This document shows positions 1 through 43,647 of a DNA stretch of 43,647 nt, one piece after another. The translations under genes were made by a program, and so were the position numbers. Numbering within the stretch: the stretch's first letter is position 1; each line of letters begins with the position of its first letter. The DNA lies in the IMG/VR virus record IMGVR_UViG_3300045808_000015. One strand, 5' to 3'. The notes beneath the pieces were generated by a model. The model was not told the origin of the DNA. It saw only the letters and a list, made by a program, of their open reading frames with translations, and did not search any database. The DNA comes from a virus.

Positions 1-6618: not shown

Positions 6619-6765
6619 ATGAATGAAGTAAAAATCAATGTAAAGCTAACCGGTGTAGAAGAAGCTACTGAAAAAGCAGAGCGATATGTCGAACTATTAA
6701 AAGAAGCCAAAACGTTGGCAGACGAATTAGCTTCAATGGAGTTTGAAATTGGAATTAAGCAGTAG
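6619..6765 (+). CDS. Small hypothetical protein (48 aa), below the ORF-track cutoff
   Basis: RBS aaggggg lies 7 nt before the ATG. My own translation: MNEVKINVKLTGVEEATEKAERYVELLKEAKTLADELASMEFEIGIKQ. Confidence 0.5.
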   Translation: MNEVKINVKLTGVEEATEKAERYVELLKEAKTLADELASMEFEIGIKQ

Positions 6766-6778
6766 AGGAGGCAACAGC

Positions 6779-6976
6779 ATGAATAATATACCAGTAAATA
6801 TTGTCATTAGAGGGGTGGAAGCTTTAGAAAGCATAGCAAAAAGCCTTAGCACTTTGGCAGAAGATACTAAGGCAAGAAAAGAATTAAATATAGAAATCCA
6901 TAATAGGTTAGAAAATCTTGAAGAAGTTCTATTGGATTTGAAAAACGATCCTTTTGGACTAAATAAAAGGAATTAA
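6779..6976 (+). CDS. Hypothetical protein (65 aa)
   Basis: Start trimmed to the ATG after agaggagg. Confidence 0.55.
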   Translation: MNNIPVNIVIRGVEALESIAKSLSTLAEDTKARKELNIEIHNRLENLEEVLLDLKNDPFGLNKRN

Positions 6977-7303
6977 GCTTTTTATTTTAATAGCATAATC
7001 AAGGACAGTATCAATCTTATCTTTAAATGTAGTTTCTAGCATAGCAATAGCTTCAGTATTGAGCGAGATGTACCAAATTGTAGAAGACACGTTTTTACCG
7101 GAAATCATATCGTGCCTCATGAGTTCCCAGCAAACAGATTTTACGTCTTCGATACTCCATTCAGGCATAACAGTTTCATGTAATTTCTCAAGATTTCCAA
7201 ATTTCAACGATGTACTTCTATTAGCACCAGATTTTCTTTTTTGTAGATACTCTTTATACATCATAGACAATAAATATTTGGCTTCATTTGTTAGTTCATC
7301 CAT
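6959..7303 (-). CDS. Hypothetical protein (114 aa), opposite in orientation to the early operon
   Basis: RBS gtgaggtg. Own extended -10 (TGGTATACT, reverse complement of 7330..7338). Confidence 0.65.
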   Translation of the reverse strand: MDELTNEAKYLLSMMYKEYLQKRKSGANRSTSLKFGNLEKLHETVMPEWSIEDVKSVCWELMRHDMISGKNVSSTIWYISLNTEAIAMLETTFKDKIDTVLDYAIKIKSLIPFI

Positions 7304-7355
7304 AATTTTTCACCTCACTTTCTATAGTGAGTATACCAAAGAAGGAGGCGACAGC

Positions 7356-7514
7356 ATGAAACGCTTAAATTTTCAAACGATCCTGCTTTCGATGATCGCA
7401 ATTCCAGTTTTCACGTTAGTCAATATTTGGCTGGCCTACGGCTACATTCTACTTTTCTTTTTAGTGATCGGATGGGAAAAGAAAAAGCCAACCGAGGGGG
7501 CTGACTATGAGTAG
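7356..7514 (+). CDS. Small membrane protein (52 aa)
   Basis: RBS gaaggagg. Two hydrophobic helices. The longer ORF call is antisense to 6959..7303. Confidence 0.55.
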   Translation: MKRLNFQTILLSMIAIPVFTLVNIWLAYGYILLFFLVIGWEKKKPTEGADYE

Positions 7515-7605
7515 CAGTGACATCATTACTCTGTTAACAATTTTTTTTGGATTAGCTTCAATAATCATCAATGTGTATTTGATTATTAAAGATATATTTT
7601 TTTAA
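7507..7605 (+). CDS. Hydrophobic mini-protein (32 aa), below the ORF-track cutoff
   Basis: RBS gaggggg lies 6 nt upstream. It overlaps the upstream gene by 8 nt. Sequence: MSSSDIITLLTIFFGLASIIINVYLIIKDIFF. Confidence 0.4.
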   Translation: MSSSDIITLLTIFFGLASIIINVYLIIKDIFF

Positions 7606-7622
7606 ATGTCGGGGGTACAAAA

Positions 7623-7892
7623 ATGGAGATTCAAATAACTGGAACACCAAATGAAGTTGAAGAAATGTTTCGTCGTATTGGTAAAAGTAAAGAACCAGTT
7701 GATTTAACAATAAACAATATCAATCCAAATAGGGCTTTGAAAGTTGCAAAAAGTATAGAAGACGTAACCTATAGTCTTTCTAATGACAACGTTGTAAACA
7801 CGGAAAACATTTCACCTGAATCAATTACAATCATTGCTGAATGTCAGTTGAGCCCGGTAATGAAGCTACGTTCTTCAAGGGAGGTAATTTAA
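7623..7892 (+). CDS. Hypothetical protein
   Basis: ORF with RBS cggggg. Confidence 0.55.
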   Translation: MEIQITGTPNEVEEMFRRIGKSKEPVDLTINNINPNRALKVAKSIEDVTYSLSNDNVVNTENISPESITIIAECQLSPVMKLRSSREVI

Positions 7893-7984
7893 AATGCTCC
7901 GTACCTCTTTATTCACAAAAAAAAGACTAGCCCCGTCTACCAAACTAAGCTAGTCAAAATACATCTATATAAGGAGAGTTTATC

Positions 7985-8329
7985 ATGACATTACGCGATA
8001 GTCTAGGTGTTCCTATGGATCCACCGGAAGAAAAAGAAATATTGAAAGATATCTACGGAGATCCAATTTATTTGAACAGTACCATTTACATCAATAAAGA
8101 TGGTTTGCTGCTTGAAGAAAACTTAGAACGCTATACAAATGAGTATGTGGAGGAGTTAACCGCAGGCGAAGCGAACGAAGAACTTAGAGAAACTATGCTG
8201 CCGAGTGAGTATTCAGAGGTAGTCAAAGAAGCTTTACTCACTTGGATCGTTAATAACGGCTATGCAAAATTTTTCGACTTACTGCCTAAGAGAGGAGAGG
8301 ACATTTTTGAATCTAGAAGATATCACTAG
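7985..8329 (+). CDS. Hypothetical protein
   Basis: ORF with RBS aaggagag. Confidence 0.6.
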   Translation: MTLRDSLGVPMDPPEEKEILKDIYGDPIYLNSTIYINKDGLLLEENLERYTNEYVEELTAGEANEELRETMLPSEYSEVVKEALLTWIVNNGYAKFFDLLPKRGEDIFESRRYH

Positions 8330-8804
8330 AGAAATAGAAATGATGAGACAGGTACAAAAATCAAAACTAGATCTGTACGATCGTCAGATAGCTGAAATTA
8401 CAGACGCAAAAGTAGCATTTCTAAATAAATCAAAGCAAGAGTTAGATGCTGCGTTAGAGATTCAAAGGCAGCTTTTAGGTGACGTGGAGTCGGTAGAAAC
8501 TGAGAGTTTCTTAATCAGTAAAAAACACCCAAATATGAAAAGTAAAACAACTTACAAATTGAATCTTCCAAATTCAAAAGAGGAAAAGGTCCGATTTGAT
8601 CGATACATGAAAGAAGAACATCCGGGTTTAATAAAGGAAGAATTAGTGGTCAAACCTATACAAAACGATATTAAGCAACTTCTAGTCGATGGAATTTTCC
8701 ATATGACTGATGAAGGATTGTTGATTGATGATAACGGAATGGCTATTCCAAACACAACCGTTGATGTTAAGGGAATCGAAGTGAAAGTGAAGGTGAAAGA
8801 GTAG
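8307..8804 (+). CDS. Siphovirus Gp157-like coiled-coil protein (tentative)
   Basis: TTG start 6 nt after aggagagg. It sits directly upstream of the AAA ATPase and helicase, as in the Gp157/Sak4 module. Confidence 0.45.
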   Translation: MNLEDITREIEMMRQVQKSKLDLYDRQIAEITDAKVAFLNKSKQELDAALEIQRQLLGDVESVETESFLISKKHPNMKSKTTYKLNLPNSKEEKVRFDRYMKEEHPGLIKEELVVKPIQNDIKQLLVDGIFHMTDEGLLIDDNGMAIPNTTVDVKGIEVKVKVKE

Positions 8805-9518
8805 ATGGAGATAATTAAAGCAGCTGATATTGATCGCGCTAGTAGTTTTTCCATTTTAATCTATGCACCGCCTGGCGGGGGTAAAACATATACGGCTAAT
8901 TACCTAAAAGGAAAAACACTTGTGATAGATATTGACCGCACTACAAACGTTTTAGCAGGAAATCCAAACATTGATATCGTTTATGCAGATTTAAATGATG
9001 TGGAGGTTGGAATGAAACGAATGTTAAGAGATATTCATGACAATTATTTAGACCAATATGACAATATCTTTTTTGATAACTTATCTGAATTCGAACAAGC
9101 ATGGCTAGCAGAGAAATCAAGACTATCAAAAACACGTGACGGTAAAGCAATGGGGATTCCTGAAATGGGCGATTATAACAAATTCTCATTTTACCTGCCT
9201 GACATGATTCGATACATCAATTCATGGAAAGGTGTAAACAAAGTTTTTACCGCTTGGGAAACACAAATTCAAATTCAATCACCGGGTGGTCAAATATTCA
9301 ATCAGTTTCATCCACAGATTCGAGAGAAGATTGTGAACAATATAATGGGCCTGATGAATATGGTTGGTCGTTTAATGCTCAATGAAGAAACAGGTAAAAG
9401 AGGGTTTTTATTAAAACGAACAGATCAAACCTATGCCAAAAATCAACTAGACGATCGAGAGTTTGCTCTGCAAGAGGAGTTGTTCGATATTGATGAAACT
9501 ATACGATTATCAGAATGA
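8805..9518 (+). CDS. AAA-family ATPase (Sak4/RecA-like recombination ATPase)
   Basis: Walker A IYAPPGGGKT. Position matches the conserved module. Confidence 0.75.
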   Translation: MEIIKAADIDRASSFSILIYAPPGGGKTYTANYLKGKTLVIDIDRTTNVLAGNPNIDIVYADLNDVEVGMKRMLRDIHDNYLDQYDNIFFDNLSEFEQAWLAEKSRLSKTRDGKAMGIPEMGDYNKFSFYLPDMIRYINSWKGVNKVFTAWETQIQIQSPGGQIFNQFHPQIREKIVNNIMGLMNMVGRLMLNEETGKRGFLLKRTDQTYAKNQLDDREFALQEELFDIDETIRLSE

Positions 9519-10842
9519 TCTAGTTAAGCGTGCTAAACAAGCTTATATCGAGGGATTTAAAGCTCCCTGTATTGTTTCGCCATGTGGCTCAGGGAAGTCG
9601 GTCATGGTCGCTGAAATCGCACGTATGACGACTTCAAAAGGCAATCGAGTTTTGTTTTTAGTTCATCGTCATGAACTTATAGATCAAATAAAAAAGACTT
9701 TCGAAACGATAGGTGTGGATTTAAAATTGGTTAATTTCGGAATGGTTCAAACGGTGGTAAGGCATCTTGAGACGATTAAAAAACCGCAATTAGTCATCAC
9801 TGATGAAAATCATCATGGATTAGCAGCATCGTATAGAAAAATCTATGATTATTTTTCGGACGTACCAAGACTAGGCTTTACTGCAACACCTATCCGATTA
9901 AATGGGAGTGGGTTAGGAGATGTTAACGATCTATTAATTGAAGGAGTATCAGCTAAATGGTTGATTGAAAATCATCGGTTGGCTCCTTATGAATATTATG
10001 CACCTAAATTAATCGATACTGCTGAATTGAAAAAAGCTTCAACTGGAGATTTTACGAAGAAATCAATGGATAAAGCAGTGAAGAATACAATTTATGGAGA
10101 TGTCTTGAAGCACTATCGAACGTTAGCAGACGGAGAACAAGCGATAGCGTACTGCCACAGTATTGAAGCAAGCAAACACACCAACGAGATATTCAATAAT
10201 GCTGGTTATAAAGCAGCACATATTGATGCAAAAACACCAAAAGATCAACGTGCAGACATTATTGAAGCATTCAGAAATCACGAAATTAAAATATTATGCA
10301 ATGTTGATTTGATTGGAGAAGGATTTGATGTCCCTGATTGTTCAACTGTGATTATGTTGAGACCTACTCAATCATTGTCACTATACATTCAACAATCGAT
10401 GAGAGGGATGCGTTACAGACCAGATAAAATGTCAATCATCATTGACCATGTGGGGAATGTGAATCGTTTTGGATTGCCTGATATGGATCGCGAGTGGAGT
10501 TTAGATAGCAAGAAAAAAGCGAACTCGGATAGCGATATTTCAATCGTTCAATGTCAGTTCTGTTTCGGAGCATACGAACGACCGAAGGGTGAGAATATTT
10601 GTCCGTATTGCGAAGAGGTACAGCCAATTGAAGAAAGAAAAAGTGAAATAGAGATTGATGAATCTGCCGAATTAATGAAAGTTGGAGAAACGAAAATTAC
10701 GTTGAATTTCGAGAATAACAAGTATTACAACATGACGGAAGATGAGGCTTCCACAGTTGAAGACTTATACGCAATCGCTAGAGCGAAAGGGTTTAAACCT
10801 GGTTGGGCATATATGGCAGCTAAAAGAAAGGGGATGTTGTAG
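9493..10842 (+). CDS. Superfamily-2 DEAD/DEAH-box helicase
   Basis: CGSGKS Walker A, TDENHH motif II, and a C-terminal CxxC..CxxC zinc ribbon. Start trimmed to MKLYDYQ. Confidence 0.85.
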   Translation: MKLYDYQNDLVKRAKQAYIEGFKAPCIVSPCGSGKSVMVAEIARMTTSKGNRVLFLVHRHELIDQIKKTFETIGVDLKLVNFGMVQTVVRHLETIKKPQLVITDENHHGLAASYRKIYDYFSDVPRLGFTATPIRLNGSGLGDVNDLLIEGVSAKWLIENHRLAPYEYYAPKLIDTAELKKASTGDFTKKSMDKAVKNTIYGDVLKHYRTLADGEQAIAYCHSIEASKHTNEIFNNAGYKAAHIDAKTPKDQRADIIEAFRNHEIKILCNVDLIGEGFDVPDCSTVIMLRPTQSLSLYIQQSMRGMRYRPDKMSIIIDHVGNVNRFGLPDMDREWSLDSKKKANSDSDISIVQCQFCFGAYERPKGENICPYCEEVQPIEERKSEIEIDESAELMKVGETKITLNFENNKYYNMTEDEASTVEDLYAIARAKGFKPGWAYMAAKRKGML

Positions 10843-11312
10843 TGCCGGGAAGAAAAGATTATTCAGGAGAAAAAATTGGGGACTGGAAAATTGTTGGCGA
10901 CACTGGTTTAACAAGCAAACACAACGGACAGATTGTAATAGCAAAGAACTTGATAACAGGCGAATACAAGGAAATTACGCCCGGTAATCTTCGAAATGGC
11001 AAAAAAACTAGTCAGATGAAGCAACTTGCTGATCAAAATCTAAAAAAGATAGAAGACAAATACAGAAAAGACGGAATAATGATTAACAAATTAACAGAAA
11101 AAATTAGAAGCAACAACACAACAGGAGTTAAAGGCGTTTATTGGGATAAAAGCGTAAATAAATGGCGTGCAAAATTAACCTTCAAAGGAAAAGTTGTGTT
11201 AAATAGAACTTTTTATACCAAAGAAGAAGCAATTGCAGCACGACTTGCAGCTGAAGAAAAATATTTCAAACCAATATTAGAAAAATACAACCAAACTAAA
11301 GGAGAAGATTAA
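10842..11312 (+). CDS. AP2-domain DNA-binding protein (homing-endonuclease-associated type)
   Basis: GVKGVYWDKSVNKWRAKLTFKGKVVLNRTFYTKEEAIAAR is an AP2/ERF-like motif. No HNH or GIY motif seen. Confidence 0.65.
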   Translation: MPGRKDYSGEKIGDWKIVGDTGLTSKHNGQIVIAKNLITGEYKEITPGNLRNGKKTSQMKQLADQNLKKIEDKYRKDGIMINKLTEKIRSNNTTGVKGVYWDKSVNKWRAKLTFKGKVVLNRTFYTKEEAIAARLAAEEKYFKPILEKYNQTKGED

Positions 11313-11314
11313 TT

Positions 11315-11812
11315 ATGACAGGATTTAACTTAGACTTTTCAAAAGCACAACAAGGAAACGAGATTAAAGACGGGGCTTATGAGGTAGTGGTCAATAAGGC
11401 AATCGAAAACGCCACGCCATCAGGCGCTGAGTATATCGATATCGATTTGATTGTTCGAAACGATGTGGAGCAAACATTCCAAAACAAACATATTTTTGCG
11501 AAGATTTGGAAAGCTAAAGCCACTGGAAAATACAATGAAGGAATGGTCATGGCAATCGCACAAGCTTTGCAATTAGAAGACGGAAAGTCTTATAACGGAT
11601 TTGATGAACTATTAGCTGATTTCGTACTAAAACCAGTGTTGGTTCGAGTGAAAACAGAAGAATCAAATGGTTATAAAAACGTGAATGTTAAGTCTTGGGA
11701 AAAGACAAATACAACTGGGGCAGTAAATCACCAATTTAAAAATGGAGACGAACCATCATTCGGACCTGCTCGTCCCGATGTAACGGTTCAAAAAGACGAC
11801 CTACCATTCTAA
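11315..11812 (+). CDS. DUF669-like protein
   Basis: Position between helicase and primase, and an N-terminal pattern typical of DUF669. Confidence 0.5.
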   Translation: MTGFNLDFSKAQQGNEIKDGAYEVVVNKAIENATPSGAEYIDIDLIVRNDVEQTFQNKHIFAKIWKAKATGKYNEGMVMAIAQALQLEDGKSYNGFDELLADFVLKPVLVRVKTEESNGYKNVNVKSWEKTNTTGAVNHQFKNGDEPSFGPARPDVTVQKDDLPF

Positions 11813-11827
11813 TCACGAGGTGTAAAG

Positions 11828-14140
11828 ATGTACGAAAAAATCCCAACAGAGCTTAAAAATCTCAAACAGTGGTGTGTTTACAAGCTAGTTTGGGATGAAA
11901 AAAGAAACAAACACACAAAGATTCCTTATAACGCAAACAATGGATATAAAGCAAAATCTAACGATGAGAGCACATGGTCTGATTTCCAGACCGCTCTCGA
12001 TGCTGTTAGCACATTCGATATGAGTGGATTAGGTTTTTTCTTCAAACCGCCATATTTTGGAATTGATATTGATAACGCAGAAGGTGAAGTCGAGCGATAT
12101 AAAACAGGAGATGTGGAAGAGAATATCATTTATGAATTCATAGAAAGCATGAAGTCTTATGCTGAATATTCGCAGTCAGGTACTGGCATCCACATTATCG
12201 CTAGGGGAGAACTGCCCGGCGGAAGGCGTCGCAAAGGTGATGTTGAGATGTATCAAGATGGACGGTTTTTCGTTATGACAGGCAATGCAGCATCTAGCTA
12301 TTTAGATGTTTCGGATCCTAATCCCAAAAATATTAAGCGTTTATATGATCGTTATGTAGGCGATTCTAAAGTTATTCAATTTAAAGAAGAGAACCCTTTG
12401 ATGAATACAGTAGAATTGCCAATCGATGAAATTGTTAAGCGAGCGCTGGCTTCTTCTCAAGGGGCACGCTTTAAAGTTTTTATGGATGGCGGTTGGGAAG
12501 CATTTTATTCTTCTCAATCAGAAGCAGATATGGCTTTTGCAAATGACCTAGCATTCTGGACAGGTAGAGATTTTGGAAAGATGGATGAAATTTTTCGTTC
12601 GTCAGCAATGATCCGAAGTAAATATGATCAAAAAAGAGGCGCCACAACTTATGGTGAAGGTCTTCTAAATAAAGCGATTGCCGACACGAACTCCGTTTAT
12701 AACCCGAAACGTAAATCTGATTTTAGGATCTATATCAAAGACCAAGAACAACTTAAAGAAAAGAAATTTTACTCATATGACGACACAGGAAATGCAGATC
12801 GTTTTAATGATATTTATGGAACGTTAGTCCGGTATTCCTATATTGACAAATCATGGTATTACTATGATGGAAAAGTCTGGATGCAAGATAATACCGGTGA
12901 AGTTCGGAAAATGGTCGATACAACTGTTGAAATCATGGGGAAAGAACCTTTATCCGTTCCGGAAGGAGCCGATGAAGAAACAAGAGAAGCGTTAGAAAAA
13001 GCAAAAGAAAAGCACGTCAAACGATCTCGAAGCAACGCTGGTAAAAATGCAATGATGGACGAATTAAAACACCGTTTATCTGTGTTGCCTGAAGAATTCG
13101 ATCGAGACAAATCATTATTCAATACGCAAAGCGGATATTTGTCACTCAATAATGGGCTTCTACATGAGCATGAAATTAGAAAAATGTTCACTCGCATTTC
13201 AGACGTTGAATATACTGAATCGGTTGATTATCCAATGTGGGAAGAGTTCATCAATCAGATATTTAACAATGATCAAGAATTAATCGAGTACATTCAAAAG
13301 TGTGTCGGATACTCACTCACAGGTTCCACGAGAGAGCAGTGCATGTTCATTCTTTATGGTCACGGTTCGAATGGTAAATCTGTATTCTTGGAAATCATTT
13401 CAGAACTCATGGGGAATTATGCTATGACTATGCAAGCGCAAACGATCATGGTGAAACAGAATCAATCATCGGCAAACAGTGATATTGCAAGATTGAAAGG
13501 CGCACGATTAGTTACATCGTCAGAACCAAACGAAGGCGTCCGATTGGACGAAGGCTTAGTAAAACAGTTGACGGGTGGCGATAAGGTAACTGCACGGCAT
13601 CTTTATGGGAAAGAATTTGAGTTTGAACCTGAATTCAAATTATGGTTAGCGACAAACCACAAACCGATTATTCGCGGAACCGACGATGGTATTTGGCGGA
13701 GATTGAACCTAATTCCGTTTATTGTACAGATTCCTGACCACAAGAAAGATAAAAACTTGAAATACAAACTGCAAACAGAACTGCAAGGCATTTTAAAATG
13801 GGCCATCGATGGTTGCTTAATGTGGCAGAGAGAGGGCTTGAAAAAACCACCGTCAGTTGTTGCAGCCAGTCAGGATTATCGCAGTGAAATGGACCAGATA
13901 GGTACATTTGTTGAAACATGTTGCGAAACAGGCACAGGACTAAAAATATCAGGCGGAGAATTATACAAAGTTTATCGTGAATGGGCGTTGGACAATGGAG
14001 AGCATACATTTACAAATACGAAATTCGGTAGAGAGATTTCAAAGAAATATACCAAAAAAAAATCTGATGGCGTAATGGTTTATACAGGAATAACACTGAA
14101 ACCAAGAAAATACGATAACGTTCGAGAATTGTTTAAATAG
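11828..14140 (+). CDS. Bifunctional primase-polymerase / P4-D5-type primase-helicase
   Basis: N-terminal prim-pol-like region. Walker A GHGSNGKS. The C-terminal region is typical of D5/P4 primases. Confidence 0.9.
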   Translation: MYEKIPTELKNLKQWCVYKLVWDEKRNKHTKIPYNANNGYKAKSNDESTWSDFQTALDAVSTFDMSGLGFFFKPPYFGIDIDNAEGEVERYKTGDVEENIIYEFIESMKSYAEYSQSGTGIHIIARGELPGGRRRKGDVEMYQDGRFFVMTGNAASSYLDVSDPNPKNIKRLYDRYVGDSKVIQFKEENPLMNTVELPIDEIVKRALASSQGARFKVFMDGGWEAFYSSQSEADMAFANDLAFWTGRDFGKMDEIFRSSAMIRSKYDQKRGATTYGEGLLNKAIADTNSVYNPKRKSDFRIYIKDQEQLKEKKFYSYDDTGNADRFNDIYGTLVRYSYIDKSWYYYDGKVWMQDNTGEVRKMVDTTVEIMGKEPLSVPEGADEETREALEKAKEKHVKRSRSNAGKNAMMDELKHRLSVLPEEFDRDKSLFNTQSGYLSLNNGLLHEHEIRKMFTRISDVEYTESVDYPMWEEFINQIFNNDQELIEYIQKCVGYSLTGSTREQCMFILYGHGSNGKSVFLEIISELMGNYAMTMQAQTIMVKQNQSSANSDIARLKGARLVTSSEPNEGVRLDEGLVKQLTGGDKVTARHLYGKEFEFEPEFKLWLATNHKPIIRGTDDGIWRRLNLIPFIVQIPDHKKDKNLKYKLQTELQGILKWAIDGCLMWQREGLKKPPSVVAASQDYRSEMDQIGTFVETCCETGTGLKISGGELYKVYREWALDNGEHTFTNTKFGREISKKYTKKKSDGVMVYTGITLKPRKYDNVRELFK

Positions 14141-14377
14141 GGAGGGTTTAGGGAGAGTTTGAATGTAACCCTCCCTGTACAAAAAACCTTATATATCAAT
14201 ACTTATATTACATTTTCTTCTTTTTAGGGAGGGTTTAAAAAAAATAATAAAGTATTAAAGTAAAAAATGAAAAGTAAATTATATAAAAAAGAATAGGTTT
14301 TTGGTACAAACCCTCCAGAACTATCCCTGTTTTACTAAGAAAGCCTATTATATCAACGATTATCAATAGGGAGGGTT
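14139..14377. repeat. Iteron-like AGGGAGGGTT repeats flanking an AT-rich stretch; putative origin
   Basis: Direct copies at 14139, 14226 and 14368. Inverted copies at 14167..14176 and 14309..14316. AT-rich core at about 14236..14300. Confidence 0.4.
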
Positions 14378-14380
14378 ACA

Positions 14381-14695
14381 TTGAAATCAGAACATCAAAT
14401 ACAAGATGAGATCAGAATTGCCTTATCAAAGAACGGTTGTACCATTTTTAGATCAAACGCTGGACAGGTAACTACGATCGAAGGAAGACAATTTTATGGA
14501 ATGCCAAAAGGATTCCCTGATCTGTGTGGGCATAGAAATTCAGATGGAAAATCGATCTATATCGAAGTCAAAAACGAAACAGGCAAACTTCGACCAGATC
14601 AAATACGATTCGGCGAATTTTTAAAAAAGCAGCCTGTTCTATATGGAGTCGCAAGGTCTGTCGAGGACGCTTTGCGGATTGTTAATAAGAAATAA
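14381..14695 (+). CDS. VRR-NUC domain nuclease
   Basis: GFPDL ... IEVK ... RPDQ motif order. TTG start after agggaggg. Confidence 0.75.
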   Translation: MKSEHQIQDEIRIALSKNGCTIFRSNAGQVTTIEGRQFYGMPKGFPDLCGHRNSDGKSIYIEVKNETGKLRPDQIRFGEFLKKQPVLYGVARSVEDALRIVNKK

Positions 14696-14724
14696 AAATA
14701 TTTCAATTGAAATAGGAGGGTCTA

Positions 14725-14991
14725 ATGAATACAACCAATAATAGAAAATTTGGTAAGTTTCTCGCGACGAACAACACGTTATCGCCAAAGAGACCGCAAT
14801 TAAATCCGGACAAATATTACAAGCTGGATTACGAAAAATGCATCTATTCGATCGTTGGGAAATTGATTAACGAGTATAAACATACGGCGTGTTTTGAAAT
14901 TGTGAATTGGCATGAAGCTGACGGTGCTACATTGAGAAACTTGGGCCATCGGGTGATCGTTAGAAAACAAGAAGCCGTTGAGATTGAGTAG
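14725..14991 (+). CDS. Hypothetical protein
   Basis: RBS taggaggg. Confidence 0.6.
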   Translation: MNTTNNRKFGKFLATNNTLSPKRPQLNPDKYYKLDYEKCIYSIVGKLINEYKHTACFEIVNWHEADGATLRNLGHRVIVRKQEAVEIE

Positions 14992-15046
14992 CGTAAAGTT
15001 ACTTAGTTTGGGGCATTAGCAGAGGAAAAGGAAAAGAGGGAATTAG

Positions 15047-15280
15047 ATGATTTACATTAAAAATTTCAATCATGATTTTGAATCTTCTACAATCACGTTT
15101 GAAGTAGAAAATGAAGGAGTAACAAATAAAGTGGAGACTAAAGAAAGCGGCTACGGTGCAACTTCTACTGATATAGATTCATTTCCTGACATCGAGGATT
15201 GGTCTGACGCTGAGTACAGCCAGCTAGAAGATTTTCTGAGCGGTTGCCAACAAATTGTTCACCAATTTTATCATTATTGA
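15047..15280 (+). CDS. Small acidic hypothetical protein
   Basis: RBS aagaggg. Rich in D/E. Confidence 0.55.
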   Translation: MIYIKNFNHDFESSTITFEVENEGVTNKVETKESGYGATSTDIDSFPDIEDWSDAEYSQLEDFLSGCQQIVHQFYHY

Positions 15281-15311
15281 TCCACTAACGGAGGACTTAG
15301 AGGAGGAAAAA

Positions 15312-15620
15312 ATGAAGACGTTAAAAATTGAAATGACTAGACGAGATAAAGTAAAAGTGAAACTTGATGAATCATATTTTACCGATGAATGGTTCGAAGA
15401 ATTTAGAGAGTTTTTCTATGACTTTTATGATTTGGAACAGTTAGCCGAACATATCGCTTACAACATTGTCCATAACAATGCGACGTTTATTGAAGGCGTG
15501 GGCACACCTCTCAGAGATGGTGAAAAGCCGTATTGGTTGAGCGAGTCAGAGGAGAAACAACTTAATAAGCATGTGAACGTAATTTTTAATCCGTATGATA
15601 CGGATGTTGAATACGAATAG
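15312..15620 (+). CDS. Acidic hypothetical protein (102 aa)
   Basis: Start trimmed to the ATG after agaggagg. Confidence 0.6.
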   Translation: MKTLKIEMTRRDKVKVKLDESYFTDEWFEEFREFFYDFYDLEQLAEHIAYNIVHNNATFIEGVGTPLRDGEKPYWLSESEEKQLNKHVNVIFNPYDTDVEYE

Positions 15621-15654
15621 TTCCGCAAACGACGGGCTTAGAGGAGGAAAATAA

Positions 15655-15930
15655 ATGAGAACAGAATGTAATAAATACCAAGAATACATGACTCATGGAG
15701 ATAATACGATTGCTAATCATCGAGTTTACAAGTTCCCTAATGGTTGGGGTGCAAGTGTGATTTGCGGTTTCGGATCATACGGGTTGGAGTTAATGCCAAT
15801 CAGTTTTGACGGATCAGGCGATTATACCTTTAACTGGGAGCCTTTTGGCCATCTGTCTGACCAAGAGATGGAAGCTCACCTAACTGATATTTTTGAAAAC
15901 GGAGAGAAATGTCAAAGAGAAGAAGTGTAA
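15655..15930 (+). CDS. Hypothetical protein
   Basis: RBS agaggagg. Confidence 0.6.
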   Translation: MRTECNKYQEYMTHGDNTIANHRVYKFPNGWGASVICGFGSYGLELMPISFDGSGDYTFNWEPFGHLSDQEMEAHLTDIFENGEKCQREEV

Positions 15931-15964
15931 TTCCAGAAACGAAGGCAATAGGAGAGGTTTTTAA

Positions 15965-16132
15965 ATGAATCAATATCAAGTTAAATATATTTCTCATAAC
16001 GATCGGATAGCAGTCTGCTATTTACATGCGGACAGTCTTAAAGAGGCGGAAGAATCTGCACGGATACTGCAAGGCTGCAAGCAATTGATTTCTATTCATG
16101 TGTGGCCAAAAGAACAGGAGGACGGCGAATGA
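15965..16132 (+). CDS. Small hypothetical protein (55 aa), below the ORF-track cutoff
   Basis: RBS aggagagg. ATGA overlap with the next gene. Confidence 0.5.
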   Translation: MNQYQVKYISHNDRIAVCYLHADSLKEAEESARILQGCKQLISIHVWPKEQEDGE

Positions 16133-16308
16133 TACCAGATGATAGATTACCGCGGTTCACCGCTTGGAAATTAACCGGACCGACTCCATTAAAAGGACAA
16201 CACTGTGGGTATTGTAGTTCATTAACTGAAAAGCAAAAAAGAAAATTGGATTCGTGTCCAGAATGTGGAAAATCTTTATTTGCTTTTAGAAAAAGAAAGT
16301 TCCAGTAA
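16129..16308 (+). CDS. Small zinc-ribbon protein (59 aa)
   Basis: CGYC ... CPEC. Start at the ATGA overlap. Confidence 0.5.
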   Translation: MIPDDRLPRFTAWKLTGPTPLKGQHCGYCSSLTEKQKRKLDSCPECGKSLFAFRKRKFQ

Positions 16309-16334
16309 CCACGCCAATAAAGGAGGATCTAAAA

Positions 16335-16631
16335 ATGGATATCATGGATCGATATTACGGACTGATCCTCAAAGAACAAGTAAAAATTTTGAAGCAGTAC
16401 GTTAAGAAAAAGAGTCGAGCAGATCAAATTATTCAAGAGTTAGCATTGACTCCTTCGCATACAACACAAAAGTATTGGCAAGCTGTTAGTCAGTCTGAAT
16501 TATGTATTGCTGAGATTGATAAGCTCAAAAGGGAAATGAACTATTTAAATGAAAAATACAACTGGAAAAACTTGTTACATCAAGATCGGTTTAAGTTTAT
16601 TGATGACGATGTATTAAAAGTGATTGATTAG
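16335..16631 (+). CDS. Hypothetical protein
   Basis: RBS aaggagg. Confidence 0.6.
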   Translation: MDIMDRYYGLILKEQVKILKQYVKKKSRADQIIQELALTPSHTTQKYWQAVSQSELCIAEIDKLKREMNYLNEKYNWKNLLHQDRFKFIDDDVLKVID

Positions 16632-16678
16632 AACGTAGCTCGGCTAACTCAGCCTATCAAATAGAAAAGAGGTATGAA

Positions 16679-17209
16679 ATGAATAAACTAGAAAAAGAAG
16701 AACTTATTACTTTTGTTAACAGAGCAAAAGAAGATTTAAATTTTAGTTTTAGCGCATATCATAAAACATGTCCTGGATACGTCCAAGGAAACAAATTAAT
16801 TAATTATATTGAACACCTATACGAGCAGCAGAAAGTCAAAGTGCCAGCATTTGCAGCTAAGTGGATTTCAAAATGTCTGGAATTAAATTGGATCTTGACT
16901 GACTTACTTGCACCAGAAGCTTTTGAATCAAACTTTGCTCGTAATACTGAAGAATGGCTGCGACAAGACAAACAAAATTACGATATTCTAGCTCGCGCAT
17001 GGCTAGACGGCTACGAGGTCGAGGAGGAGCAGAAGTGGGTTGTGTTAGGCAAGCGAGGCTATTTGACTAGTCTTTCCATAGGTAAAGGTAAATCAACCGG
17101 ATGGACAGGAAACGGTGATAAGCACGGATCAGGAGCAATTCATTTTGATGATAAAGAAATGGCTCAATATACCGCATATATCGCTGGCGGCACAGTCGAG
17201 AAAGTGTAG
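16679..17209 (+). CDS. DUF1642-like protein
   Basis: KVKVPAFAAKWISKC resembles the VPxFVADW motif of DUF1642 phage proteins. Confidence 0.5.
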   Translation: MNKLEKEELITFVNRAKEDLNFSFSAYHKTCPGYVQGNKLINYIEHLYEQQKVKVPAFAAKWISKCLELNWILTDLLAPEAFESNFARNTEEWLRQDKQNYDILARAWLDGYEVEEEQKWVVLGKRGYLTSLSIGKGKSTGWTGNGDKHGSGAIHFDDKEMAQYTAYIAGGTVEKV

Positions 17210-17217
17210 GTGTGAAA

Positions 17218-17679
17218 ATGGAAGAACAATATATTGTTTACGACAAAGAGGATGGTCTCATTTGCGCTGCTGACAAAGAAATGGCTGAAAAAGAATATAG
17301 AAAAGCAGTAGATTCAGCTCAGAGTTATTTAAATGGAATGTATCTTGACGGAGATGACATGGGATATCAAACAGTCCTTGCACAAGTAAAACAAGGATAT
17401 CTGCTGCAGATGAATGAAGCTGATAGTGAATGGGAAGAAGTATTTATAAAACCCCTGAAATTCAACGAAAACCAACAGATCGTATTGGAATGGCTGAAGA
17501 AAAAATACAAAACTACTGATATAGAACCAATTGAACTAATCTGGCGGCTTAGAGTTAATTCGAACTCAGATAGATGGAGACTTCAACCTCCATACAAAAA
17601 TTATCGCTATCTGACTGAGGCAGCACAGTTTGAAGTCCTAGCAGCCTTCGCAGAATGGGGGTGCGAATCTAGTGAATGA
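17218..17679 (+). CDS. Hypothetical protein
   Basis: ATG 5 nt after taggtg. Confidence 0.55.
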   Translation: MEEQYIVYDKEDGLICAADKEMAEKEYRKAVDSAQSYLNGMYLDGDDMGYQTVLAQVKQGYLLQMNEADSEWEEVFIKPLKFNENQQIVLEWLKKKYKTTDIEPIELIWRLRVNSNSDRWRLQPPYKNYRYLTEAAQFEVLAAFAEWGCESSE

Positions 17680-18226
17680 AGAATGGAAAACAATTGAGCT
17701 GGAAGGCCATTTATACGAGATATCCAATTTCGGCAGAGTGAGAAGTATCAGTAGATTTATTTACAGAAAAGATGGAATAAAAAGTTGGTACGAAGGTAAA
17801 GAACTTAATATTTTAAAAACTAATCGAGGGTACAAATTTGTAAATATAACAAACAAAAACAAGCATACATGTACTAGATATAAGCTCCACAGATTGGTGG
17901 CTGTTTGCTTTGTTGATGGAAAAACTAAAGAGAAAAAATATGTGAATCATATTGATGGAGATAAAAGTAACAATAATGCGAACAACCTTGAATGGGTAAC
18001 CGATGCGGAAAACAAAAGACATGCAGCAAAAAATAAACTTTATTGCCAGGGATCGCGACACCCAGAAGCTAAATTTACGGAAGAAAAAATCCAAGAAATT
18101 AGAAAACAATACAAAGCTGGAGTGAGTCAAGCAGAATTGAGAAAAATGTACCATGTCGCTAATGCAACTATGTTCAATATAGTCCACAATATTTCTTGGA
18201 AATCGGTGAAAGAGGTGGCGGAATAG
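17672..18226 (+). CDS. HNH homing endonuclease (NUMOD4 + HNH_3 type)
   Basis: EWKTIELEGHLYEISNFGRVRS (NUMOD4) and VNHIDGDKSNNNANNLEWVT (HNH). Confidence 0.85.
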   Translation: MNEEWKTIELEGHLYEISNFGRVRSISRFIYRKDGIKSWYEGKELNILKTNRGYKFVNITNKNKHTCTRYKLHRLVAVCFVDGKTKEKKYVNHIDGDKSNNNANNLEWVTDAENKRHAAKNKLYCQGSRHPEAKFTEEKIQEIRKQYKAGVSQAELRKMYHVANATMFNIVHNISWKSVKEVAE

Positions 18227-18406
18227 ATGTGTAAATATTGCGACGGTTCAATTCATGAAGTAGAAAGCAAAGATTATGTGCACGTTGATACAACAGGAAG
18301 AACTATTCGTATTAAAGCTTACCCGGAAGGATACGAAGACGGCACTTGTATTTATATCAGACGGAAGTTTTGCCATGAATGTGGAAGAAAGTTGGCAGCA
18401 AAATGA
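18227..18406 (+). CDS. Small zinc-ribbon protein (59 aa), below the ORF-track cutoff
   Basis: CKYC ... CHEC. ATG directly follows the upstream stop, and there is an ATGA overlap downstream. Confidence 0.5.
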   Translation: MCKYCDGSIHEVESKDYVHVDTTGRTIRIKAYPEGYEDGTCIYIRRKFCHECGRKLAAK

Positions 18407-18609
18407 AGTTCTCAGATGAGTTAGATAAGCTGTGGACCATCGAAGATATTAATTCTACTGATCCTGAATATCCGGCGTATAAGGACGAGTACACTCAAGG
18501 CTATTTAGATGGAATTGAACAATCAAAGAACTATGTCAGACAGCTTGAAAAGACACATGACGGTGCCCTAGAGACGCTTAAACAGAACATCAAGCGCTTC
18601 TTCTGCTAA
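18403..18609 (+). CDS. Hypothetical protein (68 aa)
   Basis: Start at the ATGA overlap. Confidence 0.5.
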   Translation: MKFSDELDKLWTIEDINSTDPEYPAYKDEYTQGYLDGIEQSKNYVRQLEKTHDGALETLKQNIKRFFC

Positions 18610-18670
18610 CCGACCCAACTGCATAGAAAAAGACAGCCGACCACTGGCTGCCTTGGAAAAAGAAACTTTC

Positions 18671-18700
18671 GCCTAGTTTCCGCTAGGCAGGTTTATTTTA
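18671..18700 (+). terminator. Intrinsic terminator
   Basis: Stem gcctag/ctaggc, followed by aggtttatttt. Confidence 0.5.
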
Positions 18701-18814
18701 GCACAAAAAGACCACCGGGATAAGTCAGTGGTCAGTGAGCTGGACATTGAAAGGATCAATAAAAAAGGAGTACCAGCTCTCACATATTATACAACAAAAA
18801 AGGAGTGGATTAAA

Positions 18815-19237
18815 ATGATACCGAAGTTTAGAGCGTGGGATAAAGAAGATAAACGAATGAGTTATGGTGAGATTGAATATTATGATGATTCATTCGGAGT
18901 TAGATTTGACCATTTCTGCGTAGGTGCAGATTTTGAAGTAGAATTCATGCAATCAACAGGCCTCAAAGACAAGAACGGCGTGGAGATATTCGATGGTGAT
19001 TGCTTTATTAAAAATTTTAGAACTATTGAAATACCTACTGGAAAAGATGGAATTGAAAAAGCTGTCGGAATAGTTAAATTTCATGAAGGAGCGTTTCACG
19101 TTCATATTGTCGGCTGGGGCTATGAGCTGTTATCAAAAGTTGTGAAACCACAAATGTACGGAGCAAATAATGACTATTGGGAGAGTGAAGTAATCGGCAA
19201 CATCTACGAAAATCCAGAGTTGTTGGAGGTGGAATAA
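18815..19237 (+). CDS. YopX-family protein
   Basis: MIPKFRAWDKEDKRM is the typical YopX N-terminus. RBS aaggag. Confidence 0.7.
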   Translation: MIPKFRAWDKEDKRMSYGEIEYYDDSFGVRFDHFCVGADFEVEFMQSTGLKDKNGVEIFDGDCFIKNFRTIEIPTGKDGIEKAVGIVKFHEGAFHVHIVGWGYELLSKVVKPQMYGANNDYWESEVIGNIYENPELLEVE

Positions 19238-19447
19238 GTGGATAAAAAAGAAGGATTTATCATTGATAATGCCCGATTCATCAACAGGCATTGTACGGGA
19301 GAAGATACCTTGTATTTTAGTGTGAATGAGGACGGCATACTTTTTCAAACGACGAGAGAGCCAGAAGATAAACAACATGATATTCCTATGACGAAGGATG
19401 AGTGGGAGTTGCTAAAGCGTCTAATCGATGTTCAGTTAATCCGCTAA
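19238..19447 (+). CDS. Hypothetical protein
   Basis: GTG start after ggaggtgg. Confidence 0.5.
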   Translation: MDKKEGFIIDNARFINRHCTGEDTLYFSVNEDGILFQTTREPEDKQHDIPMTKDEWELLKRLIDVQLIR

Positions 19448-19481
19448 CGTCACCAATAGAGGAAGTTTAGGAGGGGTGTGA

Positions 19482-19706
19482 ATGAGCACGACAGAGGCTG
19501 TTTTTCGAATCATTTTGTTTATCGTTACATGGCGTATAGTCGCTTCTATATTCAAATCGTACAATAAAGCAATTAATGAACTGAATAAACGAATGAAAAC
19601 GTTGGAGACACAAAAAGATCTCTACATTGAATTCATTATGAAATTGAATGAAATTTTGAATAAAAGTGATAGCAAAGATACAGAACAACGGGGGAAGAAT
19701 GATTGA
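19482..19706 (+). CDS. Small membrane/coiled-coil protein
   Basis: RBS aggagggg. N-terminal hydrophobic helix. Confidence 0.55.
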   Translation: MSTTEAVFRIILFIVTWRIVASIFKSYNKAINELNKRMKTLETQKDLYIEFIMKLNEILNKSDSKDTEQRGKND

Positions 19707-20116
19707 GTAGAAATGATTATCTCATAAACGAATTAGACAGGAAGTTTGCGAATTATCCGAATTACAATAGAGAAATCGCGATTCGAAAAGAAGAACTAAA
19801 AATGAAAGAGGCTGATGAGAACATCGGCGGCGGTAAAGGGAACATTCGTAGCAATCCTGTTGAACAGCAAGTAATTAAAGAGTTATCTGATCCGTATATT
19901 GTCAATCGGCAGCTTTGGAAGAAGTGTATCAGGGAGACTTTAGAAAGTCAGAGCGCTGATATTAGAAAACTGATGGAGCTTAAATACTGGGGTGAAGATA
20001 GTTGGATGGATTGGGTAAGTTTTGGTCAAAAACATGGATATGCTCAAAAGACTATTTATCGATTGCGGCAGAAAATTTTACTTGATTTTGGAAGACGAAT
20101 TGGGGAAATCAATTAA
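19703..20116 (+). CDS. rinA: RinA/ArpU-family late-gene transcriptional activator
   Basis: ADENIGGGKGNIRSNPVE matches the RinA-family DENIGGGKSN motif. Position is immediately upstream of the packaging region. Confidence 0.75.
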   Translation: MSRNDYLINELDRKFANYPNYNREIAIRKEELKMKEADENIGGGKGNIRSNPVEQQVIKELSDPYIVNRQLWKKCIRETLESQSADIRKLMELKYWGEDSWMDWVSFGQKHGYAQKTIYRLRQKILLDFGRRIGEIN

Positions 20117-20603
20117 AATGACACAAAAGTGGGTAGTTTTGTCACTGTCAACCCCTATATAATTGTATTATCAGAGAGTTTTAAATAATCCATCAAACAG
20201 ACGACTCAAATTAACTTTATTGGCATGAAGTTTCTTCTTATACCTCTTAACATACAAACGTCTAGCTTGGTGGGTTATTCTCTTTTTGACTACACTGCCA
20301 CTTTGCGGAAACAGAGTAGGCAAACAATTGACGGCATGAAATAATGATTTCTACATTGAGCATGCCGTCTTTATGTCACTGTGGCGGAAGTAGAAGACGT
20401 GTTGCATGCGTGCGAGGTTAATGCTTAGGCAACCATGAGTGGGGCGGTGCCACTCCAGTGACTTAGACGAAAGGTAACTTAAATGTGACCACATCAGTAT
20501 CGTCAGCGAGCTGATAAAGGTAACTAGTAGACTCTAGGATTTAAGATAGTCTTGCCGATTAGTCAATCTCAACAGCAAGCTTGCAGGAGGTAGCTCCTCC
20601 AGT

Positions 20604-20678
20604 TGACGTGTAGCATCATGGTGATGCATCTGACTGTCAGAGTTGGAAATGAGGTCGGTTCGATCCCGGCCACGTCAA
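20604..20678 (+). ncRNA. tRNA-like element lacking a functional anticodon loop
   Basis: Acceptor tgacgtg/cacgtca. D arm gcat-catggtg-atgc. T arm gtcgg-TTCGATC-ccggc. The anticodon position is a 5-bp stem tctga/tcaga with a 3-nt loop. Confidence 0.55.
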
Positions 20679-20917
20679 TAGGGACGAAGGTGCCCAAGAA
20701 ACATCGGGACATAAGCGCCCACAAATAGCAACCGAGCATTCCTATCTGCCAGTCATGGATAAACAGTGGGTTCCATAATGGAGTAGGTTGCTTAATTTAA
20801 TGTCAATACTCTCATTCCTGTTTAGGCAGATGCGTTCTGAGGTGAGAGTTTTAATTATTAATAGAACCCCGTACACCTCTCAACGATGTGTCCCAAGCGG
20901 GGACGATATACATAATC

Positions 20918-20946
20918 AAGATCGCTTAGGCGGTCTTTTTATTTTG
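20918..20946 (+). terminator. Intrinsic terminator at the end of the non-coding region
   Basis: Stem gatcgc/gcggtc (one G-U pair), loop ttag, followed by tttttatttt. Confidence 0.65.
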
Positions 20947-21068
20947 CACACAAAAATAGACCGCTGTTTCCGCAGCGGCCAAATGAAAAACAAATTTTTA
21001 AAAAGGATGATACGTAGAAATTATATCATTGTAACGCTTACAGGACAATGCGGAAAAGGAATATAAAA

Positions 21069-21296
21069 ATGAGAAACTATTGGTATGTGTCACTAAACAA
21101 TAAATATCCTTTGCCAATGAGAGGTCAACATAAACGGGTGGTGATGTCTGTTCAGATGAAGGCGAAGTATTCGATCGTAGAAATGACCAGGGAAGCAACA
21201 CCGGTTGAGGTTGATCAGTGCAAGATGGTCTATTGTGGGTTTGGTTATTGGAAAGAGGAACATGTGCAAGAGAACATAAAGAGGTGGTTAAGATGA
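21069..21296 (+). CDS. Hypothetical protein (75 aa)
   Basis: ORF with a weak RBS. ATGA-coupled to the next gene. Confidence 0.45.
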   Translation: MRNYWYVSLNNKYPLPMRGQHKRVVMSVQMKAKYSIVEMTREATPVEVDQCKMVYCGFGYWKEEHVQENIKRWLR

Positions 21297-21556
21297 CTAT
21301 ATACAAATATCTAGTTGTGGGTGAGACGGTGAAACAAGCTGAGCATTATATCAAAATGTTTGATGAAACCTTCCACGATAAATGCAAGGCAATTTCTATA
21401 ACAGTTATGAAACATACAGAACCAGCTCCAGCAATGCATATTATTTTTACTGAGTCATTTGGCGAGAGAGCGGATATAAAAGATGTCCGGTTTGCTCGAA
21501 ACTATTTTGGTTTATGCCGGCGATTGGCGAATGGTTTCTTAGAGGAATCAACATGA
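21293..21556 (+). CDS. Hypothetical protein (87 aa)
   Basis: RBS aagaggtgg. ATGA overlaps on both sides. Confidence 0.55.
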   Translation: MTIYKYLVVGETVKQAEHYIKMFDETFHDKCKAISITVMKHTEPAPAMHIIFTESFGERADIKDVRFARNYFGLCRRLANGFLEEST

Positions 21557-21744
21557 CATACTTTGAATACTTGCAACAGTGTTTCAACCATGCACGAGAT
21601 AAGTTACCAGACACATACACCGTAGATGATGTTGCTATACATGTATTGAAGACAGAGAGCCATAGTAGCCCTGATGGTAACAGCAAGGAGCAGACGCTCG
21701 CGTGGTTCAAGTTCTTTAAGTGGATTAAGGAGGAAGAGCAATGA
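21553..21744 (+). CDS. Hypothetical protein (63 aa)
   Basis: RBS agagga. ATGA overlaps. Confidence 0.5.
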   Translation: MTYFEYLQQCFNHARDKLPDTYTVDDVAIHVLKTESHSSPDGNSKEQTLAWFKFFKWIKEEEQ

Positions 21745-22277
21745 AGCTAATAGATTATATACATGAAGGATACAGCATAGTAACATCGGAATGCCTAGGA
21801 AGAGCGATTAGACAATCACATCCGGCTACGTTTGTGTTTACAGGCGGAGACTTTGAAAAGATACCACGCGGAAAATTACTGGTTGATAGTTTCTACAGCT
21901 ATCTTCCTGAAATTAGGGACGCTATGGAACTTCAGAAAGCTTATGCAGTGGAACGATTCACTAATGACTTTGTTGGAGCGGAAGCAAGAGTCAAATCAAT
22001 GAAGTTGCTTGAACAAAGCCTTAAGTATCTGAATAACAAAGAAGAACCTAACCTACTAGAAATCAAACTGAAGGATACTGATTCGGTCCCTGAAGTGTAT
22101 TACAAAGGTGAGAGGTTGGATGAGCTGCCTAAAGCTTTGGTAGATATCTCGTATCATTACAGGACGACCGGAGAGTGGCCTGATGATTCAGCCAATGACA
22201 TCAACATCGAATACTACTCAACATCGAATGATAAGTACCTCGATAAGAAGATCATTGGACACAAGCGGGACATGTAG
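21741..22277 (+). CDS. Hypothetical protein (178 aa)
   Basis: RBS aaggagg. Coupled to its neighbours. Confidence 0.6.
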   Translation: MKLIDYIHEGYSIVTSECLGRAIRQSHPATFVFTGGDFEKIPRGKLLVDSFYSYLPEIRDAMELQKAYAVERFTNDFVGAEARVKSMKLLEQSLKYLNNKEEPNLLEIKLKDTDSVPEVYYKGERLDELPKALVDISYHYRTTGEWPDDSANDINIEYYSTSNDKYLDKKIIGHKRDM

Positions 22278-22589
22278 ATGATTGAAGTAACAACTAAAGC
22301 AGATAGAGCTAAGTTCTATTCATCAAGCGAGTGGAAGCAGCTAAGGCAAGAAGTGCTGGAACGTGATCACTACGAGTGTCTATGGTGTAAAGAAGAGGGC
22401 AAGGTTACAACTATTAATGATGCTATCTTGGAAGTGGATCACATTAAAGAACTTGAATATCACCCAGAACTTGCTACTGATATAGATAATCTAAGAACAT
22501 TATGCAAAGAATGCCACAATAAACGGCATAGTCGTATGAATTATCGCGGAGCAGAACGTAAGAAAAAATTTGATGATGAATGGTGGTAG
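22278..22589 (+). CDS. HNH endonuclease (packaging-associated type)
   Basis: CLWC ... EVDHIKELEYHPELATDIDNLRTLCKECHNKRH. Lies immediately upstream of the terminase genes. Confidence 0.85.
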   Translation: MIEVTTKADRAKFYSSSEWKQLRQEVLERDHYECLWCKEEGKVTTINDAILEVDHIKELEYHPELATDIDNLRTLCKECHNKRHSRMNYRGAERKKKFDDEWW

Positions 22590-22718
22590 AAAATCATACC
22601 CCCGGTCGAAATATTTTGGCTAAAAATAAAAATTTTGGAAACCGGTGGATGGGTCAACTCCACAGATCTATTGATGATACGCGTATAACCCCCTCCCCAG
22701 AAGAAAGGAAGTGATTGG

Positions 22719-23078
22719 ATGGCGGATTTAAAAATCAGAAATGAAAAGGTAGCAGCTGAGGAAAAACGATTGAATGACTTATTTTACGATCTTGCAGATG
22801 ACAAGAAAAAAGTCGTATCTGGATTAGTAACTCAAGCAGCTAGATTAAAAATTTTGTTAGATGAAATGTGGATTGATATTTCTGAAAAAGGAGATTATGA
22901 ATTATTCTCACAGTCAGAAAATCAGATTCCTTACGAAAGGGAGCGGCCAGTTGCTAAACAATATAATGCACGAGATCAATCGTATCAGCGGATTGTCAAG
23001 CAGTTAACAGACTATTTGCCAGAAGAAAAACGAGAAGCAGCTACCACTGCAGCTTTGGATGGTAGTGATCTCTTATGA
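22719..23078 (+). CDS. terS: Putative terminase small subunit
   Basis: Position, size, and a 4-nt overlap with terL. RBS aaaggaag. Confidence 0.55.
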   Translation: MADLKIRNEKVAAEEKRLNDLFYDLADDKKKVVSGLVTQAARLKILLDEMWIDISEKGDYELFSQSENQIPYERERPVAKQYNARDQSYQRIVKQLTDYLPEEKREAATTAALDGSDLL

Positions 23079-24718
23079 CGTTGCTTCAACCATATTTTTT
23101 TGACGAATACGTGGACTTGTACGAGCGAGGTGCTATCCCGTTTAACAAGGAACGCATTCAACTAGTCGAGTATTTAAAAAAAGAAGTTCTGGTCCGAGAT
23201 GATTTATATTTCGATAATGAAATGATTCAAAAATTTATTTTATATGCTGAGAAAAATTTTTTTCCTTTAGCAAAGTATCAAAAATTCATGACACCTTTCA
23301 TTTTTCTTTACAAAAAAGAAGATGATGAGGTGTTTTTTAATGAAATTTTGAACTCGATAGCACGCGGTGGTGGTAAAAATGGTTTTATGTCAGCTAGAGA
23401 CTCGTTTTTTATTTCCCCACTTTACGGAGTTCGAAACTACGATGTGACGATTACAGCCAATTCCGAAAAACAAGGGAAAGTGAGTTTTAAAGAAGTTTAC
23501 GAAACCGTTCAAGCAAAACGTTTAGAACAGCAATTTTACCTGACAAAAATGGCAATCACGAACCGAGTTACGAATTCTATCTTTAGTTATCGGACGAATA
23601 ATCCTAAAACCATGGATAGTGCCCGTGATGGATGTCTTGAATTTGATGAAATCCATATGTTTGAAAACTCGGATATTGTTGATATCCAGCGAAGTGGATT
23701 AGGGAAAATCAAACATCCACGCACATTTTACAACGGTACAAACGGGCATGTTCGAGAAGGTTTTTATGACCGAACATTAGAACGAGCACAAAAAATATTT
23801 ACTGGTGAAAACAAGAATGATCGTTTATTCCCGTTTATATGCAAACTGGACACGATCGAAGAAATGGACAAGCCAGAATTGTGGTCGAAAGCGAATCCGA
23901 TGTTTGAAGAAGAATCATCCTACGCAAAACGCCTGTATTCAACGGTTATGGATGAATACTTGAAATTAGAAGAAGAACCCTCTGGTCGCCGTGAATTCGT
24001 TGTAAAACGGATGAATTTTACAGAAGGCGACATGGAAACGGATATAACTACACATGATAAATTAATGGCTACCGATCAACCTATTGGTGATTTGAAAGGA
24101 AAATCATGTGTGGCTGGTTTTGACTATGCCGAAATTCGGGATTTTGCAAGCGTTGGGCTGTTGTTTAAACGTGAAGAGAAGTTTATTTGGATGCAGCATA
24201 GTTTTGCACGGAAAGAGTTCTTAGATACATTCAAAATTAAAGCACCGATAAAAGAATGGACGGAAAAAGGTATATTCACAATTGTGGACGCGCCGTCTAT
24301 TTCTCCCCAACTACTGATTGATTGGTTGAACGAAAAGCGTGAACTGTATCAAATTGAAATGGTGTGCGCGGATGGTTACCGAATGGATTTACTGCAACCG
24401 TTACTTGAAAAAGAAGGGTATAACTATGAATTTATTCGAAATATTCGTGGCGTGCAATCGAAAGTGGCGCCAATTATTGAAGATGGTTTTGCGAACGAAA
24501 AATTTATTTTTGGCGATGATCCATCGATGCGATGGTACACAAATAACAGCTATGCAAAAGTAGATAAATCAGGAAATAAAACATTCTTGAAAAAAGAACC
24601 AGTCCGTAGAAAGACAGATGGTTTTCATGCGTTTTTAGCGGCTTTATATAAACGAGAAGAAATTCAAGATGTTGATTTAGAAGGCTTTTTTGACATGATG
24701 GAAAATTGGGACTTTTAA
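23075..24718 (+). CDS. terL: Terminase large subunit
   Basis: Size, Walker-A-like ARGGGKNG, and position before the portal gene. Confidence 0.9.
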   Translation: MTLLQPYFFDEYVDLYERGAIPFNKERIQLVEYLKKEVLVRDDLYFDNEMIQKFILYAEKNFFPLAKYQKFMTPFIFLYKKEDDEVFFNEILNSIARGGGKNGFMSARDSFFISPLYGVRNYDVTITANSEKQGKVSFKEVYETVQAKRLEQQFYLTKMAITNRVTNSIFSYRTNNPKTMDSARDGCLEFDEIHMFENSDIVDIQRSGLGKIKHPRTFYNGTNGHVREGFYDRTLERAQKIFTGENKNDRLFPFICKLDTIEEMDKPELWSKANPMFEEESSYAKRLYSTVMDEYLKLEEEPSGRREFVVKRMNFTEGDMETDITTHDKLMATDQPIGDLKGKSCVAGFDYAEIRDFASVGLLFKREEKFIWMQHSFARKEFLDTFKIKAPIKEWTEKGIFTIVDAPSISPQLLIDWLNEKRELYQIEMVCADGYRMDLLQPLLEKEGYNYEFIRNIRGVQSKVAPIIEDGFANEKFIFGDDPSMRWYTNNSYAKVDKSGNKTFLKKEPVRRKTDGFHAFLAALYKREEIQDVDLEGFFDMMENWDF

Positions 24719-24740
24719 AGTAGTGAAGGGGGGTGTGTAA

Positions 24741-25898
24741 ATGGGAGTATTTCAATCGTTTTTTGATATTTTCAAAAAAAATTCAGAGATTGAATCAAGC
24801 TATGATTTTGATGCGTTAATCGATGAATACCATACACTTTACTTGAAACACCTAGCCGTCGATACGTGTGCTGAGTTTTTAGCTCGGTCTTTTGGCCGTT
24901 CAGAATTTAGGATTCGAAAAAATGGGCAACCGCTTAAAAATGAATGGTCGTATTTGCTGAACGTCCGACCGAATTTAGACCAATCTGCATCATCATTTTG
25001 GCAACAAGTCGTTTATAAGTTGATCACGCAAAATGAGGTTTTAATTGTTTTGTCTGATGATGACCAATTATTAATCGCAGAAAGTTATGTCAGAAAAGAA
25101 TATGCGTTGTACGAAGATTATTTCGAAAGCGTGTGGTTGAAAGGGTATGAGTTCAAACGAAAGTTTCCAATGAGTGAAGTAATTTTTCTTCAGTATAACA
25201 ACAATGATTTAAGTCGATATGTACGTGGCCTGTATGAAGACTATGCCTCTCTCTACAATCGCATGGTTGAAGTGGCAATGCGCAACCATCAGATTAGAGC
25301 AACTGTTACTGGTAAAGAAGGTCGCGGTTTTGATGACAAGTTACAAAAGAGAGCACAATCGTATATTGATAAGGTTTATGCGAAATTCAGCAATGAATCT
25401 ATTGCAATTGTCCCGGTGCAAGCCGGACTCGAGTACAACGAACTAACAAATACAGTTGGAGAAACGAATCAGTCGATTGATGAACTGAAAAAGCTAAAAC
25501 GACAATTCGTGGATGAAGTCGCTGATATTTTAGGGATCCCTTCTACAATCTTGCATGGTGAATTAGCAGATTTAGAAAGTGCGCAAACAGTATTGAATAA
25601 ATATTGTTTGAAGTCATTAAATAAAAAAATTGAAGATGAGTTAAACGCTAAAATCATTGATAAAACTGAATTTGTTAATGGGACTGAAATCAAAGTTGTA
25701 GGCGTGGACAAAAAAGATATTTTCGATCTGGCTGATGCGGTAGATAAATTAATTTCAAGTGGCGGATTCAATCGAAATGAGATTCGAAAAGAAGTCGATT
25801 ATGAAAGTATTGATGGTGGCGACGAGTTTTACATCACCAAAAACTATGAGAAGGCAGCGAAAGGAGGGGAGGAAGTAAATGACGAAACTGGAAATTAA
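24741..25898 (+). CDS. Portal protein (HK97-type)
   Basis: Size and position between terL and the protease. Confidence 0.85.
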   Translation: MGVFQSFFDIFKKNSEIESSYDFDALIDEYHTLYLKHLAVDTCAEFLARSFGRSEFRIRKNGQPLKNEWSYLLNVRPNLDQSASSFWQQVVYKLITQNEVLIVLSDDDQLLIAESYVRKEYALYEDYFESVWLKGYEFKRKFPMSEVIFLQYNNNDLSRYVRGLYEDYASLYNRMVEVAMRNHQIRATVTGKEGRGFDDKLQKRAQSYIDKVYAKFSNESIAIVPVQAGLEYNELTNTVGETNQSIDELKKLKRQFVDEVADILGIPSTILHGELADLESAQTVLNKYCLKSLNKKIEDELNAKIIDKTEFVNGTEIKVVGVDKKDIFDLADAVDKLISSGGFNRNEIRKEVDYESIDGGDEFYITKNYEKAAKGGEEVNDETGN

Positions 25899-26586
25899 AG
25901 GAACGATTATTTCGAACAATCAAAAATGGATCTACGATTTGTTCGAAATGGATAGCACCGCACCGCGTGACATTGTTTTACCCGAAACCAATGAACCATT
26001 AGAAATTGTGATTAATTCGGGTGGAGGAGATGTCTATGCTGGAAGTGAGATATACACGGCTTTGCGTGCATATCAAGGTGAAGTGACAGTGAAAATTGTA
26101 GGGATTGCAGCTAGTGCGGCAAGCGTTATTGCGATGGCTGGTAGTTCAATTGAAATTAGTCCAACCGCCCAAATTATGATTCACAATGTTTCTAGTGGTG
26201 CAAGCGGTGATCACAGAGCGTTGGCTCATGAAGCAGAAGTCTTAAAGAACTATAATTTGTCGATCGCGAATGCTTATATCGGTAAAACGGGTCTTGAAAA
26301 AGAAAACTTACTTGAACTAATGAATCATGAAACCTGGTTGACAGCAGAACAAGCAGTAGAGAAAGGATTTGCGGACAAAGTAATGTTTCAAAATGAAGAA
26401 GCACCTTTACTAGTCGCAAGTGTCTCGCCGGTTATTCCGCCAGACGCGATTTCAAAATTGGCAGAAAAGTTAAAACCGCAGTTTGATTTAGATGAATTGG
26501 CAAATAAAGTAGCAGAAAAACTAAATACTAAAAAACAAGAATCGATTGAACCAGAAAATGCTGGTTTGAAACGGTTCTTTTTTTAA
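25879..26586 (+). CDS. ClpP-like (S14) prohead protease
   Basis: INSGGGDVYAG and GIAASAASVIAMAG motifs. Confidence 0.85.
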   Translation: MTKLEIKGTIISNNQKWIYDLFEMDSTAPRDIVLPETNEPLEIVINSGGGDVYAGSEIYTALRAYQGEVTVKIVGIAASAASVIAMAGSSIEISPTAQIMIHNVSSGASGDHRALAHEAEVLKNYNLSIANAYIGKTGLEKENLLELMNHETWLTAEQAVEKGFADKVMFQNEEAPLLVASVSPVIPPDAISKLAEKLKPQFDLDELANKVAEKLNTKKQESIEPENAGLKRFFF

Positions 26587-26612
26587 TACAAAAAATAAGG
26601 AGGTCATACTGA

Positions 26613-27728
26613 ATGACTATGAAACTATCAAACGAATTCAAAACAATTCGTGACAACTTCTTAGCTGCTGTTAATAATAACGAGCCAGCTGAAAAACAAA
26701 ATGAACTATACGGTGCAATGCTCGATGAATTGCTGAACGAAGCAAAAAAACAAGCGCGTGCTGAGGCAGAAGGATTAATTGCTGAAAATCCGGCAGATGC
26801 GAAATTATCTGCTCGTGAGCGTAAATTTTTTAATGCTATCAGCACGGACGTCGGTTATAAAGAAGAAAAATTGTTGCCGCAAGAAACCATTGATCGAATC
26901 TTTGAGAACTTAACTACTGCCCATTCACTATTAGCTGAAATCGGTTTAGTAAACGCAGGGCTACGATTGAAATTCTTGAAATCTGAAACAAGTGGTGTTG
27001 CTGTATGGGGAAAAATCTTCGGCGAGATCAAAGGTCAGTTAGATGCAGCGTTCAGTGAAGAAGAAGCAATTCAAAGCAAATTGACGGCGTTTGTAGTTGT
27101 TCCTAAGGATTTGAAAGACTTCGGACCAGCTTGGATTGAATCATTTGTGGCTACTCAAATTGATGAAGCTTTTGCAGTGGCTTTAGAGGCTGCTTTTTTA
27201 TCAGGAGATGGAAATGACAAGCCGATTGGTTTAAATCGTCAAGTTCAAGAAGGTGTAGCCATTACTGGTGGTGTTTATCCAGAAAAAACTTCAATGGGCG
27301 ATTTAACATTTGCTGATTCAGCAACGACCGTTAAAGAACTAACGAATGTTTACAAACATCATTCAACTGACGAAAAAGGTCATGCAGTTGCTGTAGATGG
27401 AAAAGTTGTCATGGTAGTTAATCCTAGTGATGCTTGGGATGTCAAACGTCAATATACTTCATTAAATGCGCAAGGAGTATATGTAACTGCGTTACCTTAC
27501 AATTTGAAAATTGTTGAATCATTAGCGCAAGCAACTGAAAAAGTTTTAACGTTCGTAAACGGCCGATACGATGCATATATTGGCGGGGGCATTACTTTAC
27601 GTAAATACGATCAAACATTAGCGATTGAAGACATGGATTTATACACTGCTAAACAGTTTGCTTATGGGAAAGCTAAAGATGATAAGGCTGCTGCAGTTTG
27701 GGGATTAAAAGTATCCGAGGGAAAATAG
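26613..27728 (+). CDS. Major capsid protein (HK97 fold); possible -1 frameshift extension to 27790
   Basis: Position after the protease, and size. Slippery G_GGA_AAA at 27719..27725 is in phase, directly before the stop. Confidence 0.85.
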   Translation: MTMKLSNEFKTIRDNFLAAVNNNEPAEKQNELYGAMLDELLNEAKKQARAEAEGLIAENPADAKLSARERKFFNAISTDVGYKEEKLLPQETIDRIFENLTTAHSLLAEIGLVNAGLRLKFLKSETSGVAVWGKIFGEIKGQLDAAFSEEEAIQSKLTAFVVVPKDLKDFGPAWIESFVATQIDEAFAVALEAAFLSGDGNDKPIGLNRQVQEGVAITGGVYPEKTSMGDLTFADSATTVKELTNVYKHHSTDEKGHAVAVDGKVVMVVNPSDAWDVKRQYTSLNAQGVYVTALPYNLKIVESLAQATEKVLTFVNGRYDAYIGGGITLRKYDQTLAIEDMDLYTAKQFAYGKAKDDKAAAVWGLKVSEGK

Positions 27729-27805
27729 AGGCCCCCGCAGTTATTAATGTTGAACCGACAAGTGACGGAGCAACAATTGCACTGCGATAGAAAGGGGCGT
27801 TTCTA

Positions 27806-28108
27806 TTGGATGAGAAATTGCTAAAAGATTTCAAATCGCGGATGAGAATCTTTCATACTGCTGACGATGAAAACTTAGAAAATATTTTGAAAAGTTCAAA
27901 AGTAGCTGTTAAGCGATGGTGTGGGACTGACAATGTTTCAAATCCTGAAATTCGCGAACTCGTGATTGAACGCAGCCGATATGTCTACAATGATTCGTTA
28001 GAATTTTTCAATGATAACTTTCAATCGGAATTAATGGCTGTCTCTTTAGCAAATTATGAAGAGGGAGCTGATGGCGAAGATGAAGTACCAGAAACCCAAA
28101 GTCAATAA
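27806..28108 (+). CDS. gp6-like head-tail connector
   Basis: TTG start after aaagggg. Pattern LKDFKSRMRIFHTADDENLENILKSS. Confidence 0.6.
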   Translation: MDEKLLKDFKSRMRIFHTADDENLENILKSSKVAVKRWCGTDNVSNPEIRELVIERSRYVYNDSLEFFNDNFQSELMAVSLANYEEGADGEDEVPETQSQ

Positions 28109-28445
28109 CGGCGCTATGAGAACACCTGTTGAATTTTTTCAATATCGACCTCATAAAGGCCCTGAGCCAGGCGAGCAAGAGAAGCAGACCATTTTTAATT
28201 GTTTCGCTGAGATTTATAACCCCTCAATGAAAGACTTGGAAATTTTGAACTCAAAGACGACTAAACAAGCAGTAACTCTCACGATTAGAGATCCGCAAAC
28301 TGACTACATTGTTTCAAACAAGCATTATGTAGAGGTTATGGATAGGAGATATTCAGGCATTCGTTGGAACATCGTTGACGTTCGAAATGATTTCACTGAC
28401 AACCGATTCATCACGATTTTGTTAGCGGTGTATGACGATGAATAA
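28071..28445 (+). CDS. Head closure / head-tail adaptor protein
   Basis: Position. The start is ambiguous (28056, 28071 or 28080). Confidence 0.55.
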   Translation: MAKMKYQKPKVNNGAMRTPVEFFQYRPHKGPEPGEQEKQTIFNCFAEIYNPSMKDLEILNSKTTKQAVTLTIRDPQTDYIVSNKHYVEVMDRRYSGIRWNIVDVRNDFTDNRFITILLAVYDDE

Positions 28446-28842
28446 TGTTGATTTTAAAGGTGTAAATGAAACGCTACGTGAGATGGAAAAACGTTTAGGG
28501 TCCACTAAAACACGAAAAATTGCTCGTGAAGCGGTTGACGAAGGGGCTTCTGATGTTGAGGAACAAATGAAATGGGCAATGATGTCTTTTAAAGACACTG
28601 GCGCTACTATCGATGAAGTCGTCAAAAAGAAAGCAACGTACCGCAATGAAAACACCGAAGCTGAAATTGGCTGGAACGGTCCAAAACAGCGGTATCGAAT
28701 TATCCATTTGAACGAGTGGGGATACACCAGAAATGGTCGTCAAATAAAGCCGCGTGGATTTGGAGTAATAACAAAATCACTGAAATCATCTGAAAAAATT
28801 TACTTTAATACAGTAGCTAGGGAGTTGAGGAATAAGTTATGA
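28432..28842 (+). CDS. HK97 gp10-like protein
   Basis: Position and the FKDTGAT motif. Confidence 0.6.
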   Translation: MTMNNVDFKGVNETLREMEKRLGSTKTRKIAREAVDEGASDVEEQMKWAMMSFKDTGATIDEVVKKKATYRNENTEAEIGWNGPKQRYRIIHLNEWGYTRNGRQIKPRGFGVITKSLKSSEKIYFNTVARELRNKL

Positions 28843-29249
28843 AAGATATGTTGATGACAATTTATGAGGCACTATGCTCAAACTCTTATATCCACGATAT
28901 GACTTACAACTCTGATTCAGAAGAGTACAGGATTAAGTTTTACGAGCAACCTGAAACGGCTGACAAAACAGGTGCGTTTATCACAATTCGACCTGCAGAT
29001 GTACCGAACGAAGCATTCCACGGGAGCGATAAAGAGCTTTCTATCGAACACCTGATACAAATTGATGTGGAGTCAAAATACAGAGCGACATGCAAACAAA
29101 TGCAGTATGAAATTAAAAAAGAGATGAAGAAGCTTGGTTTTGGCCAAGTGAGCGGCCAAGGTTTAGACGAATATTTCTCGGAGACTAGACGTTATGTAGA
29201 CGCTCGACGATATGACGGGAATACACGAATTTACGATACACAATATTAA
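28839..29249 (+). CDS. Tail completion/terminator-like protein
   Basis: Position only. Confidence 0.45.
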   Translation: MKDMLMTIYEALCSNSYIHDMTYNSDSEEYRIKFYEQPETADKTGAFITIRPADVPNEAFHGSDKELSIEHLIQIDVESKYRATCKQMQYEIKKEMKKLGFGQVSGQGLDEYFSETRRYVDARRYDGNTRIYDTQY

Positions 29250-29267
29250 AACAGAATAACAGGAATT

Positions 29268-29296
29268 AAGACACGAAAACTCGTGTCTTTTTTTGT
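29268..29296 (+). terminator. Intrinsic terminator just upstream of the major tail gene
   Basis: Stem gacacga/tcgtgtc, loop aaac, followed by tttttttg. Confidence 0.65.
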
Positions 29297-29321
29297 TGTC
29301 AAAATTAGGAGGAAATAAATT

Positions 29322-29906
29322 ATGACTTTAGTCGGATTTAAAAAAATGACAATCGGAATTTTTGATAAGGACGGTAAAATTCCAACAGCTAATCAATTTG
29401 TTATTGAAGGTAAACAAGATAAAGGGGCCACTGTATCCGCTGAAATTAGCGGCCTATCAAAAGAAGCTACAAAGGTATATGGATCAAATATTGCTTACTA
29501 TATCTCGCAAAAAGGAACAGGGGACATTTCTGCAACGTTTGGATTGTTAGATTTGCCAGAAGATCTAAATGACAAGATTCTTGGTTACAAAACTGATGCA
29601 AACAAGATCAGCTTTCTTGGCGAAGACACGGAGCCGCCATATTGCGCATTGCTTATGGAGTCAGAAGATCTCGGTGGGGATACAGCTATGTTGACAATCT
29701 TTAAAGGTAAGTTTAGTCGTGAAGCTATCAATTTGAATACTACAACAAATGAAGCCTTTGAACCTGAAGCAGAGGAGTATGTATTTTCTGCAATTGCCAA
29801 TGATGCTGATGGCGATGCAAAGGGGCAATCGGTTGCTAAATATGTTGGAGATGAAGAGGCGTCAATTACAGCAATGCGCACAATGGCTTTTCCAGCGGGG
29901 GAGTAA
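29322..29906 (+). CDS. Major tail (tube) protein, phi13-type; possible -1 frameshift extension to 29968
   Basis: Position, size and N-terminal pattern. A GGGGG run at 29897..29901 precedes the stop. Confidence 0.8.
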   Translation: MTLVGFKKMTIGIFDKDGKIPTANQFVIEGKQDKGATVSAEISGLSKEATKVYGSNIAYYISQKGTGDISATFGLLDLPEDLNDKILGYKTDANKISFLGEDTEPPYCALLMESEDLGGDTAMLTIFKGKFSREAINLNTTTNEAFEPEAEEYVFSAIANDADGDAKGQSVAKYVGDEEASITAMRTMAFPAGE

Positions 29907-29972
29907 CAAGCCCAGTCGTTGGGACAGTTACCCCGACGACGACAGGGGCAACAATCGCATTAAGTTAGGAGA

Positions 29973-30320
29973 ATGAGTGTGGTAGATACATTTAGAATTT
30001 ATAAAAAAGATGGAACAAAAGTAGTGGAGGGCACAAGCCCTCTTTCTATCACTGGTATTGCAGCAAATACACAAGTAGCAAAGGGAGACTATCAAGCAAC
30101 TCGGTTGGTTAATGATGTTGAATCAATGAAAGTTGATATCCCAGCATTTAAGACATTGCCCGAACAAGAGCCGGAAACACCTAGCTTTGATCCTGAAGGA
30201 GATGTAAAGCCAACAAATGCGAATACCGTTGAAGAAATAAAAGCATGGTTGACAGCACATGGTATTGATTACACCGGAAAGACACTTAAATCAGATTTGC
30301 TTGCATTAGTACCAGCGTAG
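29973..30320 (+). CDS. Ig/FN3-like beta domain + Pro/Glu linker + HeH (SAP-like) motif protein
   Basis: FRIYKKDGTKVVEG..SPLSITGI..GDYQATRLVN..KVDIPAFKT has an FN3-like strand pattern. The C-terminal TVEEIKAWLTAHGIDYTGKTLKSDLLALV is HeH-like. The start may be the GTG at 29979. Confidence 0.55.
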   Translation: MSVVDTFRIYKKDGTKVVEGTSPLSITGIAANTQVAKGDYQATRLVNDVESMKVDIPAFKTLPEQEPETPSFDPEGDVKPTNANTVEEIKAWLTAHGIDYTGKTLKSDLLALVPA

Positions 30321-30326
30321 GTTTTT

Positions 30327-30355
30327 AGAGGACTGTAGTAGTCCTCTTTTTTATT
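30327..30355 (+). terminator. Intrinsic terminator
   Basis: Stem agaggac/gtcctct, followed by ttttttattt. Confidence 0.65.
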
Positions 30356-30380
30356 TGAAAATATTAGGAGGAAATTATAG

Positions 30381-30692
30381 ATGGCACAAGTTCGAATTGA
30401 ATTAAAAAATAAAAAAGGCAAAAAAGAAGTCTTTGAGAAATTAGAAACAACCGGGAAAGACTATCGTTTAGCTTTGCAAACAATTAAAAAATTAAATGCA
30501 GAAAAAATCATGCTGTGGGATCAGTTAGATATTTATTTAGCTTTTGCAGTGGAAATTTTCAAAGCAGACAAATTGACTACAGATCAGATTTTGGAAGGAT
30601 TACCTTCTGAAAAAACTCGGGAAACTTTGGATGATTTATTAGGGCAAGTAATGGGAATTGAAGATAATCCTGATCCAGATGCAAAAAAGTAA
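30381..30692 (+). CDS. Tail assembly chaperone (G-like)
   Basis: Position before the tape measure gene. Ends in the slippery A_AAA_AAG. Confidence 0.8.
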   Translation: MAQVRIELKNKKGKKEVFEKLETTGKDYRLALQTIKKLNAEKIMLWDQLDIYLAFAVEIFKADKLTTDQILEGLPSEKTRETLDDLLGQVMGIEDNPDPDAKK

Positions 30693-30871
30693 CTCCGGAA
30701 GAGGCCGAAGAAATGTATCTGGAATTGTGCCGAGAATTAACTAAACAGGGATGGTCTCTCTCTGATATTGAAAATAATTCTTTTGACACGTTAATTGAAA
30801 TTGCTTGTGTAAGACCGAAAAAAGAAAAATCAAAAGAAGTCGACCTAAAAGACTTCGTCAAATCTATTTAG
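30381..30871 (+). CDS. Tail assembly chaperone -1 frameshift product (GT-like)
   Basis: A_AAA_AAG at 30683..30689 is in phase. The -1 frame stays open for 60 codons (VTPEEAEEMYLELCRELTKQGWSLSDIENN...) to the TAG at 30869. Confidence 0.75.
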
Positions 30872-30886
30872 GAAAGGAGGAAAATT

Positions 30887-33800
30887 ATGGCAAACGGGAA
30901 ACCGTTAGGTAATATGAAGGTTATCTTAGACCTAGACAGTTCTGCCTTTTCAAAAGGACTTGATGGAGCAAAAAAAAGTGTTGCGTACAATATGAAAGCC
31001 ATGCAATCACAGATGAAAGTAATGAATTCATCGGGTGATAAATTGGGCGCTTTGCAAACAAAATACGACGGACTTAGCAAAACGCTTAGCTCTAACGAAA
31101 AGTACATGAGTAAGTTAAAGACTCAGTATGATAAAAGCTTCGACGCGAATGGTAAAGCAACGGCTTCCACTGCTAAATATGCAAATGAATTGAATCAAGC
31201 GATTGCTAAGTCTGCTAGTTATGAAGCTCAGATGAAAACCACTACAGGACAAATTGCCCGCATGAAGGTAGAAACAGAAGGTGTAACTGGGAAACTTAAA
31301 GCACAATCTGATCAGTGGATTAAGTCAGGAAAGAAAATTGAATCTTTCGGTAAAAAAATGTCTAGCATAGGAAGCACATTGACCATGTCTGTTACAGCGC
31401 CGATCGCTGCTGGGTTTGGATTGGCTACTAAGAAGGCTGTTGATTTTCAAACTCAAATTGGTGAAATTGGTCCATTGTTGACCAACGGTGGGAAAATGAC
31501 AACCGAATATCGCAATCAATTAGATCAGATGTCTGTTAGCTCGAAAAAATGGGCGAAGGAATATGGCGTTTCTACTACTGAAATAAATACTGGTTTAGCA
31601 GAAATTGTTCGTAAAGGCTATGACGCGAATCAAACGCTTGGTGTAATGCCTTCTATTTTAGATGCTACCAAAGCATCCGGGGACGACTTCAACGATGTAA
31701 TGAATGTAACAACCGAGGTAATCAGTCAGTTTAATTTAAAAGGCAAAGATTACAATAGCACTGTTAAGAACGCAACACGTGTGACGGATGCGTTGACTTA
31801 TGTGGCTAATGCAACTTCTGCTGGTTTCTCAGATTTAGGACTAGCAATGGGGTATGTGGGACCAGTAGCGAATAGCTTAGGCATGGATGTAGAAGAAACT
31901 GCTTCTGCAATTGGTCTGCTAAGTGATGCTGGTATCGGCGGAGAAAAAGCTGGGACTGCATTACGTGGAGCATTAACTCGTTTATTGAAGCCATCAAAAC
32001 AAAACATTGCCGGATTTGAAAAACTAGGTATTTCTGTAGATGAGTTTAAAAACGGTACGTTAACTCTTCCAGATATGTTGAATAAGATTAAGCAAAACAC
32101 TGAAGGCTGGACGGATGCGCAACGTACATCTGCAATAGCCTTAGCCTTCGGCACCGAATCTCAATCAGCAATGAACGTATTAGTTGGGCAAGGCGGTGAC
32201 GCGTTAAAAGGGTTAACTAAAGAAACTTATAACGCTAACGGTGCCACTAAAGAAATTGCAAAATCAATGAATGATTTACCAGCCAATAAGGTGGCTCGAT
32301 TTAAAGAATCGTTAAATGTTTTAGCCATTACCGCTGGAGAGAAATTGCTTCCAGTGTTTACACCTATACTTGAGAAAGCAACTCAGTTGATCAACAAATT
32401 CTCTGAGTTGGATGATGAAACTCAACAGAACATTCTTAAATGGGGGCTTATGGCGGCCGCTGTCGGTCCAACATTAAAACTATTTGGCACCGGGGCTACA
32501 GTAATAGGTAAGACTCAAACTGCTGTCGGCAAATTGACTGGTGGGATTGTAGACTTAGCCGCTAAAGCAGCTGAGAAGAAAGCAATTGCAGGATTTAGTA
32601 CGACTGTTGCATCAGTAGGTACTGCTTCTGCTACTGCTGCTGGGGCAAGTGGTGTGGCTGGGTTAGGAGCGTCTATCGCTGGCTTGGCAGGACCCATTGG
32701 AATTGGATTAGTAGCATTAGGAGCGGTAGCTGGTGCTGTAGTTGTAGGTAAAAAGGCCTATGATGATTACCAATTATCTGGTGGCAAGTGGGGCACAGAA
32801 GTTACTGGCACCCAAGATAAAGTAATCACAAAATCGAACGAGTTAAAAGAAAAAGGCGTTCAGTATATGAACGAGTACCAAGACGGTGTCAATACCAATG
32901 CTGAAAAAATCAAAAAGGCAAATAAAGGTATTCAAGACGCGATTGAAGGAACGCTGGAAAAAGAAGAAAAACGTCGTGAGAAGATTACTAAATTAAGCTT
33001 TTTGGATGAAGAAACAAAAGCTTGGTATGATCAAGTTATTGCCGCGCAGAAAAAAGTTGATGAGAAAACAGCCGAAACGGTTAAAGCACAAATCGATAAG
33101 ATTAACGGAATATACAAAAATGCTTCTGATAATAATCGACAATTATCTGATCAAGAAATGCAATATATCAGAGCGTCGTACGCTAACTTATCCGATGATC
33201 AATTGAAAGCAGCTGGTTTTACTAAGTCGCAGCGGTTGGCAATCGAAACAGCTTATCAGGATGATTTGTCGAAGTTGAGTGAAAAAGAAGTAAGTACACG
33301 AATTAAAACGTTAGAAAAAGCCTTGGATAAGGAAAAGACCTCTTATGATAAGCAACGTAAAGAGATTGAAAGTAACGAAACTCTTAGCTCATCTGTCAGA
33401 AAAAGATTATTAAACGATTTAAAAGAAAATTATAAGAAAAGCACTAGTGAAATGATTACGGCTCTTGGTAATCTTACTGAAAAATCAGGATCTTCATTAG
33501 ATTCGGTTTGGTTCAAATGGGAAAAGTACGGATACAACGTTGAAGAAGTGACTGCATTAGTGTCTAGCAGTGTCAAAGATACCACTAAAGACCTAAGCTT
33601 ATTCGCAAAAGGAACTTCCGATGCTGATATGCAATGGAACGCTTTAAGTCTTGATCCTAAGACTGGTGAAGTTAAAACAAACATGACTGATGTTTTAACT
33701 GAAATCGCTCAGACTGATGATGGATGGAATCAGCTCAAATTTATGGTTAAGGAAGCTAAATTAACTTCTAACGCAAAAGAAGAAGTCGCAATTGCTATGG

Positions 33801-36800
33801 GTGAAGCTGGCAAGTGGGATCAGTTGTGGTTGACCGAAAAAATGTTATTGGTCAATGGCGATGAAGCAAAGCTAGAGCTTTATGAAACTATCAATGCTAT
33901 GGGTGCGTGGAACCAATATGTCTTAGATCGAAAAACGTTAGGTATTGACAATGCGGATGCAGTTTATAAGTTATTCACCACACAAGAGCAAATCAATCAG
34001 TGGAATACTCTACCAGTAAATCAGAAAAAGTTATTAGCTGACAATACAGACTTAACAGAAAAGATATTTGCTTCAAATGAATCCTACACTGCTTGGACTC
34101 AAGTTCCAGATAATATCAAATATATGTTAGCAAACAATGAAGATTTGAATGCAAAAATTCAAGAAGGTGTAATAAGTACTGAACAATACAATCAAATATT
34201 ACCCTTATTGAAGCAAATGTTCGGCGAAAATTATGATGTCCTTGCAAAAGGCAAACAGGCGAAAGCTGACATTGACGATTATAACAAAAATCACAACCCT
34301 GCTAACAAAATCCTTAATGCTGACAACTCTGATCTTTTAAACAAAGAAAAAGCTGCCCGAGAGAAACTTACTGGCCCTGGTGGGTACAATCAAATTCCTG
34401 TTCCTGAAAAGACGATGACTGCCAAAGATGATGTAACTCCAAATGTGGAAAAAGCCGTTAAATCCTATAGAGAAGTTGCGAACTTACAAGATAAAACAAT
34501 CAGTTTCAAATTGACCGCATTTTTTGATGATACATGGGAAAAAGTTAAAAAGGCATTCAATCAAAAAGGGAACAATATCACTGGCAACTACGCAAACGGC
34601 ACTAACTACCATAAAGGCGGTTTAGCTCTCGTAAACGACCAGATTGGTTCAAAGTATAAAGAACTAGTTAAACTTCCTAACGGGCGAGCATTCGTTCCAC
34701 AGGAAAGAAATACTTTGCTTGATTTACCTAAAGGCTCGTCTGTATTAAAAGCCTCTCAAACAGCAAAATTGATACCTCGCTATGCCGGTGGTATAGGCGA
34801 AGTGATCACGCAAGACTCTCAAATTACTGAATTAATAGCAGCCATAAATGAATTAATTCTGACGTTCAAAACTATGCAGCCTCAATCAGCTGAATCGGAT
34901 ACAGTTGGGATGATGACTGAAAAATCTGTTATCCCAAATACTCAAGGATCAACAGGAGTGGCTTCGATAACACCAGATCAGCTATTGGCTCAAGGAGAAG
35001 AGTATACTGCGATCGGCACAATGTGGATGACGAATCTTATGAATGGCTGGAATTCAATTGTTCCGTCTTACATGAAGAGTGAGTCCATATTTATTTCTAA
35101 CTACTTAACCCAATTAAAAAATCAAAACAATCCGAATTATTTGCAAGGTGTTACGTGGAATAGAAACTTAATGAATGGTTGGAACAGTTTAACAGGAACA
35201 TTTATCAATCTAATCAAGACCTTCTGTAATCAAGCGATGACGACTCTTCGGAGTTACAATGCGCCTATGTACAACAATGGCCGTACTTGGCAACAGAATA
35301 ATTTGAACGGTTGGAACTCGTTGTATGGATCGTTTATTGCAAGAGTTAACCAGCTGGGAAATGATTCAATTAATAATCTCCGTTCCAAAAACGGCGGTTT
35401 TTACAGCGCCGGAAACTATCTGATGCAATCGCTAATCAACGGGTTAAACTCAATGGGTGGTTCGCTATCATCAACGATGAACGGTGTAGCGAACAAGATG
35501 GTTGGTGGAATCGGTAAAGGTGTTAATGGAGTAATCGGCGGTGTTAACTATGTTCTAAAAGAGGTTGAATCAGACAAGAAATTAGGAAACTGGACTGTTC
35601 CACAATATTCAAAGGGAACAGACGGACACCCTGGCGGATTAGCAATGATCAACGATCAAAAAGGGCCTGTTCATGAAGAGTATGTTCAGATGCCTGATGG
35701 CCGTGGTTTTATTGCCAAAGGAAAGGATCTATTGGTCAACCTTCCTAAAGGGGCGCAAGTACTGAATGCAAGTCTTACTAAGAAATTAAAGAAAGGTTTC
35801 GATATTCCGCATTATGCCAATGGAACGGATGACTTTGATATCTTTGATTTGATTGATGATGAGGGAGCGTTTAGGAAAGTTGTAGACCAAAGAATTGACT
35901 ACAATAGTATCGCGGAACCTTGGAAGAGAATGACAAAAGATGGCGTTAAGTTAATGACAAGCGCGGCTTATCCTTTTGCACAAAAGCAAGTTGAAGATTC
36001 GTTTGGTGGTGGCAGTTTTGATGGAGCTATGAATGCCAATAATGTATACCAATACTTAGTGGATATTGCACAAAAAGTTATGTCAAAATTTGGAGGACTA
36101 ACTATCACTTCTGGATACAGACCGGGAGATCCTTATTGGCATGGTAAGCATCAAGCGTTAGATATCTCGGGTTATCCTTACGGAAGCCCTAGATACACGG
36201 AAGCAGCAAATTGGGCCTTCGAGAAATTCCCTAAACAGATTGCTTATGTGATTACGAATGGTAGGGTACGTGACCGTGTGGGAATGTCAGGCCAAGCTGC
36301 AACAGGACAATGGGTCCCTTGGCCAGATGGCGATCATTATGATCATATTCATTTGAACGGTTCTTTGGGATCAGGAAACATATTTAAAGCTGGAACGGAC
36401 GTGGCAGGAGGACTTCCTACGCCAAGTGGGGCTTCTGTTGAACGCTGGCGTCCTTCTATTAAGAAAGCACTGAAAATGAATGGACTACCCACTTCTCAAG
36501 CATATGTGAATGCCTGGATGTCTCAAATCCAAACAGAATCTGGTGGTAACCCTTCTGCAATCGGAGGTAACGATGGATTGGCAGATGGAAATGCTACTGG
36601 ACTTCTACAGACTAAGCCAGGAACTTTTGCAGCAAATGCTTTTCCAGGACACGGTAATATTATGAACGGTTTTGATAACATGTTGGCAGCAATCCGTTAT
36701 GCCAAAAATCGATACGGAGCGAATATGCTAGGCGTGATCGGCCGAGGACATGGTTACGAAAATGGGGGCTTAATCAATAAAGATGGTCTTTATAGAGCAG

Positions 36801-37117
36801 GTGAAGGAAACAAACCGGAAATGGTGATTCCCTTAACTCGCAAAACGAGAGCGATAGAACTAATGGGACAAGCTTTAGCATTTCTGGCTGGGGATAATAA
36901 AAATAGTTCGAAACAGTCCGCTGGCGTTGATAATACAGCAGAGTTGGTAACACTGATTAAGCAACAACAAAAGCAACATAGTGATCTGATGCGAATTTTG
37001 AGAGCGATATTGAGCAAGGAAAGTGGAATAACCAGTGAAGCGGTTGGAAATGCTGCAAATGATTTGATGGGGAGCGATTTGAATAAATTAGGCTATACGA
37101 TAGGAGGTGGCTTCTAA
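30887..37117 (+). CDS. Tape measure protein with C-terminal LAS-type metallopeptidase-like and lytic transglycosylase domains
   Basis: 2076 aa. A Gly/Ala-rich hydrophobic (TM-like) segment follows a long alpha-helical N-terminal region. SGYRPG..HGKHQALDI..HYDHIHL. IQTESGGNP..TGLLQT (SLT-like). Confidence 0.9.
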   Translation: MANGKPLGNMKVILDLDSSAFSKGLDGAKKSVAYNMKAMQSQMKVMNSSGDKLGALQTKYDGLSKTLSSNEKYMSKLKTQYDKSFDANGKATASTAKYANELNQAIAKSASYEAQMKTTTGQIARMKVETEGVTGKLKAQSDQWIKSGKKIESFGKKMSSIGSTLTMSVTAPIAAGFGLATKKAVDFQTQIGEIGPLLTNGGKMTTEYRNQLDQMSVSSKKWAKEYGVSTTEINTGLAEIVRKGYDANQTLGVMPSILDATKASGDDFNDVMNVTTEVISQFNLKGKDYNSTVKNATRVTDALTYVANATSAGFSDLGLAMGYVGPVANSLGMDVEETASAIGLLSDAGIGGEKAGTALRGALTRLLKPSKQNIAGFEKLGISVDEFKNGTLTLPDMLNKIKQNTEGWTDAQRTSAIALAFGTESQSAMNVLVGQGGDALKGLTKETYNANGATKEIAKSMNDLPANKVARFKESLNVLAITAGEKLLPVFTPILEKATQLINKFSELDDETQQNILKWGLMAAAVGPTLKLFGTGATVIGKTQTAVGKLTGGIVDLAAKAAEKKAIAGFSTTVASVGTASATAAGASGVAGLGASIAGLAGPIGIGLVALGAVAGAVVVGKKAYDDYQLSGGKWGTEVTGTQDKVITKSNELKEKGVQYMNEYQDGVNTNAEKIKKANKGIQDAIEGTLEKEEKRREKITKLSFLDEETKAWYDQVIAAQKKVDEKTAETVKAQIDKINGIYKNASDNNRQLSDQEMQYIRASYANLSDDQLKAAGFTKSQRLAIETAYQDDLSKLSEKEVSTRIKTLEKALDKEKTSYDKQRKEIESNETLSSSVRKRLLNDLKENYKKSTSEMITALGNLTEKSGSSLDSVWFKWEKYGYNVEEVTALVSSSVKDTTKDLSLFAKGTSDADMQWNALSLDPKTGEVKTNMTDVLTEIAQTDDGWNQLKFMVKEAKLTSNAKEEVAIAMGEAGKWDQLWLTEKMLLVNGDEAKLELYETINAMGAWNQYVLDRKTLGIDNADAVYKLFTTQEQINQWNTLPVNQKKLLADNTDLTEKIFASNESYTAWTQVPDNIKYMLANNEDLNAKIQEGVISTEQYNQILPLLKQMFGENYDVLAKGKQAKADIDDYNKNHNPANKILNADNSDLLNKEKAAREKLTGPGGYNQIPVPEKTMTAKDDVTPNVEKAVKSYREVANLQDKTISFKLTAFFDDTWEKVKKAFNQKGNNITGNYANGTNYHKGGLALVNDQIGSKYKELVKLPNGRAFVPQERNTLLDLPKGSSVLKASQTAKLIPRYAGGIGEVITQDSQITELIAAINELILTFKTMQPQSAESDTVGMMTEKSVIPNTQGSTGVASITPDQLLAQGEEYTAIGTMWMTNLMNGWNSIVPSYMKSESIFISNYLTQLKNQNNPNYLQGVTWNRNLMNGWNSLTGTFINLIKTFCNQAMTTLRSYNAPMYNNGRTWQQNNLNGWNSLYGSFIARVNQLGNDSINNLRSKNGGFYSAGNYLMQSLINGLNSMGGSLSSTMNGVANKMVGGIGKGVNGVIGGVNYVLKEVESDKKLGNWTVPQYSKGTDGHPGGLAMINDQKGPVHEEYVQMPDGRGFIAKGKDLLVNLPKGAQVLNASLTKKLKKGFDIPHYANGTDDFDIFDLIDDEGAFRKVVDQRIDYNSIAEPWKRMTKDGVKLMTSAAYPFAQKQVEDSFGGGSFDGAMNANNVYQYLVDIAQKVMSKFGGLTITSGYRPGDPYWHGKHQALDISGYPYGSPRYTEAANWAFEKFPKQIAYVITNGRVRDRVGMSGQAATGQWVPWPDGDHYDHIHLNGSLGSGNIFKAGTDVAGGLPTPSGASVERWRPSIKKALKMNGLPTSQAYVNAWMSQIQTESGGNPSAIGGNDGLADGNATGLLQTKPGTFAANAFPGHGNIMNGFDNMLAAIRYAKNRYGANMLGVIGRGHGYENGGLINKDGLYRAGEGNKPEMVIPLTRKTRAIELMGQALAFLAGDNKNSSKQSAGVDNTAELVTLIKQQQKQHSDLMRILRAILSKESGITSEAVGNAANDLMGSDLNKLGYTIGGGF

Positions 37118-37939
37118 TTGTTCTACAAGTTATTGATTAATCAGAGTGGAAATCTGTTTGATCCACAAGTTAAAGATAAAATAGTCTGTAAAGAAATAAA
37201 GAGACAGGCTCCTCTATACGAAGTTAAGTATGAAGAGTTTGAAGGAACGAATGGAAGCAGAGAATCAAATGCCTCCTTTCGTCCTTTTGAATTAGTTCTC
37301 ACTTTCGACATATTTTATAAAAATGAATATGACAAAGAATTGATAGTAACAGAGTTACATCAAATATTTTTCCCCGGCTATCAGTATTATTTGACACACG
37401 AACTGAGCCCAGGTAAAAGGTTTAAAGTGAATCCAGTAAATTTCGAACTTACTGAAGAAGAAAATGATTACTCGACTATAGAAATCACCTTCGATGTTCC
37501 TAGTGCTTGTTCTGAATCTCTCTCAACCACACTGTCAGAATTTAGCTTATCGAACGAGTGGCAATTCTCACAAAATCTTGAAGCTGCGGATTATAAGTAC
37601 AGTTTTGATGTAAGCCGTTTCCAAGTATTTAACGCAGGAGACTTTGCAATTGATCCAAGGGAACATGCATTGAACATCACTCTTCAAGGTGAATCGCTAG
37701 GTAATGCTACAATTTTCAACCGAACGACAGGCGATCGATTTATTTACTATCCTGAATTTTCAACAAATTTAGGACAGACTGTCACGCTAGATCGTGTTTA
37801 TCCGAAACTAAATGGTGTCAATCGTGGTATTGACACAAACTTAAGTCTGATCACTTTAGTTCCTGGTATTAACGAAATAGAAATACAGAATGTATCAAAC
37901 GTGAAGTCCTCTTGGGATTTCCGTTACTTGTATAAGTAG
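37118..37939 (+). CDS. Distal tail protein (Dit)
   Basis: Position immediately after the tape measure gene, and size. Confidence 0.7.
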   Translation: MFYKLLINQSGNLFDPQVKDKIVCKEIKRQAPLYEVKYEEFEGTNGSRESNASFRPFELVLTFDIFYKNEYDKELIVTELHQIFFPGYQYYLTHELSPGKRFKVNPVNFELTEEENDYSTIEITFDVPSACSESLSTTLSEFSLSNEWQFSQNLEAADYKYSFDVSRFQVFNAGDFAIDPREHALNITLQGESLGNATIFNRTTGDRFIYYPEFSTNLGQTVTLDRVYPKLNGVNRGIDTNLSLITLVPGINEIEIQNVSNVKSSWDFRYLYK

Positions 37940-37947
37940 GTGATAAC

Positions 37948-38973
37948 GTGACAAACATCATCATTCAGAATTACGAAAAGACAAAGAAGGAGCTCCTTGT
38001 TGATTATGACAAGGACTCTTTTTTTGAGAATTGGCAACAGAATGAAACATGGGAAGTTAGTTTAGATGTTACTAAGACAGAAGTAAACAGCTATGCTTTT
38101 GACCTTGTTGATTATGAAAATTCCATACTATTGAATGGTCAAGAATTTGTTATTAAATCTATGACGACTTCTGGCGAAGGGGCACAAGTAACTAAGAGTA
38201 TTACTGCTACGCATGTTTACTACACGATTCAGGATGGAAGACAATACAATACTCTGCAGCCGAACGGAGCGAAAAGTATCCAACAATTACTCTCCCATAT
38301 CTTCAGCGCGGGAAATCGAGGATTCACTTGGGAAGTCGTAGATCCGAATAAAAAGTTTCTTACGGTTGAACAAGAAAACTTTGGCAATGCGAATTACTTA
38401 AAGCTGATTGAAGAAATATTAAGTGATTATGATGCGGTGGTTATTCCAAATAATAAACATCTAACCTTCTATCCACGCTCAGAGTTCGGGGATAAAGTTC
38501 AGGAGCAGATTCGATACAAATACAACACGGATTCAGTGAAGTTCGACATAGACACCTATTCGTTGAAAACGCAGATTAAGGGATTTGGTAAGAAAAAGGA
38601 AGATGACACGTATTATTTCTCTCCGATTACTTACACTTCTCCCGAATCGGAGAAATGGGGAATACGGATACAAGATCCGGTAGAAGATGAGCGATATACG
38701 GTTGTTGGTAACATGATGGGACGACTAAAAAAAGATTTACAAGATTATCCTTCAATCAGCGGTTCAGTAACTCTGAAATGGCGAATTGATCCACAAAAAG
38801 GAGATTATGTACCATTCATTTATGAACCGCTAAATATAAAAACGTACATTCAAATTGTGGGAATTAAGACATATCCTGCATTACCTAATAAACCGCCTGA
38901 AATCACGTTATCAAATACGAAGAAAACAATGACATCAATACTAGCGAACTTAGCTAGGAAAGGAGTGATTTAG
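37948..38973 (+). CDS. Tail-associated protein (Tal / prophage tail endopeptidase family)
   Basis: Position after Dit, and size. Confidence 0.6.
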   Translation: MTNIIIQNYEKTKKELLVDYDKDSFFENWQQNETWEVSLDVTKTEVNSYAFDLVDYENSILLNGQEFVIKSMTTSGEGAQVTKSITATHVYYTIQDGRQYNTLQPNGAKSIQQLLSHIFSAGNRGFTWEVVDPNKKFLTVEQENFGNANYLKLIEEILSDYDAVVIPNNKHLTFYPRSEFGDKVQEQIRYKYNTDSVKFDIDTYSLKTQIKGFGKKKEDDTYYFSPITYTSPESEKWGIRIQDPVEDERYTVVGNMMGRLKKDLQDYPSISGSVTLKWRIDPQKGDYVPFIYEPLNIKTYIQIVGIKTYPALPNKPPEITLSNTKKTMTSILANLARKGVI

Positions 38974-40016
38974 TGGAATTACTAAAACTCATTAAAAATA
39001 GAATTTCAACAGAATGGAAAAAAACGTTCAACGATAATGTGGATATTTTGAACGGTATTACACGTGACCAAAATCAAAAAATAGACGTTGTTGATAAGAG
39101 AATTGACAATCTAGTCTTGCGCAGTGGCGGTGAGTCCCCGAATGAAGTAGTGGATGCACGTGTTAATAATACGGGCAAAACTTTCGATACGCTTGAATCT
39201 AGGTTGCTCGCTGCAGAAAACCAAAATGATCAAAACATTGAAGAAGCAAATCGTCAAATTTTAGAAAACAAATATCAACTCGCTCAATTAAATGGAGTAG
39301 TTAGAATGCTATACAATGCAGCGGGATCAAATATTGCTATTTATGTTTCTAAAGAACGTGGAAGTGATGTCGCTGGAGATGGGACACAAGAAAAACCTTT
39401 TCGCACGATTCAAACTGCTGTAAATCAAATCCCCTTAATTAATCGTTCGAACACCACAATTTTTATTGAAGACGGAACCTACTTAGAGGATGTGCGTATA
39501 TCTAATTGCTCGGCAGCATCCATTTACATTCGGACTATACAAAATGTTGACAGTCTAGATATTAAGGCGAATGTCATGCCGGTCAAAGTTCGATCAATCG
39601 GCTTTACCTACTGTCAAGGATATTTCAATTTGTATGGCTTAGAATTTATAGATCAAGCGAATGCAACAAGCGTGTTTAGTACTAAACTTTCAGCTTTTTG
39701 TGAACAGGGAGGGTATTTATCACTAAGTAAATGCGGGTTTAGAGAAAACACGAAAGCTTTAGATCATAACACTCTTTATGTCGGTGGGACTGGTCAGATG
39801 GCTGTTTATGACTGTATGTTTGTAAATCAAAAAGTGATTGCAAGAGCAAATTTGATGGCAGATTTAAATTTCGCTAGTCCAAATGGTTTTGGGTGTGAAA
39901 CTGGTGTAATTTCTAATACGGCAACCGTGAGAACATCAAACCTATCTTCTGTGGCGACAACTCCTACAAAAACAGAAGGAAATGGGCTGATTATTACTAA
40001 AGGGACGGTGTTGTAA
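38973..40016 (+). CDS. Tail fibre/spike-like protein (coiled-coil N-terminus, possible beta-helix C-terminus)
   Basis: Position and composition only. Confidence 0.4.
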   Translation: MELLKLIKNRISTEWKKTFNDNVDILNGITRDQNQKIDVVDKRIDNLVLRSGGESPNEVVDARVNNTGKTFDTLESRLLAAENQNDQNIEEANRQILENKYQLAQLNGVVRMLYNAAGSNIAIYVSKERGSDVAGDGTQEKPFRTIQTAVNQIPLINRSNTTIFIEDGTYLEDVRISNCSAASIYIRTIQNVDSLDIKANVMPVKVRSIGFTYCQGYFNLYGLEFIDQANATSVFSTKLSAFCEQGGYLSLSKCGFRENTKALDHNTLYVGGTGQMAVYDCMFVNQKVIARANLMADLNFASPNGFGCETGVISNTATVRTSNLSSVATTPTKTEGNGLIITKGTVL

Positions 40017-41183
40017 TTGTTCAAGATTAGCGAAGAAATAATTGTGATCCAAGCTGAAGCAACTACTCCTATACCAACTGGAGTGGTTTTTTGGTCTCAT
40101 GACAAAGGGACTGCAAAACTGATCATTCAGTTAAAAAAAGATCATCTAAATCAGACCTTACCTCAAGGAACAATCGTACCGATTCTTTTAGAGTTCAATT
40201 CAGCCACAGCAGAGAATGGCAAAGGGCGTCATATTTACCATGCGATAATTGAAGATGCTTTAGAGGGAATTGTCTCCATTGTTTTAGAAGATAATATTCT
40301 CGGTTACGTTGGCCGTGTGGATGGTTCGGTTTATATTGAGTTACCTGATTCACGGTCACTTGATACTGCCGGTCGATTTACTTTTGACATTAAACGAAGC
40401 CCGATTGATGATGATGTTCCTGAATTGGAAGATTACTATTGGCAAGGTTTCAGCGAAATTAACAAAGAATTTGTCGACATGAAGAACAAATTGAACACAG
40501 CAATCGTTGATTTTGGAAACAAAAAGAATGAAATTGTTCAAGATTTTAATACAAAATTTACTGAAGTGAATACAGCATTGACTTCTGCTTTAACTGAATT
40601 TGAAAAGGGAAACTTTTATACTAAACCTGAAGCAGATGATCTTTTTTTCAGTAGCGAAGATTTGGCTACTAAAGAAGAAGCAGAAGCTGGCGAAGATAAC
40701 ACTAAACCGATGACACCACTTCGAGTTTTTCAAGCAATCGCTAAATGGACGAAAGACAAATTCGTTTCAAAAACTGAGAACGAAACGGTTTTGGGGACTA
40801 AGAACTTCCAAGATGGGATTACTTTTGGGGATGGCTCCTTACTTCCATCAAAAAGAAAATCAGCTATATCAAAAAAAATTTATTCGCCAGAAACGGATCC
40901 AGGGATGTATGCCAACGGGATGATAGAACTTGAGAGGGACGGAAATCTGGTTACTTGTACGTTTGCGTTCAAACCTGTAAACACGCATGCACACGGAGCT
41001 AAAGTAATTTGGTCGCTAGGCGAATTTGAGCCTGAAGGCACAATAAGAATGCCGACTTGCGAGGGTGGTTGCTATTTATATACTGATCCCACGGATGGAA
41101 ATGCAATCAAAATCGGTAAAGGATTGACAAAAGATCAATGGGCAACCGGAACTATGAGTTGGATTGCGAAAAACAGAATCTAG
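40017..41183 (+). CDS. Baseplate upper protein (BppU-like) / receptor-binding candidate
   Basis: The N-terminal pattern (VFWSHDKGTAKLIIQL) resembles the BppU N-domain. Position. Confidence 0.45.
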   Translation: MFKISEEIIVIQAEATTPIPTGVVFWSHDKGTAKLIIQLKKDHLNQTLPQGTIVPILLEFNSATAENGKGRHIYHAIIEDALEGIVSIVLEDNILGYVGRVDGSVYIELPDSRSLDTAGRFTFDIKRSPIDDDVPELEDYYWQGFSEINKEFVDMKNKLNTAIVDFGNKKNEIVQDFNTKFTEVNTALTSALTEFEKGNFYTKPEADDLFFSSEDLATKEEAEAGEDNTKPMTPLRVFQAIAKWTKDKFVSKTENETVLGTKNFQDGITFGDGSLLPSKRKSAISKKIYSPETDPGMYANGMIELERDGNLVTCTFAFKPVNTHAHGAKVIWSLGEFEPEGTIRMPTCEGGCYLYTDPTDGNAIKIGKGLTKDQWATGTMSWIAKNRI

Positions 41184-41194
41184 GAGGAAGCATA

Positions 41195-41572
41195 ATGAAA
41201 GTAATTTATAAAGTCTTGTATCCAATGGGATTTGAAAAGCATGAAGTTTCTGATGATTTTCCAACTTCTATTCCGTTTGTGGAAGATGTGCCGTTTTCAT
41301 TCAAAAAGAAAGAAAACGAAACGGAAAATGAATTTCTGAATCGGCAACAATCCCAATTCTATAATTTTGCGGAGAGAAAATGGGAAGAAGCCGTGACTCA
41401 AGATTATTCGAAGAGGCTAAAATTATTGGAAACTTTAACAGAGACTGTTCAGAAAGAAAACGAAGAGCTTAAGAAGACGGCTGAAGAACAGGCGATTCAA
41501 ACGACGGATACGCAACTAGCAATAGCTGAAGTTTATGAAATGTTGGTTCCTGCAAGCAAGGAGGCTAATTAA
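41195..41572 (+). CDS. Hypothetical protein (125 aa)
   Basis: Start trimmed to the ATG after taggagga. Confidence 0.55.
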   Translation: MKVIYKVLYPMGFEKHEVSDDFPTSIPFVEDVPFSFKKKENETENEFLNRQQSQFYNFAERKWEEAVTQDYSKRLKLLETLTETVQKENEELKKTAEEQAIQTTDTQLAIAEVYEMLVPASKEAN

Positions 41573-41686
41573 ATGGTAAATATTTACGTCAATTTGATTC
41601 AGAAAGGTCTGAGAACTATTGAAGAAGTACCTAAAACAATCAGAAAAGAAGTGCAAGCAATCTTGGACGCAGAAATTGCGGATTAG
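41573..41686 (+). CDS. Mini-protein (37 aa), paralog of 41724..41849; below the ORF-track cutoff
   Basis: RBS aaggagg. Sequence: MVNIYVNLIQKGLRTIEEVPKTIRKEVQAILDAEIAD. Confidence 0.55.
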   Translation: MVNIYVNLIQKGLRTIEEVPKTIRKEVQAILDAEIAD

Positions 41687-41723
41687 GATTGCTTTTTGTT
41701 TACTCAGAAAAGAGGTGAATACA

Positions 41724-41849
41724 ATGGCAGTAGTCTACGCGACGTTGATTATCAAAGGTAAGAAGACGATCGAACAAGTACCTGGTCTGATCCGCGAACA
41801 AGTGAGAGAAATCTTACTGGATATGGATTTACCAGAATTAGCAGAGTAG
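41724..41849 (+). CDS. Mini-protein (41 aa), paralog of 41573..41686
   Basis: RBS aagaggtg. Sequence: MAVVYATLIIKGKKTIEQVPGLIREQVREILLDMDLPELAE. Confidence 0.55.
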   Translation: MAVVYATLIIKGKKTIEQVPGLIREQVREILLDMDLPELAE

Positions 41850-41876
41850 CACACTTTCGAGTGTGCTTTTTATTTT
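41848..41876 (+). terminator. Intrinsic terminator between the tail and lysis modules
   Basis: Stem agcacact/agtgtgct, loop ttcg, followed by tttttatttt. Confidence 0.75.
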
Positions 41877-41897
41877 GATTGGAAGGTGGAAAGGCAT

Positions 41898-42191
41898 GTG
41901 TTGAACATTGAATTAGTTACAAGGTGGATTGAATGGCTAACGGTAATCGGCGTGGCTGTGCTAACAGTTATTCGACCCATTATGAATAGCTTCAACAAGA
42001 TAAGTGAGAACTTGACCAAAATGACTCACAGCTTAGATTTATTGAACCGTGATTTACAAGCAAGCAAAGAAGATCGAACAAGTATCCATGACGAATTACA
42101 ACGACACGATGAACGGTTGGATTCTCATAACGATCGTTTGATTGAACACACACAACAGATTAAAACCCTATACAAAGAAAGGAATAATTAA
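41898..42191 (+). CDS. N-terminal TM + coiled-coil protein of the lysis cassette
   Basis: GTG/TTG start after ggaaggtgg. TM WLTVIGVAVLTVI followed by heptad-rich sequence. Confidence 0.5.
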   Translation: MLNIELVTRWIEWLTVIGVAVLTVIRPIMNSFNKISENLTKMTHSLDLLNRDLQASKEDRTSIHDELQRHDERLDSHNDRLIEHTQQIKTLYKERNN

Positions 42192-42192
42192 A

Positions 42193-42462
42193 ATGAAAAT
42201 CAATTGGAAATTAAGAATCAAATCGAAAGCATTTTGGGTGGGCGTTGTCCCACTAGTCATTCTATTAGTTCAGGCGGTCGCTGCTGCATTCGGCTATACA
42301 TTAGACCTTTCTTCTTATGGAGATAAGGCATTAGCTGTAATCAACGCGCTGTTCGCTTTATTGGCTTTCTTAGGAATTACTGCCGACCCTACAACGCATG
42401 GGTTATCTGATAGCGAACAGGCATTGACCTATTCGAAACCGAAGAAGGAGGAGGACGAATAA
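42193..42462 (+). CDS. Holin, phage phi-LC3 family
   Basis: MKINWKLRIKSKAFWVGVVPLVILLVQ is the characteristic N-terminus. Two TM segments. Confidence 0.8.
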   Translation: MKINWKLRIKSKAFWVGVVPLVILLVQAVAAAFGYTLDLSSYGDKALAVINALFALLAFLGITADPTTHGLSDSEQALTYSKPKKEEDE

Positions 42463-42463
42463 C

Positions 42464-43647: not shown

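What the first reader, a model, noticed from the sequence alone, without database searches (positions are those of the whole stretch)
20117..21068. About 0.9 kb of GC-rich, helix-dense non-coding DNA after rinA: candidate giant ornate RNA (GOLLD/ROOL-like)
Seen in sequence:
- Most intergenic gaps in this genome are under 40 bp, yet this stretch has no RBS-preceded ORF.
- The two 60-nt lines I hand-counted (from 20401 and 20641) are about 57-58% GC. Typical coding lines elsewhere are about 25-40%.
- There are many exact helices: gacggcatg (20330..20338) with catgccgtc (20361..20369); gagtgg/ccactc (20437..20455); a possible enclosing pair gtcactg (20375..20381) with cagtgac (20456..20462); ggagg/cctcc (about 20586..20600); agact/agtct (about 20531..20554).
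- The motif AAAGGTAACT is duplicated (20470, 20516).
- A tRNA-like element is embedded, and the region ends in an intrinsic terminator (20918..20946).

Established knowledge: GOLLD and ROOL are very large structured RNAs found in Lactobacillales phages and prophages, often next to or containing tRNAs. Their function is still unknown.

Inference: this locus encodes such an RNA, or a new class with similar properties. It would be expressed with or just before the late operon.
Basis: partly seen in the sequence, partly recalled or inferred. Interest (0 to 1): 0.8.

Follow-up and report, generated by a model that had tools for sequence, protein, structure and literature searches.

The report
Mosaic phage array of small RNAs
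The 0.9-kb gene-free stretch after the late-gene activator of this Enterococcus prophage is not a GOLLD/ROOL giant RNA but a string of separate small structured RNA modules (tRNA-derived scaffolds, a crippled tRNA, an abiF-antitoxin-like hairpin, and a circularly permuted copy of an undescribed RNA that elsewhere sits beside HEPN-nuclease defence-type genes), and it most likely works as an RNA-based counter-defence cassette.

Summary
Window 20117-21068 has no conserved ORF, the quoted helices are at the stated coordinates, and it contains a tRNA-like element and an intrinsic terminator. The GOLLD/ROOL reading fails: Rfam 15 gives no GOLLD or ROOL match even at E<=10.

About 40 related Enterococcus phage loci show a mosaic of independently shuffled modules, each kept by compensatory base changes:
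- M1, a long hairpin.
- H, a hairpin.
- M2, a tRNA-Leu-derived scaffold whose anticodon domain is replaced by "cargo" (74 distinct elements, about 29 cargo types).
- M3, a structured spacer.
- A tRNA-like element with a collapsed anticodon loop; relatives carry tRNA-Lys(UUU) in that slot.
- M4, M5 and M6.
- M7, an abiF-motif-like hairpin.
- A conserved terminator.

M5 (20727-20796) is a circular permutation of a ~90-nt stand-alone RNA absent from Rfam. A model built only from the stand-alone form hits M5 at 60.7 bits (E 1e-16). That RNA lies tail-to-tail with DUF3644/EC042_2821 HEPN-REase genes (PADLOC PDC-S19), or upstream of AbiL-like genes, in type I R-M islands, prophages and satellites. 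The window encodes no such protein.

Best reading: a co-transcribed array of small RNAs acting as decoys or antitoxin mimics. The function is inferred, not shown.

The parts
20187..20283 (+). M1: a long hairpin (UAAUCCAUCAAaCAGACG / CGUCUaGCUUGGUGGGUUA) enclosing a highly conserved CU-rich interior.
   Evidence: Present in 12 distinct homologues. L046 carries compensatory changes (CC->UU with GG->AA). RNAalifold predicts the stem. Short ORFs across it are not conserved.
20330..20369 (+). H: a 9-bp hairpin (GACGGCAUG / CAUGCCGUC) with a variable loop, followed by UUUAU.
   Evidence: Coordinates verified. It covaries with GGCGGCAC / GUGCCGCC in L003, L034 and L110, where the loop content is different.
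20375..20462 (+). M2: a tRNA-Leu-derived scaffold RNA.
- 7-bp acceptor stem GUCACUG / CAGUGAC.
- Class II D arm UGGCGGAAGUAGAAGACG.
- T-arm-like hairpin AGUGG-GGCGGUG-CCACU.
- The anticodon and variable arms are replaced by a 32-nt 'cargo' of the 88-nt type.
   Evidence: 74 distinct elements share the scaffold, with about 29 cargo clusters and total lengths of 49-288 nt. The 80-81-nt members look like ordinary class II (tRNA-Leu-type) tRNA genes by length, D arm and T arm, judged by eye. The T stem covaries (CG/AU/UA; AU/GC/CG; AU/UA/GC; GC/UA). Acceptor pair 4 is A-U or G-C. ARAGORN and the Rfam tRNA model do not call it a tRNA.
20463..20602 (+). M3: a conserved structured spacer. It holds both AAAGGUAAC copies (20470, 20516) and the hairpin GGAGG-UAGCU-CCUCC (20586-20600) just before the tRNA-like element.
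   Evidence: 79-88% identical in L001, L003, L013 and L128. It shows a compensatory AUCAG/CUGAU <-> AUCAA/UUGAU change. It is absent or replaced in L009, L010 and L011.
20603..20679 (+). A tRNA-like element.
- 8-bp acceptor helix.
- Normal D arm and normal T arm (UUCGAUC loop).
- Aberrant anticodon region: either a 3-nt loop on the stem UCUGA/UCAGA, or a 7-nt loop UGUCAGA with G33 and anticodon UCA.
   Evidence: Rfam tRNA model 37.3 bits, with 4 loop positions deleted. ARAGORN calls it 'tRNA-SeC(tca)'. Homologues in the same slot: tRNA-Lys(UUU) in L001 and L149; 'Stop(UUA)' in L010, L011, L140 and L145; Ile(UAU) in L013. These share the identical acceptor stem and show compensatory D- and T-stem changes.
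20680..20726 (+). M4: a short conserved block with the core AUCGGGACAUAAGCGCCCAC.
   Evidence: The core is 90-97% conserved in L001, L006/L176, L010, L013, L097 and L167, while its 5' part varies. No convincing structure was found.
20727..20796 (+). M5: a circularly permuted copy of a ~90-nt three-stem RNA.
- Closing stem AGCAACC / GGUUGCU (equivalent to P3 of the stand-alone form).
- CUG/CAG and CCA/UGG, capped by GUCA where the stand-alone form has P1.
- Hairpin UUCCA-UAA-UGGAG (P2).
- Conserved junctions GAGCAUUCCUAU, AUAAA and UGGG.
   Evidence: Model R1, built only from 24 stand-alone RNAs, hits 20727-20792 on the + strand at 60.7 bits, E 1.2e-16; the next best hit is 10.9 bits. On 38 distinct sequences, 99.1% of cells are paired against 29-46% in the slid controls, and 7 of 23 pairs carry double changes. 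No Rfam match.
20808..20849 (+). M6: a hairpin with outer stem ACUCUCA / UGAGAGU and a branched interior.
   Evidence: 7 distinct homologues. There is a compensatory UAC..GUU <-> UGC..GCU change at the base of the stem, and L035 and L148 have a different interior.
20867..20903 (+). M7: an abiF-motif-like hairpin. It has a 6-bp outer stem, a 1-nt bulge, a 3-bp inner stem, an 11-nt loop CUCUCAACGAU and a 6-nt 3' bulge.
   Evidence: Rfam RF03085 scores 18.0 bits here (E 4.9). Its homologues score 30.2 bits (L011, E 0.028) and 26.2 bits (L068), in each case the top family; the gathering score is 37. Compensatory stems are seen: CCCCGY/GCGGGG <-> CCGCAA/UUGCGG and CAC/GUG <-> CGC/GCG. It is an indel among homologues, absent from L006.
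20918..20946 (+). The intrinsic terminator that closes the array (AAGAUCGCUUAGGCGGUCUU + UUUAUUUU).
   Evidence: Found by the pattern scan. Conserved in about 20 loci together with the leader AAUACAUAAUCAA, with compensatory stem variants.
20959..20980 (-). A convergent terminator-like hairpin on the minus strand. With 20918-20946 it forms a back-to-back terminator pair between the array and the late operon.
   Evidence: Found by the pattern scan. Present in only some relatives.

Best explanation
SHOWN. The stretch is a mosaic array of separate small structured RNA modules on the + strand. It lies between the RinA/ArpU-like activator gene (19703-20116) and the late operon, and a conserved intrinsic terminator (20918-20946) closes it. 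The modules are M1, H, M2, M3, the tRNA-like element, M4, M5, M6 and M7. Each is conserved and carries compensatory base changes. They recombine independently among about 40 related Enterococcus phage loci. The stretch is not a GOLLD or ROOL RNA.

Three modules derive from recognisable RNAs:
- M2 is a tRNA-Leu-type scaffold carrying a foreign 'cargo' domain in place of the anticodon arm.
- 20603-20679 is a tRNA whose anticodon loop has collapsed. Relatives carry tRNA-Lys(UUU) in the same slot.
- M5 is a circular permutation of a ~90-nt stand-alone RNA. Elsewhere that RNA is paired with DUF3644/EC042_2821 HEPN-REase genes or with AbiL/Abi_2 genes.
M7 resembles the abiF antitoxin RNA motif.

INFERRED.
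1. The array is transcribed as one precursor, either by read-through from rinA or from an unmapped promoter.
2. The precursor is cut into stable units by the tRNA-processing enzymes RNase P and RNase Z at the tRNA-like elements.
3. The released RNAs act as counter-defence decoys. M5 and M7 would bind and neutralise HEPN-type abortive-infection nucleases carried by resident prophages, satellites or R-M islands, as antitoxin mimics in the way pseudo-ToxI does. The anticodon-less tRNA-Lys derivative and the tRNA scaffolds would act as uncleavable competitors or as carriers for further decoy domains.

The permutation would let M5 sit inside a polycistronic array, because the P1 stem of the stand-alone form doubles as its terminator.

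The confidence of 0.5 is for the whole statement. The structural part (a modular array, not GOLLD/ROOL, with M5 a permuted relative of the DUF3644-associated RNA) I hold at about 0.9. The counter-defence function I hold at about 0.4.
For: Not GOLLD/ROOL: no match at E<=10, whereas the positive control ROOL scores 254.7 bits in phage AVP.

Modularity: block-wise presence and absence across loci.

Structure conservation of the individual modules.

Strand: set by the tRNA model, the terminator, and abundant G.U pairs (for example U.G in 25/38, 18/38 and 38/38 sequences at three M5 pairs).

M5 homology: the R1 hit at 60.7 bits, E 1.2e-16.

The stand-alone form:
- It has a TATAAT box about 10 nt upstream and a P1 stem plus U-run terminator.
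- 41 of about 67 metagenome/MAG loci have a DUF3644 gene ending 45-95 nt away on the opposite strand. Eleven have an AbiL-like gene directly downstream, and five of those also have an Abi_2 gene nearby.
- Protein identities: PF12358 4e-54, PF18740 1e-31, PADLOC PDC-S19 6e-147, Abi_2 5e-19, AbiLi 8e-20.
- The same RNA-gene pair occurs in a Streptococcus satellite and in Staphylococcus phages, next to the integrase gene.

Literature on the partner proteins and on the abiF motif:
- DUF3644 is a HEPN RNase family found in R-M operons (PMC3710099).
- A DUF3644 protein (HEC-08) defends against phage and needs the histidine of its Rx4-6H motif (bioRxiv 10.1101/2024.01.29.577857).
- The abiF motif RNA is an experimentally shown type III-like antitoxin of the AbiF HEPN toxin (PMC12373285).

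Orphan status: no Abi_2, DUF3644 or AbiL gene is in the window, and none lies near any of the 24 phage-type M5 copies.

Processing: in L034, L073 and L142 M5 starts 2 nt after the tRNA 3' acceptor strand.

tRNA-Lys(UUU), the classic target of the HEPN anticodon nuclease PrrC (PMC3710099), occupies the tRNA slot in L001 and L149.
Against: - No expression, processing or binding data exist; every functional step is by analogy.
- The function of the stand-alone RNA is itself unknown. It could be an antisense or terminator element rather than a protein-binding antitoxin. In one phage it is paired with a 'CapA' gene rather than a HEPN gene.
- M7 is below the Rfam gathering score in all three variants tested (18-30 bits against 37).
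- I could not show that Enterococcus hosts carry the DUF3644-RNA cassette. It was found in Streptococcus, Staphylococcus, Listeria, Ligilactobacillus, Fructilactobacillus and uncultured Bacillota.
- No promoter for the array was identified.
- M1, M3, M4, M6 and the M2 cargo have no identified counterpart.
Confidence: 0.5

Rival explanations
1. The stretch encodes one giant ornate RNA, either a very divergent GOLLD/ROOL relative or a new class of that kind. It would fold as a single ~0.8-kb molecule, with the tRNA-like element as an embedded domain.
For: - It sits in the setting typical of GOLLD and ROOL: a phage locus with tRNAs (PMC12286853, PMC5737381).
- It is probably co-transcribed, because there is no + strand terminator between the rinA stop codon and 20918.
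- The minimum free energy is lower than that of shuffles.
- GOLLD is also known to have a variable 5' region that sometimes contains tRNAs (PMC12286853).
Against: - No GOLLD, ROOL or other large-RNA match at E<=10.
- No block is common to all related loci apart from the terminator. Blocks are swapped, deleted and duplicated independently.
- M5 and the tRNA occur elsewhere as autonomous units.
- No conserved long-range helix was found.
Confidence: 0.1
2. The stretch is a decaying tRNA island: pseudogenes and recombination scars left by tRNA gene turnover, with no function of their own.
For: - M2 and 20603-20679 are clearly tRNA-derived but fail as canonical tRNAs.
- Relatives carry intact tRNAs in the same slot.
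- Mosaicism is typical of phage tRNA clusters (established knowledge).
Against: - Helices are maintained by compensatory changes in tRNA-derived and non-tRNA modules alike.
- This was the only part of a 12-kb query with a substantial nucleotide match (181 nt) in the phage database. The two other matches were about 46 nt each.
- The same scaffold carries about 29 recurrent cargo types, several of them in many phages.
Confidence: 0.07
3. The stretch is a cis-acting regulatory or processing region at the early-to-late boundary. It would be a structured 3' UTR that stabilises the rinA transcript and insulates the late operon, with the back-to-back terminators as possible targets of antitermination. 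The modules would act only in cis.
For: - Its position is fixed between the RinA/ArpU-like activator gene and the late genes in about 30 loci.
- It has a conserved terminator and a convergent partner.
- The segment 20952-21068 upstream of the first late gene is conserved.
Against: - M5 type B lies in a tRNA array of a lytic Herelleviridae phage, which is a different context.
- The stand-alone relative of M5 is an independent transcription unit.
- A stabiliser or insulator would not need about 29 interchangeable cargo domains.
Confidence: 0.13
4. The key product is a suppressor tRNA: UCA (opal) in the window and UUA (ochre) in close relatives. It would read through stop codons in late genes or host genes, and the rest of the stretch would be accessory.
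For: - ARAGORN assigns the anticodons UCA (window, L012) and UUA (L010, L011, L140, L145) on a 7-nt loop. Both read stop codons and they differ by one transition.
- The acceptor, D and T arms are intact.
Against: - Position 33 is G, not the near-universal U.
- The proposed anticodon stem has two G.U pairs.
- The Rfam alignment prefers a 3-nt loop.
- The late genes are intact long ORFs under code 11, for example 2076, 547 and 385 aa, so no recoding is needed.
Confidence: 0.05
5. The modules are the phage's own regulatory small RNAs or RNA antitoxins. They would belong to a phage-encoded toxin-antitoxin or superinfection-exclusion system, rather than being decoys aimed at host defences.
For: - The stand-alone relative of M5 and the abiF motif are themselves often prophage-borne, next to their protein partners (PMC12373285).
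- The interior of M1 is CU-rich, like anti-Shine-Dalgarno seed regions of Firmicutes sRNAs. This resemblance is from my own knowledge and is a lead only.
Against: No Abi_2, DUF3644 or AbiL-like partner gene is present in the window or near the 24 phage-type M5 copies. The flanking genes are small late-region ORFs of unknown function.
Confidence: 0.1

Closest known systems
GOLLD (RF01998) and ROOL (RF03087) large ornate RNAs
   Same: They occur in phages and prophages of Lactobacillales and other Bacillota, next to or mixed with tRNA genes, as long gene-free structured stretches. One module here (M5, type B) lies about 300 nt upstream of a true ROOL in Aerococcus phage AVP.
   Different: There is no covariance-model match, no conserved core and no conserved multi-junction or pseudoknot architecture. 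The stretch decomposes into independently mobile small units.
abiF RNA motif (RF03085) / RCd22, the type III-like RNA antitoxin of the AbiF (Abi_2 HEPN) toxin (PMC12373285)
   Same: M7 has the same hairpin architecture and the identical 11-nt loop CUCUCAACGAU. abiF is the top Rfam family for three variants of M7.
   Different: The scores (18-30 bits) are below the gathering score of 37. M7 is a single copy, whereas RCd22 has two. No abiF gene is adjacent, so it is an orphan in a phage ncRNA array.
Pseudo-ToxI of phage PhiTE and RNA anti-CRISPRs: phage-encoded mimics of a defence system's own RNA (recalled from my own knowledge; not checked in the paper library)
   Same: The proposed logic is the same: the phage carries an orphan copy of the RNA partner of a host or mobile-element defence nuclease.
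   Different: Here the copy is circularly permuted, embedded in a multi-module array punctuated by tRNA-like elements, and accompanied by a second, unrelated antitoxin-like motif. Mimicry is inferred, not demonstrated.
Phage tRNA islands and counter-defence tRNAs (for example T5 tRNA-Tyr against retron Ec78, bioRxiv 10.1101/2023.03.15.532788; tRNA-Lys as the PrrC/RloC target, PMC3710099)
   Same: The region is a mosaic cluster of tRNA genes in a phage, and relatives carry tRNA-Lys(UUU) in the same slot.
   Different: In the window no element is a canonical decoding tRNA. The anticodon domains are deleted or replaced.
Engineered 'tRNA scaffold' for expressing recombinant RNAs, and the tRNA-miRNA encoded RNAs (TMERs) of murine gammaherpesvirus 68 (both from my own knowledge)
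   Same: M2-type elements keep the acceptor, D and T arms and carry an unrelated structured insert where the anticodon arm should be. This is the design used to get stable, RNase P/Z-processed RNAs.
   Different: These elements are natural, phage-borne and diverse (about 29 cargo types). Processing and stability have not been tested.

Membership tests
GOLLD RNA (RF01998) | Match to the family covariance model, which captures the universally conserved 3' domain. | tested here: not met
   cmscan of 19900-21300 on both strands, with permissive filters and E<=10, gave no GOLLD match. There was also none at the gathering threshold on the whole window.
GOLLD RNA (RF01998) | Phage or prophage location next to, or containing, tRNAs. 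| tested here: met
   The window is a temperate siphophage. A tRNA-like element lies at 20603-20679. Context alone does not define membership.
ROOL RNA (RF03087) | Match to the family covariance model (~580 nt, six multistem junctions, three pseudoknots; PMC5737381). | tested here: not met
   No ROOL match at E<=10. The same search finds ROOL at 254.7 bits in phage AVP.
GOLLD/ROOL-type nanocage RNAs | Homo-oligomeric cage formation (PMC12286853). | not testable with these tools
   This needs cryo-EM or native gels of the transcript.
tRNA (RF00005), for 20603-20679 | Cloverleaf scoring above the family gathering score. | tested here: met
   37.3 bits against a gathering score of 29. ARAGORN also calls it.
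tRNA (RF00005), for 20603-20679 | A 7-nt anticodon loop with U33 on a stable 5-bp stem, that is, decoding competence. | tested here: not met
   The Infernal alignment deletes 4 loop positions, leaving a 3-nt loop. The alternative ARAGORN fold has G33 and two G.U pairs in the stem.
tRNA, class II (Leu-type), for M2 20375-20462 | Acceptor stem, class II D arm, T arm, and an anticodon arm. | tested here: not met
   The acceptor stem and D arm are present, and the T stem is present and covaries. There is no anticodon arm, and in the window copy the T loop GGCGGUG is non-canonical. Neither ARAGORN nor the tRNA model calls it.
abiF RNA motif (RF03085), for 20867-20903 | Score at or above the gathering score (37 bits). 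| tested here: not met
   18.0 bits in the window. Homologues score 30.2 and 26.2 bits.
abiF RNA motif (RF03085), for 20867-20903 | Hairpin architecture with the conserved loop CUCUCAACGAU. | tested here: met
   The alignment shows the identical loop, a 6+3-bp stem and both bulges. Compensatory stem changes occur among homologues.
abiF RNA motif (RF03085), for 20867-20903 | Location upstream of an abiF/Abi_2 gene. | tested here: not met
   No Abi_2 gene is in the window.
Unnamed ~90-nt RNA paired with DUF3644/AbiL genes (defined here), for M5 20727-20796 | Sequence-plus-structure match to a model built only from the stand-alone members. | tested here: met
   R1 hits at 60.7 bits, E 1.2e-16, with P1 replaced by a 3-nt loop. 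Caveat: the stand-alone members were retrieved with a pattern derived from the 3' half of M5.
Unnamed ~90-nt RNA paired with DUF3644/AbiL genes (defined here), for M5 20727-20796 | Own promoter, a P1 stem plus U-run terminator, and an adjacent DUF3644 or AbiL-like gene. | tested here: not met
   M5 is circularly permuted, has no P1 terminator and has no partner gene nearby. It is a permuted orphan relative, not a standard member.

The most novel reading that the evidence does not exclude
Temperate Enterococcus phages carry, between the late activator gene and the late operon, a hypervariable 'RNA anti-defence island'. It would be a co-transcribed array, punctuated by tRNA-like elements, of decoy RNAs.

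The decoys would include:
- A circularly permuted pseudo-antitoxin for a previously unrecognised RNA-plus-HEPN-REase (DUF3644 / PDC-S19) system.
- An abiF-antitoxin mimic.
- An uncleavable tRNA-Lys derivative.
- A natural tRNA-scaffold platform displaying dozens of interchangeable cargo domains.

As a by-product, this defines a new widespread RNA family as the RNA component of PDC-S19/AbiL-type systems.
Probability: 0.35. Interest if true: 0.9.

Novelty: new variant of a known kind. Interest (0 to 1): 0.78.

Why it matters
1. It removes a false GOLLD/ROOL candidate and shows what such 'helix-dense gaps next to tRNAs' can be instead.

2. It exposes two RNA families that are absent from Rfam 15:
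- A ~90-nt three-stem RNA found in about 65 metagenome/MAG loci and 48 phage or satellite records. It is almost always tail-to-tail with a DUF3644 HEPN-REase gene or upstream of an AbiL-like gene.
- A family of tRNA-Leu-derived scaffolds carrying about 29 different inserted domains.

3. If the decoy reading is right, phages counter HEPN-type abortive infection with arrays of RNA mimics. That is an RNA counterpart of protein anti-defence islands. The permuted M5 would then be a ready-made probe for the unknown mechanism of PDC-S19.

All of this is directly testable with a deletion, a plaque assay and a gel shift.

Tried and rejected
- GOLLD, ROOL and all other Rfam families: no match in the region except tRNA, plus weak abiF, AaHKsRNA82 (the terminators) and noise. 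The stand-alone M5 relatives also match nothing in Rfam.
- Protein-coding: short ORFs on both strands of M1 are not conserved. The 92-aa ORF 20788-21066 runs through the terminator and through modules that are indels in relatives.
- Finding relatives through the RinA-like protein in genome contigs: nothing found.
- The 18-mer GTTCCATAATGGAGTAGG in genome contigs: 21 hits, but about 17 are expected by chance in 596 Gb. Only the three Enterococcus hits and two MAG hits extend beyond the seed.
- The 15-mer GTCRCTGTGGCGGAA in viral contigs: more than 120 hits. Many are chance matches or look like ordinary tRNA-Leu-type genes, so they were filtered by requiring the 3' acceptor strand and the T arm.
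- tmRNA, intron-containing tRNA and self-cleaving ribozyme readings of M2 and M5: ARAGORN finds no tmRNA, and no ribozyme family matches. Circular permutation is reminiscent of ribozymes, but I found no hammerhead or twister core by eye.
- Wholesale stop-codon recoding: rejected because the late ORFs are intact.
- Other modules (M1, M3, M4, M6) as relatives of defence-island RNAs: no cross-match in the 74 metagenome loci, or in the plasmid and phage databases beyond phage-type loci.
- A promoter for the array: only weak sigma-70-like matches, at the level expected by chance.
Full report
**The observation**

Window 20117-21068 is the largest gene-free gap of a temperate siphophage. The phage has these genes:
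- Integrase, 3332-4468 on the minus strand.
- CI-like repressor, 5173-5832 on the minus strand.
- Primase/helicase genes.
- YopX.
- A RinA/ArpU-like activator, 19703-20116 (phrog_36 and phrog_248).
- HNH endonuclease, 22278-22589.
- Large terminase, 23075-24718.

The two hand-counted lines are 58.3% and 55.0% GC. The stretch as a whole is 42.0% GC against 37.8% for the window. ORFs in it are short and unconserved. ARAGORN and the Rfam tRNA model find a tRNA-like element at 20603-20679. An intrinsic-terminator-like site lies at 20918-20946, with a convergent partner at 20959-20980. The stretch folds better than dinucleotide shuffles on both strands (z = -3.6 and -4.3).

**The GOLLD/ROOL test**

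I ran cmscan against all 4227 Rfam 15 families, at the gathering threshold on the whole window and with permissive filters at E<=10 on 19900-21300. Within the stretch it gave the tRNA match, a weak abiF match and noise. There was no GOLLD, ROOL, OLE, raiA, HEARO or any other large RNA. The test has power: the same library finds ROOL at 254.7 bits in Aerococcus phage AVP. Membership of GOLLD or ROOL is therefore rejected.

**Relatives, and the mosaic they reveal**

Annotated phages gave only two nucleotide matches:
- Enterococcus phage EH-TP1 matches window 20455-20635. The match lies in an 833-nt unannotated gap after an ArpU-like gene and is followed by a real tRNA-Lys.
- Aerococcus phage AVP matches window 20726-20801. 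The match lies between tRNA-Tyr and tRNA-Leu, about 300 nt upstream of ROOL.

In a 12-kb query around the locus, the ncRNA stretch was the only part with a substantial nucleotide match (181 nt). The two other matches were about 46 nt each.

Exact-pattern scans of IMG/VR, GTDB genomes and metagenomes then gave about 40 truly related loci. Three are Enterococcus genomes (E. hailinensis, E. viikkiensis, Enterococcus sp. AZ128), so the host genus is Enterococcus.

All these loci share one layout:
- A 138-171-codon activator-like open reading frame.
- Then 0.6-1.4 kb without conserved ORFs.
- Then the same terminator, then the late genes.

Within that stretch the window sequence matches in blocks that are independently present, absent, replaced or duplicated. 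I named the blocks M1, H, M2, M3, the tRNA-like element, M4, M5, M6 and M7. This is not how a single RNA with one global fold evolves.

**Each block is a conserved structure**

- M1 (20187-20283) is a long hairpin. L046 carries compensatory CC->UU / GG->AA changes.
- H (20330-20369) covaries with GGCGGCAC / GUGCCGCC stems around different loops.
- M3 shows AUCAG/CUGAU <-> AUCAA/UUGAU.
- M6 and the terminator show compensatory variants.
- M7 shows CCCCGY/GCGGGG <-> CCGCAA/UUGCGG and CAC/GUG <-> CGC/GCG.

G.U pairs are frequent on the + strand. Together with the tRNA model and the terminator, this fixes the + strand as the RNA strand and argues against a DNA-level cruciform or a minus-strand RNA.

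**M2 is a tRNA scaffold with cargo**

All M2-type elements begin GUC(A/G)CUG-UG-GCGGAA..GACGC. That is a 7-nt acceptor strand plus the D arm of class II tRNAs.

They end with a 5-bp/7-nt hairpin directly abutting the complementary acceptor strand. Between the two ends lie 20-220 nt of unrelated sequence.

Among 74 distinct elements:
- The 80-81-nt members look like ordinary class II (tRNA-Leu-type) tRNA genes, judged by eye from their length, D arm and T arm.
- The others fall into about 29 'cargo' clusters, several of which recur in many phages.
- Some loci carry two elements in tandem.
- The T stem covaries at four of its five positions.
- T loops range from the canonical UUCGAUU to GGCGGUG, which is the window type.

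The window copy (20375-20462, 88 nt) shares its cargo type with elements that have a canonical T arm. In architecture this is the 'tRNA scaffold' used by RNA engineers (my own knowledge): the acceptor, D and T arms are kept and the anticodon arm is replaced.

**The tRNA-like element**

The element at 20603-20679 keeps an 8-bp acceptor helix, a D arm and a canonical T arm. Its anticodon region is aberrant: either a 3-nt loop (Infernal), or a 7-nt loop with G33 and anticodon UCA (ARAGORN).

Homologues with the identical acceptor stem are:
- tRNA-Lys(UUU) in EH-TP1 and L149.
- UUA in L010, L011, L140 and L145.
- UAU in L013.

These show compensatory D- and T-stem changes. A suppressor-tRNA reading is unlikely, both because of G33 and because the late genes are intact under code 11.

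**M5 is the key module**

Across phages it shows visible covariation. A degenerate pattern from its 3' half retrieved 74 metagenome loci. In most of them the same sequence blocks occur in a different order:
- TATAAT box.
- 5'-AAGAUAAC-UUGUGA-AGG-AUAAA-CGC-UGGG-UCCCA-GAA-UGGGG-UA-GGUAC(loop)GUACU-GAGCAUUCCUAU-GUG-CCU-GGG-GUUAUCUU, followed by a U-run.

That is a ~90-nt stand-alone RNA whose P1 stem plus U-run is its terminator. The window's M5 is its circular permutation. P3 is opened to become the closing stem AGCAACC/GGUUGCU, and P1 is capped by a tetraloop.

The structural evidence is:
- On a joint alignment of 38 distinct sequences (stand-alone forms rotated), 99.1% of 762 cells are paired, against 29-46% when partners are slid.
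- 7 of 23 pairs carry changes on both sides.
- The covariation score is 0.299, against at most 0.064 for the slid controls.
- A covariance model built only from 24 stand-alone RNAs hits window 20727-20792 at 60.7 bits, E 1.2e-16. The next best hit in the window is 10.9 bits.

Neither form matches any Rfam family.

**What the stand-alone RNA sits next to**

In the metagenome and MAG loci:
- In 41 of about 67 loci, a gene ends 45-95 nt away on the opposite strand. It encodes a DUF3644 (PF12358, 4e-54) plus EC042_2821 REase-like (PF18740, 1e-31) protein. This is PADLOC candidate system PDC-S19 (6e-147).
- That gene is often embedded among type I R-M genes.
- In 11 loci the RNA lies directly upstream of an AbiLi-like AAA_21 gene. 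In five of those an Abi_2/AbiD gene is divergent.

The pair recurs elsewhere:
- A diverged RNA copy sits next to a 51%-identical protein on an S. epidermidis replicon.
- The RNA is in 48 annotated phage or satellite records (Streptococcus 28, Staphylococcus 17, Listeria 2, Flavonifractor 1). In all three records inspected it lies in the lysogeny module beside the integrase gene.
- One phage has a second copy tail-to-tail with a 'CapA' gene.

From the literature:
- DUF3644 is a HEPN RNase family of R-M operons (PMC3710099).
- A DUF3644 protein, HEC-08, defends against phage in a manner that depends on the histidine of its Rx4-6H motif (bioRxiv 10.1101/2024.01.29.577857).

The protein here carries ELRNISTH, which fits Rx4H (read by eye).

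None of the 24 phage-type M5 copies has such a gene nearby, and the window has none at all.

**M7**

M7 (20867-20903) matches the abiF motif (RF03085) in architecture and has the identical 11-nt loop. It scores 18.0 bits here. Its homologues in L011 and L068 score 30.2 bits (E 0.028) and 26.2 bits, in each case the top family, but all are below the gathering score of 37.

The abiF motif RNA RCd22 has been shown experimentally to neutralise the AbiF (Abi_2 HEPN) toxin by direct binding, like a type III antitoxin (PMC12373285).

**Interpretation**

Shown: a mosaic array of small structured RNA modules, not a GOLLD or ROOL RNA.

Inferred: it is a co-transcribed precursor that is processed at the tRNA-like elements. 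In L034, L073 and L142 M5 begins 2 nt after the tRNA 3' acceptor strand.

Two unrelated modules resemble RNAs that partner HEPN-type abortive-infection proteins, yet they are orphans here. In addition, relatives carry tRNA-Lys(UUU), the classic target of the HEPN anticodon nuclease PrrC (PMC3710099). The most economical functional hypothesis is therefore RNA-based counter-defence:
- M5 and M7 act as antitoxin mimics.
- The anticodon-less tRNA derivative and the scaffolds act as uncleavable competitors or as carriers for further decoys.

The permutation is what one would expect if a terminator-bearing RNA had to be placed inside a polycistronic array.

The weak points are these:
- There are no expression or binding data.
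- The role of the stand-alone RNA is itself unknown.
- M7 is sub-threshold.
- The target cassette has not been shown in Enterococcus.
- Several modules have no known counterpart.

**Verdict**

Its family assignment is wrong. Its broader intuition, an unusual structured RNA locus tied to tRNAs, is right in spirit.

The locus is a new variant of known kinds (phage tRNA/ncRNA islands and RNA mimicry of defence RNAs). It exposes two RNA families not present in Rfam 15.

Noticed in passing
window 334-405 (+): A second odd tRNA-like gene sits at the left end of the window. It scores 40.2 bits against the Rfam tRNA model, but its anticodon loop has only 6 nt (ARAGORN: 'tRNA-???', a 2-base anticodon). 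It could be an attachment-site tRNA remnant or another non-decoding tRNA-like RNA.
   Followed up: no
window 495-1001 and 988-1632 (+): A Panacea/SocA-like antitoxin-domain protein (PF13274, 1.5e-09) overlaps a 214-aa ORF with no Pfam match. They lie beyond the integrase gene and look like a PanA-type toxin-antitoxin or defence moron at the prophage end.
   Followed up: no
window 20952-21068: The segment between the terminators and the first late gene (phrog_1202, start 21069) is 80-97% conserved in L003, L006, L009, L046, L140 and L145. It is a candidate RinA-dependent late promoter or operator.
   Followed up: no
L002 (Aerococcus phage AVP, MH729379) 3389-3967: An unannotated bona fide ROOL RNA (254.7 bits) lies downstream of a seven-tRNA array. 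The type-B M5 module sits between tRNA-Tyr and tRNA-Leu.
   Followed up: partly
L230 (Staphylococcus phage StB20-like, KT429161) 588-675 and 2418-2508: There are two copies of the stand-alone ~90-nt RNA. One is tail-to-tail with the DUF3644 homologue. The other is tail-to-tail with a gene annotated CapA, which suggests that the RNA can pair with different cargo genes.
   Followed up: partly
L032 1921-2199 and L193 2447-2669: FuFi-1 RNA (RF02986, 93 and 110 bits), a phage-associated RNA of unknown function, lies 2-2.5 kb from the stand-alone M5-family RNA in two unrelated contigs.
   Followed up: no
L149, positions 991-1536 of the extracted stretch: One related phage has a 182-codon open frame inserted inside the ncRNA array, between the M1/H modules and its tRNA-Lys. 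The array therefore also accepts protein-coding inserts.
   Followed up: no
L157-type metagenome loci (L157, L190, L191, L205, L207): In these loci the stand-alone RNA is the 5' leader of an AbiLi-like AAA_21 gene, and an Abi_2/AbiD gene is divergent about 500 nt upstream. This is a second, different gene context for the same RNA.
   Followed up: partly
window 17672-18226 (+): A NUMOD4 + HNH_3 homing-endonuclease-like gene lies in the early region, separate from the HNH gene at 22278-22589 next to the terminase.
   Followed up: no

Follow-up and report, generated by a model that had tools for sequence, protein, structure and literature searches.

A tRNA-shaped element of tRNA-Lys ancestry as a candidate RNA cleavage site in the late leader of an ArpU-type Enterococcus phage

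The window analyzed here, i.e., the whole 43,647-nucleotide stretch of IMG/VR record IMGVR_UViG_3300045808_000015, represents a temperate phage of the siphovirus type, with an Enterococcus-like host and a G+C content of ca. 38%. An ORF-poor gap of ca. 1.1 kb (20117 to ca. 21050) is situated between a late activator gene of the arpU/rinA type on its 5′ side and small late ORFs, an HNH gene, and the terminase genes on its 3′ side, and contains a non-coding array with a tRNA-shaped element (Table 1). The late activator function of the ArpU homolog has been shown in phage phiFL2A (PMC3753634). Ca. 70 related loci were gathered via pattern scans and ArpU-seeded searches of IMG/VR, metagenomes, genomes of Enterococcus hailinensis and other Enterococcaceae, and isolated phages; the pattern scan of the genome contigs yielded one match, and the phage collection few close relatives. 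In these relatives, the array occupies a gene-free leader with arpU on one side and the packaging genes on the other.

Table 1. Features of the non-coding array and the adjacent activator gene (positions in the window).
Feature	Position	Strand	Remarks
arpU/rinA-type late activator gene	19703..20116	+	Upstream of the array in all loci
Putative ArpU-dependent late promoter	20130..20165	+	Directly 3′ of the arpU stop; by analogy with phiFL2A
Conserved leader segment	20182..20323	+	BLAST; common to most arpU-linked loci
9-bp stem (20330-38 with 20361-69)	20330..20369	+	Just 5′ of tRNA-like 1; read from the sequence
tRNA-like 1	20375..20463	+	Acceptor 20375-81/20456-62; D region, filling, T-arm analogue
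140-nt spacer between the two tRNA-shaped modules	20464..20603	+	Alignments, nhmmer; candidate excised small RNA
Hairpin (5-bp stem, 5-nt loop)	20586..20600	+	3 nt before the tRNA-shaped module; before slot 2 in nearly all relatives
tRNA-shaped module ("slot 2", type X)	20604..20678	+	ARAGORN, Rfam tRNA, folds, covariation in 17 homologs
Trailer after the tRNA-shaped module	20679..20725	+	Starts T-A-G-G, as after the discriminator in phiFL2A
Module B, small conserved folded unit	20726..20801	+	Also in Aerococcus phage AVP
Module C, conserved hairpin unit	20861..20914	+	Before the terminator
Intrinsic terminator closing the non-coding array	20918..20945	+	Conserved in relatives

The sequence 3′ of arpU followed a common order (i.e., leader segment, stem, tRNA-like 1, spacer, hairpin, slot 2, small modules, terminator) of which the modules were combined differently from locus to locus, slot 2 being missing from some related leaders. 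A putative –10 hexamer of the candidate promoter was located at 20158-20163. The conserved leader segment was also found in one locus carrying ROOL in place of the tRNA-like array, and the stem that follows it was kept in relatives with changed letters, as judged by inspection and without statistics. In tRNA-like 1, a D region resembling that of class II tRNA-Leu is followed by an inserted filling that varied among loci and by a T-arm analogue (20437-55) with a loop that is non-canonical in this phage. Its acceptor covaried in comparison with phage EH-TP1, its T stem showed a compensatory change in locus L024, and its versions in relatives scored up to 29-38 bits with the Rfam tRNA model. Its 3′ motif occurred in 13/134 Enterococcaceae genomes, and tRNA-like 1 was present in the tRNA arrays of Schiekvirus (virulent phages) as well. 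A tmRNA or Y-RNA identity of this module was not supported by ARAGORN or Rfam searches.

The 140-nt spacer was near-invariant in about a dozen loci and elsewhere replaced by unrelated spacers of 77-110 nt. Being one of at least five spacer versions, it was rejected as a universal core; it was also rejected as a specially stable fold (z = –0.8, with an MFE no better than that of shuffles), and it had no match in Rfam. The stem of the hairpin at its 3′ end covaried in locus L047 and in phiFL2A. An 11-nt string of this hairpin also occurs, maybe by chance, in a hairpin inside the ROOL of Aerococcus phage AVP (L004:3370-3390). Further downstream, the stretch 20699-20725 was common to the window and phage EH-TP1, and module B was also encountered inside the tRNA array of phage AVP, where it adjoins a bona fide ROOL RNA.

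The preliminary description of this DNA had placed the tRNA-shaped element in a surrounding large RNA. Instead, the region looks like a chain of exchangeable modules rather than one giant ornate RNA. No match to GOLLD, ROOL, or any other Rfam family was obtained for the surrounding region in either gathering or lax mode, and the GOLLD and ROOL covariance models gave no match at E-values up to 10 on 1.2 kb. The same search method found ROOL at 254.7 bits in phage AVP. Where the window has the tRNA-like array, a sister phage (99% ArpU identity) has a ROOL-like RNA (L027:862-1389; nhmmer E-value of 6e-15 vs. the Rfam-verified ROOL of phage AVP) that is flanked by the same conserved leader and terminator. 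The literature searched contained no description of the non-coding array of Table 1.

Odd tRNA-like sequences were also seen elsewhere. Near the left end of the window, a second odd tRNA (334-405) received a 2-nt "anticodon" from ARAGORN and 40.2 bits from the Rfam tRNA model; in its MFE fold, a 6-bp anticodon stem closes a loop of 4 nt, and it had no match in the phage collection. In Enterococcus phage 113 (L058, 744-1900), a homing-endonuclease gene separates a tmRNA gene (126.7 bits) from a second tmRNA 3′ end, and tRNA-like 1 is situated directly after the latter. Finally, two aberrant tRNA calls (1012-1082 and 2687-2775; one with a 4-nt "anticodon" and one weak and Leu/Sec-like) were made in the array next to the ROOL of phage AVP (L004), with module B between them.

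With regard to the tRNA-shaped element itself, the acceptor, D, and T arms were all found where the preliminary description had placed them. The 7-bp acceptor stem (20604-20610 with 20671-20677) and the T stem (20654-20658 with 20666-20670, including one G-U pair) form a stack of 12 bp, the T arm (20654-70) carries a canonical 7-nt loop (20659-20665), and the D arm (20613-27) consists of a stem (20613-20616 with 20624-20627) and a 7-nt loop with GG inside. The discriminator is A20678, and the aberrant anticodon region spans 20629-20653. U8, G18, G19, the T-loop bases, and G53-C61 are kept and A14 and A21 are replaced; the tRNA elbow formed by G18-G19 and the T loop is intact. The Rfam tRNA model (RF00005) matched the element at 37.3 bits (vs. 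a gathering score of 29; E-value of 6e-6 in the 1.2-kb gap), a match that is missed by the default gathering-mode filters and recovered in a relaxed search. Given this E-value and its recurrence in relatives, the element is more than a chance resemblance. Although a pseudogene call or no call had been anticipated from ARAGORN, this program called 20603-20679 as a tRNA-SeC with anticodon tca, in a shifted register with a 7-nt loop. The tRNA-Sec identity itself, which would call for an 8/5 acceptor/T design, a D stem of 6 bp, and a long variable arm, was rejected, as no RF01852 match was present in the window and the variable region measures 5-7 nt. Positions 20603 and 20678 could form an eighth acceptor pair, but so could their counterparts in the lysine versions discussed below.

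Slot 2 was surveyed in about 25 related Enterococcus phage loci, and was found to hold either a normal tRNA-Lys(UUU) or tRNA-shaped relics with a shortened, broken, or absent anticodon arm. Nine distinct canonical tRNA-Lys(UUU) sequences (58-75 bits) were recovered next to ca. 15 distinct aberrant versions, among which the element's own type comprises five variants (32-38 bits). Other aberrant versions had 5- or 6-nt anticodon loops, a changed T loop together with a poor D arm, a broken anticodon stem (phiFL2A), or, in two types, no anticodon arm at all. The acceptor sequence was near-invariant across the slot-2 types, beyond what pairing requires. One of the canonical versions (L062, 58 bits) has a D loop of the same kind as that of the element, and carries the D arm of the element's type and its exact 5-bp stem around a normal 7-nt loop. 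The element is therefore the descendant of a phage tRNA-Lys gene.

An alignment of 17 distinct slot-2 sequences indicated selection on the upper half of the fold. In the acceptor, D, and T stems, 96% of the cells were paired, with compensatory (both-side) changes in 9/16 pairs and 27 cells changed on both sides. Observed pairing and compensation were reached by none of 500 shuffles, and slid controls gave 30-49%. The acceptor stem was entirely rewritten yet paired in L047 and also fully compensated in phiFL2A, while within the element's own type all four stem substitutions were G-U compatible. The arms are thus conserved in homologs, as the preliminary description required of a functional element, whereas the anticodon region has been rebuilt, broken, or deleted. 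The lower half has thus escaped a constraint that still acts on the upper half.

As for the anticodon region, the 5-bp stem proposed in the preliminary description (20629-20633/20637-20641, closed by 3 nt and followed by a 12-nt stretch) exists in the sequence and corresponds to the Infernal alignment to the Rfam tRNA model, in which four loop positions are deleted and nine are inserted in the variable region. However, it constitutes a minor fold with a pair probability of ca. 4% in ViennaRNA vs. ca. 95% for a shifted stem (20630-20634/20642-20646) that extends to 7 bp with a 5-nt loop. Constrained cloverleaf energies were –20.4 kcal/mol with the former stem vs. –22.9 kcal/mol with the shifted one. 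When opened to 7 nt, the shifted loop exposes the anticodon UCA with G33 instead of U33, and since its positions 32 and 38 are able to pair, the loop closes to 5 nt. A canonical anticodon arm (i.e., a 5-bp stem and a 7-nt loop with U33 and a purine at position 37) was not found in the element. Covariation does not choose between the two folds, as the sole variable position fits both, and MAFFT produced a third homology register for the region. As the 3-nt loop belongs to the minor fold, the earlier statement that the element cannot decode is likely rather than certain; decoding has very probably been lost.

The shifted register nevertheless raises the question whether the element could be a working suppressor tRNA that reads UGA, or UAA in sister phages. 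The decoding-like register is the thermodynamically favored one, ARAGORN reported tca here and tta in the sister loci L013, L020, and L053, and the acceptor stem and discriminator match those of the neighboring tRNA-Lys versions; moreover, a lysine tRNA carrying a UUA anticodon is a classical ochre suppressor. Such a function seems very improbable to us, however, with the near-universal U33 replaced by G33 and the 32-38 pairing shrinking the loop, with A14 and A21 missing, and with bit scores well below those of the lysine versions. In the other fold, the C/T difference between tca and tta replaces a G-C pair by G-U and is neutral, and the other occupants of the slot are clearly unable to decode. 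The ORFs were intact under table 11 (the standard code) and used all three stop codons (TAA 21, TAG 16, and TGA 7 times among the 44 plus-strand ORFs located from 7900 onward and at least 80 codons long); TGA or TAA recoding was accordingly rejected, and the phage has no need for a suppressor. Another explanation, i.e., a functionless tRNA pseudogene drifting to loss, fits the ancestry in a tRNA-Lys gene, the loss of A14 and A21, the low Rfam score, and the absence of the slot from some related leaders. Stem substitutions regardless of pairing, as expected of a neutral pseudogene, were not what was seen, with the damage confined to the anticodon region and the three stems staying paired via compensatory and G-U changes. 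The element's type was also kept in five phages amid different spacers and different downstream modules, and several independent lineages lack the anticodon arm and have kept the acceptor and T arms. We therefore regard a drifting pseudogene as improbable, and the preliminary view that this is not a decaying tRNA gene holds in so far as the stems are under selection, although the element does derive from a real tRNA-Lys gene and is thus an exapted relic.

Wherever the acceptor register was assignable, the slot-2 sequence was preceded by a U at –1 (16/21 rows); CCA was encoded at no locus, and a U followed the discriminator in most loci. Together with the 12-bp acceptor-T stack, these features resemble those that characterize substrates of RNase P as well as CCA-less substrates of RNase Z.

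An RNA end close to a homologous element is available from phiFL2A (locus L057). In this phage, ArpU binds three 7-nt repeats immediately 3′ of arpU that are required for terS expression, and the single 5′ RACE end of the terS cDNA, i.e., a G that precedes the ATG by 118 bp, was published as the transcription start (PMC3753634). With the terS ATG at 1845 of this locus, the published end corresponds to G1727, which is 3 nt beyond the discriminator (A1724) of the homologous tRNA-like element (1652-1724) and ca. 610 nt downstream of the ArpU repeats (1053-1081) and the gap's only promoter-like site, which follows them and has an extended –10 (1053-1111). The chance of a random position falling within 3 nt of the boundary is ca. 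1% in the 795-nt gap. Since the RACE employed a dA-tailing kit and an anchored oligo-dT primer (PMC3753634), the 3-nt offset could vanish if a T and the next base at the true end were absorbed into this primer. The procedure does not discriminate 5′ phosphates, and a processed end, a true start, and a reverse transcriptase stop at the base of the acceptor helix are all possible. Furthermore, terminators in the phiFL2A gap block read-through from a foreign promoter (PMC3753634), so that a promoter next to arpU would require read-through past them.

Of the RNA ends that the preliminary description expected at both borders of the element, the phiFL2A homolog thus provides one 5′ end near the 3′ border. 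Together with the conserved arms, this end supports the earlier reading of the element as a processing signal, and neither of the two outcomes named there as refuting was encountered. With its placement between the late promoter region and the terminator, the element resembles t-elements and mascRNA in being a conserved and very probably non-decoding tRNA fold within what should be a longer transcript. By homology, the downstream RNA is predicted to start at about 20679-20681 in this phage.

Public expression material consisted of Logan contigs of ant metatranscriptomes, which span the whole phage with a 3-5 fold extra depth over 20342-20675. The ant metatranscriptome and metagenome samples contained the window phage together with a sister phage that differs by a T at 20638, by one T inserted after 20618, and by a spacer of lesser length. 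The depth excess, the "joints", and the C>T change at 20638 were dismissed as signals of the window phage, as they stem from sister phages in the same samples, and for the same reason the contigs are uninformative on RNA ends or levels.

Our favored interpretation, to which we grant about an even chance, is that the top half of a tRNA has been exapted as an RNase P/RNase Z cut site in a modular late-leader RNA. An untranslated leader of ca. 0.8 kb would be transcribed from the ArpU-dependent late promoter adjoining arpU and would consist of exchangeable modules, i.e., tRNA-like 1, the spacer, the hairpin, the element, modules B and C, and the terminator. The former tRNA-Lys would be kept for its upper half (the acceptor-T stack and the D/T elbow), which host tRNA-maturation enzymes may recognize. 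RNase P would then cut on the 5′ side, at about 20603/20604, and an RNase Z-type enzyme after the discriminator, at about 20678/20679, and the two cuts would jointly release the spacer RNA on the upstream side and define where the downstream RNA begins. That the phiFL2A end originates from cleavage, that these are the enzymes responsible, and that the same events take place in this phage, we infer. Against a cut site stand the offset of the phiFL2A end (3 nt rather than 0 nt past the discriminator), the read-through that a promoter next to arpU would require, the optional nature of slot 2, which is absent from several related leaders, and the 140-nt spacer without special predicted stability. 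More tentatively, and with somewhat less confidence than an even chance, the late leader of ArpU-type Enterococcus phages in general might be a tRNA-punctuated string of non-coding RNAs, in which relic tRNAs reduced to their upper half act as portable RNase P/RNase Z cut sites that release cargo and create the mature 5′ end of the packaging mRNA. Such a leader would be a bacterial-virus counterpart of mitochondrial tRNA punctuation. The interchangeable cargo RNAs would be the spacer RNA, modules B and C, or, in sister phages, ROOL, and the published terS "start site" of phiFL2A would be a processing site.

The main rival to a cut site is that the element is a tRNA mimic or structural module with a job other than cleavage, which we judge rather unlikely. 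A mimic might bind or divert a reader of the upper half, such as a tRNA-targeting defense nuclease, the CCA-adding enzyme, EF-Tu, or a synthetase, and would equally predict conservation of the upper half. The near-invariant acceptor sequence, which exceeds pairing needs, also speaks for this reading. The ancestral cargo of the slot was tRNA-Lys(UUU), and tRNA-Lys is the target that PARIS cleaves and for which phage T5 supplies a variant as a replacement (PMC11464382), while phage tRNAs have been proposed as anti-nuclease spares (PMC10264068). Nevertheless, a nuclease that reads the anticodon loop would miss the loop-less versions, and the binding partner is only hypothetical. Alternatively, the element might serve as one unit of a higher-order RNA, much as GOLLD linkers sometimes hold covalently linked tRNAs; the ROOL-like RNA that fills the same slot in the sister phage with the 99% identical ArpU fits this possibility. 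However, a mimic or building block leaves the RNA end at the phiFL2A boundary unexplained, and is compatible with processing rather than exclusive of it.

Cleavage of the leader at a tRNA fold would have parallels in other systems. The mascRNA of MALAT1 and the tRNA-like parts of the gammaherpesvirus 68 TMERs are non-decoding tRNA folds within longer transcripts, with the ends of the neighboring RNAs at their borders. The t-elements of plant mitochondria likewise combine a non-decoding tRNA fold in a longer transcript with ends of the neighboring RNA at its borders (PMC1920247). All three are recognized via the acceptor-T half; they are, however, of eukaryotic, organellar, or animal-virus origin, whereas the element is situated in a phage late-operon leader, demonstrably derives from a phage tRNA-Lys, and its cleavage is only proposed. 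Among tRNA operons, the tRNA cluster of phage T4 contains two stable RNAs, and the 3′ external spacer of Escherichia coli leuZ gives rise to small RNAs. These are non-tRNA RNAs co-transcribed with tRNAs and freed by tRNA-processing nucleases, as is proposed here, but the flanking tRNAs are functional decoders in those cases and relics in this one, where the unit is an mRNA operon leader. In tmRNA and in the bacterial Y RNA YrlA, tRNA mimicry is confined to the acceptor, T, and D parts and an anticodon arm is missing, which also holds for the arm-less slot variants and tRNA-like 1; unlike these RNAs, the phage modules lack a tag reading frame, G3-U70, a Ro-binding stem, and an Rfam match of this kind. 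GOLLD and ROOL are likewise phage-borne, non-coding, and close to tRNA islands (Rfam; bioRxiv 10.1101/2024.12.08.627333; PMC5737381), whereas the present region is a mosaic of small exchangeable units instead of one conserved large fold. A further comparison is that with the canonical tRNA-Lys(UUU) of the slot itself (EH-TP1 L001:3151-3223, L062, L067, L034), which shares the preceding hairpin, the acceptor, the discriminator, and the T-arm design (and, in L062, the D arm and 5-bp stem as well), but which has the 7-nt loop with U33 that the element has lost, a shorter variable region, and higher Rfam scores (58-75 bits vs. 37 bits).

If the cut-site interpretation is true, the element would clearly exemplify, for bacteria and their viruses, how tRNA genes can be kept solely as cleavage handles. 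It would explain the recurring phage "tRNAs" with impossible anticodon loops that confuse annotation, and would revise the late transcription start in a well-studied Enterococcus transducing phage. It would also offer a concrete route for the expression and release of ROOL and other enigmatic phage RNAs found in the same slot.

What the first reader, a model, noticed from the sequence alone, without database searches (positions are those of the whole stretch)
27719..29968. Capsid and tail-tube genes both carry a slippery run at the stop codon leading to homologous 21-22-aa -1-frame tails ending GATIAL(R/S)-TAG
Seen in sequence, capsid gene:
- It ends gaG GGA AAA TAG. The heptamer G_GGA_AAA (27719..27725) is in the correct phase for a -1 slip.
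- The -1 frame then reads IEAPAVINVEPTSDGATIALR, stopping at TAG 27788..27790.

Seen in sequence, tail-tube gene:
- It ends gcG GGG GAG TAA, with a G5 run at 29897..29901.
- Its -1 frame reads GVTSPVVGTVTPTTTGATIALS, stopping at TAG 29966..29968.

The two tails align at 11 of 21 positions. Within GATIAL the codons differ only synonymously (gga/ggg, att/atc, ctg/tta). That pattern points to selection on the peptide rather than on the nucleotide sequence.

Established knowledge: programmed frameshifts at the 3' ends of both cps and tsh genes are documented in Listeria siphoviruses, and frameshift-appended Ig-like domains are common in phages.

Inference: a fraction of both the capsid and tube subunits carries the same short tag. 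A shared short tag of this kind is not something I know to be described.
Basis: partly seen in the sequence, partly recalled or inferred. Interest (0 to 1): 0.75.

Follow-up and report, generated by a model that had tools for sequence, protein, structure and literature searches.

The report
Frameshift tags completing a split FN3 domain
The short frameshift-made tails on this phage's capsid and tail-tube proteins are real, conserved, and appear to be the first two strands of a small fibronectin-type domain whose remaining strands are encoded by the gene after the tube gene, which suggests how one decoration protein could clip onto both head and tail.

Summary
The capsid gene ends G_GGA_AAA_TAG and the tube gene ends G_GGG_GAG_TAA. 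Each has an open -1 frame of 21 codons ending GATIAL(R/S)-TAG, and the two tails match at 11 of 21 residues (0 of 10^6 shuffles reach this).

The tails are conserved and under purifying selection in relatives. Other clades make homologous tails by +1 shifts (CCC_TAA, CCC_AGC_TAA) or encode them in frame.

The new point is that the tail is not a stand-alone tag. It corresponds to strands A and B of an FN3 domain. The gene right after the tube gene (29979..30320) encodes only strands C-G, followed by a linker and a HeH domain. Four results support this:
- Tails and this partner gene co-occur strictly: 32 loci have both, 82 have neither, none has a tail alone.
- The tail fused to the partner aligns end to end with unsplit single-chain homologs.
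- The fusion folds as an FN3 domain in AlphaFold2 (pLDDT 92.9), and Foldseek hits are FN3 domains.
- Published MALDI data on Staphylococcus phages show the partner as a separate virion protein, plus an unassigned 25,208 Da peak that equals tube protein plus tag.

Most likely mechanism: frameshifting gives a fraction of capsid and tube subunits a docking hairpin, and the partner binds it by fold complementation. I found no prior description.

The parts
26613..27728 (+). Major capsid protein gene (371 aa), HK97 type
   Evidence: phrog_10 E=1e-58 and PF05065. 99% identical in Enterococcus viikkiensis and E. hermanniensis prophages.
27719..27725 (+). Capsid -1 slip site G_GGA_AAA, immediately followed by stop TAG 27726..27728
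   Evidence: Read directly. Invariant in 13 related loci; L061 has G_GGA_AAG and L063 G_GGG_GAG. It is the same type of site as A118 cps G_GGA_AAC-TAA.
27725..27790 (+). Capsid tag: -1 frame IEAPAVINVEPTSDGATIALR plus TAG. Predicted strands A-B of an FN3 domain.
   Evidence: Translation. Tag HMM hit E=1e-6. pN/pS 0.69 in the tag frame against 1.3 in the other frames. Aligns with the A-B region of unsplit homologs.
27731..27798 (+). Predicted RNA hairpin starting 5 nt after the capsid slip site
   Evidence: MFE -28.2 kcal/mol, z=-3.3, 0 of 200 shuffles. Largely conserved in 8 relatives, with 3 pairs showing compensatory changes. Its function as a stimulator is inferred.
29322..29906 (+). Major tail (tube) protein gene (194 aa)
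   Evidence: phrog_88 E=5e-44 and PF04630 Phage_TTP_1.
29897..29903 (+). Tube -1 slip site G_GGG_GAG (G5 run), followed by stop TAA 29904..29906
   Evidence: Read directly. Conserved as GCG GGG GAG/AAG in 15 related loci; L053 uses ATA AAG TAA. Only the P-site codon can re-pair perfectly, so this is a one-tRNA slip.
29903..29968 (+). Tube tag: -1 frame VTSPVVGTVTPTTTGATIALS plus TAG. Predicted strands A-B of an FN3 domain.
   Evidence: Translation. Tag HMM E=7e-9. pN/pS 0.38 in the tag frame against 0.9-1.2. In the AlphaFold2 model of the fusion these residues form strands 7-14 and 17-23, with pLDDT 84-97.
29910..29949 (+). Predicted RNA hairpin starting 6 nt after the tube slip site
   Evidence: MFE -27.5 kcal/mol for 29904..29990, z=-3.6. 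Consensus hairpin in 9 relatives, with 2 pairs showing compensatory change.
29967..29971 (+). Shine-Dalgarno AGGAG of the partner gene, overlapping the tag's TAG stop
   Evidence: Read directly. It lies 7 nt upstream of GTG 29979.
29979..30320 (+). Partner gene (113 aa from GTG 29979; the mechanical ORF starts at ATG 29973). It encodes FN3 strands C-G (about 60 aa), a linker and a HeH domain.
   Evidence: Homologs start M-(V/P/A)-(D/E)-T-F and are 113 aa long. phrog_341. HeH PF12949 E=3e-4 at residues 85-113 of the 115-aa ORF. The N-domain is present in every tag-bearing locus and absent from tag-less close relatives.

Best explanation
During translation of the capsid and tube mRNAs, a minority of ribosomes slip -1 at G_GGA_AAA and G_GGG_G, just before the stop codon. 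A downstream hairpin and the slow stop codon probably help. The slipped ribosomes add 21 residues.

These 21 residues are not a free peptide tag. [quoted passage not shown] The rest of that domain, strands C-G, is the N-terminal 60 residues of the separately translated protein encoded right after the tube gene (29979..30320). That protein carries a HeH domain at its C-terminus.

On its own the partner is an incomplete beta-sandwich. It becomes complete by docking onto the A-B hairpin displayed by tagged capsid or tube subunits. This is non-covalent fold complementation, analogous to donor-strand complementation in pili. One decoration gene therefore serves both head and tail, and the frameshift efficiency sets how many copies are displayed.

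Shown:
- the sequence features;
- conservation and purifying selection on the tag frame;
- strict co-occurrence of tag and partner;
- homology of tag plus partner to unsplit domains;
- the predicted FN3 fold.

Inferred:
- that frameshifting occurs in this phage;
- that binding happens in trans;
- what the displayed HeH domain does (probably adhesion to a polyanionic surface polymer).
For: 1. The tags are coding. They are open and conserved in all relatives of the clade. pN/pS is 0.28-0.69 in the tag frame against 0.9-1.8 in the other frames, in four independent sets.

2. The same tags are made by different routes:
- -1 in the Enterococcus clade;
- +1 at CCC_TAA/TAG in coagulase-negative Staphylococcus prophages and in Efquatrovirus SANTOR1 capsid;
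- +1 at TTA CCC AGC TAA in Kurthia and in S. aureus Triavirus capsid and tube;
- in frame in phiEf11 tube protein and in Romulus_085.
CCC_stop is the documented +1 site of Listeria phage tsh (PMC5009743).

3. Co-occurrence. By HMM, 32 loci have tag and partner, 82 have neither, and none has a tag alone. The 2 'partner only' loci are Kurthia, whose divergent tags are visible by eye. Capsids 93-96% identical to the window's that lack the tag also lack the partner (L039, L045-51, L054). L083 and L044 keep the tube tag and the partner.

4. The partner always has its own SD and start codon, and begins at strand C. All top-120 database homologs cover only the partner part of the fused profile.

5. 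Unsplit homologs exist. P0145, P0166, P0189, P0193 and P0196 match the fused window sequence across positions 4-86 (E down to 1e-14). They align end to end at 32-50% identity, with the gene boundary falling in the B-C loop.

6. Structure.
- AlphaFold2 on the tube-tag plus partner fusion gives pLDDT 92.9 and pTM 0.80, with the tag as two strands.
- Foldseek top hits are almost all FN3 domains, TM 0.6-0.7 over the full length.
- A profile search of PDB sequences gives a phage Tuc2009 structural protein and fibronectin FN3.
- hhalign against FN10 gives E=5.5e-4.
- NCBI names 89-aa relatives 'fibronectin type III domain-containing protein'.

7. Co-variation. The capsid and tube tags of one genome are 60% identical on average, against 29% between clades. 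Tag type tracks partner type.

8. Experiment in related phages (PMC5923470).
- Virions of Triavirus 3A/42E/47 contain the tube protein (23,295 Da) and the partner (15,871 Da) as separate polypeptides at their predicted masses.
- Six Triavirus phages share an unassigned 25,208 signal. My calculated mass of the phage 47 tube protein with the +1 tag is 25,204.7.
Against: - There is no protein-level evidence for this phage, and no measurement of frameshift efficiency.
- The tube site G_GGG_GAG is not a canonical tandem-slip heptamer.
- Pfam's own FN3 model does not detect either part or the fusion. The sequence-profile links to FN3 are weak (E 0.003-0.1).
- The AlphaFold2 model is of an artificial single-chain fusion, and only 2 of 139 alignment rows contained a tag. 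It shows compatibility, not binding in trans.
- The covariation support for the hairpins is thin: 2-3 pairs.
- The 25,208 Da assignment is my own reading of a published peak list, not the authors' assignment.
- Co-occurrence counts are not phylogenetically independent.
Confidence: 0.7

Rival explanations
1. The tags are made by frameshifting but work on their own, for example as a short spacer or an inter-subunit contact. The downstream protein attaches to the virion, or acts, independently of them.
For: Tag expression and selection do not by themselves require a partner. In L080/L081 the tube has no tag, yet the partner gene still sits after the tube gene.
Against: - Tag and partner co-occur strictly.
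- Tag plus partner aligns end to end with unsplit single-chain domains, with the break in a loop.
- The fusion gives a high-confidence FN3 model.
- Tag type co-varies with partner type.
- L080/L081 do carry a tag on the capsid.
Confidence: 0.12
2. The tails are untranslated relics of a once-complete frameshift-appended FN3 extension that was broken by a stop codon. The slippery-looking runs are incidental.
For: Relatives do carry complete domains appended by frameshift at the same place:
- HeH in L007/L077/L079/L009;
- Big_2 in L078, the L007 tube, the phiN315 tube and A118 tsh.
Against: - Relics would decay. Instead the frame stays open in every member, with pN/pS well below the other frames.
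- The same architecture recurs with -1, +1 and in-frame solutions in distant phage groups.
- The capsid tag has no partner remnant next to it, yet it tracks the tube tag of the same genome.
- The 25,208 Da signal in Triavirus fits an expressed tagged tube protein.
Confidence: 0.06
3. For the tube, tag and partner are joined into one polypeptide by a second recoding event (bypass or +1 over the TAG). The result would be an ordinary full FN3-HeH extension. The capsid tail would then be a by-product.
For: The tag stop and the partner start are only about 10 nt apart in the window. In Staphylococcus loci the partner lies in the same frame as the +1 tag.
Against: - In the window the partner is in a different frame from the tag, and a stop codon intervenes in that frame.
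- In Staphylococcus two stops separate tag and partner.
- A good SD and start codon precede every partner.
- MALDI shows the partner at exactly its stand-alone mass in virions of Triavirus and Kayvirus.
- It cannot explain capsid tags, or in-frame tags followed by separate partners (phiEf11, Romulus).
Confidence: 0.03
4. Tag and partner form a covalent, isopeptide-linked pair, like SpyTag/SpyCatcher.
For: The layout is similar: a short strand-forming tag plus an incomplete Ig-like domain.
Against: - No Lys/Asn/Asp position is conserved across tag types; the window's tube tag has none at all.
- Partner and tube proteins are detected at their unmodified individual masses in Staphylococcus phage virions.
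Confidence: 0.03

Closest known systems
Listeria phages A118/A500/PSA: Cps-L and Tsh-L made by programmed -1/+1 frameshifts at the 3' ends of cps and tsh
   Same: Both the capsid and the tube gene of one phage are recoded at their very 3' ends. A118 cps uses G_GGA_AAC-TAA, the same kind of site as the window's capsid. The A118 tsh site CCC_TGA matches the CCC_TAA sites in the Staphylococcus relatives. The A118 capsid extension is a HeH domain, the same module the window's partner carries.
   Different: In A118 each extension is a complete domain (HeH on the capsid, Big_2 on the tube) fused covalently, and the two extensions are unrelated to each other. Here both extensions are the same 21-residue fragment, and the functional module sits on a separate protein.
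Bacillus phage SPP1 gp17.1*: tube protein extended by a +1 frameshift with an FN3 domain
   Same: An FN3 domain displayed on a fraction of tail-tube subunits through a frameshift at the end of the tube gene (PMC8718954).
   Different: In SPP1 the whole FN3 domain is in the extension. Here only strands A-B are, and strands C-G are supplied by another gene product. The same tag is also placed on the capsid.
Donor-strand complementation in chaperone-usher pili
   Same: An Ig-like fold lacking part of a sheet is completed by strands from another polypeptide. Proteins with both an incomplete domain and a C-terminal tag (Romulus_086, the 89-aa FN3 proteins, the L032 partner) could chain head to tail as pilins do.
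   Different: It is an unrelated protein family. Two N-terminal strands are missing rather than the C-terminal G strand. There is no chaperone or usher. The donor is a virion shell or tube protein. Complementation here is inferred, not demonstrated.
Ig-like decoration domains on phages (Fraser et al. survey; T4 Hoc; lambda gpV C-terminal domain)
   Same: Accessory beta-sandwich modules on capsids and tails, often added by frameshift and thought to mediate weak surface adhesion (review PMC5009743).
   Different: Those domains are contiguous with, or bind as whole folded proteins to, the structural protein. A domain divided between two genes has not, to my knowledge and in the searches made here, been reported.
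SpyTag/SpyCatcher (engineered split CnaB2 domain)
   Same: A short tag plus an incomplete Ig-like domain reconstitutes one fold. The arrangement is modular and transferable between carrier proteins.
   Different: SpyTag/SpyCatcher is engineered, covalent through an isopeptide bond, and has a different fold. Here no conserved reactive residues are present, and mass data indicate separate chains.

Membership tests
Programmed -1 ribosomal frameshift at the 3' end of a phage structural gene (A118 cps type) | Slippery sequence in the correct phase, allowing tRNA re-pairing in the -1 frame | tested here: met
   The capsid site G_GGA_AAA is a perfect X_XXY_YYZ heptamer. The tube site G_GGG_G allows perfect P-site re-pairing only. 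A118 cps has G_GGA_AAC at the same place.
Programmed -1 ribosomal frameshift at the 3' end of a phage structural gene (A118 cps type) | Alternative-frame ORF kept open and under purifying selection in relatives | tested here: met
   The -1 ORF is open in 14 of 14 (capsid) and 16 of 16 (tube) loci of the clade. pN/pS is 0.38-0.69 against 0.9-1.3 in the other frames.
Programmed -1 ribosomal frameshift at the 3' end of a phage structural gene (A118 cps type) | Stimulatory element (downstream structure 5-9 nt away, or an adjacent stop codon) | tested here: inconclusive
   A stop codon directly follows both sites. Hairpins start 5 and 6 nt downstream, with z -3.3 and -3.6. Only 2-3 covarying pairs support them.
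Programmed -1 ribosomal frameshift at the 3' end of a phage structural gene (A118 cps type) | Two protein products from one gene detected | not testable with these tools
   There are no proteomic data for this prophage. Indirect support comes from related Triavirus phages, where an unassigned 25,208 Da signal equals my calculated 25,204.7 Da for the tagged tube protein.
Frameshift-appended Ig-like/FN3 decoration domain (SPP1 gp17.1*, A118 Tsh-L) | The extension encodes a complete, autonomously folding Ig-like domain of about 80-100 residues | tested here: not met
   The extension is 21 residues and corresponds to strands A-B only.
Fibronectin type III domain (tag plus partner N-domain taken together) | Sequence match to the curated FN3 family model | tested here: not met
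   Pfam finds no fn3 hit in the partner or in the fusions, even at E<=10. There are only weak profile hits to FN3 chains in PDB (E 0.03-0.1) and hhalign E=5.5e-4 over strands E-F.
Fibronectin type III domain (tag plus partner N-domain taken together) | Seven-strand beta-sandwich with FN3 topology | tested here: met
   The AlphaFold2 fusion model has pLDDT 92.9. The Foldseek top 50 are almost all FN3 domains, TMq 0.5-0.7, probability about 1.0. This is a prediction, not a solved structure.
Fibronectin type III domain (tag plus partner N-domain taken together) | Homology of the two pieces to a contiguous single-chain domain | tested here: met
   P0145, P0166, P0189, P0193 and P0196 cover query positions 4-86 of the fusion. 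In alignment A6 the break falls in the B-C loop. The Kurthia partner carries an intact FN3 right next to the truncated one.
Donor-strand / fold complementation assemblies | One polypeptide has an incomplete fold, and the missing strands are supplied by another polypeptide in the assembled state | not testable with these tools
   Incompleteness of the partner and the fit of the tag are supported. Binding in trans needs biochemistry or cryo-EM, and no multimer prediction was available.
Isopeptide tag/catcher pairs | Conserved reactive Lys and Asn/Asp plus a catalytic Glu; a covalent adduct | tested here: not met
   No conserved reactive residue is seen in the tag alignment. Separate chains are seen at native masses in related virions.

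The most novel reading that the evidence does not exclude
Many phages of Firmicutes use a natural two-gene 'tag and catcher' system built from a split FN3 domain. These include Enterococcus prophages and Efquatrovirus, S. aureus Triavirus, and the Staphylococcus myoviruses Kayvirus and Silviavirus.

A roughly 20-residue A-B hairpin is placed on capsid, tube or other virion proteins, either in frame or by a -1 or +1 frameshift. It non-covalently captures interchangeable decoration proteins that begin with strands C-G. The cargo varies: HeH, Big_2, mucin-like repeats, or nothing.

Proteins carrying both halves can daisy-chain, as in Romulus_085 > 086 > 087. Frameshift efficiency would then act as a genetic dial for decoration density on head and tail at once.
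Probability: 0.6. Interest if true: 0.88.

Novelty: new variant of a known kind. Interest (0 to 1): 0.82.

Why it matters
Frameshift-appended Ig-like domains on phage heads and tails are a textbook oddity. It has never been clear why some extensions are only about 20 residues long, or why small 'major tail protein' or 'Ig-like' genes follow the tube gene in so many Gram-positive phages.

A split FN3 domain explains both. It would also be a new assembly principle for virions: one exchangeable decoration gene, targeted to two unrelated structural proteins by a shared recoded hairpin, with copy number set by ribosome slippage.

The system occurs in therapeutic phage genera (Kayvirus, Silviavirus, Efquatrovirus). 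It could therefore affect adhesion and host range, and it would offer a ready-made non-covalent display handle for phage engineering.

It also shows that gene callers systematically miss these tags and mislabel the partner as 'major tail protein'.

Tried and rejected
Dead ends:
- Megablast of the region against 50,697 phage records found nothing. The window is an uncharacterised Enterococcus prophage.
- Pfam on the partner and on tag plus partner fusions gave no FN3 or Ig hit, only a sub-threshold HeH.
- AlphaFold2 on the fusion without an alignment was useless (pLDDT 54).
The final model therefore rests on an alignment in which only the two window rows contain a tag.
- hhalign against tenascin FN3 was insignificant.
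- The cryo-EM papers on Brochothrix phage NF5 and on the phage 812 neck do not mention these proteins.
- Dorscht et al. 2009 (A118/A500 frameshifts) is not in the held library, so the A118 site was read from the genome itself.
- Ten literature searches found no description of a split FN3 domain or of short shared tags.

Considered and rejected:
- Stop-codon read-through of the capsid tag into the next gene. The two are in the same frame, but this is not conserved, and the next gene has its own SD and start codon.
- Transcriptional slippage. The runs are only A4 and G5.
- Assembly error. The features recur in more than 100 independent contigs.

Full report
**Observation**

The window region is the head-to-tail module of a siphovirus prophage. 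The genes run in this order: prohead protease, major capsid protein (26613..27728), head-tail connector genes, tail terminator, major tail/tube protein (29322..29906), a 113-115-aa ORF, the tail assembly chaperone, and a 2076-aa tape measure protein.

The capsid gene ends GAG GGA AAA TAG and the tube gene ends GCG GGG GAG TAA. The -1 frames read (GK)IEAPAVINVEPTSDGATIALR-TAG and (GG)VTSPVVGTVTPTTTGATIALS-TAG, at exactly the coordinates given. The two tails share 11 of 21 residues. None of 10^6 shuffles reaches that. Five of the shared residues use different codons.

**Are the tails real coding sequence?**

There is no close match among deposited phage genomes. The capsid protein did retrieve 114 related loci from bacterial genomes and IMG/VR. 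These include 99% identical prophages in Enterococcus viikkiensis and E. hermanniensis.

In every locus of the clade that has these gene ends, the -1 frame is open for exactly 21 codons and the peptide is conserved. The +1 frame is usually closed after 1-6 codons. Pooled pairwise pN/pS in the tag frame is 0.38 (tube) and 0.69 (capsid). In the other two frames of the same nucleotides it is 0.9-1.3.

The capsid site G_GGA_AAA-stop is of the same kind as the 3' end of Listeria phage A118 cps, GCG GGA AAC TAA. The recoding review PMC5009743 lists that gene as decoded with -1 frameshifting.

Hairpins with z-scores of -3.3 and -3.6 begin 5 and 6 nt after the two slip sites. They are largely conserved, with a few compensatory changes.

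**The same tails by other routes**

The comparison turned up homologous tails made in other ways.
- Coagulase-negative Staphylococcus prophages (capsid 71% identical) end both genes with ...CCC TAA/TAG. The +1 frame reads (N/S)xPQNVEVxANAKSASITAD on the capsid and KxPQNVEVxANSKSASISAE on the tube.
- Kurthia prophages and S. aureus Triavirus (phiSLT, phage 47) end both genes with CCC AGC TAA and have +1 tails of the same family.
- Efquatrovirus SANTOR1 ends its capsid gene with CCC TAG, and the +1 tail reads STPPVVGQVTTTETSATIELS.
- In phiEf11 the tail is simply the in-frame C-terminus of the tube protein.

CCC_stop is the documented +1 site of the Listeria phage tsh genes.

All these tails align with one another, with consensus xxPxxVxVTPxxxSATIxLx. 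Three recoding solutions for one peptide is strong evidence that the peptide is what matters.

**What the tail is**

By eye the tails look like the first two strands of an FN3 domain (P-x-x-V-x-V ... S-A-x-I-S-W). The ORF following the tube gene looks like the remaining five strands. It reads MVDTFRIYKKDGTKVVEGTSPLSITGIAANTQVAKGDYQATRLVNDVESMKVDIPAFKT, followed by a linker and a HeH domain. The tests were these.

1. Co-occurrence.
   - tblastn and HMM searches find the partner N-domain in all 32 loci that have a tag, and in none of 82 that lack one. No locus has a tag without a partner.
   - Kurthia loci, missed by the tag HMM, have the partner directly after the capsid tag with a TAATG overlap.
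   - Within the window's own clade, capsids 93-96% identical that end ...PEG-TAG lack both the tag and the partner. L083 and L044 lack the capsid tag but keep the tube tag and the partner.

2. Separate translation.
   - Every partner has its own Shine-Dalgarno and start codon and begins at strand C.
   - In the window the likely start is GTG 29979, 7 nt after an AGGAG that overlaps the tag's stop codon. Database homologs are 113 aa long.

3. Unsplit relatives.
   - phmmer of the fused window sequence against 1.84 billion representatives gave 83 hits. Most begin at residue 2-4 and match only positions 27-86.
   - P0145, P0166, P0189, P0193 and P0196 match positions 4-86 inside single chains, with E down to 1e-14.
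   - In the alignment, the window's tag plus partner runs end to end with these intact domains at 32-50% identity. The gene boundary falls in the B-C loop.
   - The Kurthia partner carries an intact FN3 immediately after the truncated one.

4. Fold.
   - AlphaFold2 on tube tag plus partner N-domain gives pLDDT 92.9 and pTM 0.80. Tag residues 7-14 and 17-23 form strands.
   - Foldseek against the PDB returns almost only FN3 domains, with TM 0.5-0.7 over the whole model.
   - Profile searches give weak but consistent FN3 matches. NCBI already names 89-aa relatives 'fibronectin type III domain-containing protein'.
   - Pfam's fn3 model itself does not fire.

5. Co-variation.
   - Capsid and tube tags within a genome are 60% identical on average, against 29% between clades.
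   - '...IALS/IELS' tags go with 'TF(K/R)IYKK' partners, and '...SISAE' tags go with 'TLKVYKG' partners.

**Modularity**

The partner's C-terminal cargo varies between loci:
- HeH in the window;
- Big_2 in Staphylococcus, phiEf11, L061 and L063;
- threonine-rich repeats in P0055;
- nothing at all in L080/81, SANTOR1 and Romulus_087.

Some partners end with another tag. Examples are the L032 partner, the 89-aa FN3 proteins, and Romulus_086. In Silviavirus Romulus three consecutive structural genes read [protein-tag] [C-G - Big_2 - tag] [C-G]. That is the layout expected for a chain held together by successive complementation.

Relatives of the window's capsid that lack tags often carry a whole HeH or Big_2 domain appended by frameshift at the same position. 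The split system therefore looks like an alternative way of displaying the same modules.

**Experimental anchors from the literature**

Stverakova et al. 2018 (PMC5923470) recorded MALDI-TOF spectra of intact Staphylococcus phages.
- For Triavirus 3A/42E/47 they assign the tube protein (23,295 Da) and the 'Ig-like domain' protein (15,871 Da), both at their predicted masses. I recomputed both from the phage 47 genome: 23,294.7 and 15,871.2 Da without the initiator Met. The second protein is the partner, so it is an abundant, separate virion polypeptide.
- The six Triavirus phages also share an unassigned signal at m/z 25,208. The +1 product ...GSLP-ANPQNVEVAVNSKSATVSAE has a calculated mass of 25,204.7 Da. 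This match is my reading, not the authors'.
- For Kayvirus K/812 they detect three proteins of 23,069, 17,718 and 7,818 Da. In a Kayvirus-like contig, the tag-ending protein is 23,068.1 Da and the [C-G - Big_2 - tag] protein is about 17.7 kDa. A 75-aa bare C-G protein from the database is 7,817.5 Da.

These masses argue for non-covalent association and against an isopeptide link.

**Mechanism proposed**

A minority of ribosomes shift -1 at the last codons of the capsid and tube genes, helped by the adjacent stop codon and a hairpin. The tagged subunits co-assemble with untagged ones and expose an A-B hairpin. The partner has an incomplete sandwich that lacks two of the three strands of one sheet. 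It docks onto the hairpin and displays its HeH domain.

The following are inferred, not shown:
- frameshifting in this phage and its efficiency;
- binding in trans;
- the role of the HeH domain.

**Novelty**

The elements are individually known:
- recoding at the 3' ends of cps and tsh (A118, A500, PSA);
- FN3 on a tube protein by frameshift (SPP1 gp17.1*);
- completion of Ig-like folds in trans (pili).

Their combination was not found in ten full-text searches or in the reviews read. That combination is one domain divided between two genes, with the small half delivered to two different structural proteins by recoding. The held library lacks most subscription journals, so an earlier description cannot be excluded.

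**Verdict**

Noticed in passing
window 30683..30692, continuing to 30871: The tail assembly chaperone gene (30381..30692, PF23857) ends GCA AAA AAG TAA. This is a classic A_AAA_AAG -1 heptamer abutting the stop codon. The -1 frame continues as KKVTPEEAEEMYLELCRELTKQG... to 30871, a G/GT-type fusion. The operon therefore has three -1 sites, each placed directly before a stop codon.
   Followed up: partly
L024 (Pediococcus stilesii) about 7060-7120 and 9241-9610; L075 7138-7200 and 9283-9632: A second kind of paired short -1 tail occurs here. L024 has capsid ITAPTVGTAKVGAAKLTE and tube LTSPTVGTAKVGATKLTE, at G_GGA_AAA / G_GGA_AAC sites. L075 has IEPIAGKAKVGKAKLKERGG and VTPKVGTAKVGDSKLTYQA. No FN3 partner is present. 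Instead a collagen-like (G-X-Y repeat) ORF follows the tube gene. This may be an analogous tag/partner pair of a different fold.
   Followed up: partly
L122 (Staphylococcus phage Romulus) 2344-3739; L212 2318-3725: Three consecutive structural genes each break an FN3 domain at the B-C loop. Romulus_085 ends with a tag. Romulus_086 is C-G + Big_2 + tag. Romulus_087 is a bare C-G. This suggests a daisy chain. The Kayvirus counterparts match the 23,069, 17,718 and 7,818 Da virion proteins of PMC5923470. Their place in the virion is unknown; they might be the unresolved 'neck whiskers' of phage 812, which is speculation.
   Followed up: partly
L213 (Staphylococcus phage 47) 150-290 and 2340-2470: Both the capsid and the tube gene of phage 47 end with the identical cassette TTA CCC AGC TAA. 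Their +1 tails are AKPQKVNVTAKAKSAVISAE and ANPQNVEVAVNSKSATVSAE. Neither is annotated in RefSeq. The published, unassigned Triavirus MALDI peak at 25,208 equals the tube protein plus tag (calculated 25,204.7 Da).
   Followed up: yes
L007, L077, L079 (about 7135), L009/L086 (about 7126), L095 (about 7144), L029, L078: Relatives of the same capsid family append whole domains at the same 3' position. HeH is added by -1 at TCG GGG GAG TAA or G_GGA_AAC, HeH by +1 at CCC TAA (L095), and Big_2 by -1 (L078). The capsid C-terminus is a hot spot where recoded modules are exchanged.
   Followed up: partly
L117 (phiN315) 7518-7790: The S. aureus phiN315 tube gene is followed by an unannotated 316-nt gap. 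The gap is an open -1 frame encoding a complete Big_2 domain, which is not annotated in the RefSeq record.
   Followed up: partly
window 27788..27806: The capsid tag's TAG stop is in the same reading frame as the next gene (TTG 27806, a head-tail connector, PF05135), only 5 codons downstream. I judged this coincidental: the next gene has its own SD, and no read-through signal was examined.
   Followed up: no
PHROG phrog_341 and GenBank annotations (phiSLT orf151, phiEf11_0016, SANTOR1_0030, Romulus_086): The partner family is widely annotated as 'major tail protein', although it is not a tube protein. About 500 phage records carry the domain.
   Followed up: partly
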